In this document: positions 1-54,353 of the stretch, piece by piece
Numbering within the stretch: the first letter of the stretch is position 1
Layout: every line of letters starts with the position of its first letter
Origin: a virus
Taxonomy: Duplodnaviria; Caudoviricetes
IMG/VR virus record: IMGVR_UViG_3300028706_000007
Span: 1 to 54,353 of that record
Direction: 5' to 3' (one strand)
Length of the DNA: 54,353 nt
Made by a program: the position numbers and the translations under genes
The notes under the pieces: generated by a model
Seen by the model: the letters and a program-made list of their open reading frames with translations, nothing else
What the model was told of the DNA's origin: nothing
The model's database searches: none

Positions 1-3000
1 ATTCATAGACGACAATTCAAAAACACTATCATCTATTAAACTGTCATCTGTTCTTAAATGCCCTGCCGTTGGTAAATTAGTATCGGTGATCTTGGAAGTC
101 AACAACGGGAATATATCTTCAGTATGAATTTCATTCTGTTTGTATATGTCGGTTAATGAAACATATTGGTGTACCCTTGCCGCATTGTCTGATGTATAAG
201 CGGTATCATCAGCACGAGTAGCACTATCATCTGCTGTAATTATAGTAGAAGCATATGCTGTCTCATCTGCAATGAATATAGCACTAGGATTATTCTGTAA
301 TTCAACTTCATTCAACTCAATATCAATGTATGCTTGGTTACTGCTACCACCATAGGTAGCACGTCTTATTGCCCAATTTTCATACACATCATATGTTGAT
401 TCTTCTTTGTCAATTTTAACACCACGGAATAAACCTGTACTATTAGCCGTGCCTTTCTGACTAATTACGTTGCTATACACATTCACCTGACTCACATCAT
501 CAAATGACTCTAAGTATGATCTAGGTCTAAATCCAGTAACACCCAATGCTAATAGATCAACATCTGATTCTAAATTAGCTGTTTTATTGTTATAATAATC
601 AGTAGCTTGTGCTGCTTTTGTGGATACATTAGGTAATAACCCAGTTTTAATACTTCGATAATCAACATCACTCCATTCGTCCATATTAAATGTATCGGCT
701 GGTTGGATATTTGCCACCGCACCCCAATATGAATTTTTGAACTTAACCATATCACCTTTTTGGTAATATAAATTACTTTCCCATTCAGCAACATTGTCCT
801 GATTTAAAATAAATCCTTGTGCATCCATTTGTCCATTCCAATCATAGGTGGTGAATCCATTTATCTTAATTCGTTGTTGTCTTAACCCAGATGCTGGCTG
901 ATATATCAAATCATTAAATATACTAACATTATCTAAAACCAATAAATGTTCATAGCTAGTATCATTGATGGTTAAAAAATTAACAGTTTTATCATTTAAC
1001 GACGTTATTTTGAAATTATTATCCAATCTATCAATGACATAATCTTCATCTAATAATATATTACCATCCTGATCTAACGGCAATTCTGTGATTGGTGAAT
1101 TAGTTAAACTATCCACTATTGTTTGTGATTTTTCATATTCTAATACATCAGCATTAGGATTAAGATTAATAATACTACCATCTATCCAATCTTGCCCTGA
1201 CCACACAACAAACTCATTTGCCAATTGCATCCATGACAACTGTATACCGTTAACGGTATCATTAAATTGCAATCCTTGTGATTCCAATAATTTACCATAA
1301 CTTACAATAAAATCAACTACAGTAGTCACATTAGTGAATGTGAAGCCATATGGTACTAAAACGATCTCATTAGTAAAGTCTTGTGCTACCCTGAATGTCT
1401 TATTTCCAACCACAAATGTCTTGATATTGTTATTTGGTATACTTGATAGTATTTGAAAATATTGTTCAGTTGTACTATTTCCGTATACTGCATATCCATC
1501 TGGTGTTTTTTGCACTACAACAGATGAAAATTGCAATTTGTTTGAATTTTGGTTCTTATGCAATAATAATTCATAACTCTCATCTGGAAGCATTAACGTA
1601 TTATTTGAACTATCTGGACTACTTTTTTCAGTAAATATTTTCAAATATTTTTTGTCAGTAAATGATGCCATTCTATAACATAACCTAATATCTAAATTAG
1701 ATAAGTCTGTCGTTAACTTACTACCATCGTTGTATCCGTAAAACCTATTATAATCCACAATCCAATTCACATAACTATGCTTTGGGGTATCCTGTCCTAG
1801 TACTTCTAATGTTCTAATATCTAAATGATGTCTATTATCATACACATATTGGTCAACACCAGCATCGTAGTTATAACGATCTCGGTCAACCATCAATGCA
1901 AAATATTTCGCTGGTTTTGTTAATGCCAACAATCGTTGCACCGCAAATGGGTATGAACTGCTACGCTTCCACGCTGATTCAGTAGGGGCACCATCACCAA
2001 CTACCCAACTCTTTCTAAAATCTGGTTGTGAATATTCCTTAACCAACAACGCAAATGGAGATACCAATTCACCAGCAGAATTTACTGGAATAATATCTAA
2101 TAATCCATCACGGACATACCTTACATCAATATGATGTCCATTTGGGTCACGAATCCACCCTTCTGCTAAATCTTTCCATAATACTAAATTACCACTCGTG
2201 TATGGTGCTGGACCATATGTATCTTCCCACCATGATGGCAATTCACTTAACCCAATCATTTCCCATGGTGTTAGATGTGGTGTATCAGTATCGTAATAAT
2301 GGCGATATGTGCCACGCCAATGACCTTTTAATAAGCTATTGTCTAATTTACTACTTGATGTACTATAATTCCATGTGAATTCATCGGTCGTAAGATAGTT
2401 TTGTGTCTTGTAATCTACTTTATTCCAACCCACCCAATTCAAAAAATCATTAGATAAAATATCTACGATTTCTTCATCCGCATAATCAGTTGTCCTAAAT
2501 CCACCAGGTATTACATCTGATGCTGATAATGGAATGGTTGATTGCACTTTAATATTATTATAAATGCGTTTCTCAAACTCCAACAATACATCATCCCTTA
2601 TATCTCCAAATGCGATGGTAATACTACCATCATGCCCTTGTATAACTGTTTGGGCAACTACATAGGTATCATCTTTGTATTGCTGCGGTTTGAATTTTGG
2701 ATACAATCCCAATTTAGTCGGGGTGCTTGGAATATATGAACCCAATGTTGATGTATATTCATCAATTCGTACTATATCATTATCATTTAATTCTGTGATA
2801 ATAGTAACCCGTGGACCATCGGTTGCCACTGTGTAATCTGTGTCTTTTATTAGTAAATTATCATTTAAGTACACTAATAAGCCATTATTATTTGCTACAG
2901 TAAAATCGTACACATTGATGGTGTTGAATACAGATGTACTAATTGCTGTTATCGCATGAGATGTAGCAGTATAATCATCGGTACTCGGAAGCATATCACT

Positions 3001-6000
3001 CCAATAAAATGCACTATCTGAGTTTTTACCAGCATTCAACGAATTCAATGCTTGGTTCAATACAATAGATGCAGATAACCCATGTACCTCATTTGATGCT
3101 ACCCAATGCAATAACTTATTTTTAAATAGTTCATAATGAGTTGAATTGAATCTTAATGCTTCAAATAAGTTGTATTCTTTTTTGCGTGCAAAAACTGCAT
3201 ACACAGATAAAGGTGAGCTATGCTGTACAATAATATCACCATATGCCGCTATGTTTCCTAAATCACGGCTATTATTTGAACCATTAATAACCCCTTCTAA
3301 ACCACCAATATTTTGTGTTAAACTATTATAATGGTTCCTCACTGTGCCTAATGTAAGAGTAATACTTTCTTCATTAAATGCATTGCCCTCCAAGTTCTTT
3401 GGAACTTCATAATATCCACTTGCACTTGCTTCACCTGAAATGATACTAACATCAATTACTGTTCCGTTTACTGGTTCTGTATTAAAAATTATTTCTGTTC
3501 CACTAGCGGAAACAGTTACCGTGTAATTATCAGGTCTGATAAACTCACCACCAACAAATACTTTAACGGCTGGTACACCAATCTCATTGGTTGGTATGAT
3601 ATCTAACTTCAATGAAGTTCCACTATAAACAAAGTTGAATTTCTGTCTTGTGGTTTTTGCTGATGCGAAATTTGTCCACCCAACTTTATAACTATATTCA
3701 GTTCTTGATGTGTATTTTTTTGGTTTACTACTACCAATGCTATATTCGTTAGAACCATAGGTGTAAGTATCAGTGTGTATATTGTTTTCGAAAACGATAT
3801 CACCTAGATTATCAATATTCAAATACGATAACGGAAATCCCAATATGGGATCATTTACACCATTGCCTTGCTTATAACTGAATATTTTACTACCTGTAAA
3901 GGTAGAACCTGAATATATGATAGAATTGCCCAAACTGTACCCATTAGTATCATACATATCAAACATCGGGGATTGATTAATTGATGTTTTTAGTTGGGAT
4001 TCTTCCCATGTTACACCATTATGATAATATGTTTTGCCCTGCTGTGTATTCCCAAATAAACAAACTACTGTATTATCCTGATATACATCGGCATCTTCTG
4101 CCAATACCAGCTGAATAACACTGCTTCCATCGGCATCCTGATCTATGAAGTTAACCACAAATATTTTATTTTTAACGAACATATCAGGGTCATTCGCAAA
4201 TATGACACGATCCCCAGAATTCAATCCTATGCCATCAACACTATATGATGATTGATTATTAACATTACTCATTGCATCAGTCTGCGTGAAATCAATTACA
4301 TTTATTGGGGCTTTTCTTTCTGTGCCGTTATTGTACAATCTTATATTAGCATTAAATTCTATAATAGACCGCTTGGCTCTAAAGTCATTATCTAATACAA
4401 CGGGCGAATTGTTATATTCTGCTGTTTTTTCAATTACATCTAAATGAAACCATCGGTTGCTTCTTGCCCACGCATTCTGGCTTAAATCTGACCTATTAAT
4501 TGTTATATAATCTAGATCTAATGGTGCATTTATGGCACTATCCAATGCAACACTATCAAATGGTTCGGCATCAAACGGTGATTCCATTGAAATGGTATAT
4601 TGTTCTGGGGTGATTAGTTCTTTTACTGATATTAGTTTAATCGCTTCACCAACACCTTCTACATAATATTCGCCATCTTGATAACTGTCAGGACTTACAT
4701 TGCCACGGAATATCACTTTCAATCCATTGGTGAATTGAACACCATTAGCACTAGTAAATGTTTCTTTGTCTTCAATATCACTAATATACAAAGTTTCTGC
4801 ACTTATTGCATCAACAAGATTAATAACACCAAACATATTTTCATTTGATGGATCTTGATAATACAATGTATCATATGCAGCTGTCAATAATGGGATTTCT
4901 TCAAAGAATCCTTCAGCATTTTTATAAAATGAACGATTGCTATATGTTTCACCATACGAAATACTGAACTTTTCTAAGTTATTAACATAACTAATCCGAT
5001 TTAATTTTACATATGGATCTTCACCATCACTGTATACTAATTCTACTTGATAGATGCTATATCTATCTGCTTTGTCTGTGATTGGCGTGCTATCTTGCCA
5101 ATCATCGTCATCCCACTCATCATTGTCCCATTGATCTTCATATTCCCAACCAATATCGTCTGCTAACCCTTCCTGGGTTGATGTGAAAATAATTGTCTTG
5201 TTATGTAAATCTGTAATACCATCAATACTACCTAAATTACGAACATATTGGTAATTAACTTCATCAAATGCCAATGCCGTTACTAAATCCACATCCCCAA
5301 TATCGGTTAAATCATAATAGAATTGCTGTGCATCTACTTCTGGAACACTGAATACTATGTCAGCTGATAAACCACCATTATTTTTTACACCATTAATATC
5401 ACGATTGCTGATATTTGGCGATTGTGTTAATGAACCATTCAAACCTGGCTGGGTTTGAATATAGAATGGATTTATATTATCTGTATCAAATGTATATTGT
5501 CCACCACGAACCAATGTTATAGTTGGGTTACCACTACCCACCCCACTTAAATCTATGGTATTATTGTATGCATCCACTACCACACCAAATGTATCTGTTA
5601 ACGCAGCAGCGGATGAAAATACATCTACTGAATCTGGTCCCTGTGGTAACCAATAATATTGGCTATAATTAATAAATTTATCAAAATCTATTAGTGGGTC
5701 CCAACTATATAAATTATTAGTAAATAACCTATCATGCTTATCGACATTAGCACCATTTACTTTTAATGAATCTACTATTTCAGGATATGTGATTGCATCT
5801 TCTATAGTACCGTCTGTATTCTTAAATATTACACCAGGTTCTAATTGATAATTTGCCCTTTTTACAGATGGTTCTAATATGTAATCGCCCTTATTAACAA
5901 CAACATTATCACGTCTACCAACATACCCTTCTGTTTGTTTTAATTTAGGTTGCTGCACTAATTGATCTAATGTAGAACTTAAAAATTTCTTATTAGTACT

Positions 6001-6048
6001 AGTCTTAAATATCTCTGGTAATAAATCAACTGATCTTATTCTAGTCAT
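1..6048 (-). CDS. Giant virion structural protein, probable baseplate wedge subunit (partial, >2,016 aa, runs off left edge)
   Basis: ATG at 6048, 1 nt after the stop of the gp6-like gene. Reads MTRIRSVDLLPEIFKTSTNKKFLSSTLDQLVQQPKLKQTEGYVGRR...YSWDPLIDFDKFINYSQYYWLPQGP. It is absent from the ORF track, consistent with no in-frame stop before position 1; the frame was spot-checked open at both ends. The function is inferred from synteny. Confidence 0.75.
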   Translation of the reverse strand, partial: MTRIRSVDLLPEIFKTSTNKKFLSSTLDQLVQQPKLKQTEGYVGRRDNVVVNKGDYILEPSVKRANYQLEPGVIFKNTDGTIEDAITYPEIVDSLKVNGANVDKHDRLFTNNLYSWDPLIDFDKFINYSQYYWLPQGPDSVDVFSSAAALTDTFGVVVDAYNNTIDLSGVGSGNPTITLVRGGQYTFDTDNINPFYIQTQPGLNGSLTQSPNISNRDINGVKNNGGLSADIVFSVPEVDAQQFYYDLTDIGDVDLVTALAFDEVNYQYVRNLGSIDGITDLHNKTIIFTSTQEGLADDIGWEYEDQWDNDEWDDDDWQDSTPITDKADRYSIYQVELVYSDGEDPYVKLNRISYVNNLEKFSISYGETYSNRSFYKNAEGFFEEIPLLTAAYDTLYYQDPSNENMFGVINLVDAISAETLYISDIEDKETFTSANGVQFTNGLKVIFRGNVSPDSYQDGEYYVEGVGEAIKLISVKELITPEQYTISMESPFDAEPFDSVALDSAINAPLDLDYITINRSDLSQNAWARSNRWFHLDVIEKTAEYNNSPVVLDNDFRAKRSIIEFNANIRLYNNGTERKAPINVIDFTQTDAMSNVNNQSSYSVDGIGLNSGDRVIFANDPDMFVKNKIFVVNFIDQDADGSSVIQLVLAEDADVYQDNTVVCLFGNTQQGKTYYHNGVTWEESQLKTSINQSPMFDMYDTNGYSLGNSIIYSGSTFTGSKIFSYKQGNGVNDPILGFPLSYLNIDNLGDIVFENNIHTDTYTYGSNEYSIGSSKPKKYTSRTEYSYKVGWTNFASAKTTRQKFNFVYSGTSLKLDIIPTNEIGVPAVKVFVGGEFIRPDNYTVTVSASGTEIIFNTEPVNGTVIDVSIISGEASASGYYEVPKNLEGNAFNEESITLTLGTVRNHYNSLTQNIGGLEGVINGSNNSRDLGNIAAYGDIIVQHSSPLSVYAVFARKKEYNLFEALRFNSTHYELFKNKLLHWVASNEVHGLSASIVLNQALNSLNAGKNSDSAFYWSDMLPSTDDYTATSHAITAISTSVFNTINVYDFTVANNNGLLVYLNDNLLIKDTDYTVATDGPRVTIITELNDNDIVRIDEYTSTLGSYIPSTPTKLGLYPKFKPQQYKDDTYVVAQTVIQGHDGSITIAFGDIRDDVLLEFEKRIYNNIKVQSTIPLSASDVIPGGFRTTDYADEEIVDILSNDFLNWVGWNKVDYKTQNYLTTDEFTWNYSTSSSKLDNSLLKGHWRGTYRHYYDTDTPHLTPWEMIGLSELPSWWEDTYGPAPYTSGNLVLWKDLAEGWIRDPNGHHIDVRYVRDGLLDIIPVNSAGELVSPFALLVKEYSQPDFRKSWVVGDGAPTESAWKRSSSYPFAVQRLLALTKPAKYFALMVDRDRYNYDAGVDQYVYDNRHHLDIRTLEVLGQDTPKHSYVNWIVDYNRFYGYNDGSKLTTDLSNLDIRLCYRMASFTDKKYLKIFTEKSSPDSSNNTLMLPDESYELLLHKNQNSNKLQFSSVVVQKTPDGYAVYGNSTTEQYFQILSSIPNNNIKTFVVGNKTFRVAQDFTNEIVLVPYGFTFTNVTTVVDFIVSYGKLLESQGLQFNDTVNGIQLSWMQLANEFVVWSGQDWIDGSIINLNPNADVLEYEKSQTIVDSLTNSPITELPLDQDGNILLDEDYVIDRLDNNFKITSLNDKTVNFLTINDTSYEHLLVLDNVSIFNDLIYQPASGLRQQRIKINGFTTYDWNGQMDAQGFILNQDNVAEWESNLYYQKGDMVKFKNSYWGAVANIQPADTFNMDEWSDVDYRSIKTGLLPNVSTKAAQATDYYNNKTANLESDVDLLALGVTGFRPRSYLESFDDVSQVNVYSNVISQKGTANSTGLFRGVKIDKEESTYDVYENWAIRRATYGGSSNQAYIDIELNEVELQNNPSAIFIADETAYASTIITADDSATRADDTAYTSDNAARVHQYVSLTDIYKQNEIHTEDIFPLLTSKITDTNLPTAGHLRTDDSLIDDSVFELSSMN

Positions 6049-6049
6049 A

Positions 6050-9000
6050 TTATGAGTTCAATTGGGTAGATGTTAATGCATCAATGACCATAATATCATT
6101 GACAGTAGCAGCACTTACGAATATTTCATTAGGTGCTGATTTAATCTCATATAAATCACCAAATGAACCATTGGATGCATTGGGTGTAATAACTACTGAC
6201 CCAATCACATCACCAACTTTATCATGTAAATATGCTGCTAATTCTGAAAAATAAAATGTTTCTCCAAAATCCCAATTACTAATACTAAAGTATTCATTCA
6301 TTGCTGAAATAACGCGGCTTTTTATCTCATTATTGCTCGCCATTGAACCTTGTAATTTAACTACTTTTATAGTAGCTTGCAATCCACTCTCTGCTTTATC
6401 ACCAAACAATGGTTTAAAATCAACGCTATTCATTACTATATTATCACTAATCATTTTATAATCTTCTAGTGATTTATACGCAACAGTCAATTCATCAATT
6501 GATGGTTTTACTGGTTCGGTGATTGTATTAGTAGTATCGTTTATGTAATTGGTATAATCTGTGTAGTAAGCAGATGTTACTAGGAACATATCAATGATAT
6601 TCGATATCCCTGGGTTTATTCTTCTTGTTTCTGGGCTGTTATGTCTATATTGGAATTGTAAATCTTGTCTACCAGTTTTTGCTAGATACCCAGGATACCC
6701 AGTAATCTCACTAGTACTAGTAGCACTACTATCAACTTGGTAGAACTTAGCATCAGTATAAGCATATACTACTTCACCCCCCGAAAATGCTGTTAAATCA
6801 ACATCAATATCTGCTTTGACTGCATATACAGATGTATTAACAATAGCATCACTTGCTAGTGGTATAGCACGAGTTAAATTATCTGCATCGGTTACTGTTT
6901 GGAAAAATACTTTTTGTTGTGTTAAATCTACAACATCATTAGTAACCACCGTATCAAAGAAACTTGGGTTATCTGCTACGTTGTCATCATCAAAATCTGA
7001 AAAACTAACTAGTACTTTATAATCTTCAGCATACCCATCAACTTCGACAGGTTGACCTACTATATCCATTTTAACATCATTCGTTAACCTAGAATTAGTT
7101 GCTGGTTGTGAATTGGTTTTTAGTATACTGATGTAATCATTGACTACTTTCCCTGTTCTTGGGTCATATATCTTCCGATTATCACCATAGAAAAAACGTG
7201 TTTCTTTCACACTTGAGAAGTAATAATTTAATACCTTTGTCGTAACTGTGTATATATTATTCACAGTTTCAAACTTTGTGATCCAATTATCACTAGTTAA
7301 ATTTGCTTCACTTACTAGATTCCATTCCGCTGTCGTATTATCATACTGAATTCCAAAATTACGGTATAGTTCGATTTGTCCTAGTATTACCTGTTCAAAT
7401 TCAATTGATAAATCAGTATTATACACAGCATATACCTGTGTTGGTACAGCATCTGTTGGGATATAATCTGTTAATGTTACTGCGCCAATCCCATCTGCGT
7501 CTGTGCCTGAACCAAAATTAGTACCATCAAGTACAACATTAGATATACCTGACCATATTTCAAGTTTATCGGTATCTAAAGTTGGTGTGCCATTTTGCAA
7601 TCTGTTGTCTTTATCAAAATAATATCCTGTTTGGGGTTCAAATTTTATTACACACCCTTTAACAAAATACTTTAAGTTATCTGTGGTATATTCACCAATT
7701 TGCAATGCATTGCTACTTGAATTTTCAAAATACCCAGTAGTTTGGTTTGTGCTTGTTGTACTAAAATGCCATTTAACATCCACCGATGTTAATGAATACG
7801 GTAAATTATTCTCATAATAACGATGGACTGCGTTACGCTGTACTATTTTAGGTTCTACTTGATTCCTAATCACGGATTCAATGTCATTTGTATCAACAAA
7901 TGCGAATGTGAATGCTTCTTCATCTGTATCTTTGTATAGCATACCATCACTGTTGAATGTGTTGATGCTTGAATACTTACCAGTTGGGTCTACCAAATCT
8001 AAATATCTGCTAGCACCTATGTTTGTTCTGTTTATTGCTTTGCTTTTCATCACACTGTTGAATGTAGCATACGGGAAGTTATTATAGTCTTCACCGTTCA
8101 CCATTCTATTTTGTGTATAGAACTTGGCTGGCGCTCTTCGTTTAATATCAGCCAAACTTTCCTTTGCTCTTGCATTATTGATATTCTCGGTTAAACTAAC
8201 AGTAAATGTAGCTGTTTCTAATCTATTTGTTCTGCTAACATACGGAACTGTTAGTTGAATGCTTGAAATATCTTCCTTATTGATGATATATTCTAATCCA
8301 TTGGAATTCCGCACCATTGCTCTATATGTGCCTACTGGTATATTACCAAATACGCCATCACCAAAGTTCAATGTAACCTGATCATTAGCCCTATTAGATA
8401 TACTATACAACCTTCTGTGACCAACCCCATCCTGTGAATTGTTAGTTGCATATATATTCTCTACACCTGCCCATTCATATGCTATGTTACCCAATGCATT
8501 TAGTTCATATACCCAAACATCATCACCATTGATACCATCCACATCTACTTCTACTTGTCTATTTGAAATACGATCAGACAATACAAAATCTTTATTTGAT
8601 AATGTTCCTTGTTTAAAATAAAAGAAATACCCAGTATTCTTACTAGCAAACCCCAATGTATCATTGCGGTATAACAAATTAAATTCATTATTCGCTTTTG
8701 GTGCTGGTTCATATATATATGGTTCGCCAGCAGAAGTGGCATTCACTGCCTCAAAATTCATACTTATACCATCAACAGATGCGCTAAATGGGATTACAGG
8801 CAATACACCATCGGGTATCTTGATACTGTATTCGCTAGTACTAACATTTAAGATATCTGCTGTTCTTCCAGGAACACCTGCTTTCTGGCTATCTACTAGG
8901 ATGGCATTTATTATTGTATTAAATTGTTCTTGCCAATCAATATTGGTTCTGTCATTCCAACGCACAGTCACATTACTAAGACTACTATTATTATAATCAT

Positions 9001-9388
9001 AGATGTTTTCGGTCGTACTAATTGAAGTGACCTTTATGTATCCTGATGATGCTTGATTTCGTTTTGGCTGATAACCTACCAGATTAGCTAATTTAACCAC
9101 ACTATCTCTGCGTTCTGCTGTATCTAGAAAGTTTTCTCTCGTGTTTAAGTCTTGTCTAAAACTAATACCTTGACCCATAAATGCCATTAAATCTATCAAT
9201 GCAATGAATTCTGAACTTTCAACAAAATCGTTAAAACTCTCTGGATGATGTTGTTTTAGATAATCTATGAAACTTTTTCTTAGTGTTTCAAAATTATAAC
9301 TTTGGAAGTCAGCTTGGTTGTATGTTTTGTATATACTTTTCCAATCTTCTGTGCCAAATATTGTACTGTGTTTTGATGTAGTCGCCAT
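6050..9388 (-). CDS. Baseplate wedge subunit (T4 gp6-like), 1112 aa
   Basis: The N-terminus DFQSYNFETLRKSFIDYLK...SSEFIALIDLMAF...ENFLDTAERRDSVVKLANLVGYQPKR and the internal ESLADIKRRAP...QNRMVNGEDY are gp6/baseplate J-like signatures. Confidence 0.85.
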   Translation of the reverse strand: MATTSKHSTIFGTEDWKSIYKTYNQADFQSYNFETLRKSFIDYLKQHHPESFNDFVESSEFIALIDLMAFMGQGISFRQDLNTRENFLDTAERRDSVVKLANLVGYQPKRNQASSGYIKVTSISTTENIYDYNNSSLSNVTVRWNDRTNIDWQEQFNTIINAILVDSQKAGVPGRTADILNVSTSEYSIKIPDGVLPVIPFSASVDGISMNFEAVNATSAGEPYIYEPAPKANNEFNLLYRNDTLGFASKNTGYFFYFKQGTLSNKDFVLSDRISNRQVEVDVDGINGDDVWVYELNALGNIAYEWAGVENIYATNNSQDGVGHRRLYSISNRANDQVTLNFGDGVFGNIPVGTYRAMVRNSNGLEYIINKEDISSIQLTVPYVSRTNRLETATFTVSLTENINNARAKESLADIKRRAPAKFYTQNRMVNGEDYNNFPYATFNSVMKSKAINRTNIGASRYLDLVDPTGKYSSINTFNSDGMLYKDTDEEAFTFAFVDTNDIESVIRNQVEPKIVQRNAVHRYYENNLPYSLTSVDVKWHFSTTSTNQTTGYFENSSSNALQIGEYTTDNLKYFVKGCVIKFEPQTGYYFDKDNRLQNGTPTLDTDKLEIWSGISNVVLDGTNFGSGTDADGIGAVTLTDYIPTDAVPTQVYAVYNTDLSIEFEQVILGQIELYRNFGIQYDNTTAEWNLVSEANLTSDNWITKFETVNNIYTVTTKVLNYYFSSVKETRFFYGDNRKIYDPRTGKVVNDYISILKTNSQPATNSRLTNDVKMDIVGQPVEVDGYAEDYKVLVSFSDFDDDNVADNPSFFDTVVTNDVVDLTQQKVFFQTVTDADNLTRAIPLASDAIVNTSVYAVKADIDVDLTAFSGGEVVYAYTDAKFYQVDSSATSTSEITGYPGYLAKTGRQDLQFQYRHNSPETRRINPGISNIIDMFLVTSAYYTDYTNYINDTTNTITEPVKPSIDELTVAYKSLEDYKMISDNIVMNSVDFKPLFGDKAESGLQATIKVVKLQGSMASNNEIKSRVISAMNEYFSISNWDFGETFYFSELAAYLHDKVGDVIGSVVITPNASNGSFGDLYEIKSAPNEIFVSAATVNDIMVIDALTSTQLNS

Positions 9389-9396
9389 ATTATTGT

Positions 9397-9431
9397 TATT
9401 TATTACAAAAATAATATGCGTATATTATGAT
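9397..9431 (-). promoter_or_regulatory. Late-promoter-like TAAATA box with an upstream 18-bp palindrome (copy 1)
   Basis: AATAAATA on the minus strand at 9397-9404, 8 nt before the gp6-like ATG. Inverted repeat ATAATAT-gcgt-ATATTAT at 9411-9428. Confidence 0.6.
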
Positions 9432-10342
9432 TAAAACCGTTTTTTTGGGATTGCCGTTTTAAATTTGGTTACTTCGTGATTCAGTACCATATCATCCCAT
9501 TTACAAGCATAATCTTTCTGTTTATCGGTGATACTGACACCTACCTTTTGCAAGTATTCTAAATGTTCATTCGGGGTAGGATGCACATCCTGTCGTTTGG
9601 TGTTGATATTATCTCTCCTCGTTACAAGTTGAAAATCATTTTCAATTTCATCCATTATTTCTTGACTAATATTACCACAATCGTTGTTGTAAAAGTTACC
9701 GAAGGATGGCCAGTCTACTCCTGCACATTTGTTATATGTTAATCTTAACTGATCAATCGCATCTGGTATTGCCATTTTAATAACAACATCATCCCTGGAA
9801 TGAAAATCATTATCGAATATTATCTCACACACACTAGGACTTATTACATCAATGGTGTCGCTAAACAGCGATGCTATCTTACTTTCTAGTGATAATTTAA
9901 AAGTTAACTGTTTGTGCGAATCATCGACCATAGAAAACGGTACAATTTTAAACATCTTATAATTGCACCCAATATTGTCCAATGTTTGCTTAACCATTTC
10001 AATTAGTGCCATATTCGTCAGAAGATACCCATCAGGGTCAGTGTAGTTGTCCACAAATTCTTGTGAATATGATGAATTATACACACTACCTGGCGTAACC
10101 CATTTATTTTTTAAATACCTATCCTCACGCCCAATGGATGTCCACATAATCATAACGGTGTCGTCCACGTTTATATTATTTCGTTTTATACATTCGGCCA
10201 ATGAGTACATTATGAAATGATTACCGCCACCTGGTCGCCCCCAATTTTCAAAAAGGTCATATTCTTGGCTTAATATGTCAGCCCATGTTGGCCACATATA
10301 TGATGTGAAGCTACACCCAAAAGTAAATAAACGGTTAGTCAT
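9431..10342 (-). CDS. SGNH/GDSL-hydrolase-like accessory protein, 303 aa
   Basis: Block I-like FTFGCSFT, block II-like NWGRPGGGN and C-terminal DVHP (DxH-like). The gene has its own TATAAATA box. Confidence 0.6.
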   Translation of the reverse strand: MTNRLFTFGCSFTSYMWPTWADILSQEYDLFENWGRPGGGNHFIMYSLAECIKRNNINVDDTVMIMWTSIGREDRYLKNKWVTPGSVYNSSYSQEFVDNYTDPDGYLLTNMALIEMVKQTLDNIGCNYKMFKIVPFSMVDDSHKQLTFKLSLESKIASLFSDTIDVISPSVCEIIFDNDFHSRDDVVIKMAIPDAIDQLRLTYNKCAGVDWPSFGNFYNNDCGNISQEIMDEIENDFQLVTRRDNINTKRQDVHPTPNEHLEYLQKVGVSITDKQKDYACKWDDMVLNHEVTKFKTAIPKKRF

Positions 10343-10348
10343 GGTAGC

Positions 10349-10380
10349 TATTTATAAAAATAATATGCGCATATTATGAT
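10349..10380 (-). promoter_or_regulatory. T4-type late promoter TATAAATA with an upstream perfect 18-bp palindrome (copy 2)
   Basis: TATAAATA on the minus strand at 10349-10356, 6 nt before ATG 10342. Palindrome ATAATATGCGCATATTAT at 10360-10377. Confidence 0.7.
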
Positions 10381-10896
10381 CTATACTAGATGCATTGTTT
10401 CTACTTGCATATCGCTAGGTAAATTAGTTTTATCTAAATTCGGTGTATTTCTAATGTATAAATTATTGCCTACTATTAAATTATTGCCTATGTGTGTTAT
10501 CGGTGTATCATCAAGGACTAAATCATCGTACACCTCCAAATTATTAGGCAAATGAGTTATTTGTGTACGTCCAATGAATAAACTCCCACGCACTGTCAAA
10601 TTATCAGGTAAATGCGTTATTTGTGAACCCAGCGCGAGTATATCCCAACCTACTTCTGTGATATTAGATAAGTGGGTTACTTGTGTATGTGTAATGTTTA
10701 ACGACCCATTAACTACAGTTATACCGACAGGTAATTGCTGAACGAGATTAAAAGGGAATTCCGAGAAATCAATACTCCCAGTATTATTATCCGTAATGCG
10801 TTCACACATCTCTAGTGTTGGATTGGCATATTCCATACGTAATATTTCATATCCATATAATGCCTCTGGGTTTGTGTGGTATTCGTATAAATTCAT
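10381..10896 (-). CDS. Leucine-rich-repeat-like protein with shared N-terminal leader, 171 aa
   Basis: Start reassigned to ATG 10896 (ATGA overlap with the upstream stop), giving MNLYEYHTNPEALYGY. Contains ~21-aa repeats of the form ITHLPDNLTVRGSLFIGRTQ / ITHLPNNLEVYDDLVLDDTP. Confidence 0.7.
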   Translation of the reverse strand: MNLYEYHTNPEALYGYEILRMEYANPTLEMCERITDNNTGSIDFSEFPFNLVQQLPVGITVVNGSLNITHTQVTHLSNITEVGWDILALGSQITHLPDNLTVRGSLFIGRTQITHLPNNLEVYDDLVLDDTPITHIGNNLIVGNNLYIRNTPNLDKTNLPSDMQVETMHLV

Positions 10897-11342
10897 TTTA
10901 TAAATCCTCCGTTGATCCATTTAATAATACTAGGTTTGCGTCCAAGCCACGCATCCTCGGATGATGGGTCATCGTGATTGCTTTTATTTGCTAAAGCTGA
11001 CAACTCCTCCAAATCAAATCGGTCAAAGGCTGGATTTGTATTTCTCTGCTTCATCAATCGTTCAGCAATCAGCACCACGTAATATCCATTGTTCCAATGA
11101 TCTTCAAAATCAGTCACTATACTGCGCAATAGATTTGCGAATTCAGGCCAAATAACTTCTTCAGTCCATTCATGCTCGGCAAAATAGGAATCAGTTAAAT
11201 GTATTATCCCATCAAATTCATCTTGCTGCACCCAGTTCAATAATTCACTAACATATTCGTTATACCTTGATAATGGTATCTTGATCCTATCTTTATAGCC
11301 ATATAATGTCTCTGGATTTGTGTGTTTGCTGTATAAATTCAT
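10893..11342 (-). CDS. Hypothetical protein with shared N-terminal leader, 149 aa
   Basis: Start reassigned to ATG 11342, 2 nt after the upstream stop, giving MNLYSKHTNPETLYGYKDR. The C-terminal part is unrecognised, acidic and aromatic. Confidence 0.7.
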   Translation of the reverse strand: MNLYSKHTNPETLYGYKDRIKIPLSRYNEYVSELLNWVQQDEFDGIIHLTDSYFAEHEWTEEVIWPEFANLLRSIVTDFEDHWNNGYYVVLIAERLMKQRNTNPAFDRFDLEELSALANKSNHDDPSSEDAWLGRKPSIIKWINGGFIK

Positions 11343-11344
11343 CG

Positions 11345-11995
11345 TTATAGTGTCCTTACGAATCCTTGATATCCAACTGCATATTTTGGATCTTTCATTA
11401 TATATGGTTCGGCTTCGGGCCATCTTCCGTTTATTACCCACTTAGCATACAGATATGCAGAATATGGATCTTTCATTATATATGGTTCGGCTTCTGTCCA
11501 TTCATCTTTTATGACCTCATTAGCATACAGAAATGCAGAAGATGGATCTTTCATTATATATGGTTCGGCTTCTAGCCATCTTCCTTCTATTACATACCTA
11601 GCATAAAAATATGCATATTTTGGATCTTTCATTATATATGGCTCGGCTTCTGGCCATTCATCTTCTATTACATACTCAGCATAAAAATATGCATATTTTG
11701 GATCTTTCATTATATATGGTTCTGCTTCTGACCATCGGTTTCCCATTACCCCACCAGCATACTCATATGCATAATATGGATCTTTCATGATGTAAGGTTC
11801 TGCTTCTTTCCATCTGCCTTCTATTACATCTCTAGCATACAGAAATGCATATCCAGGATCTTTCATTATATATGGTTCTGCTTCTTTCCAGTTACCTGTT
11901 AGTCTTGCTTCTTCATATGCGAATGATGGGATTTCAAACCTATCTTTATAGCCATATAATGTCTCTGGGTTTGTGTGTTTGCTGTATAAATTCAT
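11345..11995 (-). CDS. 26-aa tandem-repeat (helical solenoid-like) protein with shared N-terminal leader, 216 aa
   Basis: MNLYSKHTNPETLYGYKDR followed by 7 units of WxEAEPYIMKDPxxAxxYAxxVxxxx, the last degenerate. ATGA overlap with the gp25-like stop. Confidence 0.8.
   Translation of the reverse strand: MNLYSKHTNPETLYGYKDRFEIPSFAYEEARLTGNWKEAEPYIMKDPGYAFLYARDVIEGRWKEAEPYIMKDPYYAYEYAGGVMGNRWSEAEPYIMKDPKYAYFYAEYVIEDEWPEAEPYIMKDPKYAYFYARYVIEGRWLEAEPYIMKDPSSAFLYANEVIKDEWTEAEPYIMKDPYSAYLYAKWVINGRWPEAEPYIMKDPKYAVGYQGFVRTL
11380..11890. repeat. 78-bp coding tandem repeat, 7 units
   Basis: A GGATCTTTCAT-containing core recurs at 78-bp spacing (about 11388, 11466, 11544, 11622, 11700, 11778, 11856). 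Confidence 0.9.
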
Positions 11996-12366
11996 CGGAC
12001 TATAGCATCCCCGGAATCTTGGTCAAACAACACCCTAATCTGTTCTGTATCAACCCCAGGAAGTATTATTACATCCAACGATAACACCATCCCATTATGC
12101 TGTGAATGATAATTAACGTCCTCTAACACAATCCTCGGATCAGTGTTAATCAACCGTTCAATTTCCGAAGTTACTCTTCGTTCAACATCAACCGTATTAG
12201 GTTCAAACAAGTAGTTCCATATAGTCGTACCGTATTCTGGCTTACCAGGTAATTCTCCTTCTCTGATATTCAACATATTAGTTAAATTACGAACCACTAA
12301 CTCTCTATCAGTCAATGTAAATTTTTTGTGTTTGCTTATTGTGCTGAAACCTTTATACATATTCAT
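11992..12366 (-). CDS. Baseplate wedge subunit (T4 gp25-like), 124 aa
   Basis: LVVRNLTNMLNIREGELPGKPEYGTTIWNYLFEP...DPRI matches the gp25/GPW pattern (GERxxxPxFG...LFE...EPRI). Confidence 0.9.
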   Translation of the reverse strand: MNMYKGFSTISKHKKFTLTDRELVVRNLTNMLNIREGELPGKPEYGTTIWNYLFEPNTVDVERRVTSEIERLINTDPRIVLEDVNYHSQHNGMVLSLDVIILPGVDTEQIRVLFDQDSGDAIVR

Positions 12367-12372
12367 ACTTAT

Positions 12373-13320
12373 TTAATTGAAATTAATATTATTGGGCCGA
12401 ATGGATTGAATCACATTCGTATCATGTTCTAGTAAAATATTAACAGGGATGTAATTAGTTGGCAAGTATAACACCAAAGTACGATCAGCTGCCACGGTGA
12501 TATTATCAGCAGTCATTGAATTAGTATCAATCGCATCAATGTACCGCCTATCATACTGCACAAATCCAGTTGTTCTTTTGGAATTAAGTTTATTATGTGG
12601 TTTTACTATAGTTGTCATCTCATATGGCGGAATCATATGGTCTTCGTTCATAACTAGGTTTTCACACATAGATATATCTAAAAACCCATTTATCGTTAAA
12701 TTAGATATAGGTGGTGATACTATTGTCGCATATGGAGAATGTCCAAATCCTATGGGAACACACCTATTCTCTTCAACATTGTATTGTTCATACCCGACAA
12801 TACATCCGTCTGTGTCAAATACCGGATTAATAACTTCCTCGTATATTACCCCTGGTATTAATCTACTGCTATAAATCTCAGGCGGATATTCTTTTAATCT
12901 TACCAATGAAGTGTTAGATGCATCCAGATACCCATTAACTTCGTCTAAATTATATGGCAACGAGGATATATGATCGCACCCAGATATATCTAAGTACCCA
13001 TCAAACTTCAACGATGTAGGTATTTGCTCAATTAAGGTATTGGATAAATTTAAATATCCATTCACCACCAAATTCTCAGGCAATGCTCTAATCGGTACAT
13101 ATCTTAAATTTAGACCACCATTTATCGTTAAATCACATGGCAATGATTTAATCGATGTGCCAGTCAAATTTAAATCCCCATCAACAGTCAACCCTTCGGG
13201 TGCTGTGCCATGTATTATCATATTAACTATATCCGATGAATCAGATGTAGGTTCTGCTGTTTCAAGGGGGTCACTGATTACTAATTCTGAATTCCATAAC
13301 CTTTTTATTTTTAGACTCAT
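12373..13320 (-). CDS. Leucine-rich-repeat-like protein in the baseplate operon, ~315 aa
   Basis: Likely start is ATG 13320 (MSLKIKR), 1 nt after the gp5-like stop. Repeats IKSLPCDLTINGGLNLRYVP / IRALPENLVVNGYLNLSNTL / IEQIPTSLKFDGYLDISGCD. Confidence 0.7.
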   Translation of the reverse strand: MSLKIKRLWNSELVISDPLETAEPTSDSSDIVNMIIHGTAPEGLTVDGDLNLTGTSIKSLPCDLTINGGLNLRYVPIRALPENLVVNGYLNLSNTLIEQIPTSLKFDGYLDISGCDHISSLPYNLDEVNGYLDASNTSLVRLKEYPPEIYSSRLIPGVIYEEVINPVFDTDGCIVGYEQYNVEENRCVPIGFGHSPYATIVSPPISNLTINGFLDISMCENLVMNEDHMIPPYEMTTIVKPHNKLNSKRTTGFVQYDRRYIDAIDTNSMTADNITVAADRTLVLYLPTNYIPVNILLEHDTNVIQSIRPNNINFN

Positions 13321-13321
13321 T

Positions 13322-14695
13322 TCAATACTCCGGCGGTGGTACTTTGCCATTATTTATTATATTTACTATTTCTTCATCAATAGCAGTTCGTGGGAATTGT
13401 TTCCTAACATCAATGCCACTACGATCCCCATACGGCTCGTGAGTCGGCGCTTTGGTAACAATACTATCAATCTTTTCAGGATCAGATACCCATTTTTTGT
13501 CATATTTCACATCAGCAAACTTCGTGAGCGGGATCGACGCAACAGATAATGTAGGTGCATCTTGCCAATCAATCCTTGGTGCTACAACCGCATAATTCCC
13601 GCCAGCGTTGGTAGTTGTTTGTCCACCAGAAACGGTAGCAATAGTGCCATCACTCTTTACACCTATCTTCATCGTTGATTCAATCGTCACTGACTCTTTG
13701 CCTTTTATATTAAAATCTCTGCCAGCATACATATTAATATCATCCTCTGCATGTAAATTAATACTCCCCTCCGTCCGAACATTCACACTATTAGAACTAT
13801 ATAAATCAACAGTTCCTTCTTTGCCAAATTCTAACCACGATTGTCCATTAGCATGCGTAATATAAAAAGTATCACCATCATCACTCATCGTGATTTGATG
13901 CCCTTTGCTAGTTCTAATGCGAATATGCTGACTCTTGCCCTCTAAATCCCCATCATCCATCACAAAAGTGTGTCCTCCACGTCTACCAATGACTTTCATA
14001 TCATCCAATTCAACTGTATCAGATTCTAATTCCTTTTTAATCTCGTTGTCTTTGTACCCAGCAGCATATACTGGTCTGCCGGGTGTGCTTATACCATAAA
14101 CGGTACTTGGACTCTCTCGTTGGGCAGAAGAGTTAATCGGCCCACGAATCGCATCATCTTCCAAACCCTGTTGATGCATTGTTGACTCAACAGATGTATG
14201 CTTTGGCTTTTCTAAATCATAAAATCTCGGATCTTCATTCATCTCCTTGTTTTTATGGTTTATCGTGGTTTCATTATTAGCAATACCAGGAACCATATTC
14301 AATAATTCAACAGATGGGATACATCCTACATAATACCCATAGTTTGGATCACCGTTCACGAAAAAACACAATACCTTTATACCAACATCAGGAGGTGTAA
14401 ACCACATCCCATACGAATTACTGTTACCAGGATATGTGCCAACATCCTCAGTTGTTCCTGAATGGGGTGTTTCCCCATAGAACGGAGACATATAACTCAC
14501 CGTCCTCCATCCAGTTGGGTCTTTTTTATCTAATTTACTGAACCCTTCTATGTATACTTGCAATCGTCCTGCACGAACTGGATCATTGTTATACATTACT
14601 TCGGCTATAAATGGACCACGATCAGACAATGATGCATTGCTATCGGTTCTAAATACACGCCCCCCACCTTTATTACTTGCTATATTATCTGGCAT
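13322..14695 (-). CDS. Baseplate central spike (T4 gp5/VgrG-like OB-fold plus beta-helix, no lysozyme domain seen), 457 aa
   Basis: NNDPVRAGRLQVYI...YGMWFTPPDVGIKVLCFFVNGDPNYGYYVG (gp5 OB-fold pattern), then GHTFVMDD...RTSKGHQITMSD and beta-helix-like repeats. Confidence 0.85.
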   Translation of the reverse strand: MPDNIASNKGGGRVFRTDSNASLSDRGPFIAEVMYNNDPVRAGRLQVYIEGFSKLDKKDPTGWRTVSYMSPFYGETPHSGTTEDVGTYPGNSNSYGMWFTPPDVGIKVLCFFVNGDPNYGYYVGCIPSVELLNMVPGIANNETTINHKNKEMNEDPRFYDLEKPKHTSVESTMHQQGLEDDAIRGPINSSAQRESPSTVYGISTPGRPVYAAGYKDNEIKKELESDTVELDDMKVIGRRGGHTFVMDDGDLEGKSQHIRIRTSKGHQITMSDDGDTFYITHANGQSWLEFGKEGTVDLYSSNSVNVRTEGSINLHAEDDINMYAGRDFNIKGKESVTIESTMKIGVKSDGTIATVSGGQTTTNAGGNYAVVAPRIDWQDAPTLSVASIPLTKFADVKYDKKWVSDPEKIDSIVTKAPTHEPYGDRSGIDVRKQFPRTAIDEEIVNIINNGKVPPPEY

Positions 14696-17193
14696 TAGTC
14701 ATCTTTTACCTGTTGTGCTTCGTATCTTGCATCTTCTTCATCTTCCCGTTGTTCTCTTGTTAACTGATTCTCTAGATGTGTTGTTACTAAATCCTGTGTT
14801 ATTATCCTAGCTTCGTCTGCTGTTTTAGGATCAGAAGCATGATCACCCCAATGAACCGTTCCGTCAGCATCAGTAGTAGTTATAGTGAATGAGTTCTTCT
14901 CTGCTGATTGCTTCTCTAATTGGTCAGCCGTGGGGAATAACATCAATGTTCCTTCCAATGATTGTGTGAACTTACCACTCGCAAACTTACTAGTGATTAT
15001 ATTCGCCCTGTATATTAAACTCATTCTACTTTCACCAGGAATACCACTTCCTACCTGCCTACCATAGTTATCCTTGCCTACCTCTGCCAACCCATTCATT
15101 GCATTATAGTCAGTATTGGTGTTGTAATTTATGGAAAATAATACTTCCGATGCATCATAGTTCACTGATCCATCTTGCATAAATGGGCCTAAACCAACCT
15201 CTTCTAATGCTACATGTGGACTATAAAAAACTTCACTTTGGGCAATCCAATCTGGATCACCAACTATATCTATCTTCGCATTTGCTTGGTCACTAGGACT
15301 ATACAAAATACTTGCTGCATTATCTGCTGATTTATTACTTCCACCTTTGCCACCAATAGAACCTTCTGCATCACCAGGTAAATAGTACCGTTTTGTCAAT
15401 TCCCTTGCATTATTCTGGCGTACTACAACTGGTTCTTGTGCACCCATCGTTTGAAAATACAAATAATTGTATTCCTGTTCAAAGTTTAATACTTCTGTAT
15501 TTTTACCAGTAAACCAATAATCATACGATTTATGAACTCCTCTATAGGTAGAGGGCGAGAAGTTTTCTGCTTTTATATCATTTACAAAATATCGAGTAAC
15601 AACATATGTTATCTTGTATGCATAATCATGCCGTTTGTTATCATATTCCAATGGAACTATCTGTGTTCTAATTTTGAACCACTGAAATACCCCACCTGGT
15701 TTTTGTTTTAATGCTTTTCCTTCCTCGTCAATTATAACAGTTTGTTGATTAGATATATATGTGCTTGTTCTAACTGCTAGGTCAATGAATTCAGCAATCT
15801 TCATCCCAGCTGGGACTGAGAATACTTTTTTGTCGTTATTTACAAACTTCTTAGACTCCATATACTTGTCAATTGCACGTTCATTATAATAATTATTCTG
15901 CATCGGTGTATTTTCTAGCCCCCCCAGGTTTGCCACCGATTCATTAGCTATTGAATATCCATCACCCGTCTCTTCAAATTTTATTTCATAAACGTTAGCA
16001 TGTTCAACCACCATTGTTTCAACTAGTCGCTTCTGCTCTGCATTCAATGCACCAACTAACCCTCGTGTCACAATTTTATCTGTCGCTTTCACGGGCGGGG
16101 TTGTTGAATTGCCATTTAATGCATCAGCAACTAATAAGGTATCACCACCAAACAATTGGTTTAGTGTTTGCCCTTCTAACTCAACATTAAACAATATACT
16201 AGCGTTAGCAACATTATTTGGCAAATGTGTTTGTGGACACACAGCCCTACATTGATAATCAACTAACCCATTATTAATAGCAAATTTAATCTCAGTAAAT
16301 TGGAATGGTATGAATTTCTCTGACACCGTTGACGAATCAGTAGTATCAGTGGCCATTCCTAAATCCTTTGCACTTAATGCATTCCCTTGTTCATCATACC
16401 CGTAAAACCTAACCACCATTAAGTAGTTTTGCGATGCATAATTAATTCTATCCACACTAACACCCTTGACAATGTTATAATCTTGAACCATCTTATGCAA
16501 CCGATCCAAGAATGATAACCCATTGGGTTCAGTAATTTTAAAACTCATCTCAAAGGTATTATGCGCTGAACCAGTAGATGTGCCAGATACTAACCCTTTG
16601 AATTCAATATCATCCACATAAAAATCCAAATCAAACGCTGAACTTCTTACTGCGCCGAAATTACTGGTTGGGTCAGTATTGTTTATTCCACCACTCTGTA
16701 ATATTAAAGGCAATCCCTTTACTGATTTCTTCCCTGTGGATATCATTTGTGCATATTCTTGTGCACCCATCATATACATACTGACGGAGTAAGTATATGA
16801 TCCAAATTTCTTAAATGGGTTCTCTTTTGCTGATATTTTTTCTTTAAACTCACCAGCTATCACTGTCCCATTAGCAGTTGTCTCATCTTTAACCGACACA
16901 GGTTCTTCTTTATTTGGTATAGTAGGTGATTCAGTGCCTGTATTACTAGTTCCGGCCCCATCTACATTCATAGTAGAGGATGGTGGGATTGCATTATCTA
17001 TATTGGGGATGTTTGCGTTTGAAGAGAACCTTCCATTTGACGGAAGTTCAATTTTCATTCCTGTGCCAGGCAACTTAGCCAATGCATCTGATATCTGTTT
17101 GGGTGGGAGTTCTGGCTTTTGTGTATTCGCCTTATCTAACAACGCTTTCTGTGCATCGAATACTATCTTACCTGCGCTATTCAAAACTGACAT
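14695..17193 (-). CDS. Probable baseplate hub protein (gp27-like position), 832 aa
   Basis: TAATG coupling to the gp5-like gene. Motifs FKITEPNGLSFLD, IDIVGDPDWI and C-terminal ITSKFASGKFTQSL are typical of hub/late-control-D-like proteins. Confidence 0.6.
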   Translation of the reverse strand: MSVLNSAGKIVFDAQKALLDKANTQKPELPPKQISDALAKLPGTGMKIELPSNGRFSSNANIPNIDNAIPPSSTMNVDGAGTSNTGTESPTIPNKEEPVSVKDETTANGTVIAGEFKEKISAKENPFKKFGSYTYSVSMYMMGAQEYAQMISTGKKSVKGLPLILQSGGINNTDPTSNFGAVRSSAFDLDFYVDDIEFKGLVSGTSTGSAHNTFEMSFKITEPNGLSFLDRLHKMVQDYNIVKGVSVDRINYASQNYLMVVRFYGYDEQGNALSAKDLGMATDTTDSSTVSEKFIPFQFTEIKFAINNGLVDYQCRAVCPQTHLPNNVANASILFNVELEGQTLNQLFGGDTLLVADALNGNSTTPPVKATDKIVTRGLVGALNAEQKRLVETMVVEHANVYEIKFEETGDGYSIANESVANLGGLENTPMQNNYYNERAIDKYMESKKFVNNDKKVFSVPAGMKIAEFIDLAVRTSTYISNQQTVIIDEEGKALKQKPGGVFQWFKIRTQIVPLEYDNKRHDYAYKITYVVTRYFVNDIKAENFSPSTYRGVHKSYDYWFTGKNTEVLNFEQEYNYLYFQTMGAQEPVVVRQNNARELTKRYYLPGDAEGSIGGKGGSNKSADNAASILYSPSDQANAKIDIVGDPDWIAQSEVFYSPHVALEEVGLGPFMQDGSVNYDASEVLFSINYNTNTDYNAMNGLAEVGKDNYGRQVGSGIPGESRMSLIYRANIITSKFASGKFTQSLEGTLMLFPTADQLEKQSAEKNSFTITTTDADGTVHWGDHASDPKTADEARIITQDLVTTHLENQLTREQREDEEDARYEAQQVKDD

Positions 17194-17194
17194 A

Positions 17195-17488
17195 TTAGAA
17201 TCCCAATGTCTCTTTTAATATTGTCAATTGTGGCAATCTTATACTAGTGCCCTGTTTAAAATCAAATAACGGGTCTTTTAATGTATTTGGATTTCTTTGT
17301 GCGAATACCCACCACAGTTCTGAATCATTGTATAAATCATATGCCAATAAATCAGGTCTTAAATTATAAGTCTCATTGATCTCAAACAACCTATCATCTG
17401 GTCTTTTGGGAATTGGTCTATTTACTAGCATATCCAAATGATTTCCTCTTATTGAGGTATCAAAATACAGGCTTGTTGTGTTATACAT
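17195..17488 (-). CDS. Baseplate wedge protein (gp53/LysM-like), 97 aa
   Basis: RPDLLAYDLYNDSELWWVFAQRNPN...GTSIRLP is the gp53/LysM-like signature. Confidence 0.85.
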   Translation of the reverse strand: MYNTTSLYFDTSIRGNHLDMLVNRPIPKRPDDRLFEINETYNLRPDLLAYDLYNDSELWWVFAQRNPNTLKDPLFDFKQGTSIRLPQLTILKETLGF

Positions 17489-19911
17489 TAATAGAATCCT
17501 CTCTTTAATAATTCACCAGTGCCATATTTGTCCATACTATACTGATTACTTACTTGATCTCTTGTTTGTATAGGCAATAAGTTAAATGATACCTCCAATT
17601 TAGTAGGAACCCTTGATACACCTTGATTTCCTCTTCTCCTACCCTTTATTGTCATAGTACCACCCCCACTGTCCATTGCTGTCGGTGTAGCACCAGGTTC
17701 TAGATCAGCTTGCCATAACCTAGAGATTTTACTACTCCATGATTGATGTCCTGTAGGTTTTGACTCATTATTCATCGTAAATGGGTCTGTATCCGCACCT
17801 AGTCGTCCACCAACGCTTGCCTTGATATAATCTACATCATCAGGTAAGTTATAGTTCATAAGCGACACAACACACGGGTGTTCGTTAAACTGATGTTCCC
17901 CTAATCCTCTTAAAAACACCAATGGAGGTGGTGAACCTCTGTTTGGGTTTCCAGCGTCTTGTCCATAGAACATCTTAGTACATGATCTTAAAAAATGGAT
18001 TACTGCCAATATATAGTTTGCTTCTTTGGTATCTTGTGCTGTGAATGTTGCATTAATCAGCATTTCACCAGGATAACTATTTTGGTAGAAATATCCTCGG
18101 TAATTGCTATGTGTTAAATCATACTGATTGTATGTAGCATGATAAATTGTATCAATTTTAGGGACATATGGGAATATAACACCATCCGTAGCCCTCAATG
18201 GTTCTAATATACCAGCATCCCCAGCTTTATTGTAAAGGTATTCTGCTTGTGGTGCTAAACTCAGTCTAACACGCCAATCATTGGTTGATTTGTTGCTTGC
18301 TTTTGCACGCCTTGCTGAATATACATCTTTTGGTATAGGGGCAGGAGGTGGTTCTTGATAATCTTCCCCAGATTTGTCTTTCCGCACGCAATAACCAGCC
18401 TCATCATCATATCTCTCATCCTTTGTGCAGCCAAATTCAGTCATATCTAATGTGTTTGGCACACATGACAAATCTTCTTCAGACCAATAATACCCAACTT
18501 CACACCCATCAGCATCCACTTCGGGTGGTATAGGTTCACCATTATCCCAATTGGCTGGTATATCGTCTTTTGGTACATATTCACCCAAATCATCATCGTA
18601 TACCATATTAGGATCATTTTCAGGCAATAACGGTTCAGGTTCGCCATTATCCCAATTGTCTGGTTGATCGCCAATAGGTTCATATTCACCAGTGGCATCA
18701 TCATATACCATATTAGGATCATCTTCTGGGGATAGTTTTGGTTCCCTTCTTGGATCATCCAATGCCATTTCGTCCACTGGTTTATATTCACCATCCCCTT
18801 CATCAAAATATAAATTAGGATCATCTGCTTCTGAAACTAACTCATCATGTGATGTTATCGTGGTTTCTGTTCTTTTTGTTACACCTGCCCATCTTGGGTC
18901 ATCCTGTGCTAATTCATCATAGGTGACTTCTTCGCCCATATCATCTACAAATGTCGAATTACCATCTTCATCTCTATAAACATTTTCTGTTTTGGTACTA
19001 TATACGGTGTTTGTTGATCTATCTTCCAAGCCAGGTTGTGTTAGATCAATGGATTCACCCGCCTCAGTAAATGTTACATGTTCAAACTCAGGCACAGAAT
19101 CAACTGCATATGACGAAGATGATACTGGTGATAAGGCAACATCAGTCGCATATGCAGTTGATCCATCTTCATATTGCACAACTTCCTTCCCAGTGTTCCT
19201 CTCTACCCTAGAACCCACTATCGTTCTGCCATCAACTGTTGTGCGATTCGCTTGGTCATTGGGGTTTACGCTGTGGTATACGGTTGACCCATCGTTCTTA
19301 GTTTCAACCCACGCGCCAGTATTTCTATCTCTGACAACATTGTACACCGGAGTGGTGACTGCCTCTTGCAATGGAGGGGTATTGCTAGGTGTGCTAGAAA
19401 ATTCCCGTTGGTGTACAGCGGGTGCATCAGTTGATGGGGTTACATCAGGCTGTATATTTACTGGTGTGGCTGTCAATACTTTAGTAGTAGTAGGCTGACC
19501 AACCATATTTTTATTAATATCATATGAGGTTTCAGTCCATTTAGTTTCAACCTCTTGTGATTTATATGCGTTTGATTCTGCCTTCAGTTGTTGCCTACCC
19601 ATATCCTGGTATACCGGGTCTCGCAACAGTGCTTGTTTCGTCCCCCCATCCCCGATAAAATCGGCACGATATTGCAGCTTCTCAACCGCTATATTATCTG
19701 CGTGTGATTGCCATTCAATACTAGTATCGGTATCAATATGTTCAGTGCCGTGTGTGGTTGTTATTGATCCACCACCTGATACCGTTTCAGACACATTACT
19801 AACTACTGGGGACACACTGTTTTTTCCTTCTTTCCACTCAGCATATTCCATCGAACTGAATCCGCTTGCTCCAGTTTCTTGCATAAATTGTTCTACGGAT
19901 GTATCAGACAT
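17488..19911 (-). CDS. Probable tail tube initiator/baseplate protein with long acidic N-terminal extension, 807 aa
   Basis: The C-terminal ~270 aa (DWRVRLSL...GVIFPYVPKI...HFLRSCTKMFYG...PPPLVFLRGLGEHQFNEHPCVV...VPTKLEVSFNLLP) resembles the tube/gp48-54 fold. It is coupled by TAATG to the gp53-like gene. Confidence 0.6.
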   Translation of the reverse strand: MSDTSVEQFMQETGASGFSSMEYAEWKEGKNSVSPVVSNVSETVSGGGSITTTHGTEHIDTDTSIEWQSHADNIAVEKLQYRADFIGDGGTKQALLRDPVYQDMGRQQLKAESNAYKSQEVETKWTETSYDINKNMVGQPTTTKVLTATPVNIQPDVTPSTDAPAVHQREFSSTPSNTPPLQEAVTTPVYNVVRDRNTGAWVETKNDGSTVYHSVNPNDQANRTTVDGRTIVGSRVERNTGKEVVQYEDGSTAYATDVALSPVSSSSYAVDSVPEFEHVTFTEAGESIDLTQPGLEDRSTNTVYSTKTENVYRDEDGNSTFVDDMGEEVTYDELAQDDPRWAGVTKRTETTITSHDELVSEADDPNLYFDEGDGEYKPVDEMALDDPRREPKLSPEDDPNMVYDDATGEYEPIGDQPDNWDNGEPEPLLPENDPNMVYDDDLGEYVPKDDIPANWDNGEPIPPEVDADGCEVGYYWSEEDLSCVPNTLDMTEFGCTKDERYDDEAGYCVRKDKSGEDYQEPPPAPIPKDVYSARRAKASNKSTNDWRVRLSLAPQAEYLYNKAGDAGILEPLRATDGVIFPYVPKIDTIYHATYNQYDLTHSNYRGYFYQNSYPGEMLINATFTAQDTKEANYILAVIHFLRSCTKMFYGQDAGNPNRGSPPPLVFLRGLGEHQFNEHPCVVSLMNYNLPDDVDYIKASVGGRLGADTDPFTMNNESKPTGHQSWSSKISRLWQADLEPGATPTAMDSGGGTMTIKGRRRGNQGVSRVPTKLEVSFNLLPIQTRDQVSNQYSMDKYGTGELLKRGFY

Positions 19912-19976
19912 ATAATTATTCCCATTTATAGCATATTTAGCAACATCATAATATACCTACTTAATCAAATAAATAG

Positions 19977-20005
19977 TTGACTATAAAGCAAAATAAATGT
20001 ATAAT
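19977..20005 (+). promoter_or_regulatory. Sigma70-type promoter for the late sigma factor gene
   Basis: TTGACT (19977-19982), 17-nt spacer, TATAAT (20000-20005). Confidence 0.8.
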
Positions 20006-20032
20006 ATGTACGATATTCACAAGGAGAGGACA

Positions 20033-20932
20033 TTGCCACGTAAAAGAAATTATTTAAACAACAAAGATATACTAACACAAATTCATTTAAGTAAAAATTC
20101 ATATTGTACATTTATTAACCCAGCAGAGGATAATATGTATGATTTAATTTTGGAAGACGCAAACAAAATTAATATTAGAACCCTAAAACAAGCAAGGGAA
20201 GATCGTGCTAAACGATTGTCAAAGGAATCAGGGGAAATAATAGACCCAAAAACTATAACAAATCAAGATATCATTATCAGAATAATGACAACCGAACATA
20301 TTCCGCTTGTTCCAAAAAGAAAACAAAAATCACAACCAAAATCACAAAAAGAAAGTATTAATGATGTATTATCGTTGGTAGACCCAGACTTATCAGATGA
20401 CATCATTGAATGCGATGACAATGATTGCCCAGATGATGTGGAAATGGCACCAATGAAATGTGGATTTCCAGCATTTTTTCATTATAGAATAGATGAGAAT
20501 AAAGAACCTTACATAGTAGGAAAAAGCCATTGGAAAGGTAGTTTAAAGAACGGTGAATTTAATATGCAGCACGGCAGAGTAACAGATGAGTTAGCTAAAA
20601 TGTATATGAAACTATGCGAAAGATATGCTACAAGAAGCAATTGGCGTGGATACACATACAATGATGAAATGCGAGGACAAGCATTAGTGCAATTATCGCA
20701 GATCGGATTGCAATTCAACGAATTTAAAAGTCAGAACCCATTTGCTTACTATACTGCTGTTATTACTAATTCTTTTACTAGAATCCTAAATAATGAAAAG
20801 AAAATGCAAAATATCAGAGATGACATTTTAGAAGAAAATGGTTTAGATCCGAGCTGGACGAGGCAAATGGCAAATGATGCAGAAATTGAAGAATCAAGAA
20901 AAAATAGAGTTAAACAACTTAATATCCCGTAA
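20033..20932 (+). CDS. Late transcription sigma factor (T4 gp55-like), ~299 aa
   Basis: NYLNNKD and RYATRSNWRGYTYNDEM...FNEFKSQNPFAYYTAVITNSFTRIL are gp55 signatures. The start is reassigned to TTG 20033 after AAGGAGAGG, because the track start (19997) lies inside the promoter. Confidence 0.9.
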   Translation: MPRKRNYLNNKDILTQIHLSKNSYCTFINPAEDNMYDLILEDANKINIRTLKQAREDRAKRLSKESGEIIDPKTITNQDIIIRIMTTEHIPLVPKRKQKSQPKSQKESINDVLSLVDPDLSDDIIECDDNDCPDDVEMAPMKCGFPAFFHYRIDENKEPYIVGKSHWKGSLKNGEFNMQHGRVTDELAKMYMKLCERYATRSNWRGYTYNDEMRGQALVQLSQIGLQFNEFKSQNPFAYYTAVITNSFTRILNNEKKMQNIRDDILEENGLDPSWTRQMANDAEIEESRKNRVKQLNIP

Positions 20933-22610
20933 ATACTTAACAGTAAAACATATCAAAGAAAGTTGCTTTGGGGATATAACTTTTCCCAAAGCAATTAGCA
21001 ATGCTAGGCAAATATTATGGCATATTAGCAATAGCATTGATTCAGTGCCATTATGTCCTGTTTGTAGTTCTGAACTTGGATGGCATCCTGACAAAAGAAG
21101 ATACCGTGATTTTTGCAGTCAGAAATGCACTGGTATAGGAACTAAAGAAAAAGCAGTACAAACATCCAAAGACAATAATGGTGGTGTACACCACACACAA
21201 ACACAAGAATATAGAGATAAAGTAAAAGAAACCTCATTAAAAAGGTTTAATACAGAACATTATAGCAAAACTAGTGAATATCACCAACGAGTGATAAGTT
21301 CAAATTTAAAAACATTTGGGGCAGAATACCCTGCACAATCATCGACTGTATTAGACAAAATGAAATCAACCTCAGTGGAACGATTTGGTGTTGATAATTA
21401 CGCAAAAACCGATGAATGTCGCAATAAAACAGTTGCTACTAATTTAGAACGATATGGATTCGCAAATCCAACGCAGAATGCAGATATCCAATCAAAAACC
21501 AGATCAACCAATTTTGATCGCTATGGGGCAAATTACCCAACACAAAATGAAGCCATAATGACAAAAATAGTGGACACTCGCAGAAAAAACTACTACAGCG
21601 AAGACACATTAAGAAAACTAAATGATATTGATTGGTTATCAAATGAACAAAAAACGAGAACTATACAATCAATAGCAGGGGGGTTGGACATCAGCCCTTC
21701 AAATTTAGGAAAATTCTATATGAACTACCGAATTCCTATCACCAACGTTAATCCTCATACATCAGATGCTGAAAAAGAAGTGGTTGCTTTTATTCAAACA
21801 TTGGGTATTACAAACATCATACAGAATGATAAAACCACAATAAGTCCAAAAGAGCTAGACATATTAATACCAGATCACAACTTAGCAATTGAATTCAATG
21901 GCACTTACTGGCATACACAAGGAAAAGGAAAAGATAAACAATACCACCTATCAAAAACAACGGCTTGTGAGTCTAAAGGCATTCAATTATTACATATATC
22001 TGATTTTGAATGGAGTAATCCAGTATCCCAATCAATTTGGAAAAGTATGATTTCGGTTCGTTTACAAAGAGCTAATAGAATATATGCTAGGAAATGCAAA
22101 TTAAAAGAAGTATCAACCAAGGATGCAACTCAGTTCATGAAGAACAATCACTTAGAAGGATTTGTGGGTGGTGGGATTAAATTGGGATTATATCATCGTG
22201 ATATATTAGTCCAATGTATCATCGTTGGCAAGTCTAGGTTTAACAAACGATATCAGAATGAGTTAATTCGTTCTGCAACATTGGTAAATACCGTAGTCAT
22301 CGGAGGATTAAGTAGATTAATCAAAAACATAAAAGGGTCATTAATTTCGTATGCCAATCGTAAGTATGCGAACGGCAAGGGTTATAATGCAATCGGGATG
22401 GTCCAACAGCAGAGCAGTCCCCCAAATTATGTAGTCACTACCAAAAATGGATTAATCGTAGGGTCAAGATATAAGTTCCAAAAACACAAACTAGATAATT
22501 TATTGGATAAATTTGACCCCAATATGTCAGGGTGGTCTAACATTCAAGCGAATGGATATGATCGCATATGGGATTGTGGGAATTTAGTATATACATTGAA
22601 TGCAAAATAG
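20874..22610 (+). CDS. Putative free-standing homing endonuclease (Zn-finger, ERFG/ERYG repeats, PD-(D/E)xK/Vsr-like domain, IYARKC domain), 578 aa
   Basis: CPVC...FCSQKC; repeats KRFNTEHY / ERFGVDNY / ERYGFANP / DRYGANYP; ELDILIPDHNLAIEFNGTYWH; IYARKC...WDCG. Inserted between gp55 and gp47. Confidence 0.7.
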   Translation: MMQKLKNQEKIELNNLISRKYLTVKHIKESCFGDITFPKAISNARQILWHISNSIDSVPLCPVCSSELGWHPDKRRYRDFCSQKCTGIGTKEKAVQTSKDNNGGVHHTQTQEYRDKVKETSLKRFNTEHYSKTSEYHQRVISSNLKTFGAEYPAQSSTVLDKMKSTSVERFGVDNYAKTDECRNKTVATNLERYGFANPTQNADIQSKTRSTNFDRYGANYPTQNEAIMTKIVDTRRKNYYSEDTLRKLNDIDWLSNEQKTRTIQSIAGGLDISPSNLGKFYMNYRIPITNVNPHTSDAEKEVVAFIQTLGITNIIQNDKTTISPKELDILIPDHNLAIEFNGTYWHTQGKGKDKQYHLSKTTACESKGIQLLHISDFEWSNPVSQSIWKSMISVRLQRANRIYARKCKLKEVSTKDATQFMKNNHLEGFVGGGIKLGLYHRDILVQCIIVGKSRFNKRYQNELIRSATLVNTVVIGGLSRLIKNIKGSLISYANRKYANGKGYNAIGMVQQQSSPPNYVVTTKNGLIVGSRYKFQKHKLDNLLDKFDPNMSGWSNIQANGYDRIWDCGNLVYTLNAK

Positions 22611-22624
22611 TATATAATACACCA

Positions 22625-23635
22625 ATGGCAAATTTATTTAAAAAAGCACTAGTCTTCAGTGATATTCACCTTGGACTAAAAAACAATAGCATCACGCATA
22701 ATGAAGATTGTAAAAACTTCATTGATTGGGCAATAGAAATTGCTAAGAAAGAAAAATGCGAAACTGGTTTATTTCTAGGTGATTGGCATCATAATCGTGC
22801 AAGTATCAACCTGCATACATTGAGTTATAGTCTTAATGCACTAGAGAAACTAAGTACCGCGTTTGAAAACTTTTACTTTTTACCAGGAAATCATGATTTA
22901 TATTACAGAGACAAGCGTGATATTCACGGTGCTGAATGGGCAAAACATTTACCTAATATCAAAGTAATAAACGAATGGTTCATTGAAGACAATGTAGCCA
23001 TTATCCCGTGGTTAGTTCAAGATGATTACAAAAAAGTCAAAAAAGTAAAAGCCAAGTATGTATTTGGTCATTTTGAGTTACCACATTTTAAAATGAATGC
23101 TAATATTTCAATGCCTGATACTGGCGAAGTTAACGCCAAGGATTTTACTAAAATAGATCGTGTCTTTTCTGGACATTTCCATATGCGCCAGAAACAAGAA
23201 AATATTGAGTACATTGGCAATTGTTTCCCACATAATTTTGCTGATACTGATGATGTTGATCGTGGATGTATGACATTAGAATGGGACAAAGAACCAAAAT
23301 ATCATAATTGGGAAAATGCACCACTATATAAGGTGACCACATTAAGTGCTATTTTAGAAAATTCAGAAATATTAAAACCCAATATGTATGTTCGTGCAGT
23401 AACTGATGTTGAGATTAGTTATGAAGAATCAATGCTTTTAAAGGAACAATGCATGAAGGACAATAATTTACGGGCACTGACATTAATTTCAGAACAGACA
23501 ATAACAGATGATGAATTAGTTGATGTGAATACACAGATACAATCAGTAGATGAAATAATCAGTACCCAGCTAACAAATATCACATCTGAGTCATATGACT
23601 CCAATTTATTAATTAAAATATACCAAAATTTATGA
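22625..23635 (+). CDS. Recombination endonuclease subunit (T4 gp47/Mre11/SbcD-like), ~336 aa
   Basis: Metallophosphoesterase motifs SDIHLG, LGDWHH, GNHD, GHFE and SGHFH. Start taken at MANLFKK. Confidence 0.92.
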   Translation: MANLFKKALVFSDIHLGLKNNSITHNEDCKNFIDWAIEIAKKEKCETGLFLGDWHHNRASINLHTLSYSLNALEKLSTAFENFYFLPGNHDLYYRDKRDIHGAEWAKHLPNIKVINEWFIEDNVAIIPWLVQDDYKKVKKVKAKYVFGHFELPHFKMNANISMPDTGEVNAKDFTKIDRVFSGHFHMRQKQENIEYIGNCFPHNFADTDDVDRGCMTLEWDKEPKYHNWENAPLYKVTTLSAILENSEILKPNMYVRAVTDVEISYEESMLLKEQCMKDNNLRALTLISEQTITDDELVDVNTQIQSVDEIISTQLTNITSESYDSNLLIKIYQNL

Positions 23636-25764
23636 TTAAATTCAAAAACTTAACAATAAAAAACTTCATGAGTATCGGAAATGCTACTCAGGCAATATCA
23701 TTGGATCGTACCGATTTAACATTAGTACTCGGTGAGAACCTAGATCTAGGTAGCAATGGGTCAAGAAATGGTGTTGGAAAAACATCTCTCATTAATGCAT
23801 TAAGCTATGCATTATACGGTGGTGCATTGACCAATATCAAAAAACCCAACCTAATAAATAAAACAAATGTAAAAAATATGTTGGTTAGTATTGATTTTAC
23901 GAAAGACAATAAAGCCTACAGGATAGAGCGAGGAAGAAAACCGAATGTGCTTCGATTCTTTATTAATGATGAAGAACACATGGATGATGACGCACAAGGT
24001 GATAGCAGAGAGACACAGATGTTAATTACCTCTGTATTAGGGTTAAGCCATGCAATGTTTAAACATATAGTAGCACTCAATACATACACTGTGCCATTCT
24101 TAAATCTTAGCGTGAAAGACCAACGTGAAATTATCGAAGAACTGATGGGGATCACTCTTTTATCAGAGAAAGCACTAATGCTGAGAGATGAAATCAAGGA
24201 ATCAAAAGATATCATCAAAGAAGAAGATATTATCATTGCAACTATCAGTAACACCAATGCAAAGATACAAGAACAAATCACAAGCATAAAGATAAGCGAA
24301 ACTGAATGGGATACATCTCATATTGATACCATTGCTAGTTTATCCAATGATATAAAGGATTTGCAATCAATAGATATTGACGGCGAGATCAATAATCATG
24401 GGCTAGTAGATGAATGGAACATTGAACAAGATGAATTGAAACATATACTTAGTGTTGAATTGGAGGAATATAACCAACTAACTGATCAACTTCAAAAGCA
24501 ATACATCACCGATTTAGCTGAGTACAACAATGTAAAAGATTTACATCAGAAGCAATACAATGATGAGTTGGGGAACTACAACACATTATCTCGTGATGAA
24601 GCAGATGCACATCAGCTAATGGTTACAGCATTACAATCCACCTACACTGATCAGCTACAAGAGTTTGAGTCATATGAAAGTATGTTAACTGTGTACAACG
24701 ATAAACATAATGACCTCGAAGTATTAAATCAACAAAAAAGTGAGGTGTCTAATAACATTACAATTACCCAAGGTAATAAATGTCCATTATGCAAGCAAGA
24801 TGTTGATGATCACAACCACACCGACTTACTGAAAAAGTTATCAGATGAGTTAAGTGTCATAGAGGATAAAATGGATACTCTCTCTGATGCCATATCGGAG
24901 TTAGAAACCACTATCACTAGCACAAATGAAGTTATTAGACCGAATGAACCTATTTTACCTGAATTAACTAGTGAACTCACTAAACCGACACTAACTGCAT
25001 TAGGTGTTGATATTCCAACACTAACAAAACCGAAAATAAGCAAACCTGTAATGGGGATTGGTAAAACTAAACCAATAACATTATATGATACATTAAAGCA
25101 AGCACTAGAACATAAAAATTTACTTGGTAATTTACAGGTCAAGTTAGCAGACGAAGAAAAAGAGCCTAATCCATATACCATTCAAGTCAAGGACATGGAG
25201 ACTAATCTAATACAAACAATTAATTACGATATCATCAATGAAACAGCGATATTACTAGATCATCAGGATTTCTTGTTAAAATTACTTACCAATAAGGATA
25301 GTTTTATTCGTAAATCCATCATTGAACAAAATTTAGGATATCTGAATACTAGGTTATCATTTTATACGGCTAAAATTGGGTTACATCAGGAAGTCAAGTT
25401 CATTAATGATTTATCTGTTGAAATCACAGAAATGGGGCAGGATTTAGATTTTGATAATCTATCACGAGGCGAGCGTAATCGAGTTATATTATCATTAAGT
25501 TGGTCATTTCGTGATGTATGGGAGAGTTTATACACACCAATTAATGCTATTTTCATTGATGAAGTCATAGATTCTGGGATGGATGCAATCGGTGTTGAGA
25601 ACAGCTTATCTATTCTCAAAGGAATGGCACATGAACGACAAAAGAGTTTATGGTTAATTAGTCATAAAGATGAACTAGCTAGCAGAGTAAATAATGTATT
25701 AACTGTTACGAAAGAAGATGGGTTTACTACATTCAACGACGGGGAGCAATATGATGCCATTTAA
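23632..25764 (+). CDS. Recombination ATPase (T4 gp46/Rad50/SbcC-like), 710 aa
   Basis: KNFMSIG, Walker A NGVGKTS, zinc hook CPLC, signature LSRGE, Walker B IFIDEVID and ISHK. Confidence 0.95.
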   Translation: MIKFKNLTIKNFMSIGNATQAISLDRTDLTLVLGENLDLGSNGSRNGVGKTSLINALSYALYGGALTNIKKPNLINKTNVKNMLVSIDFTKDNKAYRIERGRKPNVLRFFINDEEHMDDDAQGDSRETQMLITSVLGLSHAMFKHIVALNTYTVPFLNLSVKDQREIIEELMGITLLSEKALMLRDEIKESKDIIKEEDIIIATISNTNAKIQEQITSIKISETEWDTSHIDTIASLSNDIKDLQSIDIDGEINNHGLVDEWNIEQDELKHILSVELEEYNQLTDQLQKQYITDLAEYNNVKDLHQKQYNDELGNYNTLSRDEADAHQLMVTALQSTYTDQLQEFESYESMLTVYNDKHNDLEVLNQQKSEVSNNITITQGNKCPLCKQDVDDHNHTDLLKKLSDELSVIEDKMDTLSDAISELETTITSTNEVIRPNEPILPELTSELTKPTLTALGVDIPTLTKPKISKPVMGIGKTKPITLYDTLKQALEHKNLLGNLQVKLADEEKEPNPYTIQVKDMETNLIQTINYDIINETAILLDHQDFLLKLLTNKDSFIRKSIIEQNLGYLNTRLSFYTAKIGLHQEVKFINDLSVEITEMGQDLDFDNLSRGERNRVILSLSWSFRDVWESLYTPINAIFIDEVIDSGMDAIGVENSLSILKGMAHERQKSLWLISHKDELASRVNNVLTVTKEDGFTTFNDGEQYDAI

Positions 25765-27526
25765 ACTAGCAAATATCACCGAATACCAATTAGAAATTAC
25801 ATCAGGGTGCAATGCTAGTTGTCCACAGTGCCCTAGAAATATTAACGGGGGTAATGTGAACCCATATTTAGATGTATCACACTTATCACAATACGCAATT
25901 GAAACTGCATTTACTAAAGAAATATGTGAATCTACCAAACGAATATTTTTTTGCGGTAGTTATGGCGATCCCATTGTTCATCCCGACTTCTTAGCTATTT
26001 TAGCAGCCTTTAGAAGAAAAAACCCAACACTATGGTTGTTTATACACACCAATGGCAGTGTCCACAACGCATCATATTGGAAAAAAATGGCAGGTATAAT
26101 AGGTGATTATGGTCACATTGACTTTAATATTGATGGATTAGCTGATACTAACCATATATACCGTAGAAATACCGATTTTAATACAATCATAGACAATGCC
26201 CAAACATTTATTAATAATGGGGGTAAAGCAAATTGGAACTTTATAGTGTATAAACACAACGAACACCAAGTCGATGAAGCACGGTTGTTATCTTCCATAA
26301 TAGGTTTCAGCGAATTCAAAACAAGGTCTACTGGGCGGTTTTTAAACCATTGCACAATGGAAGAAATGGATGGATGGCCTATAGAAAATAGATTAGGTGA
26401 ACAAGTAGGTATACTGGAGGTTCCACTCAATGAAGAATACCACAATAAAAGTTTAGCGGCGTTGCCTAAACTCAAACAAGAAACCAATATATCAGAATAT
26501 TTCAACAATACACGCATCCAGTGTGATGCACTAAACGAACACAACGCAAATAATGATTACAACAAAAAAGATGAAGGCAAAGTATTAATAAATGCTGATG
26601 GGTGGGTAATGCCTTGTAATTTTTTCAATCATAATTTACATGATGCTAGATTCCACGACCGGTATATACTTCCAGGTAGCAATGATTTAAGTTTTTTGCC
26701 AAACGGAAAGAACCAAATACAAGATCTCTTTAGCAGACACAATGCAAAATCAGAGTTGAATATTAACCATACTTCATTGCATAACATATTTCAAAATAGC
26801 TTCTGGGATGAAATTACCGATGGGTTTGATAAAAATATCAATGATGGTCGCATATTCGAATGTGCCATGACATGTGGTGAAGAATTGCACAAAGTATGGG
26901 ATCAGGTTCCTCCTTCGACACCAGCATTCTTGATAACCGGTGGCAATAGAGGATTAGGATTAGAAATAAAAAATAATTTCAATGGAACATCAATTGCTAG
27001 GTCAGAAGACAACGATATCATGGCAGATATAACTAGTAATAGTGATTTAGAACGCATAGCATTGGAAAGTTTAAAGTATGATGTTTTTGTGAATTGTGCG
27101 TTTGATGGGCCACCTGGTGAAGAATGGACTAATTTCGCCCAAGTTAACCTACTAATAAAAATATATGACATTTGGAAAGAAAATAATAAAGAAGGTCACA
27201 TAATAAACATTGGTAGCATCGGTGAAAAGAATATAGTCGCACCAGAACCAACATTCGAACGGTATAGAATAGCAAAATCAGCATTAGCACATGCTAGTAA
27301 ACAGTGCACCAACGCATTTAAGAACGATTTTGTTAAATTCAGAACAAGTTTATTATCCATTGATAGGCTTGATACACCCATTACTAGGTCAAATAAATCA
27401 TGGACGGGTAATGGATTAGATTGCGGTGATGTAATAAAATCCATAGAATATATTTTAAGCATAAACAGTAATACATGCATTGAAGAAATAGTTTCATGGG
27501 TAAATTACAAATACAAAGGCACGTAA
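25751..27526 (+). CDS. Radical SAM enzyme fused to a short-chain dehydrogenase/reductase, ~591 aa
   Basis: CNASCPQC (CxxxCxxC), GSYGDP, HTNG, IDG and extra Cys (IQCD, MPCNF, ECAMTCG), followed by LITGGNRGLG, VFVNCA, IINIGS and YRIAK. Start at ATG 25751/25754 after GGGGAG. Confidence 0.85.
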   Translation: MMPFKLANITEYQLEITSGCNASCPQCPRNINGGNVNPYLDVSHLSQYAIETAFTKEICESTKRIFFCGSYGDPIVHPDFLAILAAFRRKNPTLWLFIHTNGSVHNASYWKKMAGIIGDYGHIDFNIDGLADTNHIYRRNTDFNTIIDNAQTFINNGGKANWNFIVYKHNEHQVDEARLLSSIIGFSEFKTRSTGRFLNHCTMEEMDGWPIENRLGEQVGILEVPLNEEYHNKSLAALPKLKQETNISEYFNNTRIQCDALNEHNANNDYNKKDEGKVLINADGWVMPCNFFNHNLHDARFHDRYILPGSNDLSFLPNGKNQIQDLFSRHNAKSELNINHTSLHNIFQNSFWDEITDGFDKNINDGRIFECAMTCGEELHKVWDQVPPSTPAFLITGGNRGLGLEIKNNFNGTSIARSEDNDIMADITSNSDLERIALESLKYDVFVNCAFDGPPGEEWTNFAQVNLLIKIYDIWKENNKEGHIINIGSIGEKNIVAPEPTFERYRIAKSALAHASKQCTNAFKNDFVKFRTSLLSIDRLDTPITRSNKSWTGNGLDCGDVIKSIEYILSINSNTCIEEIVSWVNYKYKGT

Positions 27527-27580
27527 CAAAGGCATATAACAAAGGCATATAACAAAGGCATATAACAAAGGCATATAACA
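27513..27580 (+). repeat. 13-bp tandem repeat ACAAAGGCATATA, 5 copies
   Basis: One variant copy (ACAAAGGCACGTA, 27513-27525, overlapping the stop codon), four perfect copies (27526-27577) and a trailing ACA. Confidence 0.95.
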
Positions 27581-27609
27581 CATTTTTTGGTCTATAATCT
27601 ATTGATAGT

Positions 27610-28210
27610 CTAGCTTGGGACGGTTAACACAAGCGGTAACACTCCCCACAAGTGGAGGACACCTAATCCCTGGGCAATAGCAGGGATCATAGCTACTACC
27701 CCTCTGGGGATGAAGATGCAATGCGCCTCGTATTAATGCGTTTAGCTATGAGATAAGGATACGATTATAGGCTAAAAGATGTTGCTCTGAAAGAAAAAAG
27801 ATTCAACAACAAATTCAAATAATGTGTTTCGATAGTGAATATTATTTGAATTCCCGTCATAAATGTAATTATTGGTAGTAAGGAGAATGAACCCAATTGT
27901 ATTACGCAAAGTTCTAGGGTAGAAGGTATTCGGATGACCGCCTTCGTGTTTATGTGTATAGACCATAAACAATCCCTTATCACATCTGTCCGACCGCGGC
28001 TCACACGAAGAGTAGGCTATTGGATTTAACTTTGTTTGTCCATCGGATAGGCAAAGTTTGTCCAAAAGGTCTACACGAATATATAAGGTCAACCAATAAC
28101 ATAAAATACAATTGGCATAGTAATATTACCTTAATTAATCTATATACCGTATCATTGGAATTAAAAATGGGAATGAGTGCCAACGAGTTCCCAGATGCCG
28201 TAAGGCATCT
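27610..28210 (+). ncRNA. Candidate large structured non-coding RNA (class not recognised)
   Basis: At least 10 helices visible by eye in a gap with no credible gene. G-U wobbles and a GNRA loop are compatible with the plus strand. See findings. Confidence 0.6.
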
Positions 28211-28307
28211 CTACACTATTAATATAATTTAACACTTTGGTATATGTAAGGATAGGTTTAATATATAGCGACCTATTAGAAATAAAATAGGTTTATCATC
28301 TATTCTA

Positions 28308-28493
28308 TTAAAAATAAGGTAATCCTGTTTTCTTGGTAGTTTCTAAATTATCTTTAATGATCTTATTAATTGTAGACCTTTCATCGTATGATAGCTGAAG
28401 TGCTTGCACATATGAAACTCCACCACGCATGTTCCAACTGATCCTTAATGCTTCCTCCCTTATGCTATTAGCTTCCTTTTCCATGCCATCCAA
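28308..28493 (-). CDS. gp51-like small baseplate hub assembly protein; possibly the C-terminal part of a -1 frameshift product of the upstream gene
   Basis: ISWNMRGGVSYVQALQLSYDERSTINKII resembles gp51 / tail-chaperone T-frame domains. The frame is open upstream through the slippery site at 28538-28547, and no strong SD precedes the TTG/ATG. Confidence 0.65.
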   Translation of the reverse strand: MDGMEKEANSIREEALRISWNMRGGVSYVQALQLSYDERSTINKIIKDNLETTKKTGLPYF

Positions 28494-28531
28494 CTCTTTA
28501 CTGATATCTTCTGCACTAGAAACTAATAGCT

Positions 28532-29365
28532 TTATCCGAAAAAATTTGACATATCCAATGTAAACGGCTGTTCATATTCATGCCCACATTCTTTTTCGTT
28601 GCATTTAATATTCAATGGTTTAAGTTCATTATCATTCTTCATTCCAATGACATAATCTTTTATGCGTTTATATACGACTCTGTCGCAATTATGCAAAAAA
28701 TCATTGATGAAATCTTCTTCCTTGACTATATTATCTGGAGTTTTGATATAATTGATATTTTGGGTTAGTGCTTTGAGTGATAATTCTGTCATGCTAGCAA
28801 ATGCAGCAGATAATCGTTTGAGTTTTTCCTCCTCCTCCATTTCTGCATCTTCTAGTACACTTGCCAATTTTTGTTCTTCAAATTGAATTACGCTATTTTC
28901 ATTGATTTGCTTATATGACAATGGTTTGAAGAAGATATTTAAATCACCAATATTCACTGATTTCTGGTAATCCGGTGATTTAAGTTGATCTAGTATCGTG
29001 CGTAAATCCAATGAATAAGTAGCAGTTTCCTTACAGGCAGGGCATGTAGTATCTATTTCCATTGAATGTCCGTAACTTGCAATTCTAATGGATGCTAATA
29101 TAGCATCAAAATCAACTGCGGGAATGATCCAAGGATCTAGGATATTAGGCACACAACTTTTGATAACATTCATAACTGCGGTGCCATTGTACAATGCATC
29201 TGGTGTTCTGTATGTTATTTCATCAATTGCTGTCATTGGGTAAATCGGCAATTCGTTATTTGGTGGCATATCTAATGTATTTTCTGGATAAAAGTTACCA
29301 TTGCTTGGTAATTTTAGGTAGATACTTGGTTGTCTGAAATAGTTGGATAGCGGGTTGTTTGACAT
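28532..29365 (-). CDS. Baseplate hub assembly chaperone (T4 gp26-like), 277 aa
   Basis: YLKLPSNG...PMTAIDEI...DFDAILASIRIASYG...CPAC...KCNEKECGH...SNFFG follows the gp26 pattern, including the terminal FF. Confidence 0.85.
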   Translation of the reverse strand: MSNNPLSNYFRQPSIYLKLPSNGNFYPENTLDMPPNNELPIYPMTAIDEITYRTPDALYNGTAVMNVIKSCVPNILDPWIIPAVDFDAILASIRIASYGHSMEIDTTCPACKETATYSLDLRTILDQLKSPDYQKSVNIGDLNIFFKPLSYKQINENSVIQFEEQKLASVLEDAEMEEEEKLKRLSAAFASMTELSLKALTQNINYIKTPDNIVKEEDFINDFLHNCDRVVYKRIKDYVIGMKNDNELKPLNIKCNEKECGHEYEQPFTLDMSNFFG

Positions 29366-29377
29366 AATTTTTCCTAA

Positions 29378-29401
29378 TATAAATAAGTGTAAATATATTT
29401 A
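29378..29401. promoter_or_regulatory. Overlapping divergent late-promoter boxes between gp26-like and tape measure genes
   Basis: TATAAATA (+) at 29378-29385, TAAATA (+) at 29390-29395 and TAAATA (-) at 29396-29401. Confidence 0.6.
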
Positions 29402-29430
29402 TTAAACATAAACTACGGATAATATAAACC

Positions 29431-31743
29431 ATGTCAACTACTGATCAAATAGCACAAATAACCCGTCTTCTGAACCAATTCGCGTCAACATTACCAACCC
29501 ATGAAGCAGCATTATTGCGTGCTGATCTAGCTGCATTGTCTAATAGCGTTAATAGTGCTAACCGAAGTATAGGCGCTTTTAGCAATGAAGCGATGCGAGG
29601 GGCAAGAGCAATTGCGTCATCAACTGCATCATTTGCTGGATCATTAGGCAAAGGACAAACTGCTATATCATCAATTAGTGGTATAATAACGGCAATGTCT
29701 GGATCTCTTGCTGACGTAATCTCTGCGATCCCACAACTAGGTGTAGCTGGTAAGTTCGCCGGTGCGGCAATTGAAACAATGGGGAAAGCGGCAGCATATA
29801 CAACGGGAGTATTAGATGATGGTCTAGGGTCATTCCAAGAATTAAGTCGTGTTGGTGGAATTGGTTCTGATAGTATTGCTGGACTTGCGAAGGATATCCA
29901 CGCTGCTGGTATCCCGTTGAAAATGTTCAGTGGTCTTATTGCTGGGAATAGTAAACAATTAGCTGCCTTACAAGGCACCACCAGTGATGCAAGAAGTGAA
30001 TTTGCTAATGTAATGGGTGGTATGCGTAAGGGGATGAATAAGGAATTACGTAAGATCGGATTTACAACAGAAGAAATCAGCGAAACTGTTATTAACTTTG
30101 CAGATTTGCAACGTAGGTTAGGCAGAGGACAACGGTTGGATAGTGTTCAGTTACAGGAACGAACCCAACAGTATGCCAAGGAATTAGATAAAGTCTCTAG
30201 ACTTACTGGAATGCAACGCGAAGAACAACAAAAACTAGTAGATGCTGCAATGCGCGAAGGTCGTTGGCGTGCTACTATAGAAGATCTGCACCCAGGACAG
30301 GTAATGCAAATGAATATCTTGAATAATTCGATGTCTGCATTTAGTGGCGAAATGGCATCAGGGTTACGAGACCAAGCATCGGGTTTCACTCAATCGGAAG
30401 CGGCACAAAAATTATTCCGCTCAACCAATGGTGCATCCGTTAAAATAATGGAAAAAGTCAAAAGTGGGCAGCTGTCTGCACATGAAGCAATGATAGCTTT
30501 CCAAGAAGCAGTAAAAGCCAATAAAGCACCGATGAAATCATTAAATCAATCTATTGGTGATAGTGCTGGTGTTTATGTGAGATACCACGAATCAATGGAT
30601 CTAATGACAGCAGATTTCAAAGACTTAGGTGACGCTGTTAAGCATCAACAGAAGCAAATGGGGGCAGATTCTGACCCAACCACTAAGGCATTAGTCTCAT
30701 TGCAGGTGGCATTACAGCAAGCAAGTGCTAGTATCACAGCGACATTAATGAATTCCCCGAATGTGGCTTCAACATTGGATAGCGCCGGGGAGAAGTTTGT
30801 TGTTGGCACGAATCTGTTTTATGACACATTCAAAGGTGATTTTTTTACTGATGCAACTCCAAAACGCCCAGCGACCGAATCGGAAGTAAGTCTGCAAGAT
30901 TTAAACATTGAACGCAGAAAATTATTAATTGAAAAGGCAAACTTAAATGTGCCACCCACCCACAAAATGAAAATGGCAGGTATAGAAAATCCACTCACAC
31001 CTGAAGAAACGGCTAGATCAACTGCGATTGATAAGCGGGTTGACGAAATAAACATCCAAATAAAAAAACTTAATGCAGTTATTAAAACAGAAACTGAAAA
31101 ACGCACAGACAGTGTTTCTGCTATATTAAAACAAATGGGCATTGAGAAAACTGAACGAGAGTCGCTATTTACACCACTGCCCCCGTTGCAAAGTAGCATT
31201 AATGCACTACTAGAAAAAGATCATGATATATTATCAGACACTATTACAAAAGCAGGTGGTGCACAAATAAAAGCATTATTAGACCAAGCAACCACCGATG
31301 GTGTTGATATTAATAAAGATAGCAAATTATGGCAAAAAATATATGAAGTAATTAGAGAGACATCTGAGAGTACTGGTATGTTTAGTGCTGGAAAAATAGA
31401 AGTGGTATTCCCAGACGAAATAAAAGTATTGCCTGGTACTACACCTATAGATGTAAATGTTATAGAAAAGTCATCTCATGCAGTGCATTCATCACCTGAA
31501 ATGGTAAAGGGTGGGGTGTTATCTGGACCAAAATCTGGGTATAATGTGACTATGCATGGCACCGAAGCTGTTGTCCCACTCCCTGACAAGAAAGGTATCC
31601 CAGTAAATGTACAAGCAGGAACATCAAATAATAAACATATTGAACTACTAGAAAAACAAGTAAATAAGCTAACTGCTGTTGTTAAAGCAATTGAGGATAA
31701 CACAAGCATATCCAACAAGATACTTCGAGTAACACAAAATTAG
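29431..31743 (+). CDS. Probable tape measure protein, 770 aa
   Basis: Ala/Gly/Gln-rich helical composition, C-terminal GGVLSGPKSGY...HGTEAVVPLP motif, and adjacency to the gp26/gp51-like genes. Confidence 0.7.
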   Translation: MSTTDQIAQITRLLNQFASTLPTHEAALLRADLAALSNSVNSANRSIGAFSNEAMRGARAIASSTASFAGSLGKGQTAISSISGIITAMSGSLADVISAIPQLGVAGKFAGAAIETMGKAAAYTTGVLDDGLGSFQELSRVGGIGSDSIAGLAKDIHAAGIPLKMFSGLIAGNSKQLAALQGTTSDARSEFANVMGGMRKGMNKELRKIGFTTEEISETVINFADLQRRLGRGQRLDSVQLQERTQQYAKELDKVSRLTGMQREEQQKLVDAAMREGRWRATIEDLHPGQVMQMNILNNSMSAFSGEMASGLRDQASGFTQSEAAQKLFRSTNGASVKIMEKVKSGQLSAHEAMIAFQEAVKANKAPMKSLNQSIGDSAGVYVRYHESMDLMTADFKDLGDAVKHQQKQMGADSDPTTKALVSLQVALQQASASITATLMNSPNVASTLDSAGEKFVVGTNLFYDTFKGDFFTDATPKRPATESEVSLQDLNIERRKLLIEKANLNVPPTHKMKMAGIENPLTPEETARSTAIDKRVDEINIQIKKLNAVIKTETEKRTDSVSAILKQMGIEKTERESLFTPLPPLQSSINALLEKDHDILSDTITKAGGAQIKALLDQATTDGVDINKDSKLWQKIYEVIRETSESTGMFSAGKIEVVFPDEIKVLPGTTPIDVNVIEKSSHAVHSSPEMVKGGVLSGPKSGYNVTMHGTEAVVPLPDKKGIPVNVQAGTSNNKHIELLEKQVNKLTAVVKAIEDNTSISNKILRVTQN

Positions 31744-31759
31744 GAACTAAATAAGCAAT

Positions 31760-34700
31760 ATGTCATGGAAAAAATATTTTAAAGCAGCAGATAATACCGG
31801 TGTAATGAGTCCTATTAGTGGGGCGCAAGGTGGTAAGTTCGGATTTAAGAACTATCAAAGTAGGTTACCAGAAGTTTATTCAGGACATCCAAATCGTGTT
31901 AATCGTTATAATCAGTACGAAGCAATGGATATGGATAGTGAAATAAGTGCTTGTTTAGATATTATTTCAGAGTTTAGTACACAAGACAATGATCAAAATA
32001 GCACACCATTTGATGTTGATTACCACGAGAAACCAACTGATAATGAAGTCAAACTCATTGAACAGAATTTAAAACAATGGTGTAAATTAAACCAATTCAA
32101 AAAACGTATATTTAAGTTATTCAGGAATACACTAAAATATGGAGATCAGGTATTTCTCCGTGACCCAGAAACATTTGAATTATTCTGGGTAGACATGTCC
32201 AAGGTTGGGCGTGTTATTGTTAATGAAAGCAAAGGCAAAGAACCAGATCAATACATAATACAAGATATTAACCCTAATTTTGAAAATTTATCAGTGGCAA
32301 CAAAAACCACAGATGATTTTGGAATTACACCAATGTCTGGCGGTATTTCTCCACAACAACAACAAGTGTCAAATCCGGTGGCTGGTGAAGGAACACGCTT
32401 CGGTGCTGCACAAAGAGAAACAACAGTAGATGCTAAACATATTGTTCATTTAAGTTTAACCGAAGGATTAGACTTGAATTGGCCTTTTGGTACAAGTATT
32501 CTTGAAAATATTTTCAAAGTATACAAACAAAAAGAACTATTGGAAGATGCTATTCTAATATATCGCGTTCAACGTGCGCCTGAACGAAGAGTATTTTACA
32601 TCGATGTAGGTAATATGCCATCACATATGGCAATGAGTTTTGTTGAACGAGTTAAAAATGAAATCCACCAACGTAGAATACCAACCCAATCAGGCGAGGG
32701 TGATAATATGTTGGATGCTACATACAATCCATTATGTATTGATTTAGAAACAAGAATACCATTGTTAGATGGAAGAACCCTGACATTACAGCAAGTTATA
32801 GCAGAATATAATGATGGTAAGGAAAATTGGGTATATAGTGCAGATCCTGTATCGGGTAAAGTAGTACCAGGTGAAGTGAAATGGGCTGGTGAAACACGTA
32901 AAAACACAGAAGTATTAAAATTACATTTAGATAATGGAGAGACATTAACTTGTACCCCAGATCATAAAATTCCAGTTTTGGGGAAAGGGTTTGTTGAAGC
33001 GAAAGACTTATCAATTAATGATAGTTTGATTTCATTTGAACATGCGGTTAAAAGCACAAATAAGATGACCAAACTTGTTCCCCTTCGTGAAACAATGGAC
33101 ACTGGGTGTTTAAATGTTGATAATGAATACCATACTTTTGCAATAGAATCAGGTATTTACATAAAAAATTCAATGCAAGAAGATTATTTTTTCCCGCAAT
33201 CAGCGGAAGGACGTGGTTCTAAAGTAGATACATTGCCAGGCGGGGACAATCTTGGTTGTTTTGCATTGGATACCAAAGTGAAATTATTAGATAACCGCAA
33301 TCTTAGTATTTCTGAAATAGAAGCTGAAATGAAGGATGGGAACGAGTTGTGGGCATATAGTTGTGATCCTATCACTGGAAAAATTGTGCCGGGATTGATA
33401 TCATGGGCTGGTAAAACAAGGTCAAATGCTAAAGTTCTTAAAATTGTATTAGATAATGGGGAAGAAATAGTTTGTACTCCTGATCATAAGATACCACTGC
33501 CAGGTATTGGGTTTGTTGAAGCCAAAGATTTAACAATTGGACAATCTTTGATTCCGTTGTATACAAAGAATAAAGAAATATCTAAGCATGCAAAACGTGA
33601 CTATGAAATGGTGTATGACAACGAATCTAAAAAGTGGGTATATACACATAGGTTAGTAGCGAAATACATGAGATCGAATGGATATTCTACTGAAAAGGTG
33701 TTTGATGAAGATTATATTTCAAGTTCAAAAAACACCATTCACCATAAGGATTTTAATCGTTATAATAACTCTCCTGCTAATTTAACATGGATGAACTTCA
33801 CAGATCATACATTGTATCATCAGGATAAAGGATTTTCAAAAGAAGCACAGGCATTGGGTACTCTCGCGGCAAGGGATAAAATGTATTATTTAAAAGAACA
33901 TGATCCCGAACAGTACAATGACATCATAAAACGACAAACACAGGGTAGATCACGATGGTATGAGTCGCTGACTAGTGATGAAATTGATGCACTTAATAAA
34001 AAACGGTCGGTGGGTGTGAAGAAATATTATAAAAATTTGACTAGTAATGAAAAAGAAGAGAGAAAGCAAGTCAGCCGAACTAATTGGTATAAAGGAACCG
34101 AAAAATTCTTAGCACTACTAACGGATGACACCTTTAGGCAAGAATATGGTAATAAAATCTCGGCAGGACAATCCAAATCAAAGATTGATAACCCTGAATT
34201 ATGGAAAAACCGAAGTGCAAAAATAACAGAAGCTAATATTATTAGATGGCAAACCGATGGGTACTATGATAGTGTATTTAAAGATCAAAAAATTAAGTTT
34301 AATTCTGATATGTATGAATTTGTGTCAACTCTGTATGTGACACATAAAGTAGAGCATGCCGGTGATTTCACGTCTATTATTGGGAATAATAGTACATTTA
34401 TGCAGATGTATGCTGCTGCGAATACTAAGGTTCATAGTAATACCAAGGTTGATAAATTCTCGGTTAGGCACTTGCACAAGTTATTAAAGCAAATGAATCA
34501 CACATGGGAATCATTTAAACTTATTCATTCTTACATTGTTCCCGATGATATATTGAATGATTTAATATCACAATATGATAATCAGATGTCACAGTATGAT
34601 TTTATCTCAAAGTTAAAAGATAATAATCATTTGTTGTCAAGTAGACATAAGGTTATTAACCATTTAAATAAATGTGGTATTGATAATTTCAAGACATTTA

Positions 34701-35479
34701 AAGAATTCGCCGAGTATAAGAACCATAGAATTGTTGATATAATTTATTTAGATGACACTATAGATGTCGGCACATTATCTATTGACCAAGATGAATTACA
34801 TCATGATTATCACACATTTGCACTAAGTGCTGGGGTTTTTGTTAAGAATTCAATTAATGATCTACTGTATTTCAACAATAAATTAGCACGTGGTCTAAGA
34901 GTACCAAGTAGTTATTTGCCATCTGGACCAGAGGATAATACTGCACCAGTAAATGATGGGCGATTAGGAACAGCATTAATACAAGAGTATAGATTCAACC
35001 AGTATTGTATTAGATTACAGAATGCTATTGGTGAAATGCTTAATAAAGAGTTCAAGATGTTTTTGGCTTGGCGTGGATTTAATATTGATGCTAGTTTATT
35101 TGACATATCATTTGGCGAACCACAAAACTTTGCTAGTTATAGACAGACTGAACAAGATGCATCTAGGGTAGGGACATTTGCATCACTAGAACAATATCCA
35201 TATTTGAGTAAACGTTTTTTACTTGAACGCTATCTTGGTTTATCAGAAGAAGATATGACCAAGAATGATGAACTATGGGCAGAAGAGAATAAGGAAGTAG
35301 AAGAAGTACCAACCGAGGGTTCTGATTTACGTGGTGTTGGTGTGATGCCTGGTGGAATGGAAGGCGATATTGGCATGGCTGATGATTTAGATATGATGGG
35401 TGAGATGTCAGATGATATGGGACCAGATGGAATGGAAGGTGATATGGGACCAGAAGCACCTGTGCCACCCCCTGCCTAA
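31760..35479 (+). CDS. Portal protein (T4 gp20-like) containing two inteins; 1239 aa precursor, 563 aa after splicing
   Basis: LLEDAILIYRVQRAPERRVFYIDVGNMP, EDYFFP...GRGSKVDTLPGG and YFNNKLARGLRVPSSYL. TAAATA at 31748-31753. Confidence 0.95.
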   Translation: MSWKKYFKAADNTGVMSPISGAQGGKFGFKNYQSRLPEVYSGHPNRVNRYNQYEAMDMDSEISACLDIISEFSTQDNDQNSTPFDVDYHEKPTDNEVKLIEQNLKQWCKLNQFKKRIFKLFRNTLKYGDQVFLRDPETFELFWVDMSKVGRVIVNESKGKEPDQYIIQDINPNFENLSVATKTTDDFGITPMSGGISPQQQQVSNPVAGEGTRFGAAQRETTVDAKHIVHLSLTEGLDLNWPFGTSILENIFKVYKQKELLEDAILIYRVQRAPERRVFYIDVGNMPSHMAMSFVERVKNEIHQRRIPTQSGEGDNMLDATYNPLCIDLETRIPLLDGRTLTLQQVIAEYNDGKENWVYSADPVSGKVVPGEVKWAGETRKNTEVLKLHLDNGETLTCTPDHKIPVLGKGFVEAKDLSINDSLISFEHAVKSTNKMTKLVPLRETMDTGCLNVDNEYHTFAIESGIYIKNSMQEDYFFPQSAEGRGSKVDTLPGGDNLGCFALDTKVKLLDNRNLSISEIEAEMKDGNELWAYSCDPITGKIVPGLISWAGKTRSNAKVLKIVLDNGEEIVCTPDHKIPLPGIGFVEAKDLTIGQSLIPLYTKNKEISKHAKRDYEMVYDNESKKWVYTHRLVAKYMRSNGYSTEKVFDEDYISSSKNTIHHKDFNRYNNSPANLTWMNFTDHTLYHQDKGFSKEAQALGTLAARDKMYYLKEHDPEQYNDIIKRQTQGRSRWYESLTSDEIDALNKKRSVGVKKYYKNLTSNEKEERKQVSRTNWYKGTEKFLALLTDDTFRQEYGNKISAGQSKSKIDNPELWKNRSAKITEANIIRWQTDGYYDSVFKDQKIKFNSDMYEFVSTLYVTHKVEHAGDFTSIIGNNSTFMQMYAAANTKVHSNTKVDKFSVRHLHKLLKQMNHTWESFKLIHSYIVPDDILNDLISQYDNQMSQYDFISKLKDNNHLLSSRHKVINHLNKCGIDNFKTFKEFAEYKNHRIVDIIYLDDTIDVGTLSIDQDELHHDYHTFALSAGVFVKNSINDLLYFNNKLARGLRVPSSYLPSGPEDNTAPVNDGRLGTALIQEYRFNQYCIRLQNAIGEMLNKEFKMFLAWRGFNIDASLFDISFGEPQNFASYRQTEQDASRVGTFASLEQYPYLSKRFLLERYLGLSEEDMTKNDELWAEENKEVEEVPTEGSDLRGVGVMPGGMEGDIGMADDLDMMGEMSDDMGPDGMEGDMGPEAPVPPPA
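32735..33169 (+). mobile_element. Mini-intein 1 in portal (145 aa, no endonuclease)
   Basis: Block A CIDLETRIPLLDG, block B CTPDHKI, C-terminal HTFAIESGIYIKN followed by Ser+1. Confidence 0.92.
33257..34849 (+). mobile_element. Intein 2 in portal (531 aa) with HNH-type homing endonuclease
   Basis: Block A CFALDTKVKLLDN, block B CTPDHKI, HNH-like YTHRLVA...IHHKDFNRYNNSPANL...H, C-terminal HTFALSAGVFVKN followed by Ser+1. Confidence 0.92.
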
Positions 35480-35484
35480 TATAT

Positions 35485-35883
35485 ATGAGAGTTAGTGAAC
35501 TTATAATAGAAGAGATTGTTACTGTTGGTAACAATGATCATCTATACGCTGATCTTAAAGATGTGGCTAGTTGGATGGATACAACTGTTGATAACTTGCA
35601 CATAGAAGTAGATATGGTTCCAATTGCACATTTTGAAACTCAGATTAAGGAAATGTATAGTACATATGATGAATACCCCAGTGATGCGGCAAGAACCGAA
35701 AAGATAATGGATCAACTCAATACAGGTGCATCGCCATTGCCTGTATATGTAGATATTGCAGATCCAACGCAATTGATAATGGAAGGCAGACATAGAATGG
35801 TAGCATTTTGGTTATTGGGATTAAATGAAATACCGGTAGCATATGTTTTTAACAAAAGCAAACATTCGCACTATATTACATAA
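35485..35883 (+). CDS. ParB/Srx-like domain protein, 132 aa
   Basis: LPVYV...LIMEGRHRMVAFWLLGLNEIPV matches the ParB N-terminal (D/E)GxHR motif. Confidence 0.7.
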   Translation: MRVSELIIEEIVTVGNNDHLYADLKDVASWMDTTVDNLHIEVDMVPIAHFETQIKEMYSTYDEYPSDAARTEKIMDQLNTGASPLPVYVDIADPTQLIMEGRHRMVAFWLLGLNEIPVAYVFNKSKHSHYIT

Positions 35884-35931
35884 ACTACGAACCTTGATTT
35901 GATAGAATAGGTAGAATTAATAAATACAATT

Positions 35932-36156
35932 ATGTTAATAAATGAAATGTATGGCGAAGGTATTCCTGGTTATCAGGATGTGGAAGATGATGGAAGTAAA
36001 GTCACAAAAGATGATTTACGGAAGACTAGGCTCACCCTAAAACAAATTAATAAATTGCGTCAGATGAATGATGTAAGAAATTTTGAATTCAAAGAAAAAC
36101 TCAAAAAGGTACAACGGCAATATGCTGTTCCAGCCGAAGCACCCCCCCAATTTTAA
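35932..36156 (+). CDS. Small head-module protein, 74 aa (position of T4 prohead core genes)
   Basis: TAAATA at 35921-35926; basic helix RKTRLTLKQINKLRQM; located between portal and protease. Confidence 0.65.
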   Translation: MLINEMYGEGIPGYQDVEDDGSKVTKDDLRKTRLTLKQINKLRQMNDVRNFEFKEKLKKVQRQYAVPAEAPPQF

Positions 36157-36304
36157 AAAATAAGCCAATTATTAATGTTTTATACCATTTTTAATGCTTT
36201 ATCTACCCAAATCTTGTAAGTTATTGTAAATACAACGAACAGTACTGGCACACCCAAATAATTTGTGGTGTCCGAATTAAACCACAAATTAAAGGAAAAA
36301 CGAA

Positions 36305-37150
36305 ATGAATAAATTTGAAAAGTTAATTGAATATGTAATTAATGATGAAGAGAACAAAGCAGCTGATCTATTTCACCAGATCGTGGTAGATAAGAGTCGT
36401 GATATTTACGAGGATTTAATGCAAGCTGACAAGATTGATGACGAAGATGTTGAGGACGTTGAAAAAGAAGTAGAAGCTGATGAAATCAATGAGGATGACG
36501 ATGAAATGACATTCGGGGGTGATGATGGTGAAGCTGATGAAATAGCATTCGGGGGTGATGAAGATTTCGGAGATGAAGAAGAAGGTGAATTTGATATTGA
36601 AATGGGTGCACCAGAAGGCGATGTAGATTCAGAAGATTTAGAAGACCGCGTTGTTGATCTAGAGGATAAACTTGATGAACTAATGGCTGAATTCGATGAT
36701 TTGATGGGTGATGAAGAAGGTGGAGAAGAATTTAGTGATGCAGAATTTAGTGATGAATTATCATTAGATGATGAGGAAGGCGAAGAGTTCGGTGATGAAG
36801 AATTTAGTGATGAATTATCATTGGATGACGAAGAAGAATTTGAAGAATCAACCAACCCAGGGTTTTTTGAAGGCGCAGCATTAAAACCTGCACCAAAACC
36901 AACTACATCTGAGGAAGGTTCTATTAATAAGAAATCAACCAATGCAAATAATGCAGGTGGAAAAGGAAGAACAAATGGTGCTAAACCAGTAAAAGCTGGA
37001 TCAGCAGAAGAGAAAGGTCGTGGTAAAGTATCAGTTGGTTCTTTAACTACTGCAAACACTGAGGCTAAACCATTGCAAAAAGTTTCCAAGGGTATTTCTA
37101 AGAAGAAAGGTGATAGCGTTAAATCAATCGCTAAACAGAATAACAAGTAA
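36305..37150 (+). CDS. Acidic prohead core/scaffold-like protein, 281 aa
   Basis: SD AAGGA; extremely Asp/Glu-rich middle with duplicated EFSDELSLDDEE and a Lys-rich tail; directly upstream of the protease. Confidence 0.7.
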   Translation: MNKFEKLIEYVINDEENKAADLFHQIVVDKSRDIYEDLMQADKIDDEDVEDVEKEVEADEINEDDDEMTFGGDDGEADEIAFGGDEDFGDEEEGEFDIEMGAPEGDVDSEDLEDRVVDLEDKLDELMAEFDDLMGDEEGGEEFSDAEFSDELSLDDEEGEEFGDEEFSDELSLDDEEEFEESTNPGFFEGAALKPAPKPTTSEEGSINKKSTNANNAGGKGRTNGAKPVKAGSAEEKGRGKVSVGSLTTANTEAKPLQKVSKGISKKKGDSVKSIAKQNNK

Positions 37151-37162
37151 GGATAATTTATA

Positions 37163-37792
37163 ATGGCTTACCTACAGGAAAATTTATCATATGATGCTGC
37201 TAGTATAGTAGTTGAATCACGTGGTGAAGGTGACAAAAAATCACTCTTTATGAAAGGTATGTGTATACAAGGCGATGTCCAGAACGCTAATCAGCGTGTT
37301 TACCCTGTGAATGAAATTGGTAGTGCTGTAAAAACTATTAATGAACAGATACAGGGTGGATATTCAGTATTGGGTGAATTAGATCATCCAGAAGATTTAA
37401 AAGTAAACCTTGACCGTGTCAGTCATATGATCACAGAAATGTGGATGGATGGTGCAAATGGTTTTGGTAAGTTAAAGATTTTGCCTACCCCAATGGGTAA
37501 GTTAGTTGAAACTATGTTAGGTGCGGGTGTTAAATTAGGTGTTTCTAGTAGAGGGAGTGGCAATGTCAATGAATCTAATGGAAATGTCAGTGATTTTGAA
37601 ATAGTCACAGTGGATGTTGTGGCACAGCCGAGTGCACCAGGTGCATATCCAACTGCCATTTATGAAGGGTTGTTGAATATGAATGGTGGACATAAGATGC
37701 TAGAAATGGCAACTGATGCAAGAGAGAGTTTAACTGCACAGAGATACTTAGAAAAAGGGTTAAAATCCTTAATTAAGGATCTTAAAATATGA
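37163..37792 (+). CDS. Prohead protease (T4 gp21-like), 209 aa
   Basis: NANQRVYP, LGELDHP, VSHMI, GVSSRGSG and DVVAQPSAPGA. Confidence 0.95.
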   Translation: MAYLQENLSYDAASIVVESRGEGDKKSLFMKGMCIQGDVQNANQRVYPVNEIGSAVKTINEQIQGGYSVLGELDHPEDLKVNLDRVSHMITEMWMDGANGFGKLKILPTPMGKLVETMLGAGVKLGVSSRGSGNVNESNGNVSDFEIVTVDVVAQPSAPGAYPTAIYEGLLNMNGGHKMLEMATDARESLTAQRYLEKGLKSLIKDLKI

Positions 37793-37922
37793 CACAAGCA
37801 ATTGTGTAAACGAATTAAACAGATTCGTTATATGAAGAATCTGTGAGGAATTGGTACATAAATAAATGTATTAATATGCTTGTTTTTAAAAGCAAGTTAT
37901 AATGGTAAAAAGGAAAAACATT

Positions 37923-39011
37923 ATGTTAGATGCATTAAAACCACTGCTTGAAAGCGACTTAGTGAATGATGATACTCGTGTAGCTATCCAGGAAGAATGG
38001 GAAGTAAAGCTAACCGAGACTCGTGAAACTATTCGTGCGGAACTTCGTGAGGAATTCGCAGGTCGTTACGAGCATGACAAAGAAACAATGGTTGAAGCAT
38101 TGGATAAAATGGTAACAGATGGTCTTAAAAACGAAATCACAGAATTAGCAGAAGATAAAAAATCTTTGGTTAAAGATCGTGTTAAGTTCCAAGCTAAAAT
38201 GGCTGAAAATTCACAGAAGTTTAATGAATTTATGGTTACTAAGTTAGCGGAAGAAATTAAAGAATTGAGAAAAGACCGATCGATACAAACAGAAGGGTTT
38301 AAGAAGTTAGAACAATTCGTTGCTAAGTCATTAGCGAAAGAAGTTGTTGAATTTGCGGAAGATAAGCGTGATTTAGTTGAGGCTAAAGTACGTCTGATCA
38401 CTGAGGCGAAGGATAAACTTACTAAACTTAAAAATAACTTTATAGCAGAATCATCTGCCAAAGTTAAAAATGTTGTTACTAAACGAATCCATAGTGAATT
38501 ATCACAGCTACAGGAAGATATTAAATCTGCCCGTGAAAATGATTTCGGTCGTAGAATTTATGAAGCATTCTCTACTGAGTTCTTAACAACTCACTTAAAT
38601 GAGAGTGCAGAAGTTCGTAAATTACAAAGCGAAGTTAAAGCAAAGGATAATAAACTGGCGGAAGCTAAGAAAACAATGACTAAGGCGAAAGTCTTAATCG
38701 AGAGTAAAAACAAGGAAGTGCGTATGATTACCGAAAGTAACCATCGTGCTAAGGTTCTGGATGATTTGCTTGGTCCTCTTAAAGAAGACAAAGCAGAAAT
38801 TATGCAGAATTTATTAGAAAGCGTACAAACATCTCGTTTATCAGGCGCTTTTGAGAAGTACTTACCAGTAGTTCTTGAAAACAAACAGACTAAAGTTAAT
38901 CACAAAAAGAGAACTTTGACTGAAAGTAGAAGAGAAATAACTGGTAATAAAGTAAAAGAAGTAGCTATGGCGGATAATGTCGTTGACATTAAACGTTTAG
39001 CAGGACTTTAA
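37923..39011 (+). CDS. Major prohead scaffold protein (T4 gp22-like), ~362 aa
   Basis: Glu/Lys coiled-coil protein between protease and capsid; start MLDALKPLL after AAGGA. Confidence 0.85.
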   Translation: MLDALKPLLESDLVNDDTRVAIQEEWEVKLTETRETIRAELREEFAGRYEHDKETMVEALDKMVTDGLKNEITELAEDKKSLVKDRVKFQAKMAENSQKFNEFMVTKLAEEIKELRKDRSIQTEGFKKLEQFVAKSLAKEVVEFAEDKRDLVEAKVRLITEAKDKLTKLKNNFIAESSAKVKNVVTKRIHSELSQLQEDIKSARENDFGRRIYEAFSTEFLTTHLNESAEVRKLQSEVKAKDNKLAEAKKTMTKAKVLIESKNKEVRMITESNHRAKVLDDLLGPLKEDKAEIMQNLLESVQTSRLSGAFEKYLPVVLENKQTKVNHKKRTLTESRREITGNKVKEVAMADNVVDIKRLAGL

Positions 39012-39036
39012 GACATCAAATAGGAGAATATAACAA

Positions 39037-40227
39037 ATGTCACAAGAACTATTAGAAAGCCGTTGGAGCGAGACTAAAGATGCCCTTTTAGAAGGGTTGA
39101 ATGGAACAAAGCGTTCATCTATGGCGGTAATTTTAGAAAATACAAAATCATACTTGGCTGAATCAGCTACAGTAGGATCTACGGCTTCAGGTAATGTTGC
39201 TACACTTAATCGTGTAATTTTACCTGTCATCCGTCGTGTTATGCCAACTGTAATTGCAAATGAATTAGTTGGTGTACAACCAATGCAAGGACCAGTAAGC
39301 CAAATTCATACATTGCGTGTGCGTTATGGTACAACAATGAATGATTCAAGCGTAGCCAATGCTGATACCACTGCTGGTGATGAAGCATTGAGCCCATTTA
39401 AGATTGCTACCGCATACTCTGGTGGCAATGGTGCTACACAGTCTAGCTATCAAGGTGCTTCCACATCAAATATGGAAGGAACTGGCGGTCGTAACATTAG
39501 TGTTCAACTCTTGAAACAAGCAGTTGAAGCTAAGACTCGTAAGTTACAAGCACGTTGGACTTTTGAAGCGGCACAGGATGCTAACTCAATGCATGGTATT
39601 GATGTTGAAGCTGAAATTATGGCTGCTTTAGCACAAGAAATCACTGCTGAAATTGATCAAGAGATTCTTTTATCTTTACGTTCATTGGCTAATACAGAAT
39701 TCACATACGATCAGTCTACCGTTTCTGGTACTGCTACGTTCGTGGGTGATGAACATGCTGCATTAGCAGTATTGGTTAATCGTACTGGTAACTTAATTGC
39801 ACAACGCACACGCCGTGGTGCTGGTAACTGGGCTGTTGTTAGTCCTGCTGCATTGACTATTCTGCAATCAGCTACTACATCAGCGTTTGCACGTACTACC
39901 GAAGGTACATTTGAAGCACCAACTAACACTAAGCTAGTAGGTACATTGAATAGTGCTATGAAGATTTATGTTGATTCATATGCTTCTGATTCACAGGCTG
40001 TGTTGGTAGGTTATAAGGGGTCAAGCGAAGCTGATGCAGCTGCGTTCTACTGTCCATATATCCCACTAATGAGTTCAGGAACAGTACTTGATCCTAGCAC
40101 TTTTGAACCAGTAGTTTCATTCCTTACTAGATATGGTTATGTAGAATTAACAAATACTGCAAGCTCATTTGGTAACGCGGGTGATTATCTAGGTGAAATT
40201 GCCGTAGCTAACTTATCATTCCAGTAA
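39037..40227 (+). CDS. Major capsid protein (T4 gp23-like), 396 aa
   Basis: ILENT, LPVIRRVMP, GVQPMQGP, AKTRKLQARWTFEAAQD, EITAEIDQEI, FYCPYIPL and TRYG; SD AGGAG. Confidence 0.97.
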   Translation: MSQELLESRWSETKDALLEGLNGTKRSSMAVILENTKSYLAESATVGSTASGNVATLNRVILPVIRRVMPTVIANELVGVQPMQGPVSQIHTLRVRYGTTMNDSSVANADTTAGDEALSPFKIATAYSGGNGATQSSYQGASTSNMEGTGGRNISVQLLKQAVEAKTRKLQARWTFEAAQDANSMHGIDVEAEIMAALAQEITAEIDQEILLSLRSLANTEFTYDQSTVSGTATFVGDEHAALAVLVNRTGNLIAQRTRRGAGNWAVVSPAALTILQSATTSAFARTTEGTFEAPTNTKLVGTLNSAMKIYVDSYASDSQAVLVGYKGSSEADAAAFYCPYIPLMSSGTVLDPSTFEPVVSFLTRYGYVELTNTASSFGNAGDYLGEIAVANLSFQ

Positions 40228-40250
40228 GTTAAATAAGCAATAACCTTATT

Positions 40251-40277
40251 AAAACCACCCTTCGGGGTGGTTTTTGT
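40251..40277 (+). terminator. Rho-independent terminator after major capsid gene
   Basis: AAAACCACCC-TTCG-GGGTGGTTTTT, with a C(UUCG)G tetraloop. Confidence 0.92.
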
Positions 40278-40326
40278 GTTATGCTACACCTAACCATCCC
40301 AATAAAAGGTATACTGTATCATTGCA

Positions 40327-41778
40327 ATGAGTAAAAAACATAAACAACATATTATTGAACTAATTCGGGAAAAGCCAAAGCATTATTCTCAAATTATAAA
40401 AAGAGATCCTGAACTTAATGAGTGGGTATTATATAATACATTAGTGGAGAGTTCAAAATACAATGAAATGATATATAGTGCATTGTCACAAGAAGATGGC
40501 GTGTGTAGATATGGCAACAATAAAGGGTTTGCTAGGATATCATCAGGGTATCAGTATTGTGGTCATTCATCTACCTGTAGATGCCTAAAGGAAGAGATGG
40601 GACAAAAGGTATCAGCAACCAAATCTAAGTGGTCTAATGAATACCATACCAAGGTAAATAAAAAACGATCCGATACAATGATGCAGAAGTATGGGGTTAG
40701 TCATAATCTTCAACGATTGGATGTTATCAGTAAGTTAAAAAATCCGAAGATACCAGCCGATGTATATGCATTGCTATCAGACCTTGTATGGATGGACAAT
40801 GAGTATAATGTCAAAAAAAGATCATTGGTGGATATTGCCAGTGAACTGAATGTGTATTACGGAACAGTTGGGTGGTATTGTAGGAAGCATGGGTTCAAAA
40901 TACGAAAACGAACAAACTATTCACTGATTGAAATGGAGATAGCAAAGTTTATTGGGGATGAGTTACGTATCAATGTGGTTTTAGGTGATTGGACTATTTT
41001 AGGAAGCAAAGAAATTGATATATTAATCCCATCAAAAGGTATAGGGATTGAAGTTAATGGGTTGTATTGGCATTCATATAATCCATCACATATCAAAGAA
41101 GAATATAAAACAAGGCATATTGATAAGACTGCTACCGCAAAGGAAAAGAATGTAAGGTTGATGCACATCACAGATTATGAGTGGATACACAACGAAGATA
41201 TAATAAAATCAATTATACGAAGTAAGATGGGAATTAACACCAGAATATATGCAAGGAAGTGTACTGTGCAAGTTGTCCCCAAACAGGATGAACACATATT
41301 TTTGGATGCAAATCATTTACAGGGGTATGTCTCATCTAAAATAGCATATGGGTTGTATTATGATAATGAATTGGTATCATTGATGAGTTTTGGTGTGTCA
41401 AGGTACAAAAAGAAGTACGATTATGAATTGTTGAGATCATGTAGCAAAGGAGGCATTACTGTGGTTGGAGGTGGGTCACGAATATTGTCTGCTTTTGGGA
41501 TGAAATATGTTGGATCATTGATGACGTATTGTAGTTTGTCTATGTCAAGTGGCAATGGGTATTTGCAAATGGGTTTTAAGCATCTCAGTAATACAAAGCC
41601 TGGTTACTTTTGGACAGATGGCACTATTAAGATTTCAAGGTATAAAAGCCAAAAGTCAAACCTAGCTAAATGGTTGCCAAACTTTGATGCATCAAAGAGT
41701 GAAAGTATGAATATGTTTGATGCCGGGTATAGAAGATATTATGATTGTGGTAATATGGTGTTTGAGTATGCTAACTAA
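40327..41778 (+). CDS. Putative free-standing homing endonuclease, paralogue of 20874..22610, 483 aa
   Basis: QKYGVSHNLQ repeat unit, HTH-like SLVDIASELNV, EIDILIPSKGIGIEVNGLYWH and IYARKC...YDCG. Confidence 0.7.
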   Translation: MSKKHKQHIIELIREKPKHYSQIIKRDPELNEWVLYNTLVESSKYNEMIYSALSQEDGVCRYGNNKGFARISSGYQYCGHSSTCRCLKEEMGQKVSATKSKWSNEYHTKVNKKRSDTMMQKYGVSHNLQRLDVISKLKNPKIPADVYALLSDLVWMDNEYNVKKRSLVDIASELNVYYGTVGWYCRKHGFKIRKRTNYSLIEMEIAKFIGDELRINVVLGDWTILGSKEIDILIPSKGIGIEVNGLYWHSYNPSHIKEEYKTRHIDKTATAKEKNVRLMHITDYEWIHNEDIIKSIIRSKMGINTRIYARKCTVQVVPKQDEHIFLDANHLQGYVSSKIAYGLYYDNELVSLMSFGVSRYKKKYDYELLRSCSKGGITVVGGGSRILSAFGMKYVGSLMTYCSLSMSSGNGYLQMGFKHLSNTKPGYFWTDGTIKISRYKSQKSNLAKWLPNFDASKSESMNMFDAGYRRYYDCGNMVFEYAN

Positions 41779-41815
41779 GGATACCTAACGCTTTCAGGGT
41801 TTTCGTTGACAACAA

Positions 41816-41831
41816 TATAAATATATAAATA
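41816..41831 (+). promoter_or_regulatory. Tandem T4-type late promoters
   Basis: TATAAATA-TATAAATA back to back, followed by SD AGGAG at 41850-41854. Confidence 0.75.
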
Positions 41832-41863
41832 CATAATATACTAATATAATAGGAGAATATCAA

Positions 41864-42466
41864 GTGGGAAGATTTAAAATTACGAATGATACAGCAGACA
41901 TTGATTGTCGTGTGAAAATTGCGGAGAATGATGAAGCTGCGGGAACGATTATCAGACAAAAAGGTGCTAAGAAGTTTTTAGTTACAGATGGATCAAATAC
42001 TGGTGGTTGTGTGTTATCTGATTTAGCTGATGGGGATTTAGAGAACGGAACAATGACCGTATGTATTGTGCACAATGACAAAGAAGTGAGATTGGAATAT
42101 CTTAGTAATAAATATGGTGTTGATTTTAAAGGGAATCGTTACATATTAACGGTATCAGAGAGTCCAGTACTAGACAATTGTGAACCTGCGATCCTAAAGA
42201 AATCGGCTGATAAATCTAAAAAATCATCAACCCCAAAGACTGCTAAGAAAAAAGCTGTTGTTAAAACAAAGAGTCAACCAGTTAAGAAAGAAGAAAAGGT
42301 AGCGGTAGTGAAAGCAGAAGTAAAACCACCAAAAGACAAGGAAGTAGTTCCTGAAGTTCCGGTGGCAAAAGTGGAAACTCCCAAGATCAAAGAAGTAGCG
42401 CCCAATGATAAAAAGGAAACAAAACCTGTTGAAAAAGTTGCCACGGTTAAAACCTCCGAAGATTAA
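41864..42466 (+). CDS. Probable virion protein with Lys/Pro/Glu-rich tail, 200 aa
   Basis: GTG start after AGGAG. The domain IIRQKGAKKFLVTD...CVL resembles IVAQKGSRRFRVTT...CKL in the next gene. Confidence 0.65.
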   Translation: MGRFKITNDTADIDCRVKIAENDEAAGTIIRQKGAKKFLVTDGSNTGGCVLSDLADGDLENGTMTVCIVHNDKEVRLEYLSNKYGVDFKGNRYILTVSESPVLDNCEPAILKKSADKSKKSSTPKTAKKKAVVKTKSQPVKKEEKVAVVKAEVKPPKDKEVVPEVPVAKVETPKIKEVAPNDKKETKPVEKVATVKTSED

Positions 42467-42551
42467 CTAAATACTAGAATGTTCTACTAATTAGAACATT
42501 TATGCAGAAACCCCTCTGCGTAGTCATAGAACGATTTTCAAGGAGAAAAAA

Positions 42552-43184
42552 ATGGGACGACCAATAAATAAAAAGCACTTTGGTAACACAAACGAAGGCG
42601 GTTTAGGCGGCGAAGGCTTAGACGGAGTATTAGTAACAGCAGCTGGCACTGGTTATTCAACCGGTGAAGCAGTAACAATTTCAGCACCACAATTACCAGG
42701 TGGTATACAAGCAACAGCAACAATTGTATCAGATGGCACTGTTGTATCTGTAACCGTAACAGAAGCAGGTACTGGTTACACATCAGTACCAACAATTACA
42801 TTTGCAACAGGCAATGCAGATGCAACAGGCACAGCGGTATTAACATCGACTAAGGTGAATGCTATTTCATTGACTGCATTCGTAACTGGTGGCAGTGATC
42901 AAATTGGTGATATAGTTGCACAAAAAGGTTCAAGGCGTTTTAGAGTAACAACTGCAACTGGTACTGAAGTCTGTAAATTAGTAACAAGTACACCGAATGC
43001 ACCTGGTGAAATGCGTATTACAGCAACAGATTCAGTAAGTGGAACATATTTTATTAGTAAAATTTCAGCTGGAACATGTACTGTTGTGCGTGGCACAGGC
43101 ACAGAATTTGCGGATGGTGTTAAAGTTGCTTGGACGAAAGGTTCAGCGGTATTGGACTATTCAGTATCAATGACCAATGCATAA
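42552..43184 (+). CDS. Probable virion structural/decoration protein, 210 aa
   Basis: Has its own TAAATA (42468-42473), strong SD AAGGAG and its own terminator; contains GTGYS/GTGYT beta-repeats. Confidence 0.7.
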   Translation: MGRPINKKHFGNTNEGGLGGEGLDGVLVTAAGTGYSTGEAVTISAPQLPGGIQATATIVSDGTVVSVTVTEAGTGYTSVPTITFATGNADATGTAVLTSTKVNAISLTAFVTGGSDQIGDIVAQKGSRRFRVTTATGTEVCKLVTSTPNAPGEMRITATDSVSGTYFISKISAGTCTVVRGTGTEFADGVKVAWTKGSAVLDYSVSMTNA

Positions 43185-43207
43185 TTAGTATATTGATTTA
43201 CATTTTC

Positions 43208-43234
43208 AATCCCCCTTTATTGGGGGATTTTTTT
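43208..43234 (+). terminator. Rho-independent terminator
   Basis: AATCCCCC-TTTATT-GGGGGATT followed by a T run. Confidence 0.88.
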
Positions 43235-43277
43235 GTGTGCTGAAAAACAACTAAATAAGGTATAATAAGGATCTATA

Positions 43278-43946
43278 ATGAGTTTAACAAAAACAGTACA
43301 AGGTGATTATAATATCAATACCATTAATGCAGCTGGTGATGCTGCGAATGATGTGACTATTACGACAGCTAATTTAAGAATAAATGGTGATTTGGTAGTT
43401 ACTGGAACATCAGAAAATGTACTAGTAACAAATTTAGCTATTAGTAATAATACAATTTTGTTAAATGAAGGAGAAGAGGATGAGGGTGTAACAGCGGTTC
43501 ATTCGGGTATTGAAATTGACCGTGGAACAGCACTAAATGTAGGGATACGGTACGATGATAGTTTAGATGCTTGGCAACTTACACATGATGGCACTATATG
43601 GGAATATATTGTTTCTGATGTTAGTAGTAATAATGCTGGAATGTCAGATGTCGTTGATGATTTAACACCACAGTTAGGTGGAAATCTTGATGTAAATAGT
43701 ATGACAATTACAAGTGCGTCGAATGGCGATGTTGTATTGGATGCTAATGGCACAGGACAAGTGAAAATAAATAATGTGCTTAGTTTGGAAGAACAAGGAG
43801 CAGCACCCTCATCAACTAGTAGTTATAATAAATTATATTCAGCAACACCAGGTGAAGGTGGAACTGGGTTGTATTTTGTAAACTCAACATCTAGTGATGA
43901 ATTAGTATCAAAAACCAAAGCAATGGTTTATGGTTTAATATTTTAA
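43278..43946 (+). CDS. Virion structural protein (fibre-associated), 222 aa
   Basis: TAAATA at 43252; INGDLVVTG, SGIEIDRGT and TPQLGGNLDVN are fibre-type motifs. Confidence 0.65.
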   Translation: MSLTKTVQGDYNINTINAAGDAANDVTITTANLRINGDLVVTGTSENVLVTNLAISNNTILLNEGEEDEGVTAVHSGIEIDRGTALNVGIRYDDSLDAWQLTHDGTIWEYIVSDVSSNNAGMSDVVDDLTPQLGGNLDVNSMTITSASNGDVVLDANGTGQVKINNVLSLEEQGAAPSSTSSYNKLYSATPGEGGTGLYFVNSTSSDELVSKTKAMVYGLIF

Positions 43947-43955
43947 GGATTATAT

Positions 43956-44270
43956 ATGGCAATTAATGCAGTTGCGGTAGGCAACACAAACACTACAATT
44001 TATACAAGCAGTAATGTTTCAGCAGTTACGATGATATCATTGTGTAATTACAGTGCTAGTGGAGTATCTGTAAGTATGCATGTCGTACCAGGTGCAGATA
44101 GTCCAGGCAATAGCAATATCATGATGAAGGACGTATTAATTCCGGCAGGTGATACCTATATGGTGTATTCAGCAGGTGAAAAATTAGTAATGGATAATAA
44201 TGATTATATTAATATTATTGCTGATGCTGGATCATCTATTACCTCTGTTGTTAGTTACACTGGAATCTAA
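43956..44270 (+). CDS. Small beta-rich structural protein, 104 aa
   Basis: SD AAGGA; TAATG coupling to the next gene. Confidence 0.65.
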   Translation: MAINAVAVGNTNTTIYTSSNVSAVTMISLCNYSASGVSVSMHVVPGADSPGNSNIMMKDVLIPAGDTYMVYSAGEKLVMDNNDYINIIADAGSSITSVVSYTGI

Positions 44271-44683
44271 TGGGGCTTGTAAAAAACCAAAAAATTGGTT
44301 TTATGAATAGTTCTGTTGCAATACCAGCAGGAACAGCTGCTGAACGCCCATCTAACCCAATATTTGGACAAATTAGATTCAATACTACTATTGGTAAAGT
44401 AGAATATTTTGATGGTACTGTATTTGCTACAATAGCAAAACAAGGTGATGCCAATATCGAAGTTGATTCATTTACAGGCAATGGATCTGATACTGTTTTC
44501 GGATCAATGGCTTATTCAATAGCAGATGCTACTCAGGTACTTGTTTTCGTTGGTAATATATACCAAATCCCGACTACTAATTATACAGTAGCAGGGACAT
44601 ATGATATCACCTTTACATCAGCACCACCAACTGGGATGCCGATCAATATAATTCATAATCTAAGTAGTAATGAGGTTGCATAA
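44270..44683 (+). CDS. Fibre-associated structural protein, 137 aa
   Basis: PAGTAAERP...GQIRFNTT...EYFDG and FTGNGSDTVF modules, which also occur in 44683..45705 and the giant fibre. Confidence 0.7.
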   Translation: MGLVKNQKIGFMNSSVAIPAGTAAERPSNPIFGQIRFNTTIGKVEYFDGTVFATIAKQGDANIEVDSFTGNGSDTVFGSMAYSIADATQVLVFVGNIYQIPTTNYTVAGTYDITFTSAPPTGMPINIIHNLSSNEVA

Positions 44684-45705
44684 TGGCTATTAGTAAGATA
44701 CATGGCCAAATGCTTACTGATAATCTGCTTCGTGATGGGACAAATCTAGCGTTTGATACTGATTTATTGATGTTGGATGTGGTTAATGATCGTATTGGCA
44801 TTAATGATGCTACACCATCCGAAACATTGAGTATTACCGGAACGCTGTCTGTCTCTGGAAATACCGCAATAACTACATTGACTAATAATCGTGTAGTTAT
44901 TGCTGGAACAAGTGGTTTATTGGAAGATAGTGCCAATCTGACCTTTGATGGAACTACATTAGTCATAGATAATATCAGTTCAGGAACTAATAATGATCTT
45001 ACAATCACAGCAGATGGCACGGGAATTGTAAAAATAACAGGCAATGATGGCATTAGAATACCGTATGGAACTACTGCACAACGTCCATCTACTCCTGTTT
45101 CAAGCACATTTAGATATAATTCTGATTTGGGATATCCCGAAATATACAACGGTGTAATATGGGAAGTGGTTGGTCCTGCTGCCTTTGCCGCACTAACTAG
45201 CCAAACAATCACAGGTGATGGTGCAACTACTGTATTTACATTGGATAATTCAACTACATCTGCGGCAATAATGGTTAATATTAACGGCATTATACAAATG
45301 CCAGATACTGCATATACAGTGTCTGCTAACCAAATAACATTTGCCGAAGCACCTGTTATTACTGATAAAGTAGAAATACGATTTATATCAGAAATAGCAT
45401 CATATAGTGCTATCACAAATGCAAATGGGACTACTAAAGTAGATGCAAGTGGAACCGGCATTACACTAGATATTTCCGGTAATACTGTAATATCAATAGG
45501 TTCTGCTGAAATATTTGATGCTACCAATGCACACAGCATTCAATTGCCAGTTTATACTGTATTACAGGCAAATGCTCTTTCAAATAAATCAAATGGCCAG
45601 CTTATATATGTTTCAGATGGGGATTCAGGCAATCCATGTTTGGCAGTATATAGTGGATCAGATTGGCAACGAATAATTTTTGGTGTAGCTATATCAGCAA
45701 CTTAA
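44683..45705 (+). CDS. Fibre-associated structural protein, 340 aa
   Basis: DRIGINDATP, PYGTTAQRP...FRYNS and ITGDGATTVFTL modules. Confidence 0.7.
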   Translation: MAISKIHGQMLTDNLLRDGTNLAFDTDLLMLDVVNDRIGINDATPSETLSITGTLSVSGNTAITTLTNNRVVIAGTSGLLEDSANLTFDGTTLVIDNISSGTNNDLTITADGTGIVKITGNDGIRIPYGTTAQRPSTPVSSTFRYNSDLGYPEIYNGVIWEVVGPAAFAALTSQTITGDGATTVFTLDNSTTSAAIMVNINGIIQMPDTAYTVSANQITFAEAPVITDKVEIRFISEIASYSAITNANGTTKVDASGTGITLDISGNTVISIGSAEIFDATNAHSIQLPVYTVLQANALSNKSNGQLIYVSDGDSGNPCLAVYSGSDWQRIIFGVAISAT

Positions 45706-45799
45706 TAACACGTTGGTATTTGCCGTAATGTATAATATACACATATAATAATTCCGTAATTTTCCGTAAATAGTAGTAGCTAATTAAGGGAGCTCAATT

Positions 45800-48700
45800 A
45801 TGGCAATTACAAGAATTAAGAATAATCAGATCACTGATGGTACAATTACGGGAACAAAACTCGTTTCTAGTACGATTACAGGTGGTCTTTTAGAAAACGA
45901 CATGACCTATGGTTCAAACCTAACGGTCACCGGCAACTTGACTGTAAGTGGTACATCGACGACAATCGATACTACCGCTATGACAGTTGAAGATCCGATA
46001 ATGGTTTTAGCGTCAAACCAAAGTGGCGCAGGTGCTACGGACATCGGGTTTATCGGTGAACGTGGAACAAACACAAATATAGCATTCGTTTGGGATGAAT
46101 CAGCGGATAAGTTCGTTGCGGCAACTACTTCAGATGCAGATTCTAGCACGACAGTTACGGTATCAGCATATGCTGATATGCAAGTCAAAGACTTAGCATT
46201 AGAAGATTTAGTAGCATCAGCAGATGGTTCATTTGGTGGCACACTAGGTGTTACTGGTGTAACAACACTTGCTAATTTGCTAAACGCAAATGGTGGTATT
46301 GCAGTTGATACAAATAATTTCACTGTAGATGGTTCATCGGGTGCTGTTTCTACTGCAAGCACATTAAATGCTGATGGTGCAACTACATTAGGTAGCACAT
46401 TAGGTGTTACCGGTGCATCAACTGTTGCTGCTATTACTGCATCAGGATTGGCAACATTAAACGGTGGTATTGTAGTTGATACCAATAAGTTCACAGTCGC
46501 TGATGCTACAGGCAATACAGTTATTGATGGCACATTGGATGTTAATGGTGCAACTACTATTTCATCGTTAGATGCATCTGGTGTAGGTGATTTTGCAGAT
46601 ACATTAACATTAAGCAAAGCAACAGGAACAGGACTTTCTGTTACTGCTGATGCAACAGTTGGTGGTACACTCGCTGTTACTGGTGTTACTACATTAACTA
46701 GTGCATTAATTGCAAATGGCGGAACTACTACAACAACATTAAATGCTACTGACAATGCTACGGTGACTACAATCACAGCAAGTGGTTTAGCTAGTTTAGA
46801 TGGTGGAATTGATGTTGATGGCGTATTTACTGTTGCTAATTCAACGGGTAACATAGACACATCAGGTACATTAACCGCTGCAAATACAACAATCAATGGT
46901 ACGTTAGAGTCTACTGGCAATGTTATTGTGGGTGGAAATCTAACAGTTAATGGTACATCTACTACAGTTAATTCAACTGTGGTTTCCGTTGATGACCCAA
47001 TTATGAATTTAGGTGGAGATACTGCACCAGCTGCGGATGACAATAAAGATCGTGGTGTGCAATATCAGTGGCATAACGGAACAGATGCAAAAGTTGGATA
47101 TTTTGGGTATGACGATAGTTCTTCTGAATTTGTATTCATCCCAGATGCATCTAATGCGGCAGAAGTAATGTCTGGTGCGGTGGGTGCTGCTAAATTTGGT
47201 AGCTTAAAAGTTTCTGATTTAACAACTAGTCGTGTGTTACTTGCTGGTACAAACGGTGAAGTAGAAGATTCAACTAATTTAACATTTGATGGATCAATAT
47301 TGGCTGTTACAGGTTCAGCAACAGTAAGTACTACAATGGATGTTACTGGTGCGATGGGTGTTGATGGTGACTTCGATGTTAATTCATCTAAATTCACGGT
47401 AGCAAGTGCAAGTGGTAACACAGCGGTTGCTGGTACACTAACTGTTACTGGTAATACGACACTATCTGGCTCATTAACTTCAGGCGCATTGTCGAGTACT
47501 ACTATTGATGCTAGTGGTTTAGCTAGTTTAGATGGTGGAATTGATGTTGATGGTGCGTTCACTGTTGCTAATTCAACTGGAAATGTTGCTACATCAGGAA
47601 CATTGACTATATCTGGTGGAACTACACTAAATGGTGCAGTTGATATTAACAATACTGCTGATATTAACAATACATTAACATTAAGCAAAGCAACAGGAAC
47701 AGGTCTTTCTGTTACTGCTGATGCAACAGTTGGTGGTACACTCGCTGTAACAGGTGTTACTACATTAACTGGATTACTTAATGCAGATGGTGGTATCGCA
47801 GTTGATACAAGTAACTTCACAGTAGATGGATCGTCAGGTGCAGTAGTTACTGCAAGCACACTATCTGTTGGTGGGTTAGCTAGTTTAAACGGTGGTATTG
47901 AAGTTGATACCAATAAGTTCACTGTCGCTGATAGCACAGGTAATACAGCAATTGCTGGTACATTATCAGTAACAGGCGCAACTACTATTTCATCATTGGA
48001 TGCATCTGGCGTAGGTGATTTTGCAGATACATTAACATTAAGCAAAGCAACAGGAACAGGACTTTCTGTTACTGCTGATGCAACAGTTGGTGGTACACTC
48101 GCTGTTACTGGTCATACTGATGTTAGTTCACTGACATCAACAGGGAATGTTATTGTAGGTGGAAACTTAACCGTTTCTGGCACAACAACAACAGTTAACT
48201 CAACAGTAGTTGAAGTAGCTGATCCAATTATGACATTAGGTACTAATGGGTCAGATGATAACTTAGATCGCGGTCTAAAATTAAAATGGCATAACGGAAC
48301 AGATGCAAAAGAAGCCTTTATGGGTTATGATGATAGTGCTTCTGAATTTGTAGTGATTGCTGATGCAACTGATACTTCGTCTGTTATGACTGGAAGTTTA
48401 AGTGGGATGGCAGTTGGAAGTTTACGTGTTACTGATTTAACAGATAATCGCGTATTAATTGCTGGTGCAAGTGGTGAAGTAGAAGATAGTGGAAACTTAA
48501 CATTTAATGGGTCTACGTTGGCTATTTCTGGAGCAACTACGGTTTCAACTACATTAACTGTTTCCGGTGATGCGTCATTAAGTCAAGCACTTAGTGTTGC
48601 GGGTAATACCACACTAAATGGCAATGTTACATTAGGCAATGCAGGTGTTGATACGGTTACTGTAACAGGTGCTTCGACATTTGGGCAGAGTGCCACATTC

Positions 48701-51700
48701 AATGGTGGATTAACTGTTGCGAATGGTCAAACTATTAGTGCAGGATCAAATAAAGTTTCAAATGTAACAGATCCAACATCAGCACAAGATGCTGCTACCA
48801 AAGCATATGTAGATTTATTATCTTCTACGGGTTGGACATTATCTGATGGTTCTTCTTCACAGACAATCTCTAGTGGAGACACAATGGTTGTGAGTGGAAC
48901 AGCAAATGAAGTAACTACTGCGGTTAGTGCTACTGATACGTTAACAATTGGATTACCAGATGATGTTACTATCGGTGATGCACTAACAGTTACAGGTGCA
49001 TCTACGGTTGGTGGTACATTGGGTGTTACGGGTGTTACCACAATAAGTGGTCTCCTTAATGCAAATGCTGGTATTGCAGTTGACAGCAATAAGTTCACGG
49101 TCGCTGATGCTACCGGTAATACAGCAATTGCTGGTACGTTAGCTGTTACTGGCGCAACTACAGCTTCAACTATTACAGCATCTGGATTAGCTACATTTAA
49201 TGGTGCAATCGATGCAAATAGTACAGCTGATATCAGTGATACATTAACATTAAGTAAAGCATCGGGTAACGGATTAGTAGTTACTGCTGGAGCTACCGTT
49301 GGTGGGAATGTTGAATTTAGTAGCAATGCTACTGTTTCAGGTACATTAAGTGCAGGAAATACTACCTTAGCAAGTGCTAAAGTTAGTGATTTATCTAGTG
49401 GACGTGTTGTATTAGCTGGAACAGCAGGTGAATTAGAAGATAGCGGAAACTTAACATTTAATGGTTCATTGTTGCTAGTTGATGGTATTGTTACTAGTAC
49501 TGGTAATATGAATGTCGGTGCGGACTTGGATGTTACAGGTAACGCAGTTATCGATGGTACATTAAGTGCAGGTGTTTCTACATTAGTAAGTGCTATTATC
49601 ACAGGCAATGCTTCTGCGAGTACATTAGATGTCACTGGTGCTACTGGTATTGATGGTGACTTTGATGTTAGTACTAATAAGTTCACTGTTGATAGTGCGA
49701 CTGGTAATACAGCAGTCTATGGTACATTAAGTGCTGGTGCCACAACAGCTACAACAATCACTGCAAGTGGTCTATTAGCTGCTAATGGTGGTATTGAGGT
49801 TGATGGTACTGCATTTACGGTAGCTGATACTTCAGGTAATGTACATACAGATGGTACCTTAGAAGTCGATGGACACACAGATGTTAGTACATTGACAGCA
49901 AGTGGTGATACTATTATTAGTGGTAACTTAACTGTTAATGGTACTACAACTACTGTAAACTCAACTACGGTTGAAGTAGTTGACCCAATCATGACAGTTG
50001 GGGCGAATGGTTCTGACGATAATAAAGATCGTGGTATCGTGTATAAATGGCATAATGGCACTGATGCTAAACTTGGATTCTTCGGTTATGATGATAGTGC
50101 TTCTGAAATGGTATTCATCTCAGATGCAACTAATACAGCAGAAGTAATTACTGGTGCATTGGGTACTATGGCAATGGGTGGGATTCGTAATACAGGTGAT
50201 GCTACGATAGGTGGCACACTAGGTGTAACTGGTGTTTCAACGTTGGCAAGTGCTTCGGTTACAGGCAATACTACAGTAGGTGGTACATTGGGTGTAACTG
50301 GTGCTACTACAATGTCTACTGCTTCAACAAGTGGGTTAGCTACATTGAATAGTGCTAGTGTCACAACTACTGCTACGATTGGTGGTTCATTGGCTGCAAA
50401 TGGTGGTATTACAGTTGATACTGATAAGTTTATCGTTGCTGATGCTACAGGTAATACAACTATTGCTGGTACATTAAGTGTTACTGATGCTACTGTATTA
50501 TCTAGTACATTGAGTGCTGGCGAAACAACATTATCAAGTGCTACAGTTAGTGATCTGACAAGTGGACGTGTTATATTGGCAGGTGCTGGTGGTGCTATCG
50601 AAGATAGTGGAAACTTAACATTTAATGGTTCTGTGTTAGCGGTTACTGGAAATGAGACCGTATCAGGTACATTAGCGGTTACAAGTACATTGACTTCGGG
50701 TGCAGCTACATTATCAAGTGCTAAAATTAGTGATTTAACCAACAACCGTGTAGTTATTGCCGGTGCTGCTGGTGAAATTGAAGATGATGGAAACTTCACA
50801 TTTGATGGAACAACATTAACTGTCGGTGCTACTACTATCACCCAATCAAGTGGTAACACTTCGGTCGGTGGTACACTAGGGGTATCTGGGGCAACTACAT
50901 TATCTAGTACACTAAATGCTGGTGCTTCAACATTAGCAAGTGCAACTATTACTGGTGCTGCAACAATTGGAACTACATTAGCAGTTTCTGGTGCTGCTGG
51001 TATTGATGGTGACTTCGATGTTAACACATCTAAGTTTACAGTAGCAAGTGCAAGTGGTAATACAGCAATTGCTGGTACATTAGCTGTTACTAGTGCAACT
51101 ACATTAACTGGTGCATTAAATGCAAACGGAACCAACACATTAGATAACGCTACTGTTACTAACAATGCAACGGTTGGTGGTACATTGGGTGTTACTGGCA
51201 TTACTACTATCAGTGCGTTATTAAACGCAAATGGTGGCATTAATGCAGATAGTGGTGCATTCACAGTTGCTAATACATCGGGTAATATTCACACAAGTGG
51301 AACATTAGATGTTGATGGTGCAACTACATTAGATGGTAATGTTACTATTAATGAAGCTGGTGCTGATGTCGATGTTCGTATTGAAGGTGACACTGATGCT
51401 AACTTATTAGTTACTGATGGTGGCACGGATACCGTATTGATCGGAACAGCTACCCCAGTTACTGGTGCTAAATTAGTAGTTGGATCAACTGATTCAATGT
51501 TATTACCACGAGGTACATCTGCACAGCGTCCAGGCACACCGTCTGTTGGTATGTTTAGATTTAATACTAACACAACTAACCCAGAGTATTGGGAAGGTAG
51601 TAAGTGGACGCAAATGTCTACAGAGTTTACGGCAATTGCTACAGAATCATTCACTGGTGATGGATCAACTACTGCATTTACATTAGGAAGTTCACAAACT

Positions 51701-54353
51701 ACTGCATCATGTATCGTTAATATTAATGGTGTTATTCAGAAACCAATCACTGCATATGCGGTAGTTGGCACGACATTAACATTCACAGAAGCACCGTCTT
51801 CTGCTGATTCGATTGAAGTACGTGAGTTAACTACAACTGAAACTATTATTGGAATTTCAAATAGTGCTGGATCAGCAACAGTTGAAACTAATGACTCAGA
51901 TACTAATATAACTGTTACGGCAAGTACTGCTAATTTCACTGGAAACATTGTCGCTGCTGGTAATATTACAGCAAATGGTAATTTAGTATTCGGTGATGCA
52001 AATACAGATTCAGTAACATTTAATGCTGATATCGGTTCTAATGTGATTCCAGATGGCAATGCTACACGTAACTTAGGTTCGTCTGCTAGCCGTTGGAATG
52101 AAATTCATGCTGGTACTATTGATGTTAGTAATCTAAGTGCTGGTTCAGGATCATCTATTATAGTTGATACTGATCTTATACCAGATACTGATGATGTTAG
52201 ATCATTGGGTAGTGCAACTAAGATGTGGAAAGATGTGTATATTGGTCCAGGATCATTGTATGTAAATGGACAGAAAGTAATTGAAGATAATTCAGGTACT
52301 ATCGTATTCAGTGCGGATGAGAATCAGAACTTAGACCTCCAAACTTCTGGGTCGGGTGACATTGGTTTATCACCACCATCTGGTGGTACTATTGAGATAA
52401 ATGGCACAATGCAACTGATGGCAGGTAAGAATATGACATCAAGTGATGGCAATGCTATTCATAATGTGGCTGGCTTCCATATGGAAGGCGAAAAGATTAC
52501 TAATCTTGCTACACCAACAGTGTCTACCGATGCAACTAACAAGGCGTATGTTGATTCAGCAGACACTACCGGCAATGCTGGCACTGCAACTACATTAGCA
52601 ACAAGTCGCACAATTGCAATGACCGGTGATGGAACATGGAATTCAGGATCATTTAATGGTTCTGCAAATGTTACATCCGCAATGACATTAGCAGCTAGTG
52701 GTGTTACCGCTGCTTCTTATGGTAGTGCAACTGCAATTCCTGTAATTACATTTGATGCTAAGGGTCGTGCTACATCAGCTAGTACCATCGCAGTTAGTTC
52801 TGATATGGGAATGGCAGGTGATACTGGAACAGGCACAATTACGGTTGGAACTGATACATTTACTATTGCTGGTGGAACTGGATTGAGTTCTAGTGTTTCA
52901 GGTGATACATTAACGGTTGCAATGGATAATACAGCAGTTTCAGCCGGTAGTTATGGTTCAGCTTCATTGGTTCCAGTAATTACAGTTGATGCACAGGGTC
53001 GCATAACAAGTGCTAGCACTACATCTGTTGCAGGTGTGAGTAGCACAGGGTTTAATAGTTCAAGTGGTGTATACACCATTAGTACAGCAGATGGTGGTTC
53101 ACATACTACTGATTTAGGTGTTGGTAGTGCTGATAGCCCTACATTTACTAACTTAACATTGAGTGGAAACTTAACTGTTAATGGTACAACTACTACTATT
53201 GATAGCACTAACTTAGCTATTTCTGATGCTATTATTCAGTGTGCTTCTGGTAACACTGGTGCGTCTGCTACATACATTGGTATTCAAGCAGAACGTGGTG
53301 GCACAGATGCATATATGGTATGGGAAGAAAGTTCGGATCGTTGGAGAGCGGCAACGTCAGCCAATGGTACATCTTATTCTGATGCTAGTATGCAAGCTAG
53401 TTCATTGTTCCTAAGTGATGCAATTACTAATTCAGCACAAGCAGCTACAAAGGCTTATGTTGATAGTGCTACATCAGCAGGTGCAATAACATTAGGTACT
53501 GATACCACTGGAAGTTATGTTGAAAGTTTGGTTGCTGGTACTGGTATTGGAATCACTAATAATAGTGGTGAAGGTGCTACCCCAACTATTACAATTACGC
53601 AAGATTCAACATTAACATTTACCGGTGATGCTACTGGGTCGGGTACAATGACTAACTTAGGCAATGTAAGTGTTGCATTAACGGTTGCTGATGATTCGCA
53701 TAATCATGTCACTGGAAACATTGATGGGTTGGCTGAATATATTTCAGATACGGCTGGTGCTATGTGGTCTAGTAATAGTGAAAGTGGTGTATCAGTGACT
53801 TATCAAGATGCTGATAATACAATGGATATTAATGTAAATGATCCAACAATCACGGTAACAGGAGCAGTAACGGGTTCTGCTACAATGACTAATTTAGGAA
53901 ATGTTAGTATTGCTACTACAGCTACAGCAGATCCAACATTAACATTGAGTGGTGATGCAAGTGGTTCCGCAACTTTCACTAACTTAGGTAATGCTACATT
54001 AAGTGTTGTGGTCGCTGATGATTCGCATAATCATGTCACTGGAAACATTGATGGGTTGGCTGAATATATTTCAGATACGGCTGGTGCTATGTGGTCTAGT
54101 AATAGTGAAAGTGGTGTATCAGTGACTTATCAAGATGCTGATAATACAATGGATATTAATGTAAATGATCCAGTAATTGCGTTGAGTGGTGATGTAACTG
54201 GTTCTGCTACTATGTCTAACTTGGGCAATGTTACTATTAGTGCAGTTGTTGCAGATGATTCACACAATCATGTTATTAGTAATGTTGATGGACTACAAAC
54301 GGCTTTAGATGCTAAAACTACTCCGGGATATGTAGATACACAGATTACTAACT
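45800..54353 (+). CDS. Giant repetitive tail fibre/adhesin-like protein (partial, >2,850 aa, runs off right edge)
   Basis: ATG 45800 after AAGGGAG and TAAATA (45767), reading MAITRIKNNQITDGTITGTKL. Thr/Gly/Ala/Ser-rich repeats. The same frame was verified at 47069, 48287, 50048 and 54254. Confidence 0.85.
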   Translation, partial: MAITRIKNNQITDGTITGTKLVSSTITGGLLENDMTYGSNLTVTGNLTVSGTSTTIDTTAMTVEDPIMVLASNQSGAGATDIGFIGERGTNTNIAFVWDESADKFVAATTSDADSSTTVTVSAYADMQVKDLALEDLVASADGSFGGTLGVTGVTTLANLLNANGGIAVDTNNFTVDGSSGAVSTASTLNADGATTLGSTLGVTGASTVAAITASGLATLNGGIVVDTNKFTVADATGNTVIDGTLDVNGATTISSLDASGVGDFADTLTLSKATGTGLSVTADATVGGTLAVTGVTTLTSALIANGGTTTTTLNATDNATVTTITASGLASLDGGIDVDGVFTVANSTGNIDTSGTLTAANTTINGTLESTGNVIVGGNLTVNGTSTTVNSTVVSVDDPIMNLGGDTAPAADDNKDRGVQYQWHNGTDAKVGYFGYDDSSSEFVFIPDASNAAEVMSGAVGAAKFGSLKVSDLTTSRVLLAGTNGEVEDSTNLTFDGSILAVTGSATVSTTMDVTGAMGVDGDFDVNSSKFTVASASGNTAVAGTLTVTGNTTLSGSLTSGALSSTTIDASGLASLDGGIDVDGAFTVANSTGNVATSGTLTISGGTTLNGAVDINNTADINNTLTLSKATGTGLSVTADATVGGTLAVTGVTTLTGLLNADGGIAVDTSNFTVDGSSGAVVTASTLSVGGLASLNGGIEVDTNKFTVADSTGNTAIAGTLSVTGATTISSLDASGVGDFADTLTLSKATGTGLSVTADATVGGTLAVTGHTDVSSLTSTGNVIVGGNLTVSGTTTTVNSTVVEVADPIMTLGTNGSDDNLDRGLKLKWHNGTDAKEAFMGYDDSASEFVVIADATDTSSVMTGSLSGMAVGSLRVTDLTDNRVLIAGASGEVEDSGNLTFNGSTLAISGATTVSTTLTVSGDASLSQALSVAGNTTLNGNVTLGNAGVDTVTVTGASTFGQSATFNGGLTVANGQTISAGSNKVSNVTDPTSAQDAATKAYVDLLSSTGWTLSDGSSSQTISSGDTMVVSGTANEVTTAVSATDTLTIGLPDDVTIGDALTVTGASTVGGTLGVTGVTTISGLLNANAGIAVDSNKFTVADATGNTAIAGTLAVTGATTASTITASGLATFNGAIDANSTADISDTLTLSKASGNGLVVTAGATVGGNVEFSSNATVSGTLSAGNTTLASAKVSDLSSGRVVLAGTAGELEDSGNLTFNGSLLLVDGIVTSTGNMNVGADLDVTGNAVIDGTLSAGVSTLVSAIITGNASASTLDVTGATGIDGDFDVSTNKFTVDSATGNTAVYGTLSAGATTATTITASGLLAANGGIEVDGTAFTVADTSGNVHTDGTLEVDGHTDVSTLTASGDTIISGNLTVNGTTTTVNSTTVEVVDPIMTVGANGSDDNKDRGIVYKWHNGTDAKLGFFGYDDSASEMVFISDATNTAEVITGALGTMAMGGIRNTGDATIGGTLGVTGVSTLASASVTGNTTVGGTLGVTGATTMSTASTSGLATLNSASVTTTATIGGSLAANGGITVDTDKFIVADATGNTTIAGTLSVTDATVLSSTLSAGETTLSSATVSDLTSGRVILAGAGGAIEDSGNLTFNGSVLAVTGNETVSGTLAVTSTLTSGAATLSSAKISDLTNNRVVIAGAAGEIEDDGNFTFDGTTLTVGATTITQSSGNTSVGGTLGVSGATTLSSTLNAGASTLASATITGAATIGTTLAVSGAAGIDGDFDVNTSKFTVASASGNTAIAGTLAVTSATTLTGALNANGTNTLDNATVTNNATVGGTLGVTGITTISALLNANGGINADSGAFTVANTSGNIHTSGTLDVDGATTLDGNVTINEAGADVDVRIEGDTDANLLVTDGGTDTVLIGTATPVTGAKLVVGSTDSMLLPRGTSAQRPGTPSVGMFRFNTNTTNPEYWEGSKWTQMSTEFTAIATESFTGDGSTTAFTLGSSQTTASCIVNINGVIQKPITAYAVVGTTLTFTEAPSSADSIEVRELTTTETIIGISNSAGSATVETNDSDTNITVTASTANFTGNIVAAGNITANGNLVFGDANTDSVTFNADIGSNVIPDGNATRNLGSSASRWNEIHAGTIDVSNLSAGSGSSIIVDTDLIPDTDDVRSLGSATKMWKDVYIGPGSLYVNGQKVIEDNSGTIVFSADENQNLDLQTSGSGDIGLSPPSGGTIEINGTMQLMAGKNMTSSDGNAIHNVAGFHMEGEKITNLATPTVSTDATNKAYVDSADTTGNAGTATTLATSRTIAMTGDGTWNSGSFNGSANVTSAMTLAASGVTAASYGSATAIPVITFDAKGRATSASTIAVSSDMGMAGDTGTGTITVGTDTFTIAGGTGLSSSVSGDTLTVAMDNTAVSAGSYGSASLVPVITVDAQGRITSASTTSVAGVSSTGFNSSSGVYTISTADGGSHTTDLGVGSADSPTFTNLTLSGNLTVNGTTTTIDSTNLAISDAIIQCASGNTGASATYIGIQAERGGTDAYMVWEESSDRWRAATSANGTSYSDASMQASSLFLSDAITNSAQAATKAYVDSATSAGAITLGTDTTGSYVESLVAGTGIGITNNSGEGATPTITITQDSTLTFTGDATGSGTMTNLGNVSVALTVADDSHNHVTGNIDGLAEYISDTAGAMWSSNSESGVSVTYQDADNTMDINVNDPTITVTGAVTGSATMTNLGNVSIATTATADPTLTLSGDASGSATFTNLGNATLSVVVADDSHNHVTGNIDGLAEYISDTAGAMWSSNSESGVSVTYQDADNTMDINVNDPVIALSGDVTGSATMSNLGNVTISAVVADDSHNHVISNVDGLQTALDAKTTPGYVDTQITN
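46583..48112 (+). repeat. 102-bp exact direct repeat in fibre gene (46583-46684 and 48011-48112), with a partial third copy near 47671-47770
   Basis: Direct base-by-base comparison; the offset of 1428 bp is in frame. Confidence 0.9.
53687..54172 (+). repeat. 159-bp exact direct repeat in fibre gene (53687-53845 and 54014-54172)
   Basis: Direct comparison; offset 327 bp (109 codons). Encodes ADDSHNHVTGNIDGLAEYISDTAGAMWSSNSESGVSVTYQDADNTMDINVNDP. Confidence 0.93.

What the first reader, a model, noticed from the sequence alone, without database searches (positions are those of the whole stretch)
27610..28210. Candidate ~600-nt highly structured phage ncRNA with long-range pairing, of no class I can recognise
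Seen: this gap is the only large non-coding stretch in a gene-dense window, is locally GC-richer, and is tiled with helices. These are GCTTG/CAAGC (27613-27634); ATCCCTG/CAGGGAT (27666-27687); TCATAGCTA/TAGCTATGA (27687-27751, enclosing CCCC-TCT-GGGG); TGTTG/CAACA (~27780-27808); a perfect 12-bp AATTCAAATAAT/ATTATTTGAATT (27812-27852); GTTTATG/CATAAAC (27948-27970); CTTCGTGT/ACACGAAG (27942-28010); a long arm at 28012-28074 whose 14-bp core AACTTTGTTTGTCC/GGATAGGCAAAGTT has three G-U pairs; TGGGAA/TTCCCA (28168-28193); and a terminal AGATGCC-GTAA-GGCATCT GNRA hairpin (28193-28210). GATAAGG (27752-27758) is complementary to CCTTATC (27975-27981), which lies inside the 27942/28010 helix, so a pseudoknot is possible. 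GAAGG/CCTTC (27922-27945) competes with that helix. Inference: G-U pairs and the GNRA loop work on the plus strand only, which favours selection on RNA rather than DNA cruciforms. I see no hallmark of tmRNA, RNase P, or group I/II introns. Established: large phage-associated structured RNAs of unclear function exist (GOLLD, ROOL), and this could be a divergent member or a new class.
Basis: partly seen in the sequence, partly recalled or inferred. Interest (0 to 1): 0.88.

Follow-up and report, generated by a model that had tools for sequence, protein, structure and literature searches.

The report
Large pseudoknotted RNA of T4-like phages
The gap holds a real, roughly 490-base folded non-coding RNA; its front third is a diverged copy of the catalogued 'Polynucleobacter-1' motif, and the rest is an uncatalogued domain found in many uncultured T4-like phages.

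Summary
All 13 helices are at the stated places. The plus strand folds better than shuffles (z -5.7; minus strand -2.8).

The RNA runs from 27599 to about 28085 (+).
- **5' third (27599-27751):** a diverged Polynucleobacter-1 RNA (RF01718). It scores 30.4 bits, below the 37-bit cut-off. A model built from the window alone recovered 11 loci near gp46; the 10 scanned are all true RF01718 at 84-108 bits.
- **5' pseudoknot:** a leader outside the Rfam model pairs with the P3 loop in 42 sequences, window included, 99% paired.
- **3' domain:** in relatives, conservation continues about 250 nt into a domain absent from Rfam. It has two more pseudoknots and strong covariation in 52 sequences. It follows RF01718 in 103 loci and stands without it in 51.
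- **Window match to that domain:** by architecture and one diagnostic motif, not by profile score.

The hairpins at 28168-28210 look like the minus-strand gp26 terminator. Nine metatranscriptome runs hold the stretch. Function is unknown; a processed, trans-acting RNA is my best guess.

The parts
27599..27751 (+). 5' domain: diverged Polynucleobacter-1 RNA (RF01718) plus its 5' leader
   Evidence: RF01718 matches 27608-27743 at 30.4 bits (cut-off 37), E 1.5e-4. Model R1, built from this stretch alone, finds true RF01718 copies. On 10 sequences 88.4% of cells are paired and 32 of 42 pairs show changes on both sides.
27599..27604 (+). PK0 5' strand (CUAUUG), pairs with 27675-27680
   Evidence: Helix found by a column-pair scan. 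On MAFFT alignment A13 of 42 sequences it is 99.2% paired; one pair reads UA 24, CG 9, GC 6, UG 2, AU 1. It lies outside the Rfam model.
27675..27680 (+). PK0 3' strand (CAAUAG) in the loop of P3
   Evidence: The window, L002 and L207 carry U-A where most relatives carry C-G.
27613..27634 (+). P1 hairpin
   Evidence: Compensatory changes against L002 and L207; 5 of 5 pairs change on both sides in A6.
27666..27687 (+). P3 hairpin with the conserved loop
   Evidence: 97.6% paired, 4 of 5 pairs change on both sides.
27688..27750 (+). P4 multi-stem (outer 27688-27695 / 27743-27750; inner hairpins 27699-27709 and 27715-27742)
   Evidence: The outer helix changes on both sides at 8 of 8 pairs in A6.
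27780..27808 (+). Pa: stem after an A-rich leader, enclosing an A-rich internal loop
   Evidence: It matches by position the Pa helix of relatives (98.1% paired, 4 of 5 pairs covary) and GUUGG/CCAAC of L002. The mapping is by eye.
27812..27852 (+). Pb: perfect 12-bp hairpin with a 17-nt loop (27824-27840)
   Evidence: It corresponds to the variable hairpin whose loop forms PK1 in relatives.
27829..27836 (+). Candidate PK1 5' strand in the Pb loop, pairs with 28016-28023 (8 bp, 3 of them G-U)
   Evidence: Read. By analogy: all 52 relatives have at least 6 contiguous complementary bases here. L002 uses the same 3' strand and L207 a compensated one. Inferred for the window.
27856..27860 (+). PK2 5' strand (GUCAU), pairs with 27934-27938
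   Evidence: Read. In relatives this helix is 98.8% paired and 3 of 5 pairs change on both sides.
27865..27905 (+). Window-specific inserted hairpin between PK2 5' strand and Pc
   Evidence: Absent from the 52 relatives of A8.
27922..27945 (+). Pc hairpin with the family's conserved loop
   Evidence: The family-derived pattern occurs once in 54 kb, at 27925-27942 (+); 0.05 matches expected by chance. Top hit of model R2, but only 10.7 bits, E 0.75. In relatives 99.2% paired.
27942..28010 (+). Window-specific branched insert: 8-bp helix 27942-27949 / 28003-28010 enclosing hairpin 27948-27970
   Evidence: The helix overlaps the 3' strand of Pc by 4 nt. It could not be tested by covariation, because the only close relatives are 99% identical.
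28012..28074 (+). Pf-like long arm (core 28028-28041 / 28045-28058, 3 G-U pairs), followed by UGUCC
   Evidence: Its place matches hairpin Pf of relatives, which is 99.5% paired. Its lower stems compete with PK1.
28163..28210 (-). Two hairpins, then a T-run on the minus strand: probable terminator of the gp26 operon, not part of the RNA
   Evidence: Inference; not listed by the scan.
27513..27580 (.). 13-nt tandem repeat, 5.2 copies, across the end of the radical-SAM ORF
   Evidence: Absent from L002 and L207. Role unknown.

Best explanation
Window 27599 to about 28085 (+) encodes one structured non-coding RNA of about 490 nt. Its 5' third is a diverged member of the Polynucleobacter-1 family (RF01718). 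That domain is closed by a pseudoknot between a 5' leader and the P3 loop, which the Rfam model does not cover. The 3' two thirds correspond to an uncatalogued domain with two further pseudoknots. This domain directly follows RF01718 in many uncultured T4-like phages and also occurs without it.

How it works (inferred). The RNA lies a few tens of bases behind a co-oriented gene at the end of the gp47-gp46 recombination cluster, and it faces the end of the late baseplate-hub gene gp26. I therefore think it is co-transcribed with the upstream gene. I think it is then cut out or kept as a stable, compactly folded RNA that acts in trans during infection. It would act as a protein- or nucleic-acid-binding scaffold or a ribozyme, not as a switch for a neighbouring gene.

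My odds: a real structured RNA, about 0.9. The 5' domain is homologous to RF01718, about 0.9. The window's 3' part is homologous to the relatives' 3' domain, about 0.7. Trans-acting rather than cis-regulatory, about 0.6.
For: - **Fold:** plus strand z -5.7 against -2.8 on the minus strand; 3' part z -2.5 against -0.9.
- **5' domain, Rfam:** RF01718 scores 30.4 bits here and 24.3 bits at the syntenic place in L002, whose gp46 is 84% identical.
- **5' domain, reciprocal test:** model R1, built from the window alone, found 13 matches in 82 sources, all on the gp46 strand. The 10 that were scanned are RF01718 at 84-108 bits.
- **5' domain, covariation:** 88.4% of cells paired and 32 of 42 pairs changed on both sides; slid controls gave 6-13. 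That alignment was fitted to the model.
- **PK0:** 99.2% paired in 42 sequences on a MAFFT alignment that includes the window.
- **3' domain, extent:** conservation runs about 400 nt from the RNA start. Its core pattern is in at least 120 viral contigs and in none of the representative genomes of 185,579 prokaryote species.
- **3' domain, link to RF01718:** it follows the 5' domain at a median gap of 6 nt in 103 loci.
- **3' domain, covariation:** on a MAFFT alignment of 52 sequences, 97.7% paired and 170 cells changed on both sides; slid controls gave at most 15. PK1 complementarity is present in 52 of 52.
- **3' domain, catalogue:** no Rfam family matches it.
- **Window's 3' part:** the diagnostic loop motif occurs once in 54 kb, at the expected place. 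The PK2 arms are present. L002 and L207 keep about 480 nt with compensated helices.
- **Context:** the upstream ORF is co-oriented in 47 of 49 loci; the downstream ORF is convergent in 31 of 42 and is a baseplate hub in 24 of 42.
- **RNA libraries:** nine metatranscriptome runs from 6 studies hold the stretch. Contigs from 4 of them cover it at 99% identity or more.
Against: - The RF01718 score is below Rfam's cut-off.
- Neither HMM of the relatives finds the window or L002.
- Model R2 gives only 10.7 bits, E 0.75, for the window and nothing for L002 or L207.
- The helices of the window's 3' part were mapped by eye. They cannot be tested by covariation, because its only close relatives are 99% identical.
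- The window's PK1 partner is ambiguous.
- No promoter, start, end or strand of a transcript was shown. The RNA-library evidence is assembled contigs, which also cover the flanking genes and could include DNA.
- No experiment bears on the function.
- In 11 of 42 loci a co-oriented ORF follows the RNA, so a cis-acting role is not excluded.
Confidence: 0.75

Rival explanations
1. It is a cis-acting regulatory RNA for a flanking gene (riboswitch, attenuator, anti-terminator or 3'-UTR stabiliser). This is how the 2010 survey tentatively filed Polynucleobacter-1.
For: The table row in Weinberg 2010 marks the motif as likely cis-regulatory, with 'switch' left open (PMC2864571, passage seen). The RNA starts a few tens of bases after a co-oriented ORF in 47 of 49 loci, and a co-oriented ORF follows in 11 of 42. 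One example is L122, where a ribosome-binding site and ATG lie about 70 nt after the RNA.
Against: In 31 of 42 loci, the window included, the next gene is convergent, so no gene lies downstream to control. The upstream gene is not conserved: a GIY-YIG-like protein in 29 of 49, RusA in 10 of 49, radical SAM in the window. About 400-490 nt with three pseudoknots is far beyond known attenuators.
Confidence: 0.15
2. Only the first ~150 nt (the Polynucleobacter-1 domain) is functional in this phage. The remaining ~330 nt is diverged spacer with chance hairpins and terminators.
For: Window and L002 align only over the 5' ~150 nt. The relatives' 3'-domain profiles do not score the window. The 3' part folds only moderately better than shuffles, z -2.5.
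Against: The family's loop motif sits at the expected place, with 0.05 matches expected per window, and the PK2 arms are present. The strand asymmetry holds (z -2.5 against -0.9). The sister lineage L002/L207 conserves about 480 nt with compensated helices, in the same order of elements. In 103 loci the two domains are contiguous.
Confidence: 0.1
3. It is a DNA-level element between the recombination and baseplate modules, such as a replication origin with iterons, a recombination hotspot or cruciforms, and not an RNA.
For: A 13-nt repeat of 5.2 copies lies directly upstream. The region borders the gp46/gp47 recombination genes. Many of the helices are perfect inverted repeats.
Against: G-U pairs are conserved; the closing pair of Pc is U-G in 51 of 52 sequences, and that would be a mismatch on the other strand. 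Folding is asymmetric between strands. Pseudoknot covariation has no DNA explanation. The repeat is absent from L002 and L207.
Confidence: 0.03
4. The gap holds a small protein gene: the 106-aa ORF 27772-28092 (-) or the 70-aa ORF 28020-28232 (+).
For: Both ORFs exist. At 103-106 codons the stop-free stretch is in the upper tail of shuffles, whose 95th percentile is 95.
Against: Neither ORF matches Pfam or PHROGs. tblastn of the 106-aa ORF against 208 loci finds only the identical strain L208; the next best E-value is 0.24. In 39 relatives the longest stop-free stretch has a median of 68 codons, against 63 in shuffles.
Confidence: 0.02

Closest known systems
Polynucleobacter-1 RNA motif (Rfam RF01718; Weinberg et al. 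2010, PMC2864571)
   Same: The 5' domain has the same order of hairpins (P1, P2, P3 with the conserved loop, then a multi-stem junction) and a full-length match to the model. It lies on the same strand and at the same locus as true members in gp46-bearing phage contigs.
   Different: It scores below the gathering cut-off, and the outer helix of the junction closes in a different register (alignment). The published model is 141 nt, whereas here and in relatives the RNA continues for another ~250-330 nt. A 5' leader also forms a pseudoknot outside the model. The 2010 table lists the family for Burkholderiales and fresh water/estuary. The runs that hold this window are labelled marine or seawater.
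GOLLD and ROOL, large ornate RNAs often carried by phages or prophages
   Same: It is a large, intricately folded non-coding RNA of unknown function, carried by phages and found mainly in environmental sequence. It resembles them in kind, not in sequence. My picture of GOLLD and ROOL is partly recalled; of PMC12286853 I saw only the search listing and the start of the abstract.
   Different: No Rfam match to either, even at E up to 10. It is shorter, about 400-490 nt. It has a different architecture and a fixed genomic place in T4-like phages. Oligomer formation was not tested.
Short candidate structured RNAs predicted from IMG/VR (PMC10690425, 2023)
   Same: That survey mined intergenic regions of the same kind of viral contigs and excluded Rfam families, so pieces of the 3' domain may be among its 8,495 candidates.
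   Different: Its candidates are 29-151 bases long (passage seen), so none can be the whole RNA. The main text does not mention Polynucleobacter (0 occurrences). Its supplementary tables and models were not available to me, so overlap could not be checked.

Membership tests
Polynucleobacter-1 RNA (RF01718) | Score at or above Rfam's gathering cut-off (37 bits) | tested here: not met
   30.4 bits, E 1.5e-4 in a 1-kb scan; not listed in the gathering scan of the whole window.
Polynucleobacter-1 RNA (RF01718) | Full-length match with hairpins P1, P2 and P3, the conserved P3 loop and the multi-stem junction | tested here: met
   Model positions 1-141 of 141 are aligned. The helices are kept with compensatory changes in A6. 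A few pairs of the last helix are non-standard in the Rfam register.
Polynucleobacter-1 RNA (RF01718) | Reciprocal recovery: a model built from this sequence finds accepted members | tested here: met
   R1 found 11 further loci besides the window and L002. Ten of the 11 were scanned (L059, whose hit matched L058's in place and score, was left out) and all 10 are RF01718 at 84-108 bits.
Polynucleobacter-1 RNA (RF01718) | Same genomic place and strand as accepted members | tested here: met
   It lies behind a co-oriented gene downstream of gp46 and about 600 nt before the convergent gp26 hub gene.
Extended phage RNA (RF01718 domain plus uncatalogued 3' domain, defined here) | Leader-to-P3-loop pseudoknot (PK0) | tested here: met
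   27599-27604 pairs with 27675-27680; 99.2% paired over 42 sequences.
Extended phage RNA (RF01718 domain plus uncatalogued 3' domain, defined here) | Sequence-profile match to the 3' domain | tested here: not met
   nhmmer with HMMs from A7 and A8 finds no hit in the window, L002 or L207.
Extended phage RNA (RF01718 domain plus uncatalogued 3' domain, defined here) | Pc hairpin with the conserved loop, and PK2 to an upstream strand | tested here: inconclusive
   The motif occurs once in the window at the expected place, 0.05 expected, and the PK2 arms are complementary. But model R2 gives only 10.7 bits, E 0.75 over 80 kb.
Extended phage RNA (RF01718 domain plus uncatalogued 3' domain, defined here) | Order Pa, Pb (loop forms PK1), PK2 strand, Pc, PK1 3' strand, Pf | tested here: inconclusive
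   All elements can be placed by eye, with two inserts (27865-27905 and 27942-28010). Covariation could not be tested in the window's own lineage. L002 and L207 support the same order.
GOLLD, ROOL, OLE, HEARO, group I/II introns, RNase P, tmRNA | Match to the family's covariance model or detector | tested here: not met
   None appears among the 4 matches at E up to 10 in 27400-28400. ARAGORN finds no tRNA or tmRNA in the window.

The most novel reading that the evidence does not exclude
Polynucleobacter-1, catalogued since 2010 as a 141-nt motif of unknown role, would be only the front third of an undescribed class of 400-490-nt RNAs with three pseudoknots. These RNAs are found at the same locus, the boundary between the recombination genes and the baseplate genes, in uncultured aquatic T4-like and jumbo phages. 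The 3' domain can also exist with other 5' modules. Complexity of this order is otherwise seen in ribozymes and in RNA-only assemblies such as GOLLD and ROOL. The class may therefore have a biochemical activity of its own (catalysis, a defined partner, or self-assembly) used during lytic infection.
Probability: 0.45. Interest if true: 0.85.

Novelty: new variant of a known kind. Interest (0 to 1): 0.75.

Why it matters
- **Scarcity.** Few large, intricately folded bacterial or phage RNAs are known, and some have turned out to be ribozymes or unusual RNA assemblies.
- **Reach.** A catalogued orphan motif proves to be part of a much larger RNA with at least three covariation-supported pseudoknots. 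It is present in at least 120 viral contigs and was not found in the representative genomes of 185,579 prokaryote species.
- **A defined target.** This gives a widespread, phage-specific RNA for structure and function work, and it shows that the current Rfam model is truncated at both ends.
- **This window.** It adds a diverged marine lineage that is present in metatranscriptome libraries. That lineage widens the family and supplies compensatory changes at PK0.

Tried and rejected
- **Single-protein locus searches.** gp26 and the radical-SAM protein found no relatives in viral contigs.
- **First DNA pattern.** It gave one chance hit, L003, inside an ORF with no RNA similarity.
- **GenBank phages.** blastn of the window RNA and of a canonical RNA against 50,697 records found nothing. 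The closest cultured gp46 belongs to Pseudomonas phage PA5oct at 45% identity, and that genome has no RF01718.
- **Model rebuild.** I built a shorter model of another part instead.
- **RNAalifold on A8.** It recovered only 3 simple helices, because MAFFT does not align the variable hairpins by structure. PK1 was therefore tested sequence by sequence.
- **Loose 5'-domain pattern in species genomes.** I could not locate the copy in Polynucleobacter itself.
- **TATAAT at 27593-27598 as the RNA's -10.** Rejected, because PK0 needs 27599-27604 inside the RNA. The promoter scan is at chance level, 11 found against 10.6 expected.
- **Contig starts at 27551 in four RNA runs.** I read these as assembly breaks in the tandem repeat, not as a transcript start. 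Depth differences between the RNA and its flanks are not used.
- **P1-loop to Pc-loop kissing contact.** It is complementary in L002 (6 bp) and L207 (7 bp) but not in the window or the canonical sequences, so I dropped it as a general feature.
- **Resemblance to RNase P.** A resemblance between the Pc loop and part of RNase P RNA occurred to me from memory only. No RNase P model matched, so I dropped it.
- **Literature.** Searches for 'Polynucleobacter-1', for structured RNA with T4-like phage, for large phage RNAs and for phage structured-RNA surveys found no description of the extended RNA. The search for 'freshwater-2' gave only unrelated papers.

Full report
**Setting.** The window is a 54-kb fragment of an uncultured virus record; CheckV puts its completeness at 16. 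It carries T4-type core genes:
- gp47-like nuclease, 22568-23635 (+)
- gp46-like ATPase, 23632-25764 (+)
- a radical-SAM protein, 25718-27526 (+)
- the gap
- a 61-aa ORF, 28308-28493 (-)
- the gp26 baseplate hub, 28532-29365 (-)
- a 770-aa ORF (+)
- a T4-type portal gene with an intein

The gap therefore lies between convergent genes. The closest cultured gp46 is that of Pseudomonas jumbo phage PA5oct, at 45% identity.

**Checking the observation.** The stretch 27590-28215 folds at -179 kcal/mol on the plus strand, z -5.71; the minus strand gives z -2.81. GC rises to 0.445 at 27600-27799. The gathering scan of Rfam 15 finds nothing in the gap. ARAGORN finds no tRNA or tmRNA.

**The 5' third is a diverged Polynucleobacter-1 RNA.**
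- A permissive Rfam scan gives a full-length match to RF01718 at 27608-27743 (+): 30.4 bits against a cut-off of 37, E 1.5e-4.
- The one close relative found through gp46 is L002, 84% identical in that protein. It has a syntenic gap with its own sub-threshold RF01718 match of 24.3 bits. Outside the first ~150 nt the two gaps no longer align.
- I built covariance model R1 from the window sequence alone and searched 80 gp46-bearing viral loci. It found 11 further loci, all full length and all on the gp46 strand. I scanned 10 of them with Rfam, and all 10 are true RF01718 at 84-108 bits.
- On the model-fitted alignment of 10 sequences, 88.4% of cells pair and 32 of 42 pairs change on both sides. 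Slid controls give 6-13.
- A scan for covarying column runs then showed that the conserved leader just 5' of the Rfam model pairs with the P3 loop. On a plain MAFFT alignment of 42 sequences, including the window, L002 and L207, this helix (PK0) is 99.2% paired. One pair reads UA 24, CG 9, GC 6, UG 2, AU 1.
- In the window, PK0 is 27599-27604 with 27675-27680. It carries a U-A pair where most relatives have C-G.
- The RNA therefore begins at or before 27599, and the TATAAT at 27593-27598 cannot be its -10 box.

**The RNA is much longer than the Rfam model.**
- In every true RF01718 locus where the downstream side is visible, about 600 nt separate the motif from the convergent hub gene.
- Seven such loci stay alignable for about 400 nt from the RNA start.
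It hit none of the representative genomes of 185,579 prokaryote species.
- I ran nhmmer profiles over the 204 loci then held; some contigs appear twice. They find this 3' domain in 157 loci and the 5' domain in 104. Both are present in 103 loci, with a median gap of 6 nt. In 51 loci the 3' domain has room upstream but no detectable 5' domain. R1 also finds none in those 51.
- Of 143 full-length 3' domains, 86 are distinct, and 52 remain at under 93% identity.
- On their MAFFT alignment A8, helices Pa, Pa', Pc and Pf and pseudoknot PK2 are 97.7% paired, with 170 cells changed on both sides. Slid controls give at most 15.
- A second pseudoknot, PK1, joins the loop of a variable hairpin to the segment just 5' of a conserved UGUG. 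It shows at least 6 contiguous complementary bases in 52 of 52 sequences, mean 8.3, and the sequences differ by clade. The cross-sequence control is weaker: mean 6.25, with 17% of cross pairs reaching 8. Related sequences share pseudoknot sequences, which inflates it.
- No Rfam family matches this domain.
- Stop-free stretches in 39 full-length relatives equal those of shuffles.

**Does the window have the 3' domain?** The evidence is mixed.
- Against: sequence profiles do not find it. A small model of the PK2-to-Pc region puts its best hit in 80 kb exactly at 27899-27947 (+), but at only 10.7 bits, E 0.75.
- For: a pattern taken from the family's Pc loop occurs once in the 54-kb window, at 27925-27942 (+), with 0.05 matches expected by chance.
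- For: the PK2 arms (27856-27860 with 27934-27938) and the Pc stem (27922-27927 with 27940-27945) are in place.
- For: the order Pa, Pb, PK2 strand, Pc, Pf can be laid on the sequence with two lineage-specific inserts.
- For: the sister lineage L002 and L207 conserves about 480 nt with compensated helices, such as CAUAUAG/CUAUAUG against CACACAG/CUGUGUG. It also has a compensated PK1 whose 3' strand in L002 matches window 28016-28023.
Neither can be tested, because the other members of the window's own lineage (L206, L208) are 99% identical to it.
- The 3' part folds better on the plus strand (z -2.5) than on the minus strand (z -0.9).

**Ends and neighbours.**
- The conserved span ends near 28085.
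- On the minus strand, the hairpin at 28168-28193 is followed by TTTTT, and I read it together with 28193-28210 as the terminator of the gp26 operon (inference).
- A strain variant (L208) carries about 2.9 kb of extra genes between 28268 and 28308. One metatranscriptome contig diverges at the same point.
- Across 52 representative loci, the nearest upstream ORF is co-oriented in 47 of 49. It is a GIY-YIG-like 142-aa protein in 29 and RusA in 10.
- The nearest downstream ORF is convergent in 31 of 42 and is a baseplate hub in 24.
- There is little or no room for a promoter between the upstream stop codon and PK0.

**Expression.** Nine metatranscriptome runs from 6 studies, labelled marine or seawater, hold 59-79% of the sampled words. 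Contigs from 4 runs of 4 studies cover 27551 onward at 99% identity or more. They also cover the flanking genes, and contigs cannot show strand, ends or level. This is therefore presence in RNA libraries, not proof of a discrete transcript.

**Interpretation.**
- Shown: a conserved plus-strand RNA structure with a known 5' domain and an uncatalogued 3' domain.
- Inferred: co-transcription with the upstream gene, processing to a stable RNA, and action in trans.
- The convergent layout in most loci, and the lack of a conserved neighbouring gene on the same strand, argue against the cis-regulatory label given tentatively in 2010 (PMC2864571, table row seen).

**Prior work.**
- In the searchable library, only the 2010 survey mentions Polynucleobacter-1.
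- A 2023 survey of IMG/VR reports candidates of 29-151 bases (PMC10690425, passages seen).

Noticed in passing
window 42480-42554 (+): A freshwater-2 RNA (RF02980) scores above its gathering cut-off (52.3 bits against 49.9). It ends at the start of ORF 42552-43184. So the same phage carries a second catalogued environmental RNA motif.
   Followed up: no
window 27513-27580: A 13-nt tandem repeat of 5.2 copies, 96% matching, spans the stop codon of the radical-SAM ORF just upstream of the RNA. It is absent from L002 and L207. It coincides with the point (27551) where contigs of four RNA runs begin.
   Followed up: partly
window 28268-28308; L208 2028-4913: A 99%-identical strain has about 2.9 kb inserted right after the RNA. 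The insert holds four ORFs that match only PHROGs of unknown function or nothing. A metatranscriptome contig of run X2 diverges at 28268 as well.
   Followed up: partly
loci such as L122 7650-7830, L188, L008, L005, L012 (first ~24 columns of A8): The 51 loci with the 3' domain but no Polynucleobacter-1 domain carry a different upstream module. It includes a hairpin with covarying stems and a conserved UGAC-type loop directly before the A-rich leader. The RNA appears to be modular.
   Followed up: partly
window 31760-35479 (+): The T4-type portal gene is interrupted by an intein with an HNH endonuclease domain.
   Followed up: no
L209 9868-10530 (Pseudomonas phage PA5oct, record 76517-77179): A 663-nt gap without annotated genes lies near the gp46 and hub-like genes. 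It folds far better than shuffles (z -9.1) but has no RF01718 match. Any relation to the RNA studied here is unknown.
   Followed up: no
L306 (1,320-nt contig of a gammaproteobacterial MAG): This is the only true 5' domain among 120 pattern hits in species genomes (98 bits by nhmmer). No 3' domain was detected in the ~550 nt downstream. It is probably a phage fragment binned into a MAG.
   Followed up: no
window 11378-11885 (-): A 78-nt unit is repeated 6.5 times, 79% matching, inside ORF 11345-11995. It looks like a repeat-containing structural protein.
   Followed up: no
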